Below, in pieces: positions 1-64,000 of a stretch of 64,000 nucleotides of DNA. The stretch's first letter is position 1, and each line of letters starts with the position of its first letter. This DNA comes from Promethearchaeota archaeon. Its GTDB lineage: Archaea > Asgardarchaeota > Heimdallarchaeia > Hodarchaeales > Hodarchaeaceae. Below the pieces are notes generated by a model that did not search any database, was not told the origin of the DNA, and saw only the letters and a list, made by a program, of their open reading frames with translations. A program made the position numbers and the translations under genes. Where the stretch lies: the NCBI GenBank assembly GCA_048938105.1, contig JBHLMN010000007.1, positions 64,001-128,000 on the forward strand. Direction: 5' to 3'.

Positions 1-257
1 GGTAGAAGATTCGCAAAACCTGGGCCCGCAGTTACTAAACAAACACCTGGTGTACGGGTGGTTATAGCCCAGCCTTCAGCTGCATTTCCTGCAGCTTGTT
101 CATGTCGTGTAGTGATGATCTGAATACCTTCTTCGTCAAGAGCTTTGTAAATGGGATTGATATGTCCTCCAGAAATCGAGAACACATATTGTACCCCTTC
201 TTGAGCGAGACTTTTTGCAACCAACGATCCGCCAGATAAAGACAAATTCTTGGACAT
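1..257 (-). CDS. Thiamine pyrophosphate-binding enzyme (acetolactate synthase / 2-hydroxyacyl-CoA lyase family), N-terminal part, runs off window
   Basis: Not in the ORF track. Manual translation from ATG at 257: MSKNLSLSGGSLVAKSLAQEGVQYVFSISGGHINPIYKALDEEGIQIITTRHEQAAGNAAEGWAITTRTPGVCLVTAGPGFANLL. RHEQ and VTAGPG are hallmark TPP-enzyme N-domain motifs. Confidence 0.9.
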   Translation of the reverse strand, partial: MSKNLSLSGGSLVAKSLAQEGVQYVFSISGGHINPIYKALDEEGIQIITTRHEQAAGNAAEGWAITTRTPGVCLVTAGPGFANLL

Positions 258-367
258 TGTAAGACACCTGAGAATTTTTCGGTGTGAATCTCTTATTAAT
301 TTGGAGTTTTCCTTTATGCACTAAAACTTTTAGACATCTTCACATTCATTCATCTTTCTGATATATA

Positions 368-2194
368 ATGGCTAATGGTTACAATAATCGCCTAGTTCGT
401 GTCAATTTAAGCACAAATCAAATAACTATTGAAGACCTTCCTAATATTATTGAAACCTTTCTAGGAGGTAAGGGATTAGGCGCATATATTCTCACCAGGG
501 AATTATCACCTAAAATTGATCCCCTAGGCCCAGAAAATAAACTTATAATTGCAACAGGGCCTCTTCAAGGTTCTATTGTTCCGATTTGTGGACGTTATTC
601 AATAGTAACGAAGTCACCATTAACAGGCCTCTTTCTTGATTCACATGTAGGTGGAACTATTGGACCAGAGCTAAAATTTGCTGGTTATGATTGCCTAATT
701 ATTGAAGGAGCTGCTCCAAAACCCCGTTATCTACTAATTGTTGATGATAATGTTGAAATTAAGGACGGAGAACATTTAAAAGGGCAATCTGCATTAGAAA
801 AGGAAATCCAGATTCAGAAAGACTTAGAAACTGATGAAATCAAGATAATGAGCGTAGGATTAGCAGGAGAAAATATGGTTAAATTTGCGTGCGTAACAAG
901 TGAAAGTTTTCGTAATGCGGGCCGTGGTGGAGTAGGAGCAGTTTTTGGTAGTAAAAACCTTCTAGCTATCGCTATTAAAGGTTCATCAAGAGAGATTCCA
1001 GCAGCAGATCTCGAGTCTTTGAATGATGTAGCTATGCAACTCCGTAACAGAGTTACCCAAGGTCGAACATCTGGGCTGAGGATATACCGTATTGGAACAC
1101 CAAACCTAGTGACGGTCGCTTCAAACCGCGATCAGATTCCAGTTCGAAACTTCCAAGAAGGAACATTAGAAAATCCAGCATTACTCGAAGAGGAAGCAAT
1201 CAATCAATATACAACGAAAAAGAAACCCTGTTATAAATGTCCAATTTCTTGCGCTCATATTTTTAATCAGGAATTCTCATATGCAGAGGAGGGACACGTT
1301 GTAGCGGTTCCCGAATACGAAACACTTGCGTTATTTGGCGCCAATTGCGGAGTAGATTTTGAAACAGTTATCGAAGCAAACTATTTAGCTAATATGTTTT
1401 CACTTGATACCATTTCTACTGGGAATGTTATTGCATGGTTTATGGAATGTTCTGAGAAAGATTTAGTTCCTAAAAAATACAAATCTGATAAAATTTACTT
1501 TGGTGATAGAGAGGGGTTGCTAAATCTAATTGGTAAAATTGCTTATAGGCAAGGTGTTGGAGAAATATTAGCAGAAGGGACAAAATTTGCAAGTGACATT
1601 TTCGGGCAAGAGACTGAAAAGTTTGCGATTAATGTCAAAGGTTTAGAAATGGCTGCATGGGATCCCCGTGGAAGGTTAGCGTTAGGGTTAAGTTATGCTT
1701 CAGCTGCAGTTGGAGCGTCCCATTTACGAGGATGGCCTTCTTCAACAAAGACGCCTTTAGAAGAACCTGTCACTCCTGAAATCGTGGAAAGTCTTGTTAG
1801 AGAACAAGATCTGAAAATTATCAAAGATTCGTTGATTATCTGTCATTTTACCCATTCTATAATTCCTGCACTGAACTTAGAAGATGGTCAAGCTCTTTAT
1901 TCTGCAGTTACAGGATCTCAAATTGATGTGCGAAAAATTGCTCAGAATATCTGGAGCTTAACACGATATTTTAACATGAGAGAGTTTGAAAAACCTGCAG
2001 GGGCCTATGATCAATTACCTTCTCGTTTACTATACGAAGCCCTTCCATCAGGATCCGCGGAAGGTTCCAAAGCTTTTCAATCAGAAGAAGATTTCAAGAA
2101 TGGATTAAGAATGCTTTATCAAATGAGACGATGCCAAAATGATGGTGATCTTACTTTAGCTGAAAAACAAAGAATTGAAGAGCTCCTCAAGTGA
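368..2194 (+). CDS. aor: Tungsten-dependent aldehyde ferredoxin oxidoreductase family protein
   Basis: LGGKGLG, KSPLTG, AGRGGVGAVFGSKNL, CxxCxxxC (CYKCPISC), PEYET and DTIS motifs; 608 aa. Confidence 0.92.
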   Translation: MANGYNNRLVRVNLSTNQITIEDLPNIIETFLGGKGLGAYILTRELSPKIDPLGPENKLIIATGPLQGSIVPICGRYSIVTKSPLTGLFLDSHVGGTIGPELKFAGYDCLIIEGAAPKPRYLLIVDDNVEIKDGEHLKGQSALEKEIQIQKDLETDEIKIMSVGLAGENMVKFACVTSESFRNAGRGGVGAVFGSKNLLAIAIKGSSREIPAADLESLNDVAMQLRNRVTQGRTSGLRIYRIGTPNLVTVASNRDQIPVRNFQEGTLENPALLEEEAINQYTTKKKPCYKCPISCAHIFNQEFSYAEEGHVVAVPEYETLALFGANCGVDFETVIEANYLANMFSLDTISTGNVIAWFMECSEKDLVPKKYKSDKIYFGDREGLLNLIGKIAYRQGVGEILAEGTKFASDIFGQETEKFAINVKGLEMAAWDPRGRLALGLSYASAAVGASHLRGWPSSTKTPLEEPVTPEIVESLVREQDLKIIKDSLIICHFTHSIIPALNLEDGQALYSAVTGSQIDVRKIAQNIWSLTRYFNMREFEKPAGAYDQLPSRLLYEALPSGSAEGSKAFQSEEDFKNGLRMLYQMRRCQNDGDLTLAEKQRIEELLK

Positions 2195-2220
2195 TTTATC
2201 AGATACCAATTTTACACTAC

Positions 2221-3447
2221 TCAAGTAATAATTGAAAAGAAATTAATAATCCAAGGGCGGATTTCCTCAATAAATTTCTCTGTTTCTGGCTCATTTTTTG
2301 ATTTAAATTTGGCACTAATTGAACAAAGGAACAACTTGATTGAATCAAATTCCATTCGATCAATGGTTATAAATATTCCTCCCATATTGCTCATAATTAC
2401 AAGTTTATCATGTTTTTTCTCGCTTTCATAAACCTCTTGGCGAATTGCTTCCATTATTTCTAAAAATAATTTGTCTCTTTGCTCTGTTGTTAATTGAGTA
2501 GTCCACTCTGCAGCTATAAAACAATTCTCTGTTAAGAGAAAACTTGCTGTAAAGCCATGAGTCTCAGAATAAAATGCAAGAGAATCGGAAAGAATTTTGC
2601 TTAAAGGGGAAACGTCTGAAAAAACTCGAGAAAATAATTTAACCAATTCTTCAACGTCAAAAATGCTTGTTCTTAATATTCTAAAGTCATACTCATGTTT
2701 AGTCAATATGGGCCTTATATTATTGAGAATAACATCGATTGAATTATCAAGCTCAGCTTTATCTAGGATTGGGTCATATTTATGTAGAACTAAATATACT
2801 TTAGGTTTCTCTTTCAAATACTTGAATTTTACTAATAGATTATTGAGGTATTGCGCTGCCTCACCTGAATATTCTTCTCTCTGTGTATCTAATACGAAGA
2901 TTAGTAGCATTGTTCGTGATAGGAATTGCTTAGGATCATCTAGATAGAGTCTGTGAAAACTTGGCTGCCCTCCAAGATCCCACAATGCGATTTTTAATCC
3001 AAGAAAATCAAGATGCTCTATTGAAGCTCCTAGAGTGGGAAAATGGATTGGGGTTGTTTTTTGCGTTTGCAAGGTTTTTATTAGGGAGCTTTTTCCTGCA
3101 GCACCCAATCCAGCTATGCAGACACGATGTGAAGATATAGGTATTTCAGTACTAGAAGCAAACCTATGGATAATAGACGCAGAAAGTGTCCATTTTTCTA
3201 GCAGCTTTTGACTTATTCCGATTTCATCAGCCATTTTAAGATCTAAATTTGCTAAATCAGCAATTGTTTCAATTTTAGCTTTTTGCTTAAGCTTTGTAGC
3301 ATAATATTTTCCAATACCTATTATCACTCTTGATGTAAATCCTGAAATCTCTTCACGCCTGTATTCATAAATAGGTTTTTCAAGGTGACTGTCCATTATT
3401 AAACTCCTTATTCGATCTGGAATGGCATTCTTGGCATTGCTGGACAT
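2221..3447 (-). CDS. Rag/Gtr1-like small GTPase with N-terminal helix-hairpin-helix domain and C-terminal roadblock/longin-like domain
   Basis: G1 GLGAAGKSS, G2 PTLG, G3 WDLGGQ, G4 HKYD, G5 TSIFD (RagA has WDCGGQ, HKMD, TSIWD). N-terminal IIGIGKYYATKL is HhH-like. Confidence 0.8.
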   Translation of the reverse strand: MSSNAKNAIPDRIRSLIMDSHLEKPIYEYRREEISGFTSRVIIGIGKYYATKLKQKAKIETIADLANLDLKMADEIGISQKLLEKWTLSASIIHRFASSTEIPISSHRVCIAGLGAAGKSSLIKTLQTQKTTPIHFPTLGASIEHLDFLGLKIALWDLGGQPSFHRLYLDDPKQFLSRTMLLIFVLDTQREEYSGEAAQYLNNLLVKFKYLKEKPKVYLVLHKYDPILDKAELDNSIDVILNNIRPILTKHEYDFRILRTSIFDVEELVKLFSRVFSDVSPLSKILSDSLAFYSETHGFTASFLLTENCFIAAEWTTQLTTEQRDKLFLEIMEAIRQEVYESEKKHDKLVIMSNMGGIFITIDRMEFDSIKLFLCSISAKFKSKNEPETEKFIEEIRPWIINFFSIIT

Positions 3448-3750
3448 ATGAAGCCACCTCGTTCTTCTATGATCTTTTCTGGAGTAGTTCCTCTCATAAA
3501 GGCAGTAATTCCAATATAACTCAAAAAATGCTTGGTATAAACATAAATAAAGTTTAGTAGCTTATATATTTGTCGTTTGGAACTAAACTATACTTAAAGA
3601 TGAAAAATATATAGTTAATAAACAAGAAATCTTCACTAAATAAACTGGAATTTAAGATATTGTGTCCCTAATTTTCTGAGCTCGAAGGAATTTGTATCCT
3701 AGCCTAATATAAATCCATTATTCTTGAAGTGTAAAGGTTTCCTGTCGCAT

Positions 3751-3770
3751 GAATTAAGCGAGCTTAATTC
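3751..3770. promoter_or_regulatory. Perfect inverted repeat GAATTAAGC-GA-GCTTAATTC, candidate TF site between divergent GTPase genes
   Basis: 9-bp arms with a 2-nt spacer, read directly from the sequence. Confidence 0.35.
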
Positions 3771-4034
3771 TTCTTAGGGCCTTATTCAATTGTACATCAT
3801 TTTAGTTAATCAATTCTTTTCTGACTTATGAATCCTGTGTACAACATCTAAAAAATTGTTTTCACTCCATCTTGAATTGATCTGAATACAATGGTATTAA
3901 AATAAGTAGAAGAAGTTATCCAATGAATGGGTTCAGTGTTGCTTTCAATTGAATTTAATCATTTCTGAAGCCCGAAAAGATTGATTCACGATTTTAAAAG
4001 CCGTTAAGGAAATAAAAGTGGATTTCAGGCGGAG

Positions 4035-4586
4035 ATGAATAATAGAATGACCGAGAACATATTAAAAAACGACCATAAAGTTAAAATATGCGTTCTTAGC
4101 CATTCTAAGGAACTTATAAACCATTTCATCCGAAAATTATTATCCATACACAAGGAAGAGGCCACATTCCGCAACTTTGCTGCTTTAGGGATAAGTATTG
4201 CGACAATAAACCTTTCTACAAATAATAATCGTTTTAAACTTATACTCCTTATAACTACTGGTCAAGAATTCTTAGATAAACTACGTCTTTATTACCAAGG
4301 GGCATCAGGAGCAATTATCCTTTTTAATAGTACTAATTCTGATTCATTCGAAGCTGCCAAACGTCATTTCCAATATTTCAGGAAAATTACTCTGAACCCG
4401 CTTGTTCCTATAATTTTCATTGATATTCTAGAAAAATATAAAGAAATCATTATTGAGGAACCTGAACGATTAGAAGAGGAGTCTAATATCCTTTATTATG
4501 AGATAAATGAAGATAATTTCCCTGCTTTTAATAATATTCTTGAATCTATCATCAGGAATCATTGGGCGACTCTAGTACCGTCTTAG
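4035..4586 (+). CDS. Degenerate Rab-like small GTPase (P-loop lost)
   Basis: KICVL...LGISI...ITTGQEFLDKLRLYYQGASGAIILF matches Rab switch II/beta4; no GxxxxGK[ST] or NKxD. Confidence 0.7.
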   Translation: MNNRMTENILKNDHKVKICVLSHSKELINHFIRKLLSIHKEEATFRNFAALGISIATINLSTNNNRFKLILLITTGQEFLDKLRLYYQGASGAIILFNSTNSDSFEAAKRHFQYFRKITLNPLVPIIFIDILEKYKEIIIEEPERLEEESNILYYEINEDNFPAFNNILESIIRNHWATLVPS

Positions 4587-4725
4587 AGTTCACCTTTTTG
4601 TGTTTAATTACGCATACAATACACAAGTCTATGAAAAAACCAAGAATTAACGAAAAAATCCTTGGTAAATTATATATTTTCTGAAAATTTAATTAAATTA
4701 AGATTTTGAATGATCAGTGATTTGA

Positions 4726-5538
4726 ATGACAAAGCAAATAGGCCCAATACTAATCACCGGAGCTGGTTCGGGAATCGGAAAAACCACAACTCATTATCTT
4801 AGTCAACGTGGTTTTCAAGTATACGCAACTGATTCGAATGAAGAAGCACTCAATGACTTTTCATCTAATGAGAAGGTACACTCAATTCGAATGGATGTAA
4901 CTAAGAAAGACGATATTAAAAATACTTTAGCGACAGTAATGGAGGATAATTTAGGATTATATGGATTGATTAACAGTGCTGGGATTATTCGACTTGGACC
5001 AGTCATGGAAGCACCAGATGAAGAACTTGAGCTTCAGTTCAATGTGAATGTGTTTGGGATGTATCAGGTGACAAAAGCATTCTATCCATTATTAAGTAAA
5101 TCAAAGGGACGTATAATAAATATCAGTTCTGCCGCAGGACGATTTGTGAGTCCTTTTTATGGATTTTATTCCATGAGTAAAATGGCTGTAGAAGCTTTTT
5201 CAGACGCTTTGAGAAGAGAACTAATGCCAATGGGTATAAAAGTGTCAATTATCCAACCAGGGTTAATTAATACAGCATTTTGGGATAAGGCTTATTTAGA
5301 TTCATCTCGATATAAGGATTCGATCTTTAAAGAACGTCTAGATAAATTTGTTGAATTTTCAGTATATAATGAAATCCCTAAAGCATTACAACCAGAAAGA
5401 ATAGCTAAGGCAATTCACCATGCATTAACCAGTTCTAGACCAAAAAGTCGCTACTTCGTGACGAAGGGGAAATACAAACAAATATTCGCTGAAAAACTTC
5501 CCACAGGCTGGATAGATTATATTATATCTCGAATCTGA
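4726..5538 (+). CDS. Short-chain dehydrogenase/reductase
   Basis: TGAGSGIG, INSAG, ISS and YSMSK (YxxxK) motifs. Confidence 0.95.
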   Translation: MTKQIGPILITGAGSGIGKTTTHYLSQRGFQVYATDSNEEALNDFSSNEKVHSIRMDVTKKDDIKNTLATVMEDNLGLYGLINSAGIIRLGPVMEAPDEELELQFNVNVFGMYQVTKAFYPLLSKSKGRIINISSAAGRFVSPFYGFYSMSKMAVEAFSDALRRELMPMGIKVSIIQPGLINTAFWDKAYLDSSRYKDSIFKERLDKFVEFSVYNEIPKALQPERIAKAIHHALTSSRPKSRYFVTKGKYKQIFAEKLPTGWIDYIISRI

Positions 5539-5795
5539 CTGATTTCCCGATTTTGTTTTAATAAAACTATTTAGAATGTAGGGAACACCTTAAGAATGAT
5601 TCTATATTAATAACTTTGATTCAATTTATTAGCTATGTAAGGATTTTTTTTTAAGAGGGAAGTTTCTACAGAATAGAAACAAACCTACAATTATCATATC
5701 TAATATAAATAATAAGGCAAAAATCAGGGTTTGTAAGATCTTCAATTGCTTAAAACTTCTCCGAAAGATCATGTTTTGCCTTATATTTTCCAGTT

Positions 5796-6365
5796 TTAAT
5801 TCTTCTTACTCTGCGTTTTCACCAGATTGCCAAAATCAGTTGCCCAATTACGAATTAACTGCCAATTACGAAAATCATTCACTTTTCCATCTTGCATTAT
5901 AATCCCTCCTTCAACAGTCTTTGCAAGTCGTTGGATGATCTTTTTTTCTAAAAATGAATAGTTTGAACTGGATGAAAGATCAAAAACACCTCCAAAAGCT
6001 TCAACCATGTCCGCTTTCACACCAGTTTTCTCCATAATCTTTTCTAGGTATTTTTCGCGTGCACCATCACGAGTCTTAGGATTAGCAGCTTCACCAGAAC
6101 TGACAAAAAGGCCTAAAATCTTGGTATTAAGGGGTTCTTGATTCTGTTTTAAAAATTTAAAAGCTTCTTTTGTCCAGCGACCCATTTTAACTCCAGAACC
6201 AACGAGAATACCATCAAACTCATCTAGAGAGGGAATATTTTCCCCATCCTTCAAGTTGAGAACTAAAGTGGTAATTTCGTTTTTTTCAAGTTCTTCTGCA
6301 ATTTCATGAGCAATTTCATCGGTACTTCCAAAGCGGCTTGCGAATACAATTAACACTGACTTCAA
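5796..6365 (-). CDS. Flavodoxin-domain protein (HemG-like)
   Basis: SRFGSTDEIA FMN loop and DFRNW C-terminal motif; start placed at TTG 6365 after a GGTGA SD. Confidence 0.85.
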   Translation of the reverse strand: MKSVLIVFASRFGSTDEIAHEIAEELEKNEITTLVLNLKDGENIPSLDEFDGILVGSGVKMGRWTKEAFKFLKQNQEPLNTKILGLFVSSGEAANPKTRDGAREKYLEKIMEKTGVKADMVEAFGGVFDLSSSSNYSFLEKKIIQRLAKTVEGGIIMQDGKVNDFRNWQLIRNWATDFGNLVKTQSKKN

Positions 6366-6492
6366 TTCTTTCACCAAAACTTTACAGAACCTTGTGAATG
6401 ACATTTATGAATTGAAGTCAATGAATTTTGTTCTACGAATTTCAGTGGTTCTGTGTAAGAGTCCAATTTTCCCTTAATATTTCTTAAAGATC

Positions 6493-7806
6493 TTATTTAT
6501 GATTTTTTAACACAAGAATCCGATCAAACTTCTTCCTTCTTGACCTACTTACAACTTTGTTTAGGGGTATCTCGTCGTTTACAATCGCTAATTCTTTAAG
6601 TCCTAATTTTTCTTGATAAACGTTAGAAACTTCTTTTGCTGTGTTTATAGAATATTTAGCCCTATGAACATCACCAAGAACAAATACGACTAATGAATTA
6701 TTTTTTAAAACTCGTTTAAGCTCCTTTCCCACATCGATCATATTAGCAAGATAATTTTTGCTGTCTTGGATCAATTCTTGTCGTAATAGGTCTTGTTTGG
6801 ACTTATTTAAACCGAGAAAATATAGACGAACTCTATTCTGCCCAACATAATCAAGTGTATTGTAATAAGGGGGACTACAAATAATCACATCTACAGAATC
6901 GTCATTTAATTTCAAAAAACGAGCATCACCGTGAAAAATTTTCGCGTTCGTCTTTAATGGGAATCCTGTAGAATACATCCGCATGATTTTTGCAGCTATT
7001 CGTGGGATTACGGCTCTATATTCAGGTTTATCTTTATTTGGTCGGTACTGAGGATGATCGACTGGTCGAGGGGTCATGGGAATAATACAACCAGTCCAAA
7101 CGGAAAGATACCCTGGGCGGTTCCCATGTAATATACCCATTAAACATCCGAGAAGAAAATATTCTTTTTCATCTGTCAGCTTTTCATTCAAAAAAACAAT
7201 TTCTTTGAGGGTTTCAGGATGAAAATAAGCTTGAATCCAATCGGGAACTCCAGTTATATCGATTTTTGAAGCGTCAATATCTCTAATTTCTTTTAAATAT
7301 TTCAAATAATAATCGAGTGGCTTTCGTTCAAATTTTCCTTTGGCTATCACATATCCGTAAATATTCAGATCAATACCAATGGCATATCTCTGTAAAAAGT
7401 CGGCTTCTAGGGGAACAGTCCCAACACCCATAAACGGATCTAAAAGAATATCTCCTTTTTTGGAAAAAATCTTTATGAGCCAATGTGCAAGTGATGGGGT
7501 CATCCTACCCTGATAGGGGGACAATGAATGAAGCCAATTCCCCCAATGTTGTTTGTCATAAGGATCATCACGCCACCCAACAGTTTTTAAAAGTTCAATT
7601 GCATTTCCCAAAGTCCTAGAATAATTGTCTGAATAGAATTCATCGTTATAGAGTTTTGAATCAAAATTTTTTTTAAACTCCAATTTAAATGACTTTTTCA
7701 ACTTCCCCCTTAAGAGATCCCTCCATCTGTTTCGATATACTGGATAATGTTCTTTGGCAATGAAGGGAAAGGGATCCTTTACTCCTAGGTGATCAAATAA
7801 GGTCAT
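6493..7806 (-). CDS. Amino (probably N4-cytosine) DNA methyltransferase, no adjacent endonuclease
   Basis: Motif I LDPFMGVGT precedes motif IV SPPY with an intervening TRD-sized region (alpha arrangement). Confidence 0.85.
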   Translation of the reverse strand: MTLFDHLGVKDPFPFIAKEHYPVYRNRWRDLLRGKLKKSFKLEFKKNFDSKLYNDEFYSDNYSRTLGNAIELLKTVGWRDDPYDKQHWGNWLHSLSPYQGRMTPSLAHWLIKIFSKKGDILLDPFMGVGTVPLEADFLQRYAIGIDLNIYGYVIAKGKFERKPLDYYLKYLKEIRDIDASKIDITGVPDWIQAYFHPETLKEIVFLNEKLTDEKEYFLLGCLMGILHGNRPGYLSVWTGCIIPMTPRPVDHPQYRPNKDKPEYRAVIPRIAAKIMRMYSTGFPLKTNAKIFHGDARFLKLNDDSVDVIICSPPYYNTLDYVGQNRVRLYFLGLNKSKQDLLRQELIQDSKNYLANMIDVGKELKRVLKNNSLVVFVLGDVHRAKYSINTAKEVSNVYQEKLGLKELAIVNDEIPLNKVVSRSRRKKFDRILVLKNHK

Positions 7807-7866
7807 TAATTTCTCCTTTCTATTTTGATTCTCCTGTTTTCTATATAATATCAGTAAGAAAAAAGT

Positions 7867-8385
7867 CTATCTATTGTTTTTCCTAAGTTGTTGAATAGGG
7901 TGGATAACAGATTCAAGTAATTGCTGTACATTTTTTTCATCTATCCCACCAATCTTTGCCAAAGTGGAGGCAGAGGGAATTATCCAGTTGGATTCTGCCT
8001 TCGCGAGTAATAAACCATTGTTAGAAGTGATTCTTGAAAGAACTACCACGTTTTTCTTATCATGAGTGATTATTTCCCCTTCAACACGAATTTTAGTGTT
8101 AGCTCGGACTGGGTTCAGGAATTTGGTTGTAATTTCACGTGTAATCCCGACCTCATAGAGTTGGCTAATGATAGTCCACGCGGCCACTTCATCGAGAAGA
8201 GCTGCGATGATTCCCCCATGAACTAACCCATTAAATCCACAAAAATTATCAGAAATAATACATTCTGAAAAGCAACTATTATCTTTATCGGAAAGATAAA
8301 ATTTAAGTTGTAAACCGTGATCATTTGTCGGAGAACACCCGAAACAATTGAATTCCCATAAATTTGGGATCTCAAGTCTAGTCAT
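7867..8385 (-). CDS. PaaI family hotdog thioesterase
   Basis: CFGC...NDHGL and VHGGIIAALLDE motifs. Confidence 0.92.
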   Translation of the reverse strand: MTRLEIPNLWEFNCFGCSPTNDHGLQLKFYLSDKDNSCFSECIISDNFCGFNGLVHGGIIAALLDEVAAWTIISQLYEVGITREITTKFLNPVRANTKIRVEGEIITHDKKNVVVLSRITSNNGLLLAKAESNWIIPSASTLAKIGGIDEKNVQQLLESVIHPIQQLRKNNR

Positions 8386-8398
8386 ATCAAATTTACTC

Positions 8399-8986
8399 CT
8401 ACTCTGTCAAAATCATATGCTTTTTAATTCTATGTAAAAATTTGAAAACGATTGTTAATCCCAGAAGAAAAATGAGAAGAATATCAAGAGTGTTTAGGAG
8501 AGTACCTTCGTGATCATATGTTAAATCATAATTAAATGGATAGATGAGAAATCCACATGATAGATCGGAAATTCTAGGAGGTATTGTTTGAATGATTATT
8601 ATCTGGAAATTTAACTGATAACCACGAAGATCAATAGGATAAAAAAGGGGTACAATCCCTTCTAAATCTAATATGGGATGAGTCAAAAAAGCAATTGATC
8701 CCAGTAACAAATATCTCGAGATCATAGGATATTTAGATGAAAAGTCTGGATGCGAGTTCATATAGAACCGTACAATCAAATTAAGTAATAATAAAAACAT
8801 CCCAGAGACTAATAATGAATGAAATGGATAGCGAGTCCCAGTTAGGGTTTTATCAATTATGTCAGGTAAAGTTGCAGCTAGAGATAATAGCATGAGGTGC
8901 TCTAAAGGAATGTCTGAATTAAATAATCGATTTAATATAACTAGACATGTGAAAGCACCTACCACATGGAGGAGAAGGGTTGTCAT
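8399..8986 (-). CDS. Membrane-bound metal-dependent hydrolase (YdjM-like)
   Basis: N-terminal H, LPDIID, FHSL, THPILD and several TM helices. Confidence 0.75.
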   Translation of the reverse strand: MTTLLLHVVGAFTCLVILNRLFNSDIPLEHLMLLSLAATLPDIIDKTLTGTRYPFHSLLVSGMFLLLLNLIVRFYMNSHPDFSSKYPMISRYLLLGSIAFLTHPILDLEGIVPLFYPIDLRGYQLNFQIIIIQTIPPRISDLSCGFLIYPFNYDLTYDHEGTLLNTLDILLIFLLGLTIVFKFLHRIKKHMILTE

Positions 8987-9131
8987 TTTCAATAACGATT
9001 TTAAAAGCCCCTATTTAAATGATTTATTTCATCAGCAAACCATGTTATATCACAATATCACATTTTTTTCCTTCAGTACATATCAGAATCATTAAATGCA
9101 ATAAGTTCAAATAAAATCAAGTAAGAGAAAG

Positions 9132-9593
9132 TTAAACCTTGGAAAGGACAACACTAGTGATCGTCTTTTCAATTCCTTCAATGTCCCTCAATTTAATAAC
9201 TACAAAATCATTTAAAGCATCAACATCTTCTACTCCAACTCGAACAATGATGTCAATTTCTCCTGTCACAATTGATACTTCTTCAACTTCGGGTAATGCT
9301 TTCACGCTTTTAGCAACATCAATTTGGCTTAATTTTTCTCCTTTAGAAGTCCTATATGATACTGTACAGAGGATATATGCTGTTAATCCTTTTTTAATAG
9401 CCTTATTGTTCAGTTTAATTGTGAACCTTTCTATGATCCCCTTTTCTTTCAATTTCTTTATTCGATTATATACTGTAGTTTGAGCAATACCTGTTTTCTT
9501 GGAAATTTCATTTGTGGTCATTCGGGAATCTTTTTGAAGCAATTTAATAATCTGAATATTTTCTTTGTATAGTTCGAAAATTTTTTCTTGCAT
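9132..9593 (-). CDS. Lrp/AsnC family transcriptional regulator
   Basis: LQKDSRM...TVYNRIKKLKEKGII HTH and VTGEIDI RAM domain; divergent from asnA. Confidence 0.95.
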   Translation of the reverse strand: MQEKIFELYKENIQIIKLLQKDSRMTTNEISKKTGIAQTTVYNRIKKLKEKGIIERFTIKLNNKAIKKGLTAYILCTVSYRTSKGEKLSQIDVAKSVKALPEVEEVSIVTGEIDIIVRVGVEDVDALNDFVVIKLRDIEGIEKTITSVVLSKV

Positions 9594-9594
9594 A

Positions 9595-9607
9595 GGAAAA
9601 ATTTTCC
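9595..9607. promoter_or_regulatory. Palindrome GGAAAA-A-TTTTCC, candidate Lrp operator
   Basis: Perfect 6-bp arms immediately upstream of the Lrp start codon in the Lrp/asnA divergent promoter. Confidence 0.35.
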
Positions 9608-9717
9608 ATTTATCTTATAAAAAGTTTGTTAATTCTTTACATTTTTTCCATTTTCAATAAGTAATATTCTTATAACTTGTAGAATTTCAGAAAATATATT
9701 ATTCATTTATTTATGAT

Positions 9718-10668
9718 GTGAAACTATTGAATACAAAATCAATCTATAAACAAGAGATCACAGTCTTTCAACCAGAAGCACAAATGAGAACAATTCTCAG
9801 AGTTCAAACGGAAGCTTTAATGGCTATACACGAGTTTTTGCATCAAAAAGGATTCCTACAACTTATGCCTGTAATTCTCTCTCCCATTACAGACCCCCTA
9901 AGCCATCCTGTTTATGAAGCTTACATTGATTATTTAGGACAGCGATTCCAATTGACTAAAAGTATGATATTCCACAAACAAATCGCAATCGCATCTTTAA
10001 ATGTTGATGGTCTTTACATCATGTCACTAAACGTACGGTTGGAAATAAGTGATCTTCAAAACAGTGAGAAACACTTAGTGGAGTTTACACAATTAGATAT
10101 CGAACTAAAAGAGGCAACAGCTAATGAGTTCATGTCTTTAATTGAGGATTTAATTATCTACATTATTTTTAAGGTAAAAAATTCTTGTAGAGCAGAATTA
10201 GAAAAAATGGGCATTAACCTTCATATTCCTCGAAAACCATTTAATGTATACTGTAGTTGGGACTTACAGGAGAAATATGGAAGCGATTTTGGATCCCAGA
10301 TATCTTTTCTAGAAAAAGATCCATTTTGGATCACTGATTTTGAAAGAGAATTCTATGATAGAGAGAATCCTAGAAGAAAAGGCCATTACATCAATTATGA
10401 TTTGTATTACCCCGAAGGTTTTGGTGAAGCTCTCTCTGGAGGAGAACGTGATTATGAATATGAAACACTCATGAGAAAAATAAAAGAGCGAAAACAAGAC
10501 TACAAACAATTCGAATCCTACCTAAGATTGTCAAAACAGAGGAAACTGGTTCCTAGTGCTGGTGGAGGTCTAGGAATTGAAAGATTAATTCGATTTCTTA
10601 CCAAAAGGAAGCATATTAGAGATGTAACCCTTTTTCCTAAAGTTCCAGGTAAAAAAGTCGACTTTTAA
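9718..10668 (+). CDS. asnA: Archaeal asparagine synthetase A (AsnRS catalytic-core paralog)
   Basis: SPITDPL, LTKSMIFHKQ, HLVEFTQLD, EALSGGER, SAGGGLGIERL; class II aaRS core with no anticodon-binding domain. Confidence 0.88.
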   Translation: MKLLNTKSIYKQEITVFQPEAQMRTILRVQTEALMAIHEFLHQKGFLQLMPVILSPITDPLSHPVYEAYIDYLGQRFQLTKSMIFHKQIAIASLNVDGLYIMSLNVRLEISDLQNSEKHLVEFTQLDIELKEATANEFMSLIEDLIIYIIFKVKNSCRAELEKMGINLHIPRKPFNVYCSWDLQEKYGSDFGSQISFLEKDPFWITDFEREFYDRENPRRKGHYINYDLYYPEGFGEALSGGERDYEYETLMRKIKERKQDYKQFESYLRLSKQRKLVPSAGGGLGIERLIRFLTKRKHIRDVTLFPKVPGKKVDF

Positions 10669-10948
10669 AAGAATAATCAAGAAGTTTGAATAAGAAAATC
10701 ATCAATTCTTAATGTCGAAAGGCGGCCCTTTTGTCAGATGGTTTTAGGAGTCAGGAGCTTCGGTTTCAAAGTATTCAGTCTGACATGAATTGTAATGAGG
10801 AAGATCTCAAGTTTATTAATCGGTAAGTTGCTCTTTCGATAATTTTTTATCATCATTGTCACATCTTACATGAACAGAACTTTTAACTATAATTACAAAA
10901 CTTATTAAAACCTAGTCCTTTTGTTAGATTATAGTAAAGGTGATCTGG

Positions 10949-12985
10949 ATGAATCTTAGGACATTATTCTTTTTATCCATACTTGTAACCTCAATTACGG
11001 GAATTTTGGTCACAAATGTTGCTACTATTCAATCTGAGTATACTGAACCGATCTACCAAGATACCAGTGGCGAGGCTATGAGTGTCTATGTACAGGATAA
11101 CTATGCGTTCGTAGCAGATAAAGATAGTGGCCTTGCGATCATTGATATCGCTGATCCGCTGAATCTTAGTGATCCAATCTATGTACAGACAAATGGAGAC
11201 GCGTGTAATGTTTATGTCTATAACGATTATGCTTATGTTGCTAACGGCTACGAAGGTTTGGCAATAATAAGTATTAGTGATCCCCTCAACCCTGGTGATC
11301 CAATCTATAAAAAACTAGATGATTATATAACCGGAGTTTTTGTGGAAAATAGCTATGCTTATCTAACTTTTGTAGGTACCAGTCAAAATGGTCTTGCAAT
11401 TATTGATGTTAGTGATCCATTGAATCCTGGTGACCCAGTTTATAGAAAAACCAGAGGGGAACCTATGGATCTCTTTATTAGAGACGATTATGCCTACATA
11501 GCTGATTCCTACGGAGGTTTAGCAATAATTAATATAAGCGATCCACTCAACCCTGGGAATCCAGTCACAAAAGACATTACTGGGGATACACAAGATATTT
11601 TTGTGAGTGGAGATTATGCTTTTTTAGCAGAACACAGTAATGGATTAGCAATTGTAGATATTAGTAATCCTACAAACCCTGGTAACCCAATTTATTGTAC
11701 AACAATTTCTTTGGCAGAAGGAGTTTATGTTCACCAAGGAACTGTTTTTGTTCCCCTTCAATCTGGAGGTTTAGCCATAATTGATGTCACAACTCCTGGA
11801 AAGCCTGGGAAGCCACAATATCTCCCATTGAAAAGCAGTGGCCTTGATGTTTATGTTAGCGGCAACTATGCTTATGTAGCTGCTGCTGTTTCTGGATTAG
11901 CAATTATTGACATTACTGATTTAACGATTTTAGGAACCCAACTCATTTATCAAAGTATCAGCGGAACAGCACAAGGAGTCTATATTAAAGACAATTATGC
12001 TTTCATAGCTGCTGGGGAGGCAGGATTAGCTATTATTGAAATATCTGATCCCCTGAATCCAAGTCACCCGATATATTGTGATACCAGCGGTTGGGCAATG
12101 GAAGTTTTTGTCAAAGATGACTTTGCTTACATTGCTGATGGGTCTAAAGGATTAGCAATTGTAGATATCAGCGATCCCACAAATCCTAGCACACCAATTT
12201 ACAAGGAAACGACAAGTGAGGTACGAGATGTTCATGTATATGGCTCCCACGCGTTTATTGTAGATCGGGATAGCGGATTAGGAGTTATTGATGTTAGCGA
12301 TCCGTTACATCCAGGTGATCCAAAATACAGAAGTGTAAATACTCAAAATCCCCGCATTTTTGTGAGTAATAATATTGCTTATATCCCCTGTGATGAGAGT
12401 GGATTGGCAATTATTAATGTCAGCAATCCTTCATACCCTGAAGATCCAATATATATTGACACATTTGGACAAGCTACAGATGTTTTTGTAGAAAATGATA
12501 TTGCTTACGTTGCAGACGGAAGTAATGGATTAGTAGTTATTGAGGTAAGTGATCCGCACAACCCAGGATATCTTGTTTACCAAACCACTAATGGCTTTGC
12601 GATGAGTGTTAATGTTAATGACCGTCATGCTGCTGTTGCAATCGATGTAGATGGAGTAGCAATTATTGATGTTACTGTTCCCCAGAATCCTTGTGATTTA
12701 GTGGTTCAAGATACAATTGGTTATGCTGCAGATATATTCATTGCTAATGGATATGTGTTCGTTGCTGATTCTCATGCAGGACTGGCTATTTTCAAGATAA
12801 CAACAATTTCCACAACTACTGAGCCTCTAACAACCACAATAACGACTACAAACCCCCTAACGACCACAACCACTACGACTACTGAATCCCCTACGATAAT
12901 ACCTGGTATAACTTCTGGGTATGGGCTATTATCTATTTTTATTGTTCTATTTACTTTGGTATATATGAGAAGAAGAAAAAGCTGA
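10949..12985 (+). CDS. Secreted LVIVD-repeat beta-propeller surface protein with Thr-rich stalk and C-terminal TM anchor
   Basis: Signal peptide, about 14 YAYVAD..GLAIIDISDP repeats, poly-Thr linker, SGYG-TM-RRRKS. Confidence 0.92.
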   Translation: MNLRTLFFLSILVTSITGILVTNVATIQSEYTEPIYQDTSGEAMSVYVQDNYAFVADKDSGLAIIDIADPLNLSDPIYVQTNGDACNVYVYNDYAYVANGYEGLAIISISDPLNPGDPIYKKLDDYITGVFVENSYAYLTFVGTSQNGLAIIDVSDPLNPGDPVYRKTRGEPMDLFIRDDYAYIADSYGGLAIINISDPLNPGNPVTKDITGDTQDIFVSGDYAFLAEHSNGLAIVDISNPTNPGNPIYCTTISLAEGVYVHQGTVFVPLQSGGLAIIDVTTPGKPGKPQYLPLKSSGLDVYVSGNYAYVAAAVSGLAIIDITDLTILGTQLIYQSISGTAQGVYIKDNYAFIAAGEAGLAIIEISDPLNPSHPIYCDTSGWAMEVFVKDDFAYIADGSKGLAIVDISDPTNPSTPIYKETTSEVRDVHVYGSHAFIVDRDSGLGVIDVSDPLHPGDPKYRSVNTQNPRIFVSNNIAYIPCDESGLAIINVSNPSYPEDPIYIDTFGQATDVFVENDIAYVADGSNGLVVIEVSDPHNPGYLVYQTTNGFAMSVNVNDRHAAVAIDVDGVAIIDVTVPQNPCDLVVQDTIGYAADIFIANGYVFVADSHAGLAIFKITTISTTTEPLTTTITTTNPLTTTTTTTTESPTIIPGITSGYGLLSIFIVLFTLVYMRRRKS

Positions 12986-13027
12986 CTAATCCTCTCAATT
13001 GTCTCCAAAAGTGGATTATCTTCCAAT

Positions 13028-13455
13028 TGGGAACATCTAGTGTTACCTCGTAATTTTGTCCATTTCTAAGTACACTTCATAAACTTCAATGACCTCGCCT
13101 GAACTAAAGTCCGCTTTTACCTGATCCTACAACCAGTGTATCAGGTAAATTTTCCCTCTCCATTATATAGTTGTATCTATTAGCCCAATTCACCCTTGTG
13201 TAGGCATTTACACTACCAGTTTGAAAACCATCTCTAACACTAAAAACTAGATATCGCTTACTACTAACTATAGAAAGAGTATGAATCGGACTCCCTAGAT
13301 AATCAGGGTTGTCGTACATTGCTAAATTTCCTGTATAGGACGTTTCTTGCCGAATAGCTATTACACTATAATTGTTGTCTTAGACAGTCAGAGTATAATC
13401 TTCTTGACCATCAGAAATGATAAATGCCACATCTGCTTGGATAACATTCACTGTT
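13028..13455 (-). pseudogene. Decayed fragment of a secreted beta-sandwich (PPC-like) protein
   Basis: Frame ...GQEDYTLTV*DNNYSVIAIRQ...MYDNPDYLG... has an in-frame TAA; two frameshifts restore DFSSGEVIEVYEVYLE.GQNYEVTLDVP. Confidence 0.5.
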
Positions 13456-13509
13456 AACAAAGTCAGTGTGAAGGATTTTACAAAGATTATGTTCTTATTT
13501 CTCTGTTTT

Positions 13510-13977
13510 TTATTGGGAAATGAATATTCTAAAGTTAGAGCCAAAAACACTAAATAAAACTGCGAAAACCCCTGAGAGAATAATTATTGGAAAAACAAAG
13601 AAAAATCCGAAAATAAATAGCAGAACTATGAGCATATTCCAAGTGGAAGCTGATATAGGTTCTCTGAAGAGAGTCACCCCAGCTATGACAGAGAGGCAGA
13701 AAACAGTAATTATTCCAGAAATAAAGACTGAAACAATTCCCGTCATGTGTTTCTTACTAGAAAAACTAACAATGAAGGAACTTATGGCAGCAGGAAATGA
13801 TAATGGAATCACTTGATCCAAAATTTGATGCATAAAACTCACATCGCTATAATCCCTGTTTCCCCAAAATACCCAGAAGAATGCCATTAATAGGAAAAGA
13901 AAGTAAATAATCACCCCCATTAAGATGTATTTTTTATCCTGTGTGATTAAGAGAAACCTCGACCTATTTTCGTTCAC
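13510..13977 (-). CDS. Hypothetical 4-TM membrane protein
   Basis: 155-aa ORF with four hydrophobic segments. Confidence 0.6.
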   Translation of the reverse strand: MNENRSRFLLITQDKKYILMGVIIYFLFLLMAFFWVFWGNRDYSDVSFMHQILDQVIPLSFPAAISSFIVSFSSKKHMTGIVSVFISGIITVFCLSVIAGVTLFREPISASTWNMLIVLLFIFGFFFVFPIIILSGVFAVLFSVFGSNFRIFISQ

Positions 13978-14122
13978 TGGTAGGCATCCTGATGGGATTT
14001 TGCTCTTTTTCGCCTCACCTTGGGGTACTTGTCACTGTATGGTTTTTTTCCTCAAAAGATTTTCTGTTGATGCTCTTTTCGAGGATTCATGTTTTCTCCG
14101 ACCCTGAGTCATTCTGGATTTT

Positions 14123-14311
14123 TTACTTTGATCCCCTCTTTTTTTTCTCTAGAACTCCTGGAAACTTCCAGAGATAGTATTTCCGCCCAATTTTACTGGT
14201 GCGTTCTTTCATGTGAATCAAGTTTTCCTCTGCTAGTTGTTTTAGCAGCATATCACATCATTTATAGTCGAATGAGAGGTTGTGTTGGAGTAGTGTCTTC
14301 TCCACATCCAT
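14123..14311 (-). pseudogene. Winged-helix protein remnant with in-frame TGA
   Basis: MDVEKTLLQHNLSFDYK*CDMLLKQLAEENLIHMKERTSKIGRKYYLWKF...; helix plus GRKYYLW wing pattern. Confidence 0.4.
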
Positions 14312-14315
14312 TGTG

Positions 14316-14370
14316 ATTCCGCTGTTGGTAGTTCACACAGTGTTATTGGCCAGGCAGGTTACTATCTTAC
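14316..14370 (+). repeat. Third, orphan copy of an internal segment of the 14651-16438 gene
   Basis: ATTCCGCTGTTGGTAGTTCACACAGTGTTATTGG (34 nt) identical to 15114 and 15795, then about 4 mismatches in the next 21 nt. Confidence 0.9.
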
Positions 14371-14373
14371 GGA

Positions 14374-14467
14374 AAAAATGGGATATTCAATGTCGAAAGC
14401 ATCGGATCCCTATCCAGACCATAACTATTTCAAATTCATCAATAGTTGCAATTGATTCGTTACCACG
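14374..14467 (-). pseudogene. Displaced copy of the purH 3' end (direct repeat of 16441-16534)
   Basis: 94 nt with about 11 mismatches; encodes RGNESIATIDEFEIVMVWIGIRCFRH* versus PurH RDSESIEAADEFKIVMVWTGIRCFRH*. Confidence 0.92.
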
Positions 14468-14650
14468 CCTCAATCACCTTTGACTAACCTTTTTATTTCA
14501 AAACATCACCTGATTATAGAATATGAAAAAGATATTTAAGAAAAAGAATTGAATTTATGAGACATATCTCTTCAATTAGGGTTGTTTCAATTTACCAAAA
14601 CAAGAAGAGAGAAGGCCTTCAAAATGAAATAACGAGGAGTGAACTGAAAA

Positions 14651-16438
14651 ATGCCAAATCTGAAAAAAGCAGGTATATTAATTTTAATTTCTTTTCTTAT
14701 AATTTTCATGTTAACAAAAACCTCAATGGTTACCTCAGAGACCAAGCCACTTGACACTAAATGGACATCGGATGGTAGTTCATTGATAGGGTGGAGTCAA
14801 TGTCATGGTGATCCAACGTATGAATCAGAAAGTGAATATATCTGGGATGTAGAATCATATGAAGATGATTTTACTCCTGAAAACAAATCTTTGAGTACAC
14901 AGTTTTGGGATCCTAATTATGATACGGATGAAGTTTATAGATGTGCAGGAATTTTTCGTCTTGAACTAGGTTTAAACGAGTCAACTTGGATCCTTGAGTT
15001 AACGGTCAGTTTTGACGTTACCAACACAAATACCTTTTCTTTCCTAGGTGATATAGGGATTATCATTGACAACGCGAATAAAGAACCCATGCTTTTAGCA
15101 AAAATTCGTGACCATTCCGCTGTTGGTAGTTCACACAGTGTTATTGGTGAGACAGGCTACTATCTTACCGATAGTTCATATAGTCAAGTGATTTATACAA
15201 CTGCTAACTCTACTGATCGAGATATAGACAGTGGCACGTTTGCAATGAAAAAGAACTCTAGTGGCATCTTTATTTACTTCCCTGAAGAAATTCCTGATGG
15301 TTCTGGTTGGAGATTACTAGCAGATAACACAGCAGCTCTACAGAGAGGAACCCCAACATATATTCGGCTCTATTTTTCTCGGAGACGCTTAGGTCCCGCT
15401 GACGCTCGGATCGAGAATGTAACATTTAAACAGGGTGCTAGCTGGGTTTCTGATGGTAGTAGTTTAACTACCTGGAGTCAGTGCCATGGAGACACTGCAT
15501 ATGAAACAGAAAATAGCTACATTTGGGACGTGGAATCTTATAATAATGATTTTACTCCAGAAAACAAAACTTTGAGTACACAGTTTTGGGATCCTAATTA
15601 TGATACGGATGAAATTTACCGATACGCAGGCATTTTTCGAGAGGAGCCTGGATTAATTGAATCCAATTGGATTCTTGAGTTAACGGTCAGTTTTGACGTT
15701 ACCAACACAAATACCTTTTCTTTCCTAGGTGACATAGGGATTATCATTGACAACGCGAATAAAGAACCCATGCTTTTAGCAAAAATTCGTGACCATTCCG
15801 CTGTTGGTAGTTCACACAGTGTTATTGGTGAGACAGGCTACTATCTTACCGATAGTTCATATAGTCAAGTGATTTATACAACTGCTAACTCTACTGATCG
15901 AGATATAGACAGTGGCACGTTTGCAATGAAAAAGAACTCTAGTGGCATCTTTATTTACTTCCCTGAAGAAATTCCTGATGGTTCTGGTTGGAGATTACTA
16001 GCAGATAACACAGCAGCTCTACAGAGAGGAACCCCAACATATATTCGGCTCTATTTTTCTCGGAGACGCTTGGGTCCTGCTGATGCTCGGATTGAGGATG
16101 TGAGATTCAAGTATGGAATTCCGTTACAACTGAGTACAACTATACCGATTACATCCTCATCAACGACCGAAGCTACCAGCTCAACAGAAACTACCACATC
16201 CTCATCAACAACCAAAACTACTAGCTCCACAGAAACTACCACATCCTCATCAACAACCAAAACTACTAGCTCCACAGAAACTACCACATCCTCATCAACA
16301 ACCAAAACTACTAGCTCCACAGAAACTACCACTTCAACATCAACAATGGAACCAACAGTTCAAATATCTCCTAGTTGGACATATTTCATTCTATGTCTAT
16401 CGATCCTTGTTATCCTATTAACTCGAAGAAGGAGATAG
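14651..16438 (+). CDS. Secreted surface protein of unknown function with two tandem 227-aa domains, Ser/Thr stalk and TM anchor
   Basis: Signal peptide; repeats start W(T/V)SDGSSL at 14762 and 15443 (offset 681 nt); SPSW-TM-RRRR end. Confidence 0.88.
   Translation: MPNLKKAGILILISFLIIFMLTKTSMVTSETKPLDTKWTSDGSSLIGWSQCHGDPTYESESEYIWDVESYEDDFTPENKSLSTQFWDPNYDTDEVYRCAGIFRLELGLNESTWILELTVSFDVTNTNTFSFLGDIGIIIDNANKEPMLLAKIRDHSAVGSSHSVIGETGYYLTDSSYSQVIYTTANSTDRDIDSGTFAMKKNSSGIFIYFPEEIPDGSGWRLLADNTAALQRGTPTYIRLYFSRRRLGPADARIENVTFKQGASWVSDGSSLTTWSQCHGDTAYETENSYIWDVESYNNDFTPENKTLSTQFWDPNYDTDEIYRYAGIFREEPGLIESNWILELTVSFDVTNTNTFSFLGDIGIIIDNANKEPMLLAKIRDHSAVGSSHSVIGETGYYLTDSSYSQVIYTTANSTDRDIDSGTFAMKKNSSGIFIYFPEEIPDGSGWRLLADNTAALQRGTPTYIRLYFSRRRLGPADARIEDVRFKYGIPLQLSTTIPITSSSTTEATSSTETTTSSSTTKTTSSTETTTSSSTTKTTSSTETTTSSSTTKTTSSTETTTSTSTMEPTVQISPSWTYFILCLSILVILLTRRRR
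14762..16095 (+). repeat. Intragenic 681-bp tandem duplication
   Basis: 14993-~15390 versus 15674-~16071 are nearly identical (one mismatch seen); the first ~230 bp of each unit are diverged at both silent and coding sites. Confidence 0.95.
16151..16330 (+). repeat. 4 x 45-bp tandem repeat encoding TSSSTT(K/E)(T/A)TSSTETT
   Basis: Units at 16151, 16196, 16241 and 16286; the last three are identical. Confidence 0.95.
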
Positions 16439-16453
16439 GTAAAAATGGGATAT

Positions 16454-17956
16454 TCAATGTCGAAAGCATCGGATCCCTGTCCAGACCATGACTATTTTAA
16501 ATTCATCAGCTGCTTCAATTGATTCACTATCACGTATTGATCCCCCAGAAGCGATTATTCCCCTGATACCTTTTTCTCCAGCAGCATCGATTGAGTCTCT
16601 AAATGGGAAGAACGAATCTGAAGCCAAGACAGCACCTTGTGATCTGTCATTAGCGCGGTTCAAAGCAAGTTTAACTGCTTCCACCCTCGATGGTTGTCCC
16701 ATTCCTATTCCAAGAGTTTTCCTATTAATGCAAACAACGGCCGCGTTTGATTTTACATATTTTACAACCTTCCATGCAAATATAAGATCTTTCACTTCTT
16801 GAGGAGTTGGACTTCTTTTTGTTACAACCCTAAGATCCTCTTCACCAATAACATGCTTATCAATGGATTGTGCTAATAAACCATTAGGTATCAGTCTAAC
16901 CGAGTATTGAGGCATTTCATACTTTTCGAATTTACAGAGAACAATTTTTTCTTTTCTTGTAAGAATTTCATACGCTTCTTTTTCATACTGTGGCGCAATG
17001 ATTGCATCTACAAACATTGCATTAAGTTTTATGGCTAGATTCTCGGTAATCGGCCGATTAAATCCCATTGCTGAACCGAATGCTGAAAGCTCGTCAGTTG
17101 CAAACGCATGATCAAAAGCTGTTTCAATATCCTCTGCACAAGCGAATCCACAAGGACTTGTGTGTTTAATAATAGCACAAGCGGGCTCTGTGTGTTCTGA
17201 AAAAAGTCCCATTGCCGTATGAAAATCCATTAAATTATTTAAAGAGACCTTTTTGCCATGCAATTGTTTGTAAAAAGGATTCTTATTCGATTGCAAATAG
17301 TATCTTGCATCTTGATGCCAATTTTCCCCATAACGTAAATCTTGAGGGTTCTCAAAGTTTAAGATGAAAGTAGAAGGAAACAAATCATTTGTTTTTTCAA
17401 CAAAATATTTACTGATTATGGCATCATATTTAGCAGTATAGAGAAAGGCTTTCTTTGCTAATTCCTTACGTAAATCGAGAGAAACTGTATCCCCTACAAT
17501 TGCATCACCAACGGAATTATAATCATTAAGACTACAAATGACAATAACTTCACGAAAGTTCTTAGCAGCAGCTCGAAGAAGAGTTACACCACCAATATCA
17601 ATATTTTCTGTAGTGTCTACCAAGTTATGTGGTTGTGAGATAACTTGTTGAAACGGATACAGATTTACAACTACTAGACCAAAAGGTTGAATCCCCATTT
17701 CCTTCATTTCTGATGAGTTATCAATCGTTCCAAGAATCCCTCCAAGAATTTTCGGATGTAGGGTTTTAACACGGCCACCTAGAATTTCTGGATATCCTGT
17801 ATGATTAGCAACAGTTTTAACTGGAATTTTCGCAGCATTAAGGATTTCAGCAGTTTTGCCTGTACTAATAAATGAATATCTTGATGAAACTTTCTTACAG
17901 AACTCTACTATTCCAGTTTTATCAAATACGCTAATTAATCCTTGATTTCTCTTCAT
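16454..17956 (-). CDS. purH: Bifunctional AICAR transformylase/IMP cyclohydrolase
   Basis: LISVFDKTG, GGRVKTLHP, NIDIGG, LRYGEN.HQ, KSNA, ASDSFFPF and C-terminal RCFRH. Confidence 0.97.
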   Translation of the reverse strand: MKRNQGLISVFDKTGIVEFCKKVSSRYSFISTGKTAEILNAAKIPVKTVANHTGYPEILGGRVKTLHPKILGGILGTIDNSSEMKEMGIQPFGLVVVNLYPFQQVISQPHNLVDTTENIDIGGVTLLRAAAKNFREVIVICSLNDYNSVGDAIVGDTVSLDLRKELAKKAFLYTAKYDAIISKYFVEKTNDLFPSTFILNFENPQDLRYGENWHQDARYYLQSNKNPFYKQLHGKKVSLNNLMDFHTAMGLFSEHTEPACAIIKHTSPCGFACAEDIETAFDHAFATDELSAFGSAMGFNRPITENLAIKLNAMFVDAIIAPQYEKEAYEILTRKEKIVLCKFEKYEMPQYSVRLIPNGLLAQSIDKHVIGEEDLRVVTKRSPTPQEVKDLIFAWKVVKYVKSNAAVVCINRKTLGIGMGQPSRVEAVKLALNRANDRSQGAVLASDSFFPFRDSIDAAGEKGIRGIIASGGSIRDSESIEAADEFKIVMVWTGIRCFRH

Positions 17957-18071
17957 TAAGGTACACCATTAAACGGAATGAAAAGTTACAATCCTTTTTT
18001 TGTAAATTGAGGCACAATCCCTTTCTTCATCCTTAGTCAAAGTATCTAAATAAATAGATTGGCTGGAATCC

Positions 18072-18102
18072 AAACTAGTTTTATAACAAACAAAACTAGT
18101 TT
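18072..18102. promoter_or_regulatory. Pair of AAACTAGTTT palindromes 21 bp apart in the purH/trpB2 divergent region
   Basis: Copies at 18072-18081 and 18093-18102. Confidence 0.4.
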
Positions 18103-18275
18103 ATCAAAAGAAAAGGATAAAAGAACCAACAAAAGAATTTTCTCTGCAAGTTTTTGACATCTTGAAAAGATAAGTTGGTTGGTATGTTCTTGGACTGGCA
18201 ATAACGGAGAAGAATGTGTATTCACATCTCCTAGCACTTAATCTAATCCAACTCCTTGAAATTACTATTCTTTTT

Positions 18276-18446
18276 TTGAAAATTACGAATCAGAAAAGCC
18301 ATTCTAACATATTCAACTTTTTTAATAACATATTTTCAGCGCCTCTTATCTTCTGTCTTATAACATGTTGGCGCTGGTGGCACTGGTTTTAGGGCTCTAT
18401 TAAGGTATATTGGCTACTCTTACACACCTGAGGACTTTAAGAGCTT
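18276..18446 (+). promoter_or_regulatory. Candidate Trp-rich leader peptide and attenuator-like hairpins upstream of trpB2
   Basis: TGT TGG CGC TGG TGG CAC TGG TTT TAG at 18366-18392. The frame is open from TTG 18276. Stems 18337-43/18370-76 and 18392-406/18434-46. Confidence 0.45.
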
Positions 18447-18530
18447 CTATATGCTCAATAAATTGAATCCCACTCATTTTTTCGGATGTCAATAACTTGT
18501 CAATAAAGAACGTAAAAACGAGTGAAAAAA

Positions 18531-19838
18531 ATGAGAAAACGAAAAAGATTCGAGTTAGACGAGAATGAATTACCCAAAAAATGGTGTAATATCCTTCCTG
18601 ATTTACCCAGACCATTCCCTCCACCTCTTTCACCAGCGACCAACGAACCATTGGATCCCAAAGATTTAGAAGTCTTATTCGCTAAGGAACTGATTAAACA
18701 AGAGATTGCTAAGGAATCTAACATATCGATTCCAGAGGAAATTAGGGAAATGTTAAAAAATATTCGACCCTCACCTCTAATCAGGGCTAACAGTCTGGAA
18801 GAATTTCTAAAGACTAAAGTGAAAATTTATTACAAATATGAAGGAGAAAGATCCCCTACTGGCTCACACAAAGTGAATACTGCTATTGCACAGGCATACT
18901 ATAATGCAAAGGAAGGAACGGAGACTTTAACAACAGAAACTGGTGCTGGGCAATGGGGAAGCGCTTTAGCTTACTCCAGTCAACTTTTCGACGTGAATTG
19001 TCAAGTTATGATGGTCAGAGCGAGTTATGATCAAAAACCCCACAGAAGAACCATAATGGAGTTATATGGAGCAGAAGTCCATCCCTCACCTTCAACGATA
19101 ACAGACTTCGGTAAAAAACTTTTAAACTCAGATCCACGACATCCTGGTAGCTTAGGTATCGCAATCAGTGAAGCTATTACATTAGCTCTTCAAGACGAGA
19201 AAACAAAGTATTCTTTAGGTTCAGTGCTAAACCATGTTCTGCTGCATCAGACAGTTATCGGCCTTGAGGCTATTAATCAATTTCACATGGCAGAAAATGA
19301 TTCTTCAGGGCCAGATTTCGTAGTGGGCTGTGTTGGAGGAGGTTCAAACTTTTCAGGTTTAGCTTATCCATTTATCCGTGAAAAACTGAGAAATGGTTAT
19401 GAAATGCAAGCAGTAGCAGCAGAATCCACGGCTGCGTCAAAAATGTCTGATGGAGATTATCGATATGATTTCGGTGATACCGCGAATATGACCCCTTTAT
19501 TGAAAATGCACACATTGGGTTCTGATTATATACCACCACCCATTCATGCGGGAGGTTTAAGATATCATGGTGTTGCTCCTAGCTTGTCTGTGTTAATCAA
19601 TACAGGCCACGTAACCCCATGTAAATATACTCAACAGACCGCATTTAAAGCTGCAGAAATTTTTGCTAAAAATGAAGGAATTATTTCGGCTCCAGAATCC
19701 GCTCACGCCATTGCAGCAGTGATCGATATCGCAAGAGAACACAAAGATGAAGAACTAACTATTATCTTTAATCTTTCTGGCCATGGCTTACTCGATTTAT
19801 TAGGATACCAGAGATATATCGCTAATGAACTTGAATAA
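18531..19838 (+). CDS. trpB2: Tryptophan synthase beta chain, type 2 (stand-alone TrpB2)
   Basis: PTGSHKVNT (PLP Lys), TETGAGQWG, GSVLNHV, CVGGGSNF, HAGGLRYHG, NLSGHG. Confidence 0.95.
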   Translation: MRKRKRFELDENELPKKWCNILPDLPRPFPPPLSPATNEPLDPKDLEVLFAKELIKQEIAKESNISIPEEIREMLKNIRPSPLIRANSLEEFLKTKVKIYYKYEGERSPTGSHKVNTAIAQAYYNAKEGTETLTTETGAGQWGSALAYSSQLFDVNCQVMMVRASYDQKPHRRTIMELYGAEVHPSPSTITDFGKKLLNSDPRHPGSLGIAISEAITLALQDEKTKYSLGSVLNHVLLHQTVIGLEAINQFHMAENDSSGPDFVVGCVGGGSNFSGLAYPFIREKLRNGYEMQAVAAESTAASKMSDGDYRYDFGDTANMTPLLKMHTLGSDYIPPPIHAGGLRYHGVAPSLSVLINTGHVTPCKYTQQTAFKAAEIFAKNEGIISAPESAHAIAAVIDIAREHKDEELTIIFNLSGHGLLDLLGYQRYIANELE

Positions 19839-20034
19839 CCATCTTTTCCTCTTTTTTCTATTTTTTATCAGGTGAGAATCACAGTTAATTCTAGTAGGAG
19901 AGATAATTGGAAATCAAATAGTTGATTATTCGGGAACGCATAGGAATGTCTAATATGAATCAACTAAAGAAAGACCATTTAAGATAACTATATTCGAAGA
20001 GAAAAAAAGAGAAAGAGGGAATGAGGAATTATCC

Positions 20035-20991
20035 TTAGAGCTTCTTTGTTGTATTCAGTGCTGTTTCTATGAGAACTGGTGTATCAGCCCCTATTATCAA
20101 TAATGAGTCATCATGATTTTGGATAGCCATTACCCATAATAAGGCAAGGAGTTCAGTTGAGGTTAGGTTCAATTGCTGCCCCATAGCATAATAAGCCATT
20201 CTTTCAGCAGTTAAAGTTATGTTTAACGCTTGGGCTTGAGCTTCCATGGTAATGAGGTAAGCTTCAGCTTCAGCTACAGCTGTTACAATCGTTATATTCG
20301 CATTGGCTTGAGCTTCAATAATTTGAGTCTGTGCACGGATAATTGCGGCCTCCTGCTCGTACAGAGCAATCTGGTACTGCTGCTGCGCAATCTGTACTAG
20401 TTTCAGCGCCTCCTCGAATTCATCTGGGAGGTCTATTTCTCGAAGTTGAAAATAGACTACATCCGCGTACATCTTGTCAATATCTCGTACTAGATAAACA
20501 AACATCTGATCTCCGATGAAAGTTCGATTATTAAAGAATTCAATAGCATTGTAAAAGCTCGTGACATCTCTTAAGGTTGTTCTAGATTGTCCGATGAAAC
20601 GCTCTTCATACTCATCAGCAAAGGTTCCGTATAATTCAAGGAGTTGAGACTTTTGAAGACGATACTGAAATGACAATTGAATATGAATCAAAAGACCATC
20701 TTTTGTCCGAGAATCTAGGGGATATGAATCATAAAACTCTATTGTTTCTACAGTTCTGGGGAATTTGATGAAGTGATTAAATAAACCTATGTGATAAAAC
20801 CCTTTTTCATAAACCTTATCTTCGATTTCTTGTGTAATATCATTTTGATTTAACCCAAATTGGTTGTAACCGACACTATCAAAAGCTAGTAAAAAATATA
20901 TAATGATTACACTTGAAAAAATAATAACTCCAATCACTGTCCCTTTCAAGATATTTATTCTATTAATAAAAATCTTTTCTTTTTCATTCAT
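20035..20991 (-). CDS. SPFH/prohibitin (band 7) family membrane protein
   Basis: N-terminal TM, SRTKDGL, LREIDLP and an Ala/Gln-rich coiled coil. Confidence 0.9.
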   Translation of the reverse strand: MNEKEKIFINRINILKGTVIGVIIFSSVIIIYFLLAFDSVGYNQFGLNQNDITQEIEDKVYEKGFYHIGLFNHFIKFPRTVETIEFYDSYPLDSRTKDGLLIHIQLSFQYRLQKSQLLELYGTFADEYEERFIGQSRTTLRDVTSFYNAIEFFNNRTFIGDQMFVYLVRDIDKMYADVVYFQLREIDLPDEFEEALKLVQIAQQQYQIALYEQEAAIIRAQTQIIEAQANANITIVTAVAEAEAYLITMEAQAQALNITLTAERMAYYAMGQQLNLTSTELLALLWVMAIQNHDDSLLIIGADTPVLIETALNTTKKL

Positions 20992-21533
20992 TGTACTCTC
21001 TGTTTGCTAGGGAACTTAGTAATGGATATTAACTTATGGATTCCAGAATCCGAATGTTTATAAGATTGGTAGACGAATATAGCTGCATAGAATTGAGAAA
21101 TCCCGCTTTAACTTAGATTAATTCACTAATATATTCTTTCTTTTGAGTTCACTTAATTTAGGAGGGGAAGAATTAAACTAATGATATGGCCTTCAAGTTT
21201 ACTTTAAGCTCATGTGTGAGTATTCCTTTGAAAAATACAGAGTAGTAGACAAATAGTAGATCAAAACACTCATTAATTCAACTAGAGGAGAAAAAAAGTT
21301 CTAGATACCCCCCATGTCCGACAAAAAGAATATAAGAACTCACCAATTAGCAAATCGGGTGGATTTTTTCTTTAAAAGCGGAGAAATTCTCGAGCTAATC
21401 TTTTATTGATTGATTCTCCATAATTTCTAAAAAGAAATCAAATAAGCCAAACAGATTGTGAAAAGAGCGATTCTATCTAAATGAATTCCAAAACTTTCTG
21501 AAATGTCTATAAGAAGACTAATTAGGGAGTTAA

Positions 21534-22250
21534 ATGTCACCAAATGAATATCTTCTTAAAATTGTTTGTTTGGGAAGCCCATCCTCCAATAAAACAAAAA
21601 TTCTTAGAGGTTACTCTGAAGGAAAATTCACTACTGATTATTTACCAACATTAGGAGTTGACATTACAACTAAACAAATCAAAATAGATGATAATCAAAT
21701 TAAATTAATAATTGTGGATACAGCGGGAGAGAAATTCTTTGGAAAATTACGACCCAGTTATTATCGGGGTGCCTCTGGTGCACTAATCTTCTTTGATCAT
21801 AAAAAACGAAAATCATTTTATTCACATCCAACCTCGCAACTATTTACTAAGAAAGTGGAAAAGCTCCCTAATATCTGGCAAAAAACGAAGCTTGGATTAA
21901 AACATTTTTTTTATAGGTTTTTTCCCAAAAAAAGAATTAAACTGGATGAAAAGAAAAATAAGACTTTCAATAAACAAGAAGTTCGGAATAATTATACTCA
22001 GTCAGTTATAATCCAATTTTACAACGAATTCAGGAAGTATCAACCTAATTCAAATATTCCAATCGGATTAATTGGGATTCAGAATGGACCCGAATCCTTT
22101 CAAATTACTATAAATGAAGCTCAAGATTTAGCTAATCAATTATGTATAGATTATTTTGCCATTAAACCTAGAGATTCTAGCGATTTAGAGAAAATAATGA
22201 TGCATTTGACTCGTCAGGTACTTGAAAATAAAGGAGTGAGCTGCACATGA
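21534..22250 (+). CDS. Divergent Rab-like small GTPase with basic insertion
   Basis: YLLKIVCLGSPSSNKT, FTTDYLPTLGVDI, DTAGEKFFGKLRPSYYRGASG; NKxD absent; about 60-aa Lys-rich insert. Confidence 0.82.
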   Translation: MSPNEYLLKIVCLGSPSSNKTKILRGYSEGKFTTDYLPTLGVDITTKQIKIDDNQIKLIIVDTAGEKFFGKLRPSYYRGASGALIFFDHKKRKSFYSHPTSQLFTKKVEKLPNIWQKTKLGLKHFFYRFFPKKRIKLDEKKNKTFNKQEVRNNYTQSVIIQFYNEFRKYQPNSNIPIGLIGIQNGPESFQITINEAQDLANQLCIDYFAIKPRDSSDLEKIMMHLTRQVLENKGVSCT

Positions 22251-22347
22251 ATCCATATTGGATTTCCTTCAAACAACCTAGGATTCGCTTCCTCCTTGAT
22301 TCGATACAAAGCCTTTTTGAGAGATACATGGAGAAAGAAATCTTGTG

Positions 22348-22638
22348 ATGAAACCTTATATTAAATTTACTGTAGAATTAAATTCTAGAGTACCTAAATC
22401 TACAATTCGACAATTATTGCTTACAATATGTCCATTTGACCACCTTTATAATGAAGTAAGAAGAAAGAATCATTCTTCGTATGATATTCAAGTCTTCTTT
22501 CAAGAATCTGAATATCTAGAAACCTCTCATCAGATGCTAGAAAAAAAGGCTAAAAAAATGGCTGAAAAGCTAGATTCGCAACTTCCCCAAGTGGGAAAAG
22601 GAAAAGTCATAAAAATTAAAATCGGAGTTATCTCCTAA
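22348..22638 (+). CDS. Hypothetical protein
   Basis: About 96-aa ORF with a GGAG SD upstream; no recognised motif. Confidence 0.55.
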   Translation: MKPYIKFTVELNSRVPKSTIRQLLLTICPFDHLYNEVRRKNHSSYDIQVFFQESEYLETSHQMLEKKAKKMAEKLDSQLPQVGKGKVIKIKIGVIS

Positions 22639-22896
22639 TGAAAATACCTAAATGGGCTTAATTAACACCAAAATCCTAACATAAGAGAAAATTTTGTTCG
22701 TTCTGTAATTATCTAAACAAATTTCCTATATTTTATCATTATAAATCCTCAGAAGTGAAAGGTGAAATTGACATCCGAAAAAAATATTAGTTTCATAAAC
22801 AAAAGCTTTGACTATAAAGGATATGTATCCTTCTTTTGGTTTAACTTAATACAGATAGGTTAGGATTCTAATAATTATGTACAACTCATCCTTACT

Positions 22897-23634
22897 TTAA
22901 GTTTGAATTGTAAACTCATGTGCTCGTCCCCTAGTTCCCACACGACTTAAAATCCCTAATTTACAAAGACTATAAGTAATACATCCAGGAATTCTTCGAA
23001 CTCGTCTCTTTCCCCCCTGAATCTTTATTCGTTCAGCTAAATCGTTGTTAGTAAAGATATCTGGTAAGTCATATGGTAAAACATTGATGAAATCGTTCCT
23101 TGTACTAAATTGTTTTATTTCTTGAACGTGTAATAGATCTCTCTGCACAACCTTGTATTTATATCTCTTACTTCTCCTCCAAAAACCCATAGATTCTTTT
23201 AGAACATGTTCTTCAATGAATAAGATATCAAATCTCATTCTGTTTGGGATAAATTTCACTTTGAAAAACACTAATTTTTCAAATAATGTATAAATATCTC
23301 CCCGTTTGTTATAATAACTGACTCTGACAGTGTCGGAGTCACGAATGAAGCGAGTTACTTTTTGTTTAAGTACGATGGGATGTACAATGATTATTTTCAA
23401 TTGAGAATACTCTAGTAGGTCTTTTATTTTTTCAGAGAATTTCCCCCCAAAGTTGGAACGATGAATCTCATATACTGCCATTCTTTCTTTGTCGAGAACA
23501 TCAATTCGGTATTTTCTCCCATTCAGCTGCACAATAGCTTCTTCTGTACCCCGTACTTTATCTAAGTAATAATTTTTTAGCTTCTGATGAAGCCATGTCT
23601 GATTTCTTGGTGGTTGAGGTGCTAGAGTGTCCAC
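22897..23634 (-). CDS. Putative PD-(D/E)XK-fold nuclease-like protein
   Basis: LHQKLK..E...RIDVL....YEIH pattern and a C-terminal wHTH-like segment. Confidence 0.6.
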   Translation of the reverse strand: MDTLAPQPPRNQTWLHQKLKNYYLDKVRGTEEAIVQLNGRKYRIDVLDKERMAVYEIHRSNFGGKFSEKIKDLLEYSQLKIIIVHPIVLKQKVTRFIRDSDTVRVSYYNKRGDIYTLFEKLVFFKVKFIPNRMRFDILFIEEHVLKESMGFWRRSKRYKYKVVQRDLLHVQEIKQFSTRNDFINVLPYDLPDIFTNNDLAERIKIQGGKRRVRRIPGCITYSLCKLGILSRVGTRGRAHEFTIQT

Positions 23635-23736
23635 TTTTTTCAGCTTTTTCGTTGCTTTTTATGAAGGGTTTACTTCTGTATATGTAAAAAGATCTATATT
23701 ATGACCGTCATGTCAACAGTATTTGATTGAAATCTG

Positions 23737-24810
23737 TTATAAATCGTTGGGAAGATGTATAGCAAATTGACATTCGTCGTTACCCTTGAGAACCGATTTC
23801 ACGATTTCAATCTTAACCGATTTTCCCAGAGTACCCTCCCATTGTTGCCGAAACCAACCTGCACCACAGTAGCAAAATGTGATCGGCATTTCTTCATCAT
23901 CTAAACGATTCCGTATAATGGGACAAAAACAATAGGCTTTTCTTTTCTCTGCTTTATCTGTCGCTTTCTCATATCCTTGAGGATCACGTGGTATTTTAGT
24001 CGAATAGATGATATTCCCATTTCTTATAGGCCGCTTAGCCCAAGCTGGATCCTTCTCCATAAAATCTAATACGGCATCAACAGCCTTCAATGGATCATTG
24101 GTTTGTTTCTTGGTTTTTTCATAAAGAGTTCTGATCTTTTCAATAGGTTCCTTGGCAAAGACATGAGCACAACTTGAGATGATCTTATACTTTTGTTCTT
24201 CTTCAGCTAGATTATCTAATCTTTTCAAAGCTCCTTTGATCCATTGATGGCGTTCATCAAGCGAGGAATCAATAGTGAGATCTTCATTACCTTTCATGAC
24301 TTCTTGTTTTGTTTCTTCTCCTAAAATTTGTTCTAGACTCTTACTAAATAACCTATTCCAATCATGGATCACAAACTGTAACTCAATCTCATTCCCTTCA
24401 GGATTATTAGAATCCAAATAGACTTCTCGTGAAAATTCATCAGAAATAAGCCCATGTTCGTATGCATAACTATAGAGTTTTCTTAATGTCTCCCTTATTT
24501 TCCCTACTGAACCTTTATGGACAAGTGATAAAACTTCCATCTCTGGAAGCATCCTAGTTTTGATACCACTAGTTTGAACATCCTGGGATACTGGGAAACC
24601 CGCTTCAATGTCAAATCCTTCTTTAACACTTGTAATAAAATGATAAATACAAAATCCTGGACCCGATATAACCTCCTTGGGAATATTTTGATTTAATTTG
24701 TGAAATAATGCTTGTATTTCTTTTCTTTCTTTAAGATTGAAGCGAATACTGGCGATTAATGTGGTTTCAAGCTTTTTGTGTTTAATTGCTAATTCTGATT
24801 GTGAATTCAT
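23737..24810 (-). CDS. GyrI-like effector-binding domain fused to a Cys-rich DUF6144/V4R-like domain
   Basis: HKGS...REVYL GyrI motifs; CAH, YCFCP, TFCYCGAG and ECQFAIH. Confidence 0.75.
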   Translation of the reverse strand: MNSQSELAIKHKKLETTLIASIRFNLKERKEIQALFHKLNQNIPKEVISGPGFCIYHFITSVKEGFDIEAGFPVSQDVQTSGIKTRMLPEMEVLSLVHKGSVGKIRETLRKLYSYAYEHGLISDEFSREVYLDSNNPEGNEIELQFVIHDWNRLFSKSLEQILGEETKQEVMKGNEDLTIDSSLDERHQWIKGALKRLDNLAEEEQKYKIISSCAHVFAKEPIEKIRTLYEKTKKQTNDPLKAVDAVLDFMEKDPAWAKRPIRNGNIIYSTKIPRDPQGYEKATDKAEKRKAYCFCPIIRNRLDDEEMPITFCYCGAGWFRQQWEGTLGKSVKIEIVKSVLKGNDECQFAIHLPNDL

Positions 24811-25019
24811 CTTCCTATCTCAACCAAATTTAGGATGAACATTATTCTAGACAAAAAAATATTGTAAAATAAAATCCTATTAATTTCGCAGTTGTAAAGC
24901 CTTTTTTATTGGATTACAAAAACAGGGTCTTCATAAATAATTTTTGACCTGTGCAATTTCCATTAGACATTATTAAATCATAGGAAGGTAAAAAATCTTT
25001 AGCTTACCAGAACCTTGTT

Positions 25020-26816
25020 TTACTCTATTATTTGACCATCTTTCATTCTCACAACTCTGTCTGCAAATGCTGCCATTTCTTGATCGTGAGTAACAACAAT
25101 GAAAGCGATTCCTTTTTCATTACAGAGACGTCTAAAGTTAGTAAGCACTTGTCTTCCAGTTTCACTGTCTAGATCTCCAGTCGGTTCATCTGCGAATACA
25201 ACTAGAGGATCGTTAACACATGCTCGTGCAATTATAACACGTTGTAATTGCCCTCCCGAAAGTTTCATAGGATCCTGGTTTGTATACTCTGTTAATCCAA
25301 GGTTTTCTAATAGTTCATGAACTCGCTGTTTGATATTCTTGGTATTACCAGCCATCTGTGCTGGGAGCGCTACATTTTCATACACAGTTAGACGTGGGTC
25401 TAGAACATATTGTTGAAACACAAAACCAATTTTGTTTCGGCGAAATTCCGAGAGCTCATTATCACTCACCTGTGAAATATCTCTTCCCTCAAAATACACT
25501 TTCCCATAATCCGGAACATCTAAACCAGCCATGATATTAATTAAAGTCGTTTTTCCCGATCCAGAGGGCCCTAAGACTGCAACAAATTCTCCTTGTTGGA
25601 TTTTAAGATTAGCTCCCCGAAGGGCATAAACTGTGCTATTCGTGGGTTTATAGGTTTTATGAAGGCCAATTGCTTCTATAATTATCCCTGTTTCATGTTC
25701 ATAAGTAACTGAATCCTTCACTGATTCCAAAGCAACTCCTCCTGACTCTGGAGACAGAAAAGCGATATCCATAAAACGATCAGCCCAAATTTTTGCTTCT
25801 CTTAATTGAATTGGCAGTTTTATTATGGCTGAATGAAACTGTTCTAGATTCACTCGGATTTTTCCTTGTTGCGCTTCTTTTTGGAGCTTCCTTAATGATT
25901 TTTGAAGAATCCGTAAGGTCTCAATATTGTTTTCATATTTTAATTTCAAATCAGCTAGATTTTTACCATTACTTATACGATGTTTGATTTCCTTCCCGAA
26001 TCCATTTAATAATTCAATCTCTTCATGTGCAATTGAGTGAATCTCCTTAATTCGTGTAATTTGACGAACAATTGTTCTGAGGGCATCAATTCCTCCAACT
26101 ATGTCACCCAGAAGAATCCCGAAAGCTTCCGATGCTAGATCAGGATTAGAGATTGTTATAATATTTGATCCTTCAAAAGCACTCTTTACATCATTCGTTC
26201 GGGCTGAAATGTCATCTAGTAGTTGATTCAGTGATTTCAAGAAAGATTGTGCGAAGTTAAGGATTAATAGCTCATCAAAAGCATGGAGTGCTGAAGAAGA
26301 CTCCCCATATTTACGATGAAACGTACCATCATGTACAACAATTTGATCCTCACGAGCCTCATCGAATGACCAGAATATAATCCATGAACGTTCCACAATA
26401 AAATCAATGGCGTGTTCGATAAAATCAACCATTTTGTGATTTTCTTGAGTAATTAAATCTTCAGGATTAGGAGGACAGTTAGTCATAGTTTCTAAAAATC
26501 TCGCTAAAATTCTATGAGATTCTATTTCTGAACGATTACGTTTAGTTCGCGAGCGTAAGAGCTTTGATGTTCTCTTAATGTACTTACGATACAAGGAATG
26601 AATGGGTTTTTCCGTTTCGAGTCTGTTCTGTGATTTAATGCCATCTATATTCTTATAATGACTATTTGCTAGCATAAAAGTATTTAATTCTCCAACTGTG
26701 GATGTTTTCAAAGTTTTTTGAAGATCTTTCTGTAGTTTCTTGTTTCCAAATCGATCTAACTTATCGATTAAGAATCCAACCATTAATTGTCCATTCCACG
26801 TATTATCAGTCTTCAT
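25020..26816 (-). CDS. LolD/MacB-type ABC ATPase with ~370-aa helical N-terminal extension
   Basis: C-terminal GPSGSGKT, LSGGQ, ADEPTG, VTHD; N-terminal region of unknown family with a coiled coil. Confidence 0.88.
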   Translation of the reverse strand: MKTDNTWNGQLMVGFLIDKLDRFGNKKLQKDLQKTLKTSTVGELNTFMLANSHYKNIDGIKSQNRLETEKPIHSLYRKYIKRTSKLLRSRTKRNRSEIESHRILARFLETMTNCPPNPEDLITQENHKMVDFIEHAIDFIVERSWIIFWSFDEAREDQIVVHDGTFHRKYGESSSALHAFDELLILNFAQSFLKSLNQLLDDISARTNDVKSAFEGSNIITISNPDLASEAFGILLGDIVGGIDALRTIVRQITRIKEIHSIAHEEIELLNGFGKEIKHRISNGKNLADLKLKYENNIETLRILQKSLRKLQKEAQQGKIRVNLEQFHSAIIKLPIQLREAKIWADRFMDIAFLSPESGGVALESVKDSVTYEHETGIIIEAIGLHKTYKPTNSTVYALRGANLKIQQGEFVAVLGPSGSGKTTLINIMAGLDVPDYGKVYFEGRDISQVSDNELSEFRRNKIGFVFQQYVLDPRLTVYENVALPAQMAGNTKNIKQRVHELLENLGLTEYTNQDPMKLSGGQLQRVIIARACVNDPLVVFADEPTGDLDSETGRQVLTNFRRLCNEKGIAFIVVTHDQEMAAFADRVVRMKDGQIIE

Positions 26817-27505
26817 TGGTATCCATCCTCCACAACTTTTCCATCTCGAAGTCGGATAATCCGATTACATTGCTTCCCAATCCATTCGGAGTGTGTTACC
26901 AAGATAAGCGTTTGTTGATTATCAACATTAATCCGTCGAAACATTTCCATTAGGTCTTTTGATGTCACTGAATCTAAATCTCCTGTTGGTTCATCTCCCA
27001 AAATAATCACTGGGGAAGTGACCAACGATCGTGCAATTGCTACACGCTGTTGTTGTCCTCCTGAAAGCTCTGGAGGAGAATGATAAATTTTATCTCCCAA
27101 CCCAACCTCACGTAAAATCATTGTAGATTTTCGAGTGGCTTCAGGATAACTCATGCCTTGAGCTAATAAAGGAACCATAACATTCTCTAAAGCATTCATA
27201 TAATCGAATAAATTGAAGAGTTGAAATACATATCCAATATTATCCCTACGAAATGAAGTCATCTTTTCGTCCGAGAAAGTGGAGATATCGACTCCATTAA
27301 TTTTAACGGTACCTGAAGTTGGTGAATCGAGTCCCCCGCAAATATTAAGCATCGTAGTTTTTCCACAACCAGATGGCCCCATAATAGCTACCATTTCGCC
27401 ATACTTGATCTTAAGATTGACACCCCTTAATGCATGAATCTCGTGGGGTGTTCCTTCTCCATAGATCTTATGCAGATCTTCCAACACTAAAATTTCATTA
27501 GCCAT
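26813..27505 (-). CDS. LolD-type ABC ATPase
   Basis: [25 protein letters not shown]. Confidence 0.95.
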
Positions 27506-27514
27506 TTTCTTCAC

Positions 27515-30500
27515 CTAACCATGATACCTAAGTGCCTCACTCGGTGGAATTCGTGCAGCTAACCAGCCTGGGATTAATGCTGCCAAGAAAACAGAACCCA
27601 TGATAAGAGCTCCAAAAAATCCAACCTGAGACCATGGAATAATTAATTTCCAGTTTAAAAGACCCGCAAAAACCCAAGCAAGGTAATTTCCTGTTAAAAA
27701 CCCTACAATAAAACCTAATATGCCTAGGAATAGTAACTCAAGGAGGATTGCTAAAGAAACAGCCTTTTTAGAGAAACCAACCGATCTCAGCATACCAATC
27801 TCTCTCTTTCGTTCCTTCACAGAACGGTGAGAAACAACTAAAAGCCCAATAACGCCAATGATAAGGCCAGTAGAAATGAATATCTGAAGGAAATTAAGAG
27901 CATTAGCATTCGTAGAATTCATATGGTAAAATACATCCCAAAGATGATGAGCTGTTATTCCATAAAATGTCCCACCACTGAGGATTAAAAGAGAATTAGT
28001 ACTATTTTTATTTGAAAATTCTTCAATCTGACTGGTAAGATCTTCGTTTTTGTCATAATCATAACCGTGTACAGTTTCAATAAGAAATTCTTTGGTTCCA
28101 TAACCTAAGAGACTCAATTGGGAAGCATATCTATCGCTAACGATAATTCCACGCGAAAACTGATTGATGCTGGATTCGCAAGAAGGAAAATAAGTTAAAG
28201 CCCCAGCATAAATCATTTCGATCAAGCTACCATTTATAGCAGGAAAACTCACGATTTCACCAATGTCAAGAAAATAAAGTAGATCACCAATGAACATTGG
28301 TAAACCATCGGGATCTTCAGGTTCAACTGGTTGTTTTGTCAAACGGTGGATCTTTTGATTTCCTAAGAAAGCCTCCCAAAAAGTCTTTGACTCTTCCCGG
28401 GCTTGATCTCGATGTTCCATCCGGTTTATCATTGATAATTGAGTGTAGTAAGGAAGAAGTTCATTAAATACAAACGGATACAGAACTTCTCCGTTACTAT
28501 CAACAAATGTGGAAAAATCAATTGTGATAAGTTTTGAGTAGAATATATCTTCCTCGGGAGTGATTTCATCTCTAGAACCTCTGAAAGGGAGTATACCACC
28601 TACTCCTAAAGGATATACCTGTTTGATTTCATCAAACTCATCTTGAAGAATCTCTGGATAGTTTAAAGATGTCAAATCGATTGGTATTTGAGACTCTACC
28701 AAGATAGAAACCCCTGACATCTGATATTCCCATGTATGACTTGAACCAGAGACTTGTGTGACAGCGTAAGAACCAATAAAAAAATTCAGAGATAGGATAA
28801 CAGCAAATGTGGCAAAAGTTAGCACAGCACGAGCCTTCCTGGAGTTAATATAACGAGTGGCGACCAAACCTGTTGCTCTCGTTTTTTCAAAATAAGAAAA
28901 GGCTTTTCTTAATCCTGCTGTAAGTGCTTCTAGATTGGCTCCGACTACAGTAGTAGCACCAATTACTGCAGATAAAAGTCCAGTCATTGCGATACTATTT
29001 GCATTTCCCCCCTCTTCAGCCCAATCTACGGCAATTTGAAAACCCCAAATAGTGAGAATAATTAACATGAGTCCACTGATAGTTAAACTAAGTCGTCTGT
29101 AACGTCTAAATCGAAAACTAGCAAAAATTAAACCCAAACCTACATAGAATAAGGCCTGAAAGTTTGCAGCTGCTTCTTCTTCAATATTACGAAATCCTTC
29201 TGGGGTATAGAATGGTTGTCCTTGTTGAATCAGCTCAACTAGAGTCATAAGACCTAGAATTATAATAATTCCACCAATTACGATAGGCCATAATGGTTTC
29301 TTCCCATCAAGAGAGGAAAGCTTATCTTTTGATTTAGTCCCACGAACGATTTCAATTATTGAGATGCCACGTGCTCGAAGTGCTGGAACCATTCCAGTGA
29401 TGAAAGAAAGACCAATTGCACATATTAGGGACAACAAAAATGCATCTGGCTCAACAACGATGTTGAAAATTGATGTTGTAACTTCAGGATTTCCCATCGC
29501 TGATAACATATCTCTACTCAGATCATTTAACCAGATACTAATCCCTATTCCTATGATAAGACCGAATATTCCTCCTAATATCCCAGTAAGTACTGTTTCG
29601 ATAGTATAAGAAATGAAAATTTCTCGTTTTTTTGCTCCAATTGCCCGAAGCATTCCAATTTGTTGTTCACGTTCTTCCATATTCATTAATTGAATATTGG
29701 TGATCAATAATAACCCCGCTATAACCACAACAACACCAAACATCTGAAATGTACTAGCAAAACCCGAAATCCCCTCTTCAATCCCTTCTCTATTATCCTC
29801 TCGGACTGTACTGACTTGAAGCATCAAATTCGGAAAATATTGATTTAATACTGTTTCAATTTGCTCCTTGGATTCATCACTTCGCTCTCGTCCTAAGAAT
29901 GGGTTTTCCTTATGGTCTTCTATTCCAAAAATGATCTGTGTGATCGGACGATCTATACTGCTTGGAATTAATGAATGAGCTGCGTGTTCACTCATAAGAA
30001 TTCTTCGTAAATCACTAGGATTACCTGTTCTTCCATACTCTCTATAAGTATAGATATCCTTTATTGTGACATTAGTGAAAATTGGATTTCCACGTTCATC
30101 ACGTAAAGACATCGCAATTTGAGCACCAATGCTTGTTCCTAATGAATCAGCTAAATCTGGAGAAATAACGATCTCATCATCGTGTAATGCAGCGATATCT
30201 AATTTATCCCCAGTTGAATTCGAATAGATATAACCCCAAAATCCTCCATCAAAATCCGATCCTATAGTTTCTACTGTCACTCCCTGTTCAAACTGCCCTT
30301 TTTCTGAATAATAAGCCGTAGTTGAATAAGAAATCTGTGGAGAAATACCCTCGAAATTTGCAGCTAATTCTTCTATTAAAGTATCAGAGACATTTTGAGG
30401 GAGATAAATCTCGTTGACCGAATAAACAATAATATCCACATTTCCATAAGCTTCGACCAGAATTTCTTTGTAATTTCTTTGAATTGTACTCCCCAAGATT

Positions 30501-30625
30501 TCTGTTTGGACGACTAATGATATCCCCAAGGCTATAACAAAAGATGTTAGAATAAAATTTCTCTTTCGACGACTAATACCTTTTATGGTATGTTTAAAAG
30601 TATATTTCAAACTTAATTCTTCCAA
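27515..30625 (-). CDS. Double FtsX/MacB-type ABC permease
   Basis: Two ER.REIG.LR..G FtsX motifs, large extracellular domains and C-terminal PSEALRY. Confidence 0.92.
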   Translation of the reverse strand: MEELSLKYTFKHTIKGISRRKRNFILTSFVIALGISLVVQTEILGSTIQRNYKEILVEAYGNVDIIVYSVNEIYLPQNVSDTLIEELAANFEGISPQISYSTTAYYSEKGQFEQGVTVETIGSDFDGGFWGYIYSNSTGDKLDIAALHDDEIVISPDLADSLGTSIGAQIAMSLRDERGNPIFTNVTIKDIYTYREYGRTGNPSDLRRILMSEHAAHSLIPSSIDRPITQIIFGIEDHKENPFLGRERSDESKEQIETVLNQYFPNLMLQVSTVREDNREGIEEGISGFASTFQMFGVVVVIAGLLLITNIQLMNMEEREQQIGMLRAIGAKKREIFISYTIETVLTGILGGIFGLIIGIGISIWLNDLSRDMLSAMGNPEVTTSIFNIVVEPDAFLLSLICAIGLSFITGMVPALRARGISIIEIVRGTKSKDKLSSLDGKKPLWPIVIGGIIIILGLMTLVELIQQGQPFYTPEGFRNIEEEAAANFQALFYVGLGLIFASFRFRRYRRLSLTISGLMLIILTIWGFQIAVDWAEEGGNANSIAMTGLLSAVIGATTVVGANLEALTAGLRKAFSYFEKTRATGLVATRYINSRKARAVLTFATFAVILSLNFFIGSYAVTQVSGSSHTWEYQMSGVSILVESQIPIDLTSLNYPEILQDEFDEIKQVYPLGVGGILPFRGSRDEITPEEDIFYSKLITIDFSTFVDSNGEVLYPFVFNELLPYYTQLSMINRMEHRDQAREESKTFWEAFLGNQKIHRLTKQPVEPEDPDGLPMFIGDLLYFLDIGEIVSFPAINGSLIEMIYAGALTYFPSCESSINQFSRGIIVSDRYASQLSLLGYGTKEFLIETVHGYDYDKNEDLTSQIEEFSNKNSTNSLLILSGGTFYGITAHHLWDVFYHMNSTNANALNFLQIFISTGLIIGVIGLLVVSHRSVKERKREIGMLRSVGFSKKAVSLAILLELLFLGILGFIVGFLTGNYLAWVFAGLLNWKLIIPWSQVGFFGALIMGSVFLAALIPGWLAARIPPSEALRYHG

Positions 30626-31052
30626 TCATTGATTATCTCAATTTTTTCATGTAAAAATCCTAAATTAAGGACTAAATCTGATTTTCCTCATGAAAATCAG
30701 AAGATCCACAAGCAATTAGTGTTAATATGAGTATATTTTAAGGAGTTTAAGATATCGGATATTATATTCTTGATTATCACCTACAACTTTGATGTATTCC
30801 AACAATCATGTTCTAATAGATGAAAGATGTATTATAAATCTTATTTATACTAAAAAAAGCAGAAAGATAACGTTATAATAGAAATAAACAATATGTTCAC
30901 ATAATACATCTTTTCGAAAACTTTATCTACTAAATTTACTCTGATCATATTTAAATGAGAAAAAGAATTTAGTTATAATAATCTATAATTTCCTAGAGTT
31001 TATTGACTTTAATACTAAAATAGTGATCAATTAAACAAAGAAGGATATAAAA

Positions 31053-31964
31053 ATGGACTCCTCTATTGAACTTATGAACCTAACTAAATTTTATGGGAAG
31101 TATAGGGGAATTGAAAATCTTAATATTAATATAAAACCAGGGATCATTTTTGGCTTCTTAGGGCCAAATGGCGCTGGAAAAACCACGACCATTCGCTGTT
31201 TACTCGGAATTTTGAAACCATCGGGTGGTAGTATTAAGATTTTTGGGCGAGAGATTTCTAATTGGAGTTCTGAAGTTACATTAAAAGAAAATATCGGTTA
31301 TTTACCAGGTGAATTTGATTTATACAAACATTTTATTGTTAATGGCATACTGGATTATTTTGCCGCATTAAGAAAAAAACCAGCCATACTTAGGGATAAA
31401 TTGGTTGACATATTTGAACTCGATGAATCAAGAAGTGTTAGTCAGCTTAGTAAAGGAAATAAGCAGAAAGTTGGGTTAATTCAGGCCCTAATGCATGATC
31501 CTGACCTCCTCATTCTCGATGAACCGTCTGTTGGATTAGATCCATTAATGCAACAACGTCTCTATCAGGTGTTGAAAGAATTTAGAGAGCGTGGAAAGAC
31601 CATTTTTTTTTCATCTCATAATCTTGCTGAAGTTCAAAAGATCTGTGATGAAGTAGCCATAATCAAGGAGGGATTCTTAGTAAGCCATGACCATATCGAT
31701 CAACTCAGTCAGCGTGTCCAACAGAGAGTAATCCTCACCATGGAAGAGCCTATTGATTCCTTACTACCTCAAATTTCGCTTATAAGCCACTTCGAAAAAC
31801 TTCAGACTAATGGAAATGGGTATCGATACTCTATCTACCTGAAATCGGCCCAACCCAATTATTCTGATCTATTTCAATCGCTAAGGGGACAAAATATCCT
31901 GAATGTTGTTATTCCTGAACCGAGTTTAGAGGATTATTTCCTACAGTATTATAAGGAGGATTAA
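31053..31964 (+). CDS. ABC-2 type exporter ATPase
   Basis: GPNGAGKT, LSKGN, LDEPS, SSH and PSLED. Confidence 0.95.
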   Translation: MDSSIELMNLTKFYGKYRGIENLNINIKPGIIFGFLGPNGAGKTTTIRCLLGILKPSGGSIKIFGREISNWSSEVTLKENIGYLPGEFDLYKHFIVNGILDYFAALRKKPAILRDKLVDIFELDESRSVSQLSKGNKQKVGLIQALMHDPDLLILDEPSVGLDPLMQQRLYQVLKEFRERGKTIFFSSHNLAEVQKICDEVAIIKEGFLVSHDHIDQLSQRVQQRVILTMEEPIDSLLPQISLISHFEKLQTNGNGYRYSIYLKSAQPNYSDLFQSLRGQNILNVVIPEPSLEDYFLQYYKED

Positions 31965-31968
31965 CCTC

Positions 31969-33714
31969 ATGCTTCAGATGTGGGGTCGCAGTTTCAAACT
32001 GATACTTAGACAACAGTGGCTCACATATACCCTATTATTCGTTATAGGATTTGTTGGAGCTTTGATTGCATATTGGACATTTCCAGGTGAAGAAGGTATC
32101 CAGGCTCTATTAGGATTAGCAGAAACACCATTTGCTAAGTCCATATGGGGAGAGTTGATTGCTAATCTCGATTCGGAGAATTCTGATTTCTTTCTTTACT
32201 TTATTTTTCTATACTTTATAGCTTATATGGCTAACGTCTATCCTGTGGCAGGAATATGGTTAGGAGGAGCAGGAACACCAGAGGAAGTTAAATCTGGAAT
32301 GGCGGACATTTTTATAGCTAGTCCTCACAGAAAAGAGAGGTTGATATTACGTCACTTAATTTCTCACATTTTTCTTCTTACTTTTTTTACAGTACTGATT
32401 TATATTCTTATTCCCCTTAGTTATGAATTTTTAGGTACAAGTGTTAATTATAAAAGGGTTTTTTCAGGTTTCATTTTACTCTGGATTTCTGGAATATTCT
32501 TTTTTTCTATAGCGTTCTTTGTAACCTCAACCACCTTGAGAAACGATATCGGACGTGGAATAGCTGGAATAATTTTCTTACTGTCTTTTCTCCTTACATC
32601 AATAGTAAACATGAATCCAAACTATAAAGATCTAAAATATCTAAACATACTCCATTATACCAATCCTAATCCAATTCTTACTAAGGGAGAGGTACTTAAA
32701 CTTGATAATTTCACGCCTCTAATAATATCCATATTTTTATTAACGCTAGGAGTGTTAATTTTCATTTCAAAAGATCTTTTACCTTTGCTAATTATCCAAA
32801 ATCGGAGGATTATTAAAGAAATTGAGTCTAAAGGTGGATTTAAGCATAAATTCTCGAGTTTTCGTGAAAAAATCACCGTAAAGGACTATTTTCGACAAAT
32901 AATGAATAAAATATCTCCAATATCAGCTGAACAGTGGCTTGCAGATAGAACAATTTTCATAGTTTTCTTTATCATTTGTTTTTTTGCAGCAGTCTCTATT
33001 ATTATTGGGTTCCCAACAGGAGAAGGTGGATTTACAGAAATGGCTCAGATTTACCAAAATAATCCATTTGCTAAAGCTATTGTACGTAATTCAATGGAAC
33101 AAATTCTTGAAGATCCTCTTGGACCAATTTATCCTCAATTCTATGGATATACATGGCTATATTTTTTCCCATTCATTATTATTGAAGCTGCAAGAGTTGT
33201 AGATAGAGATAATAGTGATAAAACTATTGATTTACTCCTTGGAACACCAACTAGACCAAGAAGCATTATCTTCTATCGCATATTGACAATCGTGATCGAA
33301 TTGATTATTTTGAGTTCAATAACACTGTTATTTATCATTTTTGGAGAGTTCTTTCTTGAGATTAATTCAAAGATTGTTGAACAATTGCTTGCTTTAATCA
33401 TCATCCCATTCACTTATGGAACCATTCTATGCTTTCTTATTGCAGTTGGTCTACTTCTCCCATCACCAGATAATCGGAAGAAATTGGTTTATGCTCTTGG
33501 TGTCTTGGCAATTATTTTAGTTACAATACCATATTTCAGTGAACCTCTCATGCCTCTAAGATTCCTTTCGCCTCTCTATTACATGGACCTAGTTGGACTA
33601 ATTTCTCAGGGTTACCAATTTGAACATGTAAGTTTATTAATCGTTCTTCTCGGGATTTTAATATTTTCTTTGCTTGTTATTTTCCGATCAAGTAATAAAA
33701 CAGTATATGTATAG
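31969..33714 (+). CDS. ABC-2 type permease (two fused TM domains)
   Basis: About 12 TM segments in two homologous halves, adjacent to the ATPase. Confidence 0.85.
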   Translation: MLQMWGRSFKLILRQQWLTYTLLFVIGFVGALIAYWTFPGEEGIQALLGLAETPFAKSIWGELIANLDSENSDFFLYFIFLYFIAYMANVYPVAGIWLGGAGTPEEVKSGMADIFIASPHRKERLILRHLISHIFLLTFFTVLIYILIPLSYEFLGTSVNYKRVFSGFILLWISGIFFFSIAFFVTSTTLRNDIGRGIAGIIFLLSFLLTSIVNMNPNYKDLKYLNILHYTNPNPILTKGEVLKLDNFTPLIISIFLLTLGVLIFISKDLLPLLIIQNRRIIKEIESKGGFKHKFSSFREKITVKDYFRQIMNKISPISAEQWLADRTIFIVFFIICFFAAVSIIIGFPTGEGGFTEMAQIYQNNPFAKAIVRNSMEQILEDPLGPIYPQFYGYTWLYFFPFIIIEAARVVDRDNSDKTIDLLLGTPTRPRSIIFYRILTIVIELIILSSITLLFIIFGEFFLEINSKIVEQLLALIIIPFTYGTILCFLIAVGLLLPSPDNRKKLVYALGVLAIILVTIPYFSEPLMPLRFLSPLYYMDLVGLISQGYQFEHVSLLIVLLGILIFSLLVIFRSSNKTVYV

Positions 33715-34068
33715 CAGGTATTTTGACCATACCCGTGGAATCAATGAATTCTTAGAATTTAATGACATGTCCTCTATTTTGATTTGCAACGAACAGGTAG
33801 CAAGGAACATACTAAATGGGGAGACCGATTAAAGGTCATTACAGATGGTGATGCCTTTGAATAGATTATTGAAAATCCCAAAGATTGCGGGTACGAATAT
33901 TACTAGGATAGTAAATGTATCAGATCTGGTGACTAAAGGAATGGTCTCATCAAAAAAGAGTATAAATAAGACCACTATCCAGATGAAAATAATCTAGAAG
34001 TACGAAAAGCTTAAAATCAAGAATGCAGTGACAACGATTATTACACTTCTAGTCATGTGGGATAAACG

Positions 34069-36954
34069 TTGAAGAACAAAAATTTCGTACTAACCTTCTT
34101 ACTTCTTATCAGCTTTTATACTGGAGAATTTACACTAACTATACACTCAAATGTATCCTCTGTTGAGATAACCCAAAGGATTGCTAGTATTCATTACACC
34201 CCGCTATCTCCTATTTGGATTACTAATGACAATGATTTAAATGATTCTTTTCCTGGTATGGGTACCATAGTTGATCCCATTCGCATTGAGGGATACAATA
34301 TTACTGCTGCAAGTGGAGCGTTGATTTATATTAGCGATACAACATTTTATTTTCGCATAACTGATTGTCTTCTTAACGGATTGTCAGCTGCTTCTCAGGG
34401 AATTCATTTTCAGAATGTTGGTAATAGTACCATCAGGAACAACACCATTTCCTACTGTGGAAAAGGAATTGAGTTGAATTCTTCCTCCAATATCAGCATT
34501 ACCAATAATACACTCTTCAGTAACGTTTTCTATAATACTTATGGTATTGACATGAACTATACTTCCAACATTTCTGTTACCAACAATTCAATCTATGATA
34601 CTGGACATGATGCTATTCGGTTGTGGAACTCCGACTTTAACACCTTTACTAGCAATACGATCTATAATAACAATGCCAGTGGGTTTTCTATTAATACTGC
34701 CACTAATATTAAAGTGTTGAGCAATACAATCTATGATAACGAATTTGGGATGCACACATGTCTCTTTGATGATTCTCTCATTGCAGGGAATCTAGTTTAT
34801 GGTCATTTAGAACAAGGAATGAGGTTTTGGTCTTGTGAGAATAATACTCTTTCCGATAATACATTTTTTAATCAAGATTTTGAGGGGGTTGGCCTGTATT
34901 ATTCCGAAGAGTTTATGATTTCTAATAACACTCTTTTTAACAACTCCCGAGGGAAGATAAATCCTTGGGAAGGATCTGCAATCAGTCTCGACGACTCCAG
35001 TAATAATACCCTTATTAACAACAGAGTCTACGACAATAACAGGTCTGGAATCGCGGTTAGCCATACTGGTGAGGGTGGGAACACTCTCGTTAATAATACT
35101 GTCTACAACAATGATGGTAGTGGAATTAGGTTTATTGATGCAGATAATAATACTCTTATCAATAATAGCGTCTATTATAATAGCGGTACTGGAATAGAAG
35201 CTGTGTATAATTCTGATAATAACACCTTGATTAATAACACCGTCTACAACAATGGAGATGACGGAATTGCGGTTGGTTTAGAGTCTAGCTTTGCTTCTAT
35301 TATCAATAACACTATCTACAACAATGTTGGTAATGGGATTTTTATCTGGGACGAATTATCTAGAATGTCTGATAACAACTCTATTAAAGATAATACGATT
35401 TATGGTAACAATTGGGATGGTATTTCGATCTGGTGCTCCTCTAATAATACCATTGTGAATAATACCATCTCCAATAATCAAGAATATTCCATTCGTTTAA
35501 CAGAATCAGGAAATAATATTGTTATTGATAATAACTTCATTAATAACGGTTTCTGGATCCTTGGATACCAAATTAAAGACTATATACAAACAAAAATCAC
35601 TAATAATAACGTTAATGGTAGACCCGTCATCTATTGGCAAGATGTTCATGGTGCAACTGTCCCTTCTGATGTTGGACAAATCATCCTTGTCAATTGTCAT
35701 TCCATTGACATAATTGACCATAATTTACCTTACGCCTCAAATGGAATCATTACAGCTTATTGCACAGATTTATTCATCTCTAACAATACCCTTTCCGAGG
35801 GAGTTATTGGGATATTTCTTCATAATTCCAGTGCTACCATCATTAACAATACTATCTATAACTGCTTTTTTCTTGGTATTGATCTGCATTACTACTGTTA
35901 TAATTCTCTAATCATGAATAATACTGTTTATAACTGCGATGGTCCAATTTGTCTGTATATGTATTCAGAAAACAATTACATCTCTCATAATACCATATAT
36001 GATGGTAGTATTTATGGTGTTGGCCTCTGGGGTTATTGTAAAAATAATGTTATTCATTCTAATCATCTTAGCAATAATGACCATGGAATTACTATAAATG
36101 ACGCTTCAGATAGTAACCAAATCATGAATAATACCATTCAAAACAGCCATAATTATGGTATTAGCCTTGATTTTTGGGGTACTATCGCCTCTAACAATAA
36201 CATCATTTCTTCTAACACTATTCTCAATAATGCGGGCTATGGCATTTCTATTATGAACGAATCATCTCAAGCTAATAGAGTGGAATTGAATGTCATTTCA
36301 GGAAATAACCCAGGTGGTTCTCAAGCTGCAGATGATGGATCAACTAATGTCTTCGCGTATAACTATTGGAGTGATTGGACAAGTCCGGATACAAATAAAG
36401 ATGGAATAGTAGATCATCCCTATAGTATTGATGGTATGGCCAACAACCAAGATAATTATCCCCTGGTGGTTTCACCGACCAATCATTACGTTTTACTACC
36501 AATAATTACCTCTCCACTTGGAGGTGAAATTCTCTCAGGAAAGATCACTATATCCTGGGCTACCTCAGTGGATACTTGGGGTTATGATGTGAAGTATGAT
36601 GTCTCTTATTCAACAGATGGGGGTACGACTTGGACGTTGTTAGGAACAGACTTAACAGGTACGAGTTTTGTCTGGGATACAAAGACTGTCCCCGATGGGT
36701 CAAATTACATCCTTAAGATAGAAGCTAGTAGTTCTGGTGAAATGAATGCCGTTTTCGTCTCTTCTAGTCCATTCACTATTTCCAATTATCCAACCATACC
36801 TCCTACGACGACCATAACGTCTACTACATCCACGATTGAAACAACCACGTCTGAAACAAACCCTACGGAAACACCTGTTGCGACATCCAGCTGGCATGTC
36901 CTGCTGATGCTTCTCTCCCTGTTTGCGATGCTTTCCTTGAAAAAGCGTAAATAG
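34069..36954 (+). CDS. Secreted right-handed parallel beta-helix (NosD/CASH) surface protein with FN3-like domain and TM anchor
   Basis: Many NNT(I/L)xNNxIYxN repeats, NYWSDW, YSTDGGTTW, Thr stalk and TSSW-TM-KKRK. Confidence 0.92.
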   Translation: MKNKNFVLTFLLLISFYTGEFTLTIHSNVSSVEITQRIASIHYTPLSPIWITNDNDLNDSFPGMGTIVDPIRIEGYNITAASGALIYISDTTFYFRITDCLLNGLSAASQGIHFQNVGNSTIRNNTISYCGKGIELNSSSNISITNNTLFSNVFYNTYGIDMNYTSNISVTNNSIYDTGHDAIRLWNSDFNTFTSNTIYNNNASGFSINTATNIKVLSNTIYDNEFGMHTCLFDDSLIAGNLVYGHLEQGMRFWSCENNTLSDNTFFNQDFEGVGLYYSEEFMISNNTLFNNSRGKINPWEGSAISLDDSSNNTLINNRVYDNNRSGIAVSHTGEGGNTLVNNTVYNNDGSGIRFIDADNNTLINNSVYYNSGTGIEAVYNSDNNTLINNTVYNNGDDGIAVGLESSFASIINNTIYNNVGNGIFIWDELSRMSDNNSIKDNTIYGNNWDGISIWCSSNNTIVNNTISNNQEYSIRLTESGNNIVIDNNFINNGFWILGYQIKDYIQTKITNNNVNGRPVIYWQDVHGATVPSDVGQIILVNCHSIDIIDHNLPYASNGIITAYCTDLFISNNTLSEGVIGIFLHNSSATIINNTIYNCFFLGIDLHYYCYNSLIMNNTVYNCDGPICLYMYSENNYISHNTIYDGSIYGVGLWGYCKNNVIHSNHLSNNDHGITINDASDSNQIMNNTIQNSHNYGISLDFWGTIASNNNIISSNTILNNAGYGISIMNESSQANRVELNVISGNNPGGSQAADDGSTNVFAYNYWSDWTSPDTNKDGIVDHPYSIDGMANNQDNYPLVVSPTNHYVLLPIITSPLGGEILSGKITISWATSVDTWGYDVKYDVSYSTDGGTTWTLLGTDLTGTSFVWDTKTVPDGSNYILKIEASSSGEMNAVFVSSSPFTISNYPTIPPTTTITSTTSTIETTTSETNPTETPVATSSWHVLLMLLSLFAMLSLKKRK

Positions 36955-36993
36955 GGCTTTTAGAGGCTCTCATTCATTTTTTGCCATTTGGTA

Positions 36994-37460
36994 TTAATAA
37001 CCTCCACCGAGATCGACGACAAAAGCTATATCATCTTCTGTTGTCACTCCCCATGGTGATGTGACATTATCAGTCGTTCCAGCTAGCGTATAGTCTTTTG
37101 GATTTGCTACGTCAATCAGGTGGACATACCCTAGGTCACTAGCGACATAAGCTATCTCGTTTGTTGCTATATGGGCATAATTATAGCTTCTACCCGTATA
37201 ATTCCCAATTTTCGTCGGAGATGTGAGATTCTTAGTATCTATGAAGTGTAATCCTGTGCTATGATCTGCAATATATATAAGATCACCTACTATATCTACT
37301 CCCCAGACAAAACCGCCAGTATTGATTTTTGAGATTAAGGTTGGTTTTATGGGATTGTTAATGTTAATTATTTCTAACCTGTCGTTCCTGTCTGCTAGAA
37401 ACACCATATCATTTTTGATTTGGATATCAAGAAAACCAGCGGGGCCATCAACATATGAAT
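36994..37460 (-). pseudogene. Truncated LVIVD-repeat gene fragment
   Basis: About 3.5 LVIVD repeats, no signal peptide or anchor, ends mid-repeat. Confidence 0.65.
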
Positions 37461-37560
37461 TAGATTTACTCTATTTAAACCCTTTACCTAAATAGAGTCT
37501 TTTTTAAAATTGCATATTTGGGACATTCTTCAACTTATAAACGATTTTTGAGGATCAAAG

Positions 37561-38871
37561 TTGAATGAACTTATCAACAATGAAAAGAAATCTGATACTA
37601 ACCTTAGGGGTTACTTAGTTTTCCTTATTGGACAATGGGTCTCGATTTTGGGATCAAATATTGTTGGATTTGGTATTATTTGGTTCTTAACTATCACAAC
37701 AGAGAGTGCGTTTGTACTTGGATTAGCTACTTTCTTGAATTTTGCTCCTTTTCTGATAGCAACACCTATTGCTGGAGTTTTTATAGATCGTTGGAGTCGG
37801 AAAAGAGTAATTGCTTTTGTTGATTTTATGCAAGCAGTTTTTACAGTTATTTTGATTGGTTTCTTTGTAGTAGATGTTTTCAGCCCTTTAGAGCTCGTTG
37901 CGATAATTCTAGCTTTAAATACTATTCGTGCTACGTTTGGAGCCTTCCATACATCAGCTGTGGACACGCTTCTCCCAATAATGGTACCGAAAGAGCAATA
38001 CAGTAGGATTAATGGAGTAAATTATCTTGTAAATGGTGCAATTAACATTGTTGGTCCTCTTTTGGGAGCAGTGGTTCTTGGTTTGGTTTCATTACAAAAT
38101 TTACTGTGGTTGGATGTAATAACTTTCCTAATTGCTATTGTTCCAACCTTAATTATATTCATCCCTGAAGTTAAAAAGGTGATTTTAGATGAAGGGGAAA
38201 AGCTGTCAATTAGATCGGAGTTAAGAGAAGGATTGAAATTTATTAGAGAAACACCTGGATTAATTGCACTTCTCTTTGTATTCGCTGGATCTAACTTTTT
38301 TATACCTCCCTTTTTTATTCAATTACCACTTTTTGTGACATCTATTCACTTCGGTAATGAATCTGATTTAGCTTTTCTAATGGCCTCTCAGCAAGCAGGT
38401 ATGCTTATTGGATCAACTATTATGTCTACATGGAAAGGATTTGAGAACCATGCTAGAGGAGTCGCTTTAGGTATTTTTTTGGGCTACTTGGGATTTATGG
38501 TTATGTTACTTGCACCAGTGGGATCATTTTTGGTTATAAGTATTGGTTTGTTTATAACTGGATTTGTTTTGCCAGTAGCAAACGTTTCAAGTGAAGCCAT
38601 TTGGGCTGCTACTGTACCTCGCGAGTTATTAGGAAGAGTTTATGCAGTTCGACGAACATTAGCACAAATGACCGCACCAGTAGCAATGCTATTATCAGGA
38701 ATAATAGCAGAAATCATTGGTTTGTATTCACTTTTAATGCTTTTTGTTATACTAGGAACACTAATTCTGGGATATTCATGGTTTTTCACAGAGTTATCTA
38801 ATGTTGAAAAGATCATTCAAGAAACTAAAGAGCAAGAAAGTATTGAAAAAGTGCAAAGTACACCTCAATAA
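37561..38871 (+). CDS. MFS transporter (MefA/DHA3-like)
   Basis: GQWVSILGS, GVFIDRWSRK motif A, VPRELLGRV; 12 TM. Confidence 0.93.
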   Translation: MNELINNEKKSDTNLRGYLVFLIGQWVSILGSNIVGFGIIWFLTITTESAFVLGLATFLNFAPFLIATPIAGVFIDRWSRKRVIAFVDFMQAVFTVILIGFFVVDVFSPLELVAIILALNTIRATFGAFHTSAVDTLLPIMVPKEQYSRINGVNYLVNGAINIVGPLLGAVVLGLVSLQNLLWLDVITFLIAIVPTLIIFIPEVKKVILDEGEKLSIRSELREGLKFIRETPGLIALLFVFAGSNFFIPPFFIQLPLFVTSIHFGNESDLAFLMASQQAGMLIGSTIMSTWKGFENHARGVALGIFLGYLGFMVMLLAPVGSFLVISIGLFITGFVLPVANVSSEAIWAATVPRELLGRVYAVRRTLAQMTAPVAMLLSGIIAEIIGLYSLLMLFVILGTLILGYSWFFTELSNVEKIIQETKEQESIEKVQSTPQ

Positions 38872-39059
38872 CTTATTACCCAAAACATCTCCCAGCTTCT
38901 AATTGGCTTTACTCTCTTGTACTATTTATCAAGCTACTTCCATAGTAAAGTTTTTAAAGATATTTCGTTTCATAATATTTATCATTGTAAAATAATGTCA
39001 AACGTTATACGTTATACGATATCTCTAGTATAATTTTTTGAGCGATTTAAATAAGGAGA

Positions 39060-40010
39060 ATGAGAAATTTGAGAATTAAAAAGAAATTAGCAATTATGTG
39101 TATGCTGATAGGGTTGATCCTTGCATCTTCCATAAACCGAAGCTCTGCTACCCTCGTCTGGGAAGAGGATTTTGAGAATCCCCCATATAATGATTGGTTT
39201 CTCCATAGTTATTACATTTACCCATATAGTGCGGTAAATTATAATAACCTAGTTATTACTAATGGATCTTTACACCAACCAACTCCTGATGGGATGCAAA
39301 TTTTTGCTACTCATGATAGCTCAGTAGCATATGGAACTTGGAGTTTTGACGTTCAAATAGTTCCTATCGAATTATATAAAGAATTTGAAATTTATGGAGC
39401 AATGACTGAAATAATGTTCATAGGGAACTTCAAAGGTTATAGTGAACCCAAAAGCTTTAACCTGTCCGGATATGATTTCTCTCAAGTTTCTGATAGAATG
39501 AAATCATATGCCCTTTATATCATATCTGGAATATCAAGGTGGGGCTTACCTTTAAATTCAATATCATTATACCTCTGGATTGGAAGGTATTACCAATCGG
39601 ATCAACAAACCCAAAATATCTGGCAAAGTATCGGTTTTAGCGAATTTTCTTCCCCTATCAATGGTTCTCATCATATAGACATTACCCGTGGATCGGCAGG
39701 AGAATTTAAGGTCTATTTTGACTCAGAACTTCTATTTCAAGTTACTAATAATGAAATCACCACTTCAACCTTTTTTGACATTTCTACTTTTGTCGGGAAC
39801 TTAACATTCGATAATCTTACATTTTGTGATAGCGTTGGTAGTTGTCCCCCGACTACGACGACAACGACTACCATGACAACGAATACTACGACTCTGGATA
39901 CAACTCCTACCACCACAACTACTGATAGTGGAACTTTCGGGTTTGAATTTGGAGTGCTGATACTAGTTCTCATCTGTAGTGTGTTCGTTGGTCACAAACA
40001 GAAAAGATGA
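39060..40010 (+). CDS. Secreted lectin/beta-sandwich-like surface protein with Thr stalk and TM anchor
   Basis: Signal peptide, VWEEDF...AYGTWSFD...HHIDITR...FKVYFD...FDNL, poly-Thr and TFGF-TM-KQKR. Confidence 0.82.
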   Translation: MRNLRIKKKLAIMCMLIGLILASSINRSSATLVWEEDFENPPYNDWFLHSYYIYPYSAVNYNNLVITNGSLHQPTPDGMQIFATHDSSVAYGTWSFDVQIVPIELYKEFEIYGAMTEIMFIGNFKGYSEPKSFNLSGYDFSQVSDRMKSYALYIISGISRWGLPLNSISLYLWIGRYYQSDQQTQNIWQSIGFSEFSSPINGSHHIDITRGSAGEFKVYFDSELLFQVTNNEITTSTFFDISTFVGNLTFDNLTFCDSVGSCPPTTTTTTTMTTNTTTLDTTPTTTTTDSGTFGFEFGVLILVLICSVFVGHKQKR

Positions 40011-40197
40011 ACCTGGTGGTACTTCTTAAGAAAACTAAGGATAAGTTCGTATATTATTCTTGATGGAATGTCATCATCTTTTAAACTTCCTTGAGATAAT
40101 TCTCTATTTCAGCAATTTTTATTCTACCTCTTACGGAATATGCTCTATCCTTTTTTATAAATTCCTTATTGATCCGATGAATCTCCAAACTTATTTT

Positions 40198-40440
40198 GGA
40201 AGAGTTTATGTAGTTCGATGAACATTAGCGCAAATGACTTCACCAGTAGCAATGTTATTATCGGGAATTATAGCAGAAATTGTCGCTTTGTATACTGTCT
40301 TAATGCTATGTTTAATATTAGGAACACTAATTCTTGGATATTCATGGTTTTTCATTACCTTATCTAAGGTTGAGAAGATTATTCAAGAAACTAAAGAACA
40401 AGAAAAAAGTATTGAACAAGTGCAAAGTACACCGCAATAA
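40198..40440 (+). pseudogene. Displaced copy of the MFS gene 3' end (direct repeat of 38632-38871)
   Basis: About 86% identical by manual alignment (33 mismatches, one 3-nt indel); CGA>TGA nonsense near its start; ends VQSTPQ* like the MFS. Confidence 0.95.
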
Positions 40441-40464
40441 TTTTGTACAAAAAACGTTATTTAC

Positions 40465-41979
40465 CTATCTTAATCCTAAAAAGCTACGAAGTGAAGGATT
40501 CATTTCCGCAACTTTTTCTTTACTCATCAATTCAAAGTATTGTCTCATAATACTAACAGAGAGAAGGATACCCATCCCAGAACCGATTGCCCCAAGAAAA
40601 TCCGCAAAAGCTGCAAGACAACCCATGAATAACCCACTGATTACAGCTATTGTAGGAATATACATCTCTAATCGGCGTTCAACAATCTTTTTGTTTTGAC
40701 GCCAGCCTGGCATCTGCATTCCTGATTGTAAGAACTGGCTTGCTACATCACGCGGCCCCATTCCAGCTGTTTCTAACCACATAACTGAAAAAATGACTGC
40801 AAGAATAATGAGAATGCTTGCATAAATAAAAGCACGAGCTAGGGACTCCATTGGTTTAGCAGGATTAATAACCCCAAAATCACCAATAAGTGAACGAGGT
40901 GGGGTTAAGAAATAGACAAGACCCCCTGTAGGGACATACTGATTAGAAACTTCATCAATCATGAACGTTCCTAAAAATAGGGTTAATGGATTTATAGTAT
41001 TTTGTCCATTGGGGGTAGTAATATTCCAGATTATTTGAGAGATAAAGTAGATATCAGCGAATACGGCTGAAGATAAGATGACTGGGATATTTGATACATA
41101 AAGTAGCTTAATAGGATAGGTTGAACGGATCCCCTTATATTGGGTATAAGAGATTGGAATTTCAATCCGCATTGATTCAAAATAGATCACAATGATAAAC
41201 ACAACAATAGTCGCAATGACAGAGAGGAGAGATAAGGAAGGGAGATTTACATTCTCAGATGGACTATAGCGGAAAAATAAGGCTCCTATTGCTTCAATTG
41301 GCCCTCGTTGTGTTGCCCAAGCCAAAAATGCAAAAGCAATCCCTCTCATCGAATTTACAGCAGGATCACCTAATCCTTCCTCAACGAGTTGTGCTGCAAA
41401 TAATCCTTGGAAAATTTGTAAGCCAACGCCTCCTGCAATAAAAAGGGAAATTCCTGATCCTAAACCCCACCCTTTCTGAACTATTTCATCAAGTAGAATG
41501 ATGATGATGCCTGCTGCTAATAATTGGGTAATTATTGCTAATTGATCCTCAGGTTTCAGATCAGTTCCATATGTTCCCCCAATTAAGAAAGCAGATGCTT
41601 CTATTATTGTCATTACTACTGACATGACCTTTTGGGCACCAGTATAGAGAGATCTCTCTTCTGGATCCCCCATATTTACACTGATAATTTTTGATCCAAC
41701 TAAAATTTGCATTATAAGCCCTGCTGTGACAATCGGGCCAATCCCGAGCTCGGCCAATGATCCTTGAGTTGAAGCTGTAATTGTGCGTAGATATGCAAAA
41801 GAGTCTGCTCCTTCATATTTAGCACCGATAATTGGTGTTGATGCCATTACAAAATAAATAACAAGAGCAGCAAATGTCCAGACCATTTTTTCATTAAAAT
41901 GCACCTCCCGAGTAGGTTTAGCGACTTCTGGGGTTATTGACATGAATGGCCGAACAGCTTGAAGAAACTTAGAAGTCAT
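40465..41979 (-). CDS. secY: Preprotein translocase SecY/Sec61alpha
   Basis: ELGIGPIVTAGLIMQ, KGWGLGSGISLFI, YPIKLLYVSNIPVIL, GSGMGILL; Sec61alpha-like N-terminus. Confidence 0.97.
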   Translation of the reverse strand: MTSKFLQAVRPFMSITPEVAKPTREVHFNEKMVWTFAALVIYFVMASTPIIGAKYEGADSFAYLRTITASTQGSLAELGIGPIVTAGLIMQILVGSKIISVNMGDPEERSLYTGAQKVMSVVMTIIEASAFLIGGTYGTDLKPEDQLAIITQLLAAGIIIILLDEIVQKGWGLGSGISLFIAGGVGLQIFQGLFAAQLVEEGLGDPAVNSMRGIAFAFLAWATQRGPIEAIGALFFRYSPSENVNLPSLSLLSVIATIVVFIIVIYFESMRIEIPISYTQYKGIRSTYPIKLLYVSNIPVILSSAVFADIYFISQIIWNITTPNGQNTINPLTLFLGTFMIDEVSNQYVPTGGLVYFLTPPRSLIGDFGVINPAKPMESLARAFIYASILIILAVIFSVMWLETAGMGPRDVASQFLQSGMQMPGWRQNKKIVERRLEMYIPTIAVISGLFMGCLAAFADFLGAIGSGMGILLSVSIMRQYFELMSKEKVAEMNPSLRSFLGLR

Positions 41980-42188
41980 GAAGTAAACTCCAAATAATCA
42001 CTATAATGAACTTATAACATCTAAATTTTAGATAATAGCCGAATTATGAGTTACAACTTGTCATACCCTCCTTAATTTTCATTTTATAATTTTTTGGTAC
42101 AATTTCCATACTTCATTTTAGTGTTAAAGGTTGTAGTACAATTTTCTAACTAACAGAAAGTATAAAAGATAGTAATTCCTTTTCAGAT

Positions 42189-42956
42189 ATGATGGTGGAG
42201 TCAATTTTCAGTAATAGGAGAAGAAAGAAATTCAGAGGTCTATTAATTGTTATTATCTTATTCCTGTCCATTTTTCATTTTTTATCTTTTTCTCATATCT
42301 TCACTTCAACTGAAAGTAGTGAGGTTATAATTGCTTCTGTAAAACCCTCCAATTATATAAAATCAATGAAAGAATATTTTTCTCAAGACATTGATGGACT
42401 TAATCAAATACAAAATATATTGAAACTAGAAACTCTATCAAGTTTACAACTGATCTTTCTTGGAAAAGCTAGAATAGAGAATGATGTAAATAAGAGTCAA
42501 AATAAAGAAACTCCAACAAATCGATCAATCATCAAGCGAATCATTGAAGAAAGTCCAGGTATAACGCTTCGAAAAATTCAACGTGTAACTGGCCTCGCTA
42601 TCGGAGTTCTTCAGTATCATTTAAATCATTTAGAAACTACTGGAATAGAAACATTAAGGTTGGGCCGATGCAAACACTTCTTTTTAAGTCGATATAATTT
42701 TTCACTGAAGGAAAAAATGTGGTTAGCAGTTATACAGAATAAGAACGTTAAAATAATATTACAGTTTTTGAAATCAAGAGGAAATATCGGTCTTCAAAAA
42801 GACATCGTAAATTTTGCAGGAATCAGCAAGGTTATGGTTTCTTACTATGTTAAACAACTTGAAAAGCTCGGAATAATCAATCGTAATCATCATCGATTAA
42901 AAATCTCTGAAGATTACCTTTACATAATGGATAGGTTTACAGATTTCAAGAATTGA
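42189..42956 (+). CDS. Membrane-anchored double winged-helix transcription regulator
   Basis: Basic stretch plus N-terminal TM; PGITLRKI...LQYHLNHLE and VSYYVKQLEKLGII HTHs. Confidence 0.75.
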   Translation: MMVESIFSNRRRKKFRGLLIVIILFLSIFHFLSFSHIFTSTESSEVIIASVKPSNYIKSMKEYFSQDIDGLNQIQNILKLETLSSLQLIFLGKARIENDVNKSQNKETPTNRSIIKRIIEESPGITLRKIQRVTGLAIGVLQYHLNHLETTGIETLRLGRCKHFFLSRYNFSLKEKMWLAVIQNKNVKIILQFLKSRGNIGLQKDIVNFAGISKVMVSYYVKQLEKLGIINRNHHRLKISEDYLYIMDRFTDFKN

Positions 42957-43093
42957 TTATTTTTTTACAGATAGTTCTCAGAAGCTGTCAAAACAAAGAC
43001 CATAAATATTAGGGATAGATTCACTATCTTTATCTAAGATAGGATAGATTGAAAGACACGTTCTTGAATATCCTGAATTGCTTGGGGATACAA

Positions 43094-43471
43094 ATGACTT
43101 GCCCAGACTCCATAAAAGAATTAAAATTACTAGTCGCGGACTTTATTAACCGTAGAAACTGGAATAAATATCATACAGTAAAAAATTTAGCAATGTCCAT
43201 TTCTATCGAAGCTGCTGAGATAATGGAATTATTTCAATGGCTCACAACTGAAGAAGCAGCAGAGCAAATCAAAACAGATCTTAATCTCAAAACAAAGCTT
43301 GAAGATGAACTTGCAGATGTCCTGATTTATTGCTTAAGCTTAGGTTATCATGCGAAAATTGATCTCAATAAAGTAATACGAGAAAAATTAATTCGGAACG
43401 AAGACCGATTTCCAGTAGAAGTAGTTTCTGGCCAATTAGGTCCATACAGTCCTCATTCATCCAAAAAATGA
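43094..43471 (+). CDS. MazG-like nucleotide pyrophosphohydrolase (dCTPase type)
   Basis: RNWNKYHTVKNLAMSISIEAAEIMELFQW and DELADV. Confidence 0.92.
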   Translation: MTCPDSIKELKLLVADFINRRNWNKYHTVKNLAMSISIEAAEIMELFQWLTTEEAAEQIKTDLNLKTKLEDELADVLIYCLSLGYHAKIDLNKVIREKLIRNEDRFPVEVVSGQLGPYSPHSSKK

Positions 43472-43487
43472 AGAAGAAGAATTAGCT

Positions 43488-44543
43488 TCAGCAAGTTCGA
43501 GGTTTTCGGAGATCATATTGTCTATAGGAGAAATCACGACTCTGAATCCATTCAACGATCCCTTTTAATGTTGATTGGAGGGATTTTCCTCGCCCACCTG
43601 CAGCTCTAGGATGACCTCCACCAGAATATTTACTTGCTATATAATCCACTCGATAACGCTCTAGTTCTGACTCGGGTAGTTGGGAATTAACCCTTAACGA
43701 AATTCCGGTAAATTGCTTACCTGGAAATAGTATACAGGAAATCTTTACCCCTTTTTCAAACAAGGTGTTTACTAAAGCGGATGTCATAATCCTCTCTTTC
43801 CCTTGGATAGTGATAATTACATCTGCAAACTCAAATTGATCTCCCAACTTAATACTCCTCTTCCTCAGTGTTCTCAAGCTCAATATCCTCTGCTGATACA
43901 GTTTATTAGTGAAAATTTCTAATTTTTGGTTTGATAAATCATGAAGAAGAGCAAGAACTTCTTCTACAGATTCAGGAGTATGACAAATGTCGTCTAAAAG
44001 CCACGCTTGCTCTTGATGAGTTGCTTCAAGAAAGTTTAGAGGAAAATCTTCTGGTGGAGGTAAAGTAAAACTAGCTGTATCAGTAATAGATGTCAAATCA
44101 GCTAATAACTTTAGATTTGCAGGTAAACAATCATTAAAATGCTTTGATAACAGTGAAGCCGTGCTGGGGGCATTCTCATCAAAAAGAACAATATTTGCTC
44201 TTTTCGTTATAGATTTATTTGATGAATGGTGATCACAATAAAGAACAACTTCTGATTCATTGAAAGGAGGAAGATCAACGATAGCAAGCCAATTTAAGGC
44301 TTTAAGTAAAACACCAAATTCTGGATGACGAAGTTCCTGAAATCCTAGCGGAATGAATACTGCATCTTGAAATTCTTTCAAAGATTTTAAAATAACAGCT
44401 GAGATAATACCATCCGCATCCACAGCATGAAATGCAACCTTGGGTTTAGGTAAGAGAGATAAGGAATGTATAAAACGGAAATCTCTCTTCATCTCATTTG
44501 AAAAATCGGCAATGAAACTTTCCATATCAAATAATAGCGCCAT
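43488..44543 (-). CDS. DHH family phosphoesterase
   Basis: HAVDADG, VDLP, YCDHH, TD and DHHA1 GGGHPRAAG. Confidence 0.9.
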   Translation of the reverse strand: MALLFDMESFIADFSNEMKRDFRFIHSLSLLPKPKVAFHAVDADGIISAVILKSLKEFQDAVFIPLGFQELRHPEFGVLLKALNWLAIVDLPPFNESEVVLYCDHHSSNKSITKRANIVLFDENAPSTASLLSKHFNDCLPANLKLLADLTSITDTASFTLPPPEDFPLNFLEATHQEQAWLLDDICHTPESVEEVLALLHDLSNQKLEIFTNKLYQQRILSLRTLRKRSIKLGDQFEFADVIITIQGKERIMTSALVNTLFEKGVKISCILFPGKQFTGISLRVNSQLPESELERYRVDYIASKYSGGGHPRAAGGRGKSLQSTLKGIVEWIQSRDFSYRQYDLRKPRTC

Positions 44544-44594
44544 TGATTTCACTTACTTAGGTCTATCCTGTTTAAGTTCTCTAGAAACACATGA

Positions 44595-45239
44595 TCACAA
44601 AGCGATTATTCTCTTGAAAGAGATATTTCTTTTCTCAAGGAAATCAAGAGCTAGAGCTGTGTTTCCTAAACTATCTCTATGATGAGCATCAGAACCTATA
44701 GAGAACCAGTATTCATCATCGAGATAATCAAACCATCTATCCATGTAATTTCCATAACCTGTGTTTAATTCGACTATGATTTCAAATTCACGTATTTTAT
44801 CTAGCACATAATTCACTTTTGATTCTGGTACACGAGTAAAGCGTGTGTGAGCTAACCCCACATTATATTCTGGATTCTTTCTTTTGAAATTCAGAACCTG
44901 TCGGAATTTTTTCTCCCAAGATGACTGCGCTAGAACGTATTCAAATAGAATCAAATCCCATTCAAAGGCTTCGAGGGAATTTAAGGATATAATTGAAGAG
45001 GTATCTACCTCTATGCCAATAAAAACCTTTGTCGCCGAAGGATGACTCCGTATTTCATCAAGTGTAGTGAAATATTCATCTAAATCCAAATCTGAAAGGG
45101 CTGGTTTCCAGGTAGAGTAATGATCAGTGATACATATTTCTTGAATTCCTCTTTCTGTGCTAGCTGAAATCATCTCTCGAGGACTGAAAAAACCATCAGA
45201 GAACGATGTATGGATGTGATAATCGATGATTCTAGCCAT
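44595..45239 (-). CDS. PHP domain phosphoesterase
   Basis: DYHIHT.FSDG, ITDH, GIE, AH, GSDAH. Confidence 0.92.
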   Translation of the reverse strand: MARIIDYHIHTSFSDGFFSPREMISASTERGIQEICITDHYSTWKPALSDLDLDEYFTTLDEIRSHPSATKVFIGIEVDTSSIISLNSLEAFEWDLILFEYVLAQSSWEKKFRQVLNFKRKNPEYNVGLAHTRFTRVPESKVNYVLDKIREFEIIVELNTGYGNYMDRWFDYLDDEYWFSIGSDAHHRDSLGNTALALDFLEKRNISFKRIIAL

Positions 45240-45402
45240 TTGTTTTCTAGCATTTTCTTGTGTAAAAGTATTTTATCTTTTTGGGGTAGACGCTATTTTC
45301 AGATACTCAGATCCTAATGGTTATTTCATAAACACAATATGTAAATAGAGATCCATACATTAGTTTTTGATGCCATGATCCGATTTTTGGAGGATTAAAA
45401 CG

Positions 45403-46167
45403 ATTTCTAAACTAGCAGTCCTGATAGATCCCAACAAAGGTGAAGCAACGGAACGGATGTTTCAGGCATTAAAAGGAATTTTAACAGAATGCGAGGATTC
45501 GACAAAACTTCCTCTAGAGATCTGGGTTGGGGACAGTTCTGAGATTTACAGAGGAGTTCATCGTTATTTAAAGAGACTTCACCAATTAGAAATCCAACTT
45601 CCCCCTGTAGTTATATTTCCTGGTCACCCTTTACAGATTTCGTCTTTAGCTGACTATATCCAAATGCCTACCCTTCTTAATACTTATAGGTTCAGGATCA
45701 AGGTAGTACTCAAGTTAGGGAAAAAATATCATTGGTTGATGAAATGGTGTAGAAGACCTCTTGGTAAACATTGGCCTATTGATCGTAAATATGGATACAT
45801 GGTTCTTAGTCCTCAATCATCCGTGGGTAAAAAGCTCCATGCTAAAGAATTATCTGATGAACAGGCATATGAAGAAATAACTGATAAATGGAGGGATTAT
45901 TGGTCAATGATCTATCTTGAAGCAGGCTCAGGGCGGTTTGGTGCTTCAATAGCAGAGCGATTGGATTTAGTAAGAAAAGTAAAAGAATTTGCTTATGAAA
46001 AAAAAGCAACTTTAATTACTGGAGGAGGTATCCGTACAAAAGCTCAAGTTGAGGACTTGGTTGATGCAGGATCCGATTTAATTGTAGTATCAACTGTACT
46101 AGAGCAATCAAAAGATCCTAAAGAATTAATGGAACAGTTTCTTGATGCAGTTGGCAAAACCAAATAA
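45403..46167 (+). CDS. Geranylgeranylglyceryl phosphate synthase-like (PcrB/GGGPS) protein, divergent
   Basis: PVVIFPG, YLEAGSG, GGGIRT. The conserved LIDPxK strand lies upstream of ATG 45457, so the start is inferred at ATT 45403. Confidence 0.78.
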   Translation: MSKLAVLIDPNKGEATERMFQALKGILTECEDSTKLPLEIWVGDSSEIYRGVHRYLKRLHQLEIQLPPVVIFPGHPLQISSLADYIQMPTLLNTYRFRIKVVLKLGKKYHWLMKWCRRPLGKHWPIDRKYGYMVLSPQSSVGKKLHAKELSDEQAYEEITDKWRDYWSMIYLEAGSGRFGASIAERLDLVRKVKEFAYEKKATLITGGGIRTKAQVEDLVDAGSDLIVVSTVLEQSKDPKELMEQFLDAVGKTK

Positions 46168-46500
46168 GGATCTCTTTGATTACACTCGATAAAGGCTAAT
46201 ATCTTAGATTCTTCAATTTTTTTCGAGTTTTTGAATCAAAAGGAGGTTTTATCTCCTTCATAATTCTGAGGTCAAATTTAGAATGGACTCCTAAGATGGG
46301 AAGAAGTCCAGGTTTTTTCCGTTTGAGTTTCTTCTTTCTTTTTGATGGGAGTAAATATTTCTTTCCTTGCCTCAAATAGAGACCTCACTCTTGTATTTCT
46401 ATATTCTAGCTATCTAACAATGAGTGATATATTTTCGATTTATAAAATCCTAACTAAATATATAATATTTTATATTTCGGAAGTATATAACTCCTAATTG

Positions 46501-47034
46501 CTATTCCAGCTTTTTTCCATATTCAAATAGATTTCCCACGTCATAAATATCTAATTGAACCTTTGATAGGGGAGTGGCTACTTTTAAGGGTTGATTCTTG
46601 GAAATATTAACGATTTCTCCTGTTTTTAAATTAACTTTAATCTTGTCACCTGTTTCAATGTTATCAGACATAATTTCTGAAGCCACCATAAGAGGTAAGC
46701 CTGAATTAATGGTGTTCCGTTTATAGATCGCTCCAAAAGACTCCCCAATGATCATTTGGACACCAAGGGCTCGAAAACAATCAACAGCTTGCTGTCTGCT
46801 ACTTCCAGCACCAAAATTCATACCAACAATTAGAATATCCCCAGATTTTGCCTTATCAGAAAAGTCTTGCCATCCTTGGAGATTACCAAAGGTATATTGG
46901 CCCATTTCATTGATGTCAGTAATATGTAAATGCTTATTGTGAAAAATCATGTCTGTATCTATATCGTCAATGGATTTTCCCTTGCTGTCCTTTATTACCA
47001 TTGCTCTTCCTTCAAGAATAATAGGTTTTTTCAT
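46501..47034 (-). CDS. LeuD/HacB family hydro-lyase small subunit
   Basis: DIDTDMI, NFGAGSSRQQA, SFGAIYKRN; GAGGTGA SD before ATG 47034. Confidence 0.9.
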   Translation of the reverse strand: MKKPIILEGRAMVIKDSKGKSIDDIDTDMIFHNKHLHITDINEMGQYTFGNLQGWQDFSDKAKSGDILIVGMNFGAGSSRQQAVDCFRALGVQMIIGESFGAIYKRNTINSGLPLMVASEIMSDNIETGDKIKVNLKTGEIVNISKNQPLKVATPLSKVQLDIYDVGNLFEYGKKLE

Positions 47035-47056
47035 TTTTTCACCTCTAAACTCATCA

Positions 47057-48310
47057 TTATAATTCTGGAACTGATATCTCACCAGCTAAAGCAGATGCAG
47101 CAGCAGTAGCTGGAGATGCCAAATATGTATCTCCTGAACCTTGTTTACCAGCAAAATTACGATTTCCAGTAGATATTTGCACCTCACCTTTTCCAGTCAT
47201 CCCAACTTGACCTGCAGCACAGCCACCACACCCTGGGTTGGTAATGATAGCACCAGCTTCATATAGAATAGTGATAAGACCATCATTCAATAATTGTCCA
47301 TAAACTTCTTTTGTAGCAGGGACAATCTTCATCATGACGTTTGGATGAATCTTTTTATTCTTGAGTATTCTTGCTACAATAGAGATATCTTCATATCGAC
47401 CATTAGTACAACTAGCGACAACTACAGAGTCAACTGGCGTTCCAGTAACTTCAGCAACAGGTTTAACATTAGCTGGGGAAGGTGGTAAAGCAATTAATGG
47501 TTCAAGACCTGAAAAATCGAATTTTAATTTTTCAATGTACTCCACATCTGTGTCTGATTCATATACAGGGAATTCACGACCACTTCGTTCTTTACAGTAT
47601 TGAATGACCTTTTCATCAGGGTGAATCAGTCCAATAATACCCCCCATTTCGGTAACCATTGATGCAAGGGTTATTCTTCCAGCTAAATCAAGGGATTCGA
47701 CAGTATTTCCATAAAATTCGATCGATTTTCCTAGGGCTCCCTTGGAACCAATCTGTTGAAGAACCCCAAGAGTCACATCCTTAGCAGAGGCGTTTCTTGC
47801 AGGTTTGCCTTCAATAGTGATAGTCATTGATTCGGGTACTTCAAACCAAGTTTTACCAGTCTTAAATGCGAAAGCAATATCCTGATCACCCATGCCTTGA
47901 CCAAAAGAGCCAATAGCCCCAAGTATGTTCAAATGTGAATCCGTTCCAACAACAGTGCTGCCAGGAATAGCTATACCTTTTTCAATCATAACATGGGATC
48001 CAATACCTGCGTCAACATCATAAAGATTTTCACGGGCCAATTGATTCCGAGCAAAAACGCGTGAAATATGTTGGTTTTCCGCATAACCAATGGTTTTTGC
48101 TGGAACAACGCAATCAAAAGTAAAGAAAGTTTTCTTCGGATCAGCTACTTGAGGTTCATTTGGGTAATATTTTTCTAAATTCTTGACAACATTAGCGCCA
48201 CCAAAATCTCTTGCAGATCTAACATCAATTTCCAACCAAACGATACTTCCTGGAGTAACATCCTCTGCTGTGTGGTTTGCAATGATTTTCTCGATGATAG
48301 TTTTTCCCAT
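47057..48310 (-). CDS. LeuC/HacA family hydro-lyase large subunit (divergent substrate motifs)
   Basis: GTDSH, ASCTNGR, GCGGC, STGNRNF, YLASP. Confidence 0.92.
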   Translation of the reverse strand: MGKTIIEKIIANHTAEDVTPGSIVWLEIDVRSARDFGGANVVKNLEKYYPNEPQVADPKKTFFTFDCVVPAKTIGYAENQHISRVFARNQLARENLYDVDAGIGSHVMIEKGIAIPGSTVVGTDSHLNILGAIGSFGQGMGDQDIAFAFKTGKTWFEVPESMTITIEGKPARNASAKDVTLGVLQQIGSKGALGKSIEFYGNTVESLDLAGRITLASMVTEMGGIIGLIHPDEKVIQYCKERSGREFPVYESDTDVEYIEKLKFDFSGLEPLIALPPSPANVKPVAEVTGTPVDSVVVASCTNGRYEDISIVARILKNKKIHPNVMMKIVPATKEVYGQLLNDGLITILYEAGAIITNPGCGGCAAGQVGMTGKGEVQISTGNRNFAGKQGSGDTYLASPATAAASALAGEISVPEL

Positions 48311-48599
48311 CAGTTTGTACACCTTTTTATTATTGGTAATAAGCAACGATAAAAGGAATAATCGTGAAATCGCCTATAAATCATCAACATATCATTTTGT
48401 AGTTTCGATTATAAATTTCATTGAATCAGCAAATCAAGGATAAGAATCTCTATTCATCTAAAAAACACAAGTAACACTATTACGAAACTCAAAAGGGGGA
48501 AAACATAAGGAGTTGATTTTAGTTTTCTATTGAAATTACATTCCCGAATACATATAATTATATATTAAAAGATATATCAATAATCGAAAACTTGCTAAG

Positions 48600-48833
48600 T
48601 TGAAATTGGAAGCTATCAAAGTGACGCTTGAAATCAAAGAGGACACTAATCTTCATCGTAAGGCCGAAATGGAGTTAGTCTGTCCCTGGTGTCATACTCA
48701 TAGCATTACTACCATTATTAACCATGGTACACTTCGTTTGAGATGCACTGATTGTGGGATGGATGCATTTATAACTAGAATCCCACGAAATAAGAAATTA
48801 TCTGATTACATTTCCCGTCGTTTAATTTCGTGA
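48600..48833 (+). CDS. Small zinc-ribbon protein (CX2C-X17-CX2C); start may be ATG 48669
   Basis: CPWC...CTDC. Confidence 0.65.
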   Translation: MKLEAIKVTLEIKEDTNLHRKAEMELVCPWCHTHSITTIINHGTLRLRCTDCGMDAFITRIPRNKKLSDYISRRLIS

Positions 48834-48940
48834 TGACTTATCCTAATAATAAGGTTTCTTATTTAGTCATTGAGAGTACACTCTCTTCAATAAAGAATTT
48901 AACTCATTCAACTATTCTGTAACTGAAGAGGAATTTAGCA

Positions 48941-50203
48941 ATGACTGGACAGACACTCATTCAGAAAATTCTTGCAAGAGCTGCAGGGAAAGAAACAGAA
49001 GGGGTATCCGAAAATGAGATAGTATTTGTTTCTCCCCATATGATTCTTAGTCATGATAATTCTGCTGCTATTTCAAAAACTTTCTATCAAATTACAGGAT
49101 CTGATGGTAAAGTTTGGGATCCAAATAAGATTTTCATTGACCTAGACCACGCGGTTCCTCCACCTGATTATAAGAAGGCAGAGAATCATAAAATAATCAG
49201 AGAATTTGTAAAAAAGCAAGGAATAAAACATTTTTATGATTGTGGGACAGGGATTTGTCATCAAGTTCTTCCCGAAGAAGGTTTAGTTCCTCCAAACGTT
49301 GTGATTCTAGGTTCTGATTCTCATACAACGACTCATGGAGCATTTGGGGCTGCTGGCATACCAATAGGTCGTACTGAAACAGCATCGGTATGGGCAATTG
49401 GAGAAACATGGCTTAAAGTCCCTGAAACGCTTAAAATTAACTTGAATAACTATTTACCTAAAGAAGTATTTGCAAAAGATGTCATTTTAGATATTATTGG
49501 ACAAATTTCGGCTGATGGAGCTACATACAAATCAATAGAGTTTTATGGAAAAGCTGTAGAGAAATTGTCTATCAGTGATCGAATGACGATCAGTAATATG
49601 TCAGCAGAGGCAGGGGCAAAAGCCGGGATCTTTCCAATTGACAAAGTTACTGATACTTGGAACAAACAGTTTGATTTTACTTATGAAAAACTTGAAGCTG
49701 ACGATGATGCGAGCTATGAACAAGAGCTCTCTTTTGATCTTGCTAACCTGACACCAAGGGTAGCAAAACCTCACAAAGTTGACAATGTTGTTCCTATCGA
49801 AGATCTACCAAAAACCAAAATAGATGTCGCACTTCTTGGTACGTGCACAAATGGTAGAATCGAAGACCTCCGAATTGCAGCAAAAATTCTAAAAGATAAA
49901 AAAGTTCATTCTAATATCAGACTACTTATTTATCCAGCTTCAAGAAGGATTCTTAATCAAACAATTAAAGAAGGGATTATGGAAATTTTTGTAGAAGCTG
50001 AAGGCCAAATAGGAGTACCAGCCTGTGGGCCCTGTTTAGGGGAGTATGGTGGAACCCTAGCTCCAGGAGAAACAGCCATTTCAACGGCAAATAGGAACTT
50101 CAGAGGGAGAATGGGAACTAGAGATGCTGAAATTTATCTAGCCAATCCTGCAGTGGTTGCTAAATCAGCAATAGCAGGGTATATTACTAATGAGGAGGTC
50201 TAA
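48941..50203 (+). CDS. leuC: 3-isopropylmalate dehydratase/homoaconitase large subunit
   Basis: HD, DH, GICHQ, GSDSHT, GTCTNGR, ACGPC, STANRNF; substrate not determinable. Confidence 0.9.
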   Translation: MTGQTLIQKILARAAGKETEGVSENEIVFVSPHMILSHDNSAAISKTFYQITGSDGKVWDPNKIFIDLDHAVPPPDYKKAENHKIIREFVKKQGIKHFYDCGTGICHQVLPEEGLVPPNVVILGSDSHTTTHGAFGAAGIPIGRTETASVWAIGETWLKVPETLKINLNNYLPKEVFAKDVILDIIGQISADGATYKSIEFYGKAVEKLSISDRMTISNMSAEAGAKAGIFPIDKVTDTWNKQFDFTYEKLEADDDASYEQELSFDLANLTPRVAKPHKVDNVVPIEDLPKTKIDVALLGTCTNGRIEDLRIAAKILKDKKVHSNIRLLIYPASRRILNQTIKEGIMEIFVEAEGQIGVPACGPCLGEYGGTLAPGETAISTANRNFRGRMGTRDAEIYLANPAVVAKSAIAGYITNEEV

Positions 50204-50208
50204 AAACT

Positions 50209-50721
50209 ATGAAATTTGAAGGAAAAATGTGGATCTTCCCTGATGATGACATTAATACAGATGTTATTTTCCCTGGGAAATATACGTACGAGCCCCTAAC
50301 TCCTGAACAAATGGCAAAATATGCCATGGAGGATTACGATCCCAACTTTGCAAAACAGGTTTCTAGGGGTGATATTATTGTTTCGGGGAAGAATTTTGGA
50401 TGTGGTAGTAGCCGTGAACAAGCTGTAATCTGCTTGGTAACAGCTGGGGTAGGTTGTGTTATTGCTAAATCTTTTGCACGAATATATTACAGAAATGCAA
50501 TAAATCAAGCTCTACCACTTGTTATTTCACCAGAATGTTCTGATTTCGTTATAGAGAATAAAAATACGCTTGATAACGAAAAAATTTTAGTAGATTTTGA
50601 TGTGGGTATCATTAAACTCCAAGCGAAGGAATTTCACTTCCCTAAACTTGATAGTCAAGCCTTGGAAATCTTTAAAGCTGGAGGGTTAGTAGAGTATACA
50701 CGTAATCGTTTAAAGAAATAA
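50209..50721 (+). CDS. leuD: 3-isopropylmalate dehydratase/homoaconitase small subunit
   Basis: DINTDVIFPG, NFGCGSSREQA, SFARIYYRN, GGL. Confidence 0.9.
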   Translation: MKFEGKMWIFPDDDINTDVIFPGKYTYEPLTPEQMAKYAMEDYDPNFAKQVSRGDIIVSGKNFGCGSSREQAVICLVTAGVGCVIAKSFARIYYRNAINQALPLVISPECSDFVIENKNTLDNEKILVDFDVGIIKLQAKEFHFPKLDSQALEIFKAGGLVEYTRNRLKK

Positions 50722-50783
50722 TCTTTTTCATTAAAGAAAGAAATAGGATGATGAAATGAGAGTTGATAATAAAGCTCTATCAA

Positions 50784-52034
50784 TCATCCTTTTTTAGGCG
50801 TAATATCGACTAATTCATAGTCTCGAGATCCAATGCCTTGCGCAAAAGCTGCTGCAAGTTGCGTTTCTGCAATAATTGGTCGAGATTTAGGATCTACGAA
50901 ACAACTTAATAGACCAAATTTTTGAGTACCAGATTCCATCACTTCAGGAATAGGATCAATTCTTCCATGTGGAGAATCCAGTCCAGTTTCAGCTGGAGAT
51001 TCAGGTACCCCTGGTGCTTTTGTAACAAGATCAACACATGCTTGATCAATCGCGATTGGATCGTTTGAATATAGGATCCCCTGATCAGGTACTAAAAGAC
51101 TACCACCTGCACTCGCACAATCGCAATGACTCGTAATATCTATTGCGATGTTAATATAACGGAGCCTTTCTTCACCATCGCTGTTTATTCCTTTCACTAC
51201 TCCAGCTGCGTTGTCCATCATTCGTTCTACCTGCTCAACACTAGGAATTTGGCGCTTTACTGCAAAAATACGCTTCGCTTCTAACTCCTTTGGTAGAATT
51301 CCATAATGACACTTTGCAAAACACATTGTACAGGCTATACATTTATCAGGGTCATGTACTATCTTCTTATTCTCATCTAATGAAAGAGCTTGTGTTGGAC
51401 AAATCCTGATACATTTCCCACAGCCAGTACAATTCTCTGGTCTTTTGACATAGATATTCTGTCCTCCACCCCAATGAGCTCCACCCTTTCCCTCATTACC
51501 AACGCAACCAATTCCCAATTGCTTGAGAGCACCCCCAAATCCAGCACCATCATGTCCCTTGAAGCGTGCTACAATGAGAGTTTTATCTGCCATTCTCAAT
51601 CCCATCGCTAACGCAACATCTTTGATGTACTTCCCTTTTTCGTTATGTACTCTGAAAACCTCTGTTCCTATGATACCATCGTCCATAACAACAGGAGCAT
51701 TCAGAGATCCAATGTTGAACCCATTTCTATTTGCTAAGTATACAAATCCAGGGCCATTCGACATAGTTGCTTCTTTGTGACGTTCATCCCAGAATAACCC
51801 AACTCCTTCACAAACCCAGGGTATTCCTCCAGCTTCACGAACTAAATCTACAACTTTTCTAATGTACATTGGACGAAGATGTCGAGTTTGATTTCTACTT
51901 CCGAAGTGAGTCTTGATAGCGACTATTTCTTCTTCTTTTATCCAATCTTTCAATCCTACATCGACATGGTTCCACAAGTGTTCTAAACGATCTATAAGCG
52001 AGTCTCCCATTCCTATCCCTTTTGTATTGACCAT
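50784..52034 (-). CDS. DUF362 family Fe-S protein with 2[4Fe-4S] ferredoxin insert
   Basis: AIKTHFG, FKGH..AGFGGALK.LG.GC, CTGCGKC...CP, CIACTMC, CDC, DPIAIDQA. Confidence 0.9.
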   Translation of the reverse strand: MVNTKGIGMGDSLIDRLEHLWNHVDVGLKDWIKEEEIVAIKTHFGSRNQTRHLRPMYIRKVVDLVREAGGIPWVCEGVGLFWDERHKEATMSNGPGFVYLANRNGFNIGSLNAPVVMDDGIIGTEVFRVHNEKGKYIKDVALAMGLRMADKTLIVARFKGHDGAGFGGALKQLGIGCVGNEGKGGAHWGGGQNIYVKRPENCTGCGKCIRICPTQALSLDENKKIVHDPDKCIACTMCFAKCHYGILPKELEAKRIFAVKRQIPSVEQVERMMDNAAGVVKGINSDGEERLRYINIAIDITSHCDCASAGGSLLVPDQGILYSNDPIAIDQACVDLVTKAPGVPESPAETGLDSPHGRIDPIPEVMESGTQKFGLLSCFVDPKSRPIIAETQLAAAFAQGIGSRDYELVDITPKKG

Positions 52035-52285
52035 AAACACTTTTGTTTTACTCACAATTCTCACAACATATTTCAATTTGAACTTTAAGCATAAATAGCT
52101 GTGTATTAACGTTATCTAATTGGAGTTAAATAATCATAGTATAAGCGATCCGAGCGAAAGACAATAAATCCAAAATAACAATAATTAATTCCAAATAATT
52201 TCACTTGAAAGGTTGAAAACTGATTTTCAATAAAATATAATTTAGAGTGAATAATGATGCCAAACCTTAAGATTGAAGTAATTAA

Positions 52286-52633
52286 GATATTAGAGGCTAT
52301 ATATGGGCTTATATATATGATGGACGACTAAGACTTTATACTACTACATCAGGTGCTCTTGCTCCACCACTACGATATATGTGTGTCAATTATCAAGATC
52401 CGAATTTCTGGAAAATGTACCTTCCAACAGTTTATGATAATAGTTTAATGCAAATTGGTTGTAGTGGTTATCCCGATACAGATTCTGACTGGTTTGATGA
52501 GGATTTAGATGGCCAAATAAACATGAAACTGGCATACGGATGGATATGGGATAATTGTCCACCAATGTATCCTTTTATTGATACTGGTTTTGGAGAAATA
52601 ACATACGAAGCGGTCAATGACTATTGGTATTAG
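52286..52633 (+). pseudogene. 5'-truncated remnant of a larger (probably secreted) protein
   Basis: Protein-like frame DIRGYIWAYIYDGRLRLY... continues upstream of ATG 52379 to a TAA; aromatic/Asp-rich. Confidence 0.4.
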
Positions 52634-52912
52634 CAATTCATTCGCAAGTGAGAAGAGACTAAACGATTAACTACCGTGAACATGTAATCTCTTCACTTTT
52701 TTTTATATCAGATGACATCACACAGGGCGTATGAAGAGTATTTCCTTGTTAAAAGGCACACCACTGGGTTAACATTTTTAATTCTGGCATTTATGTTCTA
52801 AAGAAAATGGTATATATTTGTGAAAATATTATTTAATTTGATAGCTAATAACTTGTGAGATGAAAATTTAATAATTGTGGATCTAAAAAATTATGAATGA
52901 GAGAGGAGTCAA

Positions 52913-53869
52913 ATGAGTATTAGTACATTACCAATTTTCGTTAAAGGGTTAACAAAACAATTTACTAGAGATAAACTAGCGTTAGATAACATTAATCTAT
53001 CAGTTGTTGATGGTGAAACCGTAGGTATTCTTGGTAACAATGGGGCTGGAAAAACAACGCTTCTTCGAATTTTAGCTACTTTATCATATCCTTCCACTGG
53101 AATTGTCGAAATCTTTGGTCTGGATCCCAGACAAGAGGCGCATACGATTAAGGAAATGATTGGTTATCTTCCAGAGAATTTTTCATTCTATCCATATTTT
53201 ACAGTTATAGAGATAATCAAGTTTTTCGAACACCTCAACCCTATAGCTAGACCAGATCAGGTTGAATACCGTGAAAAGATCATTAAAATTTTGTTACTTG
53301 AACCATATTTAAATCAAAAAATTAGTACCTTATCAAAAGGAACCTTACATAAAGTTGGTTTATCAATTATTTTGATACATGATCCCCAACTTCTTCTACT
53401 GGATGAACCAACAACTGGTCTAGATCCATTAGTAAGATCAGAAGTTCGAAAGATATTGATTGATCTCACCGATGATTTAGACAAAACAATACTAATTTCA
53501 TCCCATATTCTCGAAGATATTGAGGCTGTTTGTGATCGCGTATTCTTTTTAGAAGCAGGAAAAATGATTTCTGAACCTTGCTGGATTTCTGAACTCCAGG
53601 AAGACTTTTCTAAGCTTCAACGTCTAGAGTTCAGATGTAGTGATATTACGACAGTGATTAATAAGCTCCATAATAACGCTGATGTCCTCTTCTTTGATTC
53701 AAAAGCCAGATTTGTTGATATTTACTGTAAAAAGGATAAGACTGAAAAAATTACAAAAGAAATTCTAATTGATTGTAAGAATTCTGTTAAAGTAAATAAT
53801 TATCCTATTAGTTTAGAGGATATTTATATTCTTAATCATGCTAAGAAAGACTGGGTAGAATTCCTATAA
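52913..53869 (+). CDS. ABC-2 type exporter ATPase
   Basis: GNNGAGKT, LSKG, LDEPT, SSH; GAGGAG SD. Confidence 0.93.
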   Translation: MSISTLPIFVKGLTKQFTRDKLALDNINLSVVDGETVGILGNNGAGKTTLLRILATLSYPSTGIVEIFGLDPRQEAHTIKEMIGYLPENFSFYPYFTVIEIIKFFEHLNPIARPDQVEYREKIIKILLLEPYLNQKISTLSKGTLHKVGLSIILIHDPQLLLLDEPTTGLDPLVRSEVRKILIDLTDDLDKTILISSHILEDIEAVCDRVFFLEAGKMISEPCWISELQEDFSKLQRLEFRCSDITTVINKLHNNADVLFFDSKARFVDIYCKKDKTEKITKEILIDCKNSVKVNNYPISLEDIYILNHAKKDWVEFL

Positions 53870-53887
53870 AGGAAAGGGAAACCAATA

Positions 53888-55417
53888 TTGCAAATAAAGT
53901 ACCAATATTTCCTTTCAGTTGAAATTAAACATCGTTTAAGAACAACAGTAATGTCTTGGATTTATACTATCGTTTTATTAATTTCAGGGATATATTTATT
54001 TTTTATGACAGTTTTTTTTAATGAAATAGATCTAAACAAATACTTGTTTCTCCTTTTATTCTTCCTAATACTATTTTTTCCTCAAAATAATGACATATTT
54101 TCACGGGAAATAACGTCAAATATGGTTGATTATGTAATTATGACTTCACCCATTTTTAAAACAATTTTTCTTTCAAGAATATATGCTAATGCATTTTTTA
54201 TGATTGTTCCAGGATTGCTAATACATTTTGGAGCGTTTTTAGTTCCAAGATTATTTATTCAGCTTGATATTGTAAATTATGCCATCTTATTGTGTTTAAT
54301 ATTCTTCTTACTGCTTTTTTGGTTTTTACTTTCAACACAGATTCTTTTAATCCTGCAGTTTAAGATTTCTGATTCATTAATCTGTACTTTACTATATTTT
54401 GGAATAATTCTCAGTTTAATTTTTATTACATCTTTCTTTAGTACTTTAATGGGTTCATTAAAGTTTGGTTCTGTATTTATTGGTTTTATTTCAGAAGATA
54501 ATATGATCATTTCACTTTTTTCCCTTTTTGTGGGTTGTTCAGTTCTATCAGTCACATTATCGTATTCAATAGAGCATTGGATTGTAAATATCTCTAAAAA
54601 GATGGAAAGAAGAGAAGAGGATATTAAACATCCTTATTCTCTTTATAATTTAATTGGATGTTCAAACAATCTTAATAAAAAGGATTTTATTTTTTATTTT
54701 GTTGATATTTTATGTGTTTCCATATTTCCCTTCTTTTTGGATTCTACTTTCTATAATAATATCATCTTAAGAACAGAGTCTTTTTTCATAATAATTTTTC
54801 AGAATTTCATAACACTAATCACCATTAATTTCATCATCGCCATCTTATATACAGTAATTAGAGTGCTTCCACAAGTCACTGCAGAGAAACAATTTAACAT
54901 GGAGGAACTTTTATTATCAAAAATTTCAGCTTTTAAATATTTGAAAGAAAAATGTAAATTATTGTATCGTCCATTTTCAGTTTTCTTATTAATACCAGTC
55001 TGTCTTTTCACAATATTTTCAATGTTCATTTCATTTATTCTGAATAGACCATTTCCACTTGTAGATTATTTTGAAATTCTTCTCCTATTAATGATGATTC
55101 TGATCATCCTAGTGGCATATTTTACATCACTTTTGATTTTTCTCTGGCGTTTTTTACCGGCAAGAGACCTATTAAGATCATCTATTATTACTATTTTTGG
55201 AATAGAAATCCTTGCAACCGTCATTTCTATATTCTTTTTTCCCCCAGCTATTATTTTTGCAATAATCTTGTCTAGTCTTGGACTTCAAGTAATTATATTT
55301 GATTCAGCGGTTAATAACAGTTTTTTGTTTATATATGGAAACTTGGCAAATCTTTCTCTAATTCTATTATTTGCATCATACATTCTTCTAAAAGCCGATA
55401 TAAAATTCCATTCATGA
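53888..55417 (+). CDS. ABC permease-like polytopic membrane protein
   Basis: About 12 TM, very AT-rich, follows the ATPase. Confidence 0.7.
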   Translation: MQIKYQYFLSVEIKHRLRTTVMSWIYTIVLLISGIYLFFMTVFFNEIDLNKYLFLLLFFLILFFPQNNDIFSREITSNMVDYVIMTSPIFKTIFLSRIYANAFFMIVPGLLIHFGAFLVPRLFIQLDIVNYAILLCLIFFLLLFWFLLSTQILLILQFKISDSLICTLLYFGIILSLIFITSFFSTLMGSLKFGSVFIGFISEDNMIISLFSLFVGCSVLSVTLSYSIEHWIVNISKKMERREEDIKHPYSLYNLIGCSNNLNKKDFIFYFVDILCVSIFPFFLDSTFYNNIILRTESFFIIIFQNFITLITINFIIAILYTVIRVLPQVTAEKQFNMEELLLSKISAFKYLKEKCKLLYRPFSVFLLIPVCLFTIFSMFISFILNRPFPLVDYFEILLLLMMILIILVAYFTSLLIFLWRFLPARDLLRSSIITIFGIEILATVISIFFFPPAIIFAIILSSLGLQVIIFDSAVNNSFLFIYGNLANLSLILLFASYILLKADIKFHS

Positions 55418-56232
55418 CTTTATATAAAGGATTTACATTGATCGATACTGATTCTCGTTTCAATAAGCCAAAGATAACAATAATTTCGGTCTTTTTTGTA
55501 TGGAATGTGACAAATGATCCAAGAACTAGTCTCAACAATATATACATGTCCTTGGTAATCCTTTAACGCTCCTAAACCAACTATTGGGAAGCATCAAATA
55601 TCTCTCTACATTTCGGACACTGCTAATAGACATTTTCACCGTATTCCCTCCCATTTATTCGTGAGATTATGATCTGCTTTTGATCTGGTACAATCTGCAC
55701 ATCTCTCTCGTCTTAAAATATGGCTAAAGAACTTATCATTCCTAAATAAAAGACCTAAATCCATGATCCAGAAAAGAAATGTATAAAAAAAATAGTATTA
55801 TCGTTCCTTTCATAGTAGAGGATTCAAAGAGTTTAAGGAAGCTGAAGGGAAGAAAACTTCCTTTAACCCATATCTCCACCTGCCAGAATAGCAGATTCCT
55901 GACTGATAGATAGATCATGAAACCCAATAATCATAACAGTACGCCCGCTAGGAGGGTTGGGTGGGGTTCCCGAACTCTTATAGAGAACAGGGGGATAGCA
56001 TAGAGACTACTTTTTTGCGGATCACAATCATAAAAATGGTTATAGCTTCCTAAATTTCTTGGATTAATGGCAACAGTTTCCAACCCTCTCTTGCCCTGAT
56101 TATAAGAATCCTGTAGTTTTTAAGATCATACGAGTTGAAAAAGAATCCTAAAATGATCATCAAAAATCCGAAATGCTTTTTATGAATTTGAACACTTACA
56201 TCTAGATATAGTCATTAGGAAAGTTAAATCTA

Positions 56233-56700
56233 GTGCCTCTTGACAAAAAGAAATTAGATGCATTGTTAGAGGAAATAAAACGGTTAGAAGAAAAACCAGT
56301 TCCAAAACAAAGAATATCTAAACTTCGGACTATTGTTTCAAACGATACTTCAATATCCCCCGTAAAAAAAGACTTTCTTTTGACTACAGAGAAAAAAGCC
56401 TATTTTAAAATCAATCATTATTACAAATTGGTCATGCTATCGATTGAGGACACAGCTACTGGTTTTGAGATCTGGATTAAGGGAGTTCTACCACTACTTC
56501 TTCGACAACATAGCCTCGAACGTGAGGAGTGGGAACGAATTTGTGATCTAGGGGATAGTGATAAACAACTCGAGAAAGAAATGACTCAGGATTGGAGAAC
56601 ATTTTACCAAGAGACCATTCAAAAAGGCCTTATTGATACTGAGATCTTGACTTTAATCAATGAAGGCAAATTACGAGTTAAAAAAATGAGGTTAGAGTAA
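56233..56700 (+). CDS. Hypothetical protein
   Basis: 155-aa charged ORF with typical codon usage. Confidence 0.65.
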   Translation: MPLDKKKLDALLEEIKRLEEKPVPKQRISKLRTIVSNDTSISPVKKDFLLTTEKKAYFKINHYYKLVMLSIEDTATGFEIWIKGVLPLLLRQHSLEREEWERICDLGDSDKQLEKEMTQDWRTFYQETIQKGLIDTEILTLINEGKLRVKKMRLE

Positions 56701-56811
56701 GAAGCATGTGCATAGAAAGAAAGAGCAAATTTGGGTTCAACTACCTATTATCACAATGAGGAGGTATAAAAAATAAGCATAAAATCTTTCCTTAACAGTT
56801 CTAGTAGTAGA

Positions 56812-57465
56812 GTGACAGTATTAGAGTTACTAATCTTAATCCTCTCAATATATCAATTAATAACTCCCTTTCCCCCTCTGAAAATAATCGCAGCACCTGA
56901 AACGCATGATGATAGTATGAACTCCGAAATAACAGCTGATTGGGGAGATGTTGTGAATGTAGTATATTCTCTGTGGTTAGACGAGGCACATACTATCGAA
57001 AAAGCAGGCAATATTAATGTGGTCTTGGAATATATCTATCTCAGAAGGACTAAAGATGAAATGATTCCTGAAGAAGTAGTAAACCTTTTTCCTGAATCAG
57101 CGAAAGGAAAACTAAAGCAAATCTATGTGCAACCTTTTATAAATGCCATCATTGGAATGCGAGTCAATCAGGAAAAGAATTTTACAATAAAAGCAGAAGA
57201 GCATGGGCTAAGTGATGAGAATTTTTATTATCACATCAAAATACTCGCAATTCTGTTTGATGTTTCAACACTGACAACTAATATCGAAACATCTACTTCC
57301 ATGAGTTCTCTTACTCCCTTAACCAGTAGTAGTAGTAGTAAAATCGAATCCAGTGTTTCTACTCCTGAAATTTCGTCATTTCCGAGTTATTTTCTCACCA
57401 TTCTTTTTCTTTCAGTTAGTGCTTTTATCATAAACAAGAAAAAGAAAAAAAAAGAAGGAAAATAG
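56812..57465 (+). CDS. Secreted, membrane-anchored degenerate FKBP-fold protein
   Basis: GDVVNVVYSL and FINAIIGMRVNQEKNFTI match FKBP strands; signal peptide, Ser/Thr stalk, TM and poly-Lys. Confidence 0.7.
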   Translation: MTVLELLILILSIYQLITPFPPLKIIAAPETHDDSMNSEITADWGDVVNVVYSLWLDEAHTIEKAGNINVVLEYIYLRRTKDEMIPEEVVNLFPESAKGKLKQIYVQPFINAIIGMRVNQEKNFTIKAEEHGLSDENFYYHIKILAILFDVSTLTTNIETSTSMSSLTPLTSSSSSKIESSVSTPEISSFPSYFLTILFLSVSAFIINKKKKKKEGK

Positions 57466-59646
57466 TTATTGATAGGGGGTAACTATTTCAATGACATCGT
57501 TGTAATCTATTCCAAGTTCTTCTATTTTCGCAATGGAGGGACAGCCTTGTTTACTCCATCCTCGACGCTCGTAGGCAGCATCTTGAAGTCTAGCATAATT
57601 ATCTTCGCGATAATTTCGTAGGATTTTCATTTTTTCTTCTATGGATTTTCCTAAGGGATCTTCTTTAATCTCTTCTTTGATCTGTTTATCATACCGTTCT
57701 GCACGGCTTTCATATTCTTCCTTTGTAACAGGACCCATTGCACGATATGGGAGATTTGAGTCACTTGCTCTAAGCCCTTTTCCCTGACGAACATTGAGAA
57801 TACGCTGGAAATTATATACTCTCTCTGACATCCTAATAAGATCATCAGGAGTTGATTTTCTCCCAGTTACACCACTGAAGTATTCAGCATACCAATTTAC
57901 ATGCTTAGGGATTTTTGCACGCGCATCAGGTAATGTTAAAGGCTTTTGGGGATTCTCATTGTTGTCAGATGGAACCACATCATTCCACGGTAATTTACAA
58001 AGACCATTAAGTCCAAACCATGTTCGCCAAAATGGAAACCAGGCTAATGCCTCAGCTTTATCTTCAAATGTGGGAAGATTACCCCGAACAGAATCTTCGA
58101 AAATAAGCCACGCTTCATCATGTTGCGGACCTTTCAATGTTAAACCATATCCACCCTGTTGAGCTAACGATTCTTTAGTAACATATTCTGAGAATTCAAG
58201 TCCTTTATGCTCCATTCCGATATCCTGAACGAATTGGGGATCTGCTCCATATTTCTCAGCAAAGATTTTCTTCATTTCGACAATTCCTTGCCCAACAATG
58301 ACTCCAAAGCCCTTTCCCCGTGCTATTTGATGAATTAATTCCAATGCTACTTCCGCATTTCCAAAGGTAAGTTCAAGACCACCAGTAATCTCCTTGGTTA
58401 AGATTCCAGCTTCATAACACTCCATCACGAATGCTATACCCGTACCTACTGATATAGTATCTAATCCATACGTGTCACAGTAGAAATTGGCTTCTAAAAC
58501 CCATTTTGGATCCCATACACCCCAATTACTCCCACATCCAGCGATTGTTTCATATTCAGGGCCATCCACATGAACTTCCTGACCTTTGAAGGGGCCAGAA
58601 AGGACTTTATGGTTCTTAGAGATGTGGCTACATGCAATAGTGCAGCCAATCCAACAACCATCAGTACCTTTTCCAGTATCAGTATATACAGATCGCATAA
58701 CATCACGTGTATAGGGAAACTGTTCACCTTTCAACTCCTTATGAGCACCAAATCGGAAGTTCTCAGTTGGGAGAAGGTCAAAATCATTCATAATTTCAGG
58801 GAGATGACCAGTTCCAACTACACGCATTTCGTTTTGTTTAGGATCATTTTTGATGATTTCAAGATTATGCTTTTGTCCAACAGCTTTTGCCACATCAAGA
58901 TTGGAGGGGTTATTTATCTTTGAATCCACTTTTGGAGAGCGACATATAAGAGCTTTAAGGTGCTTATTTCTAAAAACGGTGCCTATTCCCCCTCTTCCAG
59001 CTTGTTTACAACTTGCCCACTGACGTTTCTTATTATACCACGAAAAATTAAGACAACCCCATTTAGAATGTTCAGCTCCTCTACCTGATGAGACCACACT
59101 AACCCGATGCTTTTCTTTATCGGATGAATTTACAGCATATTTCTCGGTTAGTTGTTGGGTTAACACATGTGCTTCATTAGGAATGTTTTCTGCTTCCTCA
59201 ATGCGTACGATTCCTTCATCGCCGTTAATAAAGATAATGACGTCCTTCTTAGCTTTTCCTTGTATTTCAATTGCATCAAAGCCTGAAAATTTGACATAAG
59301 GCCCGAAATACCCGCCAACATTGCTATCAATAACAATTCCTGTTAATGGGGAGATTGTAGTAACAATAGATTTCCCTGATCCAGGATAAAAAGTACTTCC
59401 TCCGAGAGGGCCTGAAGCAATGCATATCTCATTCTCTGGATCATCCCATTTGACAGGGTGTTTAGGTAATCCATGCCACATTAGGAATAAATCGAATCCT
59501 TTTCCTCCGATGAATTTCTCTTTCATTTCATCGGTAACGGGTTTTATCTTTATTTCATTGGTTGTTAAGTTGATGTACAGTGTTTTATTTGCATAACCTT
59601 TTTCAATTGCTTTCAATTCATAAGAAAATTCTGTTAGAATGACCAT
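57466..59646 (-). CDS. Tungsten-dependent aldehyde ferredoxin oxidoreductase family protein (second, longer paralog)
   Basis: FIGGKG, SPLTG, AGRGGIG, GCWIGCTIAC, GPEYET, DTIS, GLCKLPW. Confidence 0.92.
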   Translation of the reverse strand: MVILTEFSYELKAIEKGYANKTLYINLTTNEIKIKPVTDEMKEKFIGGKGFDLFLMWHGLPKHPVKWDDPENEICIASGPLGGSTFYPGSGKSIVTTISPLTGIVIDSNVGGYFGPYVKFSGFDAIEIQGKAKKDVIIFINGDEGIVRIEEAENIPNEAHVLTQQLTEKYAVNSSDKEKHRVSVVSSGRGAEHSKWGCLNFSWYNKKRQWASCKQAGRGGIGTVFRNKHLKALICRSPKVDSKINNPSNLDVAKAVGQKHNLEIIKNDPKQNEMRVVGTGHLPEIMNDFDLLPTENFRFGAHKELKGEQFPYTRDVMRSVYTDTGKGTDGCWIGCTIACSHISKNHKVLSGPFKGQEVHVDGPEYETIAGCGSNWGVWDPKWVLEANFYCDTYGLDTISVGTGIAFVMECYEAGILTKEITGGLELTFGNAEVALELIHQIARGKGFGVIVGQGIVEMKKIFAEKYGADPQFVQDIGMEHKGLEFSEYVTKESLAQQGGYGLTLKGPQHDEAWLIFEDSVRGNLPTFEDKAEALAWFPFWRTWFGLNGLCKLPWNDVVPSDNNENPQKPLTLPDARAKIPKHVNWYAEYFSGVTGRKSTPDDLIRMSERVYNFQRILNVRQGKGLRASDSNLPYRAMGPVTKEEYESRAERYDKQIKEEIKEDPLGKSIEEKMKILRNYREDNYARLQDAAYERRGWSKQGCPSIAKIEELGIDYNDVIEIVTPYQ

Positions 59647-59761
59647 TAACGATTTCCTCCATTAATTTCAGAACAATGATTAATATGGGGTACAGAGGGT
59701 CTACAAACAACCGTTTTAAATAAAACTATATTAATTTGATTCTTAGTGAGTGAATCTCAAA

Positions 59762-60601
59762 ATGAGTAAGACTCAAAGACATCAACACGAACTACACCTT
59801 CTTTTTTCCGAATTTCTTCAAACGGGTGACAAGAAAAAAGTAACCAAATATTTATTGGATAATAGTAACCTACCAGGTCGTAGAGCAAATCTTGAGCTAG
59901 CTAAAGCCTTCACAAAGGTAATAGAAGAAAACTGGGATAAGAATGAGGAAATTTTATGGAGTTTGATCACTTCTTTAATTAAGATTACTTCAAATCAAGC
60001 CCCTGTAAACGATCCCCAAGAGTTTCTTCCCTTCTGTGCAACGTGGGCTCTTGGTTCAATAGGAGCTATTTCAAAGGTTCATTACACGGAATCTCTCCAA
60101 TTTTTGAGAGAGTTATCTAAAGACTCCCGCTGGCGTATACGAGAGGCCGTTGCTAAAGGAATTCATAGGTTAATTAAAGAGAGAGGCCTTAATCTACTAG
60201 AAGAATTACAAACTTGGATTGTTACTGATCAATGGCTTCCAATGAGAGCAGTAGTAACAGGCGTAGCTGAACCGAGTGTCCTTAAAGATAATCATATTAT
60301 AAACCAAGCATTAGAACTTCACAAAGAAGTCCTTAACCAAGTAAGGAGCAGTAAAAATCGAAAAACCGATGATTTCAAAGCCCTACGCAAAGGATTAGCA
60401 TATTCATTAAGTGTAGTGGTTCAATCAACTCCAGAGGACGGTTTTAAATATCTTGAAAAATTGATAGGATATGAGGATGAGGATATTCTGTGGATTCTTA
60501 AACAGAATCTAGGTAAGAATAGATTAATTAAAAATTACCCTGTAAAAGTAAATGCACTAAATAAAAAGCTGAGACATTCAAACTTGAATCATCAAGAATA
60601 A
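59762..60601 (+). CDS. HEAT-repeat protein
   Basis: SNLPGRRANLELA and DSRWRIREAVA; all-helical. Confidence 0.75.
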   Translation: MSKTQRHQHELHLLFSEFLQTGDKKKVTKYLLDNSNLPGRRANLELAKAFTKVIEENWDKNEEILWSLITSLIKITSNQAPVNDPQEFLPFCATWALGSIGAISKVHYTESLQFLRELSKDSRWRIREAVAKGIHRLIKERGLNLLEELQTWIVTDQWLPMRAVVTGVAEPSVLKDNHIINQALELHKEVLNQVRSSKNRKTDDFKALRKGLAYSLSVVVQSTPEDGFKYLEKLIGYEDEDILWILKQNLGKNRLIKNYPVKVNALNKKLRHSNLNHQE

Positions 60602-60883
60602 TTTTGAACCTCCTCCTACAGGTGGGACACAAGTGACATTATCTCCCTCCTCAACTTTCTCATCAATACCGTTTAGTGATTCTATATCTCTTCCATTAAG
60701 AAGGACGTGATAATGACTCTTGATCTTTCCAGTATCTTTATTAACGATATGTGTCAGTACGGACTTTCCAATTTGGCTCTCTAATGCGATTAACGTTTCC
60801 CTAACGGAAGCTCCCTCTACAAAGAAGGTTTTCCCTCCAACCCAGCGTTCTAGGGGGCCATAAAAAGTGACTGTTACAGTCAT
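60578..60883 (-). CDS. MoaD/SAMP ubiquitin-like protein with residues after the GG motif
   Basis: VTFYG, VLLNGRDI, EGDNVTCVPPVGGG followed by SKLFLMIQV*. Confidence 0.88.
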   Translation of the reverse strand: MTVTVTFYGPLERWVGGKTFFVEGASVRETLIALESQIGKSVLTHIVNKDTGKIKSHYHVLLNGRDIESLNGIDEKVEEGDNVTCVPPVGGGSKLFLMIQV

Positions 60884-60926
60884 GGCTGGATCCTCTGACT
60901 CTGAACTTAGGAAAAAAGGTGGAGAG

Positions 60927-62045
60927 TTAAATCATTTTCTTTACTACTTCTTCAGCTACTTCTAATGTGGTATTAGAACCACCCATGTCATAAGTTTTTA
61001 CTTTTCCCTCCTTAATAACCGCAGATATCCCCTTTTCAATATTTTTCGCAATTTCTAACAAGGACTGATCTCCTTTGGCACCAAGCCACTCTAATAATAA
61101 TTTCCCTGATAAAATGGCTGCTGTAGGATTTACCTTATATTGCCCCGCATACTTTGGAGCTGACCCATGGGTAGGTTCAAAGAGACCGTAAATATTCCCA
61201 TTAGTTGAGGCGCTAGAAGCAAAACCTAATCCACCTACTAATTGGGCTGCAAGATCGCTGATGATATCACCGAACATATTCGTGGTTACCATGACTCCAT
61301 AATCTTGAGGGTTTTTGATCAACCACATACACATAGCATCGATATTTGTTTCCCACATTTCGACCTCAGGATAATCTTTAGCTACTTCAAAAGCGATTCG
61401 TCGAAACATGCCACATGTTTGACGAATTACATTCGCTTTGTGTATCACAGTAACAGTGGGGTATCCAAATTTCTTCGCATATTCAAAGGCAGTGACTAAA
61501 ATTCTACGACAACCTTTCTCAGTAAATACACGACATGAAACTGTAGTTTTTTCTGGATCAAATTTCTGAAATTTATCTAATGAAACAAGCTGTCTAAATT
61601 CTTCCCCGCTATCATACTCAATTCCAGTATAAAGACCCTCTGTGTTCTCTCTAAATGTGATAAGATCAATATCATCCCGATAGTTGAGAGGATTACCGGG
61701 ATAGGCTTTAGTTGGCCGCATATTAGAGTATAAATCGAAGATTTGGCGTAAGCGTACAATAGGTGACCGATAAGAAATGCCAAATTTCTGGACTGTCTTA
61801 ACCACTTCAGGATCTGTTGTTGGACGAGAAGTAATTGCACCAAATAATGCAGCATCTGTTTCTTTCATTCCCTCAACTGTACGCTCAGGAAGAGGATCTC
61901 CTTCAGCTTTGAAAATATCAAACCCAATATCGAGTGGAATGTATTCTGAATCAAAGTTTGTCGCATCTAGCACAATTCTGGCTGCTTCTAAGACGTCTTT
62001 ACCGATCCCGTCCCCAGGCATATAAGCAATTTTATATTTAGTCAT
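60927..62045 (-). CDS. Isocitrate/isopropylmalate (beta-decarboxylating) dehydrogenase
   Basis: PGDGIG, RENTEGLY, HKANV, NMFGDIISD, FEPTHGSAPK, TYDMGG. Confidence 0.93.
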   Translation of the reverse strand: MTKYKIAYMPGDGIGKDVLEAARIVLDATNFDSEYIPLDIGFDIFKAEGDPLPERTVEGMKETDAALFGAITSRPTTDPEVVKTVQKFGISYRSPIVRLRQIFDLYSNMRPTKAYPGNPLNYRDDIDLITFRENTEGLYTGIEYDSGEEFRQLVSLDKFQKFDPEKTTVSCRVFTEKGCRRILVTAFEYAKKFGYPTVTVIHKANVIRQTCGMFRRIAFEVAKDYPEVEMWETNIDAMCMWLIKNPQDYGVMVTTNMFGDIISDLAAQLVGGLGFASSASTNGNIYGLFEPTHGSAPKYAGQYKVNPTAAILSGKLLLEWLGAKGDQSLLEIAKNIEKGISAVIKEGKVKTYDMGGSNTTLEVAEEVVKKMI

Positions 62046-62061
62046 TTTTTTCCTTCCTATA

Positions 62062-62613
62062 TTATTTGGTCTCCATAAAGATTTTCAGGGGGCCAAAATG
62101 TAAGAAATCACAACGATGGATAATTTCACCTTCGATTGTCCGTCCTGGTCCTTTATCTCCTTCCCAAGAGTGTTGATAAATATTCTGCATGACTTCATAT
62201 GGAAGTTCGTGTTTCATTGCTAGACCAGCTCCTGTTACTGGGTGTCTAAGCCTGTTACCTGTTTTAGATTTCACTACTTTTCCATCTGATGTCTGAGCAA
62301 ATTCGATTGGTTTGCCTATATCGTGTAGAATGGCACTAGCGATAAGAATATCATGATTAATGGGAATGCCCTGCTTTTCCAGCAAATTGGCTGATTGATG
62401 AGCCAGATTTGTTACAATTTTTACATGATCAACAAAACTCACCTTTACTTCAGGAATAACAAGTGTAAAAGGAAATTCCATATTTTTCCATCCACGTCCA
62501 TCGTTACCCATTTTAAGGGCTTCCACACATACATCTATGACCTTCTGCTGTAAATTTTGGTCTGAAATCAGATCTAACTGATTCGAAAATACTTCTCGTA
62601 CGTATTCTTCCAA
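62062..62613 (-). CDS. HD (HDIG) domain phosphohydrolase
   Basis: FT..., H, LHDIGK, RHP, HS, CD motifs. Confidence 0.88.
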   Translation of the reverse strand: MEEYVREVFSNQLDLISDQNLQQKVIDVCVEALKMGNDGRGWKNMEFPFTLVIPEVKVSFVDHVKIVTNLAHQSANLLEKQGIPINHDILIASAILHDIGKPIEFAQTSDGKVVKSKTGNRLRHPVTGAGLAMKHELPYEVMQNIYQHSWEGDKGPGRTIEGEIIHRCDFLHFGPLKIFMETK

Positions 62614-62824
62614 TATTTTCACCTGGATGTATTATAATCTCTTGATTACTCCATTAATCTACAATTTAAAACTAAAAAGGATGAAATCGTCAATCGAATA
62701 AACATTATTATAATTCATCACCAGTTCTGATATAATACCAACAGGCAATTTCTAATTTATCCACAGATTTATAGGATTATATCACTTAATTTGGCGAAAA
62801 TTTTGTTTAATTAACAGATCAGAT

Positions 62825-64000
62825 TTAAAATCCCATCAAATAACTGAGTTTGATTAGTCTTCGTCTTCGATGTCTTCGACCCCATCTCCGCCGCCGTCTT
62901 CGTCGTTGCCTTTCTTTGTCTTCTTCCTTCCTCTTTTTTCTTCGTCTTCGACGTCGTTTTCGTCGTATATCTTCTTCTTTTTCTTCTTCTTCATTCCTCT
63001 TCTTTTCTTTCTCTTGTCGGTACACCAAAAATCCTTCAACTAAGAAAAAAGAGGCAGCCAAAAAAAGGAGAATAAGACCTAAAGGGATAGAAACAAACCA
63101 ATTCATTTCAAAATCCATTTGCATAAATTGAGAAAACGTTAGATCGGTGTTTGGAAGTACAGGTTCCGCTTCCACAGGAATTGAGCCCAATCCAAGTGTA
63201 AATAAATACCAAAGCATTTCTATTGCAATTAAAGCAATTACTAAAACACCTGCAACTGTTTCATGGTTTTTGCGATATTCACGAATTACCAAATATGACA
63301 AGATAAGCAATAAAAACCAAGTTCCAACAGTTATAAGCCCATGGAGCCAATCAGCAGGATGAGACATGAAAGTATCAGGAAGAAAATACCAATGACCATT
63401 TGTATGCTTGAAAAAATAGAACATTTCATCGATTGTATGATGAATAGGAAGCATAAAAAAATAAGGACTTCGCGAACTCACCTCTGCTCTTGAGTATGAA
63501 AGAAAAGGGTTCTGACCAGAGGTCATTTTTATATCAACTTCAATAATTCTCCCTAATAGTGGTACGCTTGTAAATACTGTGGCACTCATATCAATAAGAA
63601 TCATAGGGCTAATAAGTCCCAGAATAAATAGTATAAATCCAAAATAATGCTTAATAAACTGAGGGCTTTCTTTGATGACAATACGATAATTTTTCTTGAT
63701 TCTGTAAAAATAGTCGTTAAATATCAGTTTTATAGAAATATAAGGTTCAGGATAAGCTTCAAATAATGAATGATCTGAAAAAAACTGCTTTCCAGAAACA
63801 AAAATCATGATTCCTAAAAGAACACTCTTGATACCTATTTTTACTAGGGATCCCCAGAAATCACTGTAAAGAATTGTATGATCGATGAAAAGAATAAACC
63901 CAGAGGGAATTAGTGGAAGAAGAAAAAAAAGATTATAAATTATTTTTCTACTTTGTCCATCTTTATACAACTGAAAATCAAGGAGTGTATTTAACCAGGT
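62825..64000 (-). CDS. Polytopic membrane protein with Arg-rich C-terminal tail; 5' end outside window
   Basis: Frame stays open from 63970 to the window edge (TWLNTLLDFQ); multiple TM segments. Confidence 0.75.
   Translation of the reverse strand, partial: TWLNTLLDFQLYKDGQSRKIIYNLFFLLPLIPSGFILFIDHTILYSDFWGSLVKIGIKSVLLGIMIFVSGKQFFSDHSLFEAYPEPYISIKLIFNDYFYRIKKNYRIVIKESPQFIKHYFGFILFILGLISPMILIDMSATVFTSVPLLGRIIEVDIKMTSGQNPFLSYSRAEVSSRSPYFFMLPIHHTIDEMFYFFKHTNGHWYFLPDTFMSHPADWLHGLITVGTWFLLLILSYLVIREYRKNHETVAGVLVIALIAIEMLWYLFTLGLGSIPVEAEPVLPNTDLTFSQFMQMDFEMNWFVSIPLGLILLFLAASFFLVEGFLVYRQEKEKKRNEEEEKEEDIRRKRRRRRRKKRKEEDKERQRRRRRRRWGRRHRRRRLIKLSYLMGF

Follow-up and report, generated by a model that had tools for sequence, protein, structure and literature searches.

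A surface-protein gene flanked by diverged copies of a transporter gene 3′ end in a Hodarchaeales genome

Homology-facilitated illegitimate recombination (HFIR) and Campbell-type insertion-duplication are described for naturally transformable bacteria, as cited in PMC5361080 and PMC3240628. Such events combine one homologous anchor with one non-homologous joint, need no element-encoded recombinase and add foreign genes beside a conserved gene, features shared by the Asgard locus described here, which lies between an MFS transporter gene and secY. The original work was reportedly carried out in Acinetobacter, pneumococcus and Pseudomonas, whereas the Asgard case is inferred from sequence only, its anchor is an allele diverged by 14%, and the pattern occurs at about 16 loci with a bias to gene 3′ ends. 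Another type of insertion at gene ends, that of e14 and phage 21 in Escherichia coli icd and of tRNA and ssrA islands, relies on an integrase encoded by the element and on a defined core. These insertions likewise bring a replacement 3′ end that differs mainly at silent positions, leave the native end as a direct repeat and keep the target intact; an integrase and a defined, identical core were, however, not found at the MFS locus.

A further parallel is the long target duplication of restriction-modification (RM) units reported by Furuta, Abe and Kobayashi in 2010 (PMC2853133), in which a small gene unit devoid of mobility genes is flanked by direct repeats ranging from tens to hundreds of base pairs; the genome with the empty site has one copy of the target, and some repeats overlap gene 3′ ends. 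RM repeats are nearly identical (for example, 417/423), whereas the Asgard copies differ like working alleles and their cargo is not an RM system; no archaeal case was recovered in that survey. For C-terminal displacement at Rhs, CDI and T6SS effector–immunity loci, HFIR has been proposed as the mechanism (PMC5361080, citing Jackson et al. 2009). At those loci, the arrival of a new 3′ end with cargo pushes the old one downstream, where it persists as an orphan; the targets are polymorphic toxin genes whose new tips change function, whereas the MFS transporter has a conserved protein end and an unrelated cargo. Scars of this type are known in bacteria, but here a single genome has about 16 of them; our literature search found no description of such scars for archaea.

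The MFS–secY locus

The locus was studied in a 64,000-nt stretch of one contig, referred to as the window (Table 1). The direct repeat of the MFS 3′ end beside secY, noted in the initial annotation, is real and slightly longer than claimed, continuing past the stop codon. Over the 80 codons, copy 1 (c1) and copy 2 (c2) are identical at 207 of 240 nt (86%), with one 3-nt indel. The reported 26 differing codons comprise 25 sense codons, 13 of them synonymous, and a nonsense change in c2 (CGA>TGA). The longest exact run common to both copies is ~19 nt, and BLAST against the host genome returned only these two copies. As anticipated, the ~1.3 kb between them (1308 nt) holds a single gene for a secreted protein with a Thr stalk and a transmembrane (TM) segment. 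Downstream, 24 nt separate the stop codon of the stub from that of the convergent secY. At the joint 40194/40195, similarity in the c1/c2 alignment drops abruptly upstream of 40195, and microhomology amounts to at most a 5-nt TTATT in common, just upstream.

Table 1 Features of the MFS–secY locus and of a second cassette in the window
Feature	Coordinates	Strand	Description
MFS transporter gene	37561–38871	+	Intact, 436 aa; insertion target; Pfam MFS_1 5.8e-30
Repeat copy 1 (c1)	38629–38886	+	Working MFS 3′ end; final 80 codons + 15 nt past stop codon
Cargo leader	38887–39059		AT-rich spacer; AGGAG 6 nt 5′ of ATG
Cargo gene	39060–40010	+	316-aa surface protein
Cargo trailer	40011–40194		Ends at non-homologous joint 40194/40195 with stub
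Repeat copy 2 (c2)	40195–40455	+	Displaced MFS 3′ stub; TGA at 40219–40221; ancestral position beside secY
secY	40465–41979	−	Convergent; ancestral downstream neighbor of MFS; Pfam SecY 1.8e-62
Second cassette of same build	14374–16534	−	purH 3′ end 16441–16534 recurs at 14374–14467

The cargo protein combines a signal peptide with a stalk rich in Thr and, at the C terminus, a TM segment. A Pfam search gave no match, while its AlphaFold2 model (mean pLDDT 76.8) matched CBM66 (4b1l), GH16 laminarinases and Emp46/47 lectins in Foldseek (E values 1e-7 to 5e-9). As modeled, the product is a secreted, TM-anchored, lectin-like surface protein with a concanavalin-A-like lectin/glucanase fold. Its best sequence homologs share only about 50% identity (none above ~51%). 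Within the host genome, blastn found no second copy of the cargo leader, and nothing similar to the trailer was present elsewhere. In an Rfam scan, no match reached the threshold, and terminator-like sites were not found; for an archaeal host, a sigma-70 promoter scan carries no meaning. The GC content of the cargo does not differ from that of its flanks, so composition offers no independent sign of foreign origin. With an 11-6-11 matrix built from ten dif-like sites of the same genome, the best match (9.4 bits, 38988–39015, minus strand) fell within the cargo leader rather than at a cassette border, and a second match in the window at a similar level (8.3 bits, position 102) indicates that such a score arises at chance rate. 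A dif-like cassette array or integron cassette was rejected, the conserved 28-nt site being absent from the cargo borders.

Logan contigs built independently from two samples read through each junction, which shows that the locus is not misassembled. A separately built 7267-nt contig from run X1 covers 37400–40668 with 0 differences, and contigs from the second sample (X2) bridge 38518–38932 and 39674–40668, and thereby both stub junctions, with one or two differences. A contig from another study (X3), 94% identical, crosses the junction from c1 into the cargo. A strain-chimeric misassembly, raised with the initial annotation as a possible refutation, is, thus, extremely unlikely: bin contamination of 7.25% would favor it, but the exact matches between c1 and c2 are also too short to confuse an assembler with k ≥ 21. 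A search of the Logan contigs, as opposed to raw reads, revealed neither circular nor empty-site forms.

Comparison of the MFS–secY junction across relatives, as the initial annotation had suggested, identified the cargo as an insertion. In G011, the site is empty and MFS lies directly against secY (gene order MFS, secY, wHTH, MazG and DHH), and the stub–secY junction of the host matches this MFS–secY junction. The MFS ortholog of G007 is 90% identical at the amino acid level and those of G009, G011, G012 and G014 are 70–73% identical; in G007, G009, G012 and G014, a single MFS gene is followed by MazG or DHH. The first 9 nt past the stub stop codon are identical to G007. Neither tandem MFS genes nor the cargo gene were present at any of the seven ortholog loci examined, in contrast to the two full tandem paralogs that the initial annotation had named as a possible refutation.

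Recurrence of the layout across the genome

We took a census of intact-ORF/stub pairs lying within 20 kb of each other genome-wide. This self-comparison for duplicated 3′ ends, which had been proposed as a check, revealed about 16 loci at which an intact gene is followed by cargo and then by a 3′ stub. By class, there were 16 direct 3′-end pairs with the stub downstream, three with the stub upstream, eight 5′-end pairs, eight internal pairs and two inverted pairs. The similar loci each have a different target sequence, and no common motif was visible at the joints of 14 of them. Pfam analysis of 30 cargo proteins from about a dozen similar loci detected no recombinase or transposase; a DUF123 cargo protein at the TnpB-linked locus on contig C59 may be nuclease-related. 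Pooled over 15 intact/stub pairs, dN/dS was 0.23. Relatives have empty sites at three further loci.

The EamA locus was compared with G003: the stub is 84% identical and the rest of the gene 85.5%, but the working 3′ end only 72%, with site patterns of 25 versus 6. Judged by these sequence relationships, the stub is clearly native and the working end foreign. A tree of the EamA 3′ ends gave no resolved topology.

Consistent with the initial annotation, which had noted no integrase or transposase in the window, no tyrosine recombinase or TnpB gene was found on the whole contig. PF00589 matches were confined to contigs C14, C56 and C45, corresponding to three tyrosine recombinase genes in the genome.

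Divergence of the repeat copies and competing origins

All divergence tests at the MFS locus cover 80 codons only. Between c1 and c2, dN/dS (NG86) was 0.19 (Sd 18, Nd 14), far from the value of about 1 that had been named as speaking against divergence of two coding copies. Their dS of 0.44 is similar to that between the host genome (G000) and G007 across the rest of the MFS gene (0.38). The tree places c1 and c2 as sisters (86/79) within the G000+G007 clade (99/99). Both are equally far from G007 (dS 0.69 for c1 and 0.72 for c2), with identities of 82–84% to G007 compared to 86% between the copies; topology alone, therefore, permits duplication inside the G000 lineage.

Such a duplication would match the long target duplication of RM units: a 258-nt target doubled in place when the cargo arrived, giving identical copies, after which the promoterless stub drifted. 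The architecture agrees with that of the bacterial units, which lack a mobility gene and are flanked by direct repeats of 46–420 bp (PMC2853133), c1 and c2 are mutually closest, and the copies at an AKR locus on contig C4 are 92% identical. We nonetheless consider this origin improbable. In simulations of in-place duplication with a neutral stub, the expected Nd was 29–39 against the 15 observed (P ≤ 0.0125 for kappa 1–4; P = 0.05 for kappa 8), while simulation with both copies fully selected gave an expected Nd of ~6. The observed value lies between both models and, thus, fits copies that first diverged as alleles and then decayed for a short time. Unique changes are symmetric (17 in c1 and 17 in c2), whereas neutral stub decay predicts ~1:2.9 (P = 0.002). 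Furthermore, although dS between the copies reaches 0.44, only a single in-frame indel and a single stop are present, and at the EamA locus, it is the working copy that diverges, not the stub. Simulation and branch symmetry, thus, reject in-place duplication with subsequent decay and indicate that both copies evolved as working alleles, which bears out the initial proposal that they diverged while both were coding.

Coding-like divergence of both copies and their sister relationship would also result from long-lived, full-length tandem MFS paralogs, the downstream one having been truncated by 1070 nt at its 5′ end upon insertion of the surface gene. We regard this as quite unlikely, given that it invokes three events instead of one, repeated at about 16 loci, and that none of the seven relatives with the ortholog locus has such a pair. 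A site-specific integrative element targeting the MFS 3′ end and supplying its replacement, present as a remnant or as a derivative mobilized in trans, as e14 and phage 21 do at icd, would account for the arrangement of intact gene, insert and displaced 3′ end with mostly silent differences, and any of the three tyrosine recombinases of the genome could act in trans. This, too, is unlikely: neither the MFS-locus cargo nor the 30 scanned proteins include an integrase, targets differ per locus without a visible joint motif, the 258-nt repeat is 86% identical with an identical core of at most about 19 nt, and the insert is only 1.3 kb. WHO elements perform homing-type end replacement at yeast FBA1. 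An analogous process, in which cleavage of the MFS 3′ end by a nuclease is followed by repair that installs a resistant allele with cargo, would leave a similar product, with a silently changed replaced end and displaced ends downstream, but no nuclease gene is present in the cargo or nearby and the sole cargo ORF has the predicted lectin fold, making homing very unlikely.

Two possible roles of the stub were also considered. It may encode a functional 68-aa protein; however, unique changes relative to G007 are spread evenly over codon positions (6, 3 and 6), without the third-position bias of selected coding sequence. A silent cassette that varies the MFS C terminus was rejected, since most differences are synonymous.

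Homology-anchored insertion and its implications

We favor, with moderate confidence, an origin in which a fragment of a related lineage, comprising an MFS 3′ end and the surface gene, recombined into the MFS locus without an element-encoded recombinase. The donor would be a closely related, unsampled Hodarchaeales lineage whose DNA became integrated at the MFS gene of the host chromosome, carrying the ~80 final codons of the donor allele followed by the lectin-like gene with its own leader. One joint would have formed by homologous pairing within the MFS 3′ end and the other, at 40194/40195, non-homologously, either through a single crossover of a circularized fragment (Campbell type) or through a break patched with one homologous and one illegitimate end (HFIR type). 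The actor would probably be the general recombination machinery of the host. A Ku gene is absent from the genome, so classical end joining is unavailable for the illegitimate joint. The resulting locus has an intact, possibly chimeric MFS gene, a new surface gene and a displaced, promoterless stub abutting secY, which has since begun to decay (one TGA).

The homologous joint with allelic divergence, the empty site and the stub beside its ancestral neighbor are features of homology-anchored insertion and support this part of the Campbell-type integration initially proposed; the choice of a single crossover over one-ended joining would depend on a chimera signal that is only suggestive. Sites unique to c2 lie toward the 5′ side and those unique to c1 toward the 3′ side (Mann–Whitney P = 0.025; max-chi2 permutation P = 0.067), faintly suggesting a recombination breakpoint within c1 near 38808–38814. 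Replacement by a foreign allele, as first suggested, likewise stands as far as the copies diverged as alleles, but not in its designation of the foreign copy, as c1 and c2 are sisters and equally far from G007. Composites of c1 and c2 compared to G007 gave dS values of 0.60 (‘native’) and 0.83 (‘foreign’), a difference too weak to set polarity. Searching the 68-aa stub ORF against longer proteins returned only G007 (79%) and the host MFS (82%). The donor allele or a donor MFS–surface gene order was not found among 5.8 billion proteins or JGI metagenome contigs, and a scan of the latter with the MFS protein found no relative.

Anchoring of sister-lineage DNA on a conserved gene end, with the gene itself left intact, would provide this Asgard archaeon with a route to accessory surface genes without integrases or transposases. 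The about 16 stubs, together with the pooled dN/dS, suggest that in the archaeal group closest to eukaryotes, new genes are routinely acquired by recombining with related lineages. A broader and rather doubtful extension is that gene 3′ ends of Hodarchaeales serve as general landing pads for recombinase-free gene gain by homology only, with small units of gene end and cargo, often surface or membrane proteins, moving between sister lineages. Being flanked by direct repeats, such units could excise as circles and re-enter relatives; if so, they would be mobile cassettes that do not themselves carry a mobility gene. Displaced stubs are scars that can be dated and offer a simple genome-wide marker for counting events in other genomes. 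The second cassette in the window (Table 1), with a 595-aa gene (14651–16438) between copies of a 3′ end that Pfam confirms as purH, belongs to the same genome-wide class (C42 80438/78371).

The displaced MFS gene end

The last 80 codons of the MFS gene and 15 nt past its stop recur as a direct repeat, slightly longer than initially annotated and present only at these two places in the 5.85-Mb assembly. As proposed, the copies are separated by about 1.3 kb (1308 nt) with a single ORF; the stop of the displaced copy, here called the stub, lies 24 nt from that of the convergent secY. In the coding part, 207 of 240 nt are identical and one 3-nt indel occurs. Twenty-five sense codons differ, 13 of them synonymously, which together with a CGA-to-TGA change in the stub gives the 26 differing codons originally counted.

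Coordinates of the cassettes and associated features (unprefixed positions refer to the window; C numbers are contigs of the same genome unless stated otherwise)
Feature	Position	Strand	Remark
MFS cassette, working end / stub	38629-38886 / 40195-40455	+	self-BLAST; one of 16 pairs
TGA in stub	40219-40221
Surface-protein (cargo) gene	39060-40010		316 aa
purH 3′-end cassette	16441-16534, recurring at 14374-14467		about 88% identical; one of 16 pairs
Gene within purH cassette	14651-16438		595 aa; no clear Pfam family
LVIVD ORF	36994-37407	-	137 aa
secY	40465-41979
Second secY	C18:52889-54397		locus L066
Aldo-keto reductase (AKR) copies	C4:118706-118947 / 120065-120305		locus L046
Other direct repeats	C6:191785/193287, C11:108772/112398, C37:34096/39198, C48:16348/22398		310-560 nt; 83-93% identical
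dif-like sites	C56:188071, 189231, 197780, 200725, 216687		co-oriented; outside window
Tyrosine recombinase gene	C56:201681-202088
Cargo homolog cassette, relative G006	C172:4353-4470 / 6775-6892		locus L097

A strain-chimeric join is very unlikely because independent Logan contigs agree with the assembly and the longest exact run common to both copies is about 19 nt. An independently built 7267-nt contig from run X1 spans 37400-40668 without differences, and contigs from another sample of that study (X2; 38518-38932 and 39674-40668, 1-2 differences) give the same structure. In another study (X3), a 94%-identical contig runs from the working end into the cargo flank, to 38935.

The initial claim that both copies diverged as coding sequence was borne out by NG86 estimates (Sd 18, Nd 14, dS 0.44, dN 0.08), with a dN/dS of 0.19 rather than about 1. 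Duplication in place followed by neutral stub decay was simulated with the gene copy at an omega of 0.11, the value between this genome and its closest relative G007, stopping at Sd 18. Under this model Nd should reach 29-39, whereas 15 is seen (P 0-0.0125 for kappa 1-4; P 0.05 at kappa 8). It also predicts unique changes at about 1:2.9, against 17 in each copy with G007 as outgroup (P=0.002). Full constraint on both copies errs in the other direction (Nd ~6 expected versus 15 observed, P about 0.01). The observed values agree with alleles diverging under selection, after which the stub evolved neutrally for a short time that we estimate at roughly 0.05 substitutions per site.

In a maximum-likelihood tree of the 240-nt ends, G007 and both copies form one clade (99/99), within which the two copies are sisters (86/79; branches 0.081 and 0.11). 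Neither copy is marked as foreign by this tree. Because the copies are sisters and their dS to G007 is 0.69 (working end) and 0.72 (stub), the donor appears to be at least as close to this genome as G007 is; dS for the rest of the MFS gene is 0.38. Sites unique to the stub are concentrated in the first ~180 nt of the repeat, those unique to the working end in the last ~80 nt, along with the indel and the differences past the stop (Mann-Whitney P=0.025; max-chi2 permutation P=0.067). Such a reciprocal pattern would result from a single crossover near 38808-38814, which it weakly suggests.

The insertion site and its cargo

At this locus of a Heimdall-group (Hodarchaeales) archaeon, Pfam confirmed MFS_1 and SecY. 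It also confirmed a beta-helix surface protein upstream of the MFS gene and, on the downstream side, a double wHTH regulator, a MazG-like protein and a DHH/DHHA1 protein. Across 20 genomes of the genus, MFS, secY, wHTH, MazG and DHH genes follow one another in G011, where the MFS-secY gap of about 30 nt is an empty site. G007 (MFS 90% identical in amino acids) has MFS, MazG and DHH, and in G009, G012 and G014 DHH follows MFS. In all five genomes the locus lacks both the surface gene and any further MFS gene. Hence the stub-secY junction is ancestral and the surface gene was inserted.

In the cargo protein, a signal peptide precedes a ~230-residue domain, which is followed by a Thr-rich stalk and then a C-terminal TM segment with basic residues after it. 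AlphaFold2 predicted a beta-sandwich (mean pLDDT 76.8, 14-sequence alignment), and Foldseek matched it to CBM66, GH16 laminarinases, a galectin-like protein and Emp46/47 lectins (E 1e-7 to 5e-9). In our own reading of the sequence we saw no GH16-type ExDxxE motif, and we read the product as a putative carbohydrate-binding surface protein. The gene looks self-contained, because its leader has AGGAG 6 nt 5′ of the ATG. The closest relatives lack it or have only a very distant counterpart, and nothing searched contained a homolog above about 50% identity. In another species, G006, a homolog (about 49% amino acid identity) is likewise flanked by a 576-aa gene's 3′ end and a 118-nt stub of that gene, a pair with dN/dS 0.54.

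Between the beta-helix and MFS genes lies an ORF that contains one LVIVD repeat and may be what is left of a truncated gene. There are two secY genes in the genome (88% protein identity), neither inside a ribosomal-protein operon; the second adjoins a SAM hydroxide adenosyltransferase gene. Two copies likewise occur in G009 (a single-contig genome), G012 and G014. Near 40495, contigs from runs X1 and X5 are ~90% identical to the 3′ part of secY and then differ downstream, probably coming from the second copy or from a relative whose gene order differs.

Recurrence across the genome

Self-BLAST of the assembly, as the initial annotation had proposed, with repeat pairs classified by ORFs, yielded 16 cases in which an intact ORF is followed within 20 kb by a directly oriented stub of its 3′ end; the MFS locus and a purH pair in the window are among them. 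Other intact-ORF/stub classes were rarer (3′ stub upstream, 3; 5′ ends, 8; internal, 8; inverted, 2). Targets are unrelated genes (aldo-keto reductase, EamA, cation-efflux protein, YdjM, GNAT, PNK-like protein, HNH protein and TnpB), and no shared motif was visible at the joints of the cassette loci. Pooled dN/dS was 0.23 (n=15), with nine pairs at ≤0.25. Kelch, VWA, caspase/propeller, ICMT/PEMT, YdjM, DUF123, radical-SAM and solute-binding proteins are represented in the 30 scanned cargo products, besides many of no known family; among them were no integrase, transposase or clear nuclease, DUF123 on C59 being a possible exception to the last.

At the AKR (C4), EamA (C20) and YdjM (C49) loci, all relatives examined have the target directly followed by the post-stub gene, without cargo. 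The EamA stub matches G003 (84% identical, dS 0.51) as the rest of the gene does (85.5%, dS 0.57), versus 72% and saturated dS for the working 3′ end; unique sites number 25 in the gene and 6 in the stub. Polarity is clear at this locus, this being exactly what replacement of the native end by a foreign one would leave. The AKR copies are sisters and differ only in the 3′ half of the repeat, which suggests a conversion or crossover tract. YdjM, like MFS, gave a three-way tie.

Four further direct repeats (C6, C11, C37, C48), with copies 1.5-6 kb apart and no single ORF covering 60% of either, are different in kind from the 3′-end stubs.

Routes of insertion

The MFS locus is a well-supported recombination scar, left when a surface-protein gene and a sister lineage's allele of the gene end were gained together, with no integrase. 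In agreement with the initial annotation, the window's contig carries none of the genome's three tyrosine-recombinase genes or 19 TnpB matches. Site-specific integration is unlikely, because each locus has its own target, the repeats are long and diverged, and no recombinase accompanies the cargo; homology-dependent recombination is the economical reading. A circularised fragment could have entered by a single crossover (Campbell type), as originally proposed. Alternatively, a break could have been repaired in such a way that the incoming allele paired with one end while the other was joined illegitimately, as in homology-facilitated illegitimate recombination (HFIR). HFIR-type repair gives the same product as the Campbell route. 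Since the genome lacks Ku, an illegitimate joint would have to form by microhomology-mediated joining. Selection may account for the 3′ bias, as a 3′ stub would be promoterless and silent and the gene would stay whole.

Such cassette architecture is already established in bacteria. Replacement of the icd 3′ end is reportedly driven by an integrase. Restriction-modification units insert with long target duplication (PMC2853133), and Rhs, CDI and T6SS loci show C-terminal displacement, which is ascribed to HFIR (PMC5361080). In limited literature searches, no such scars turned up for archaea; the described mobile elements of Heimdallarchaeum, which target tRNAs and bear an integrase or giant gene (PMC8813620), are unlike the MFS cassette. 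Recurrence across this Asgard genome is more interesting than the single scar.

One C56 pair ends exactly at the CGTTGG spacer of a dif-like site and belongs to a separate system. That contig carries five sites of the ATGTCGTATAA-CGTTGG type and a tyrosine recombinase gene.
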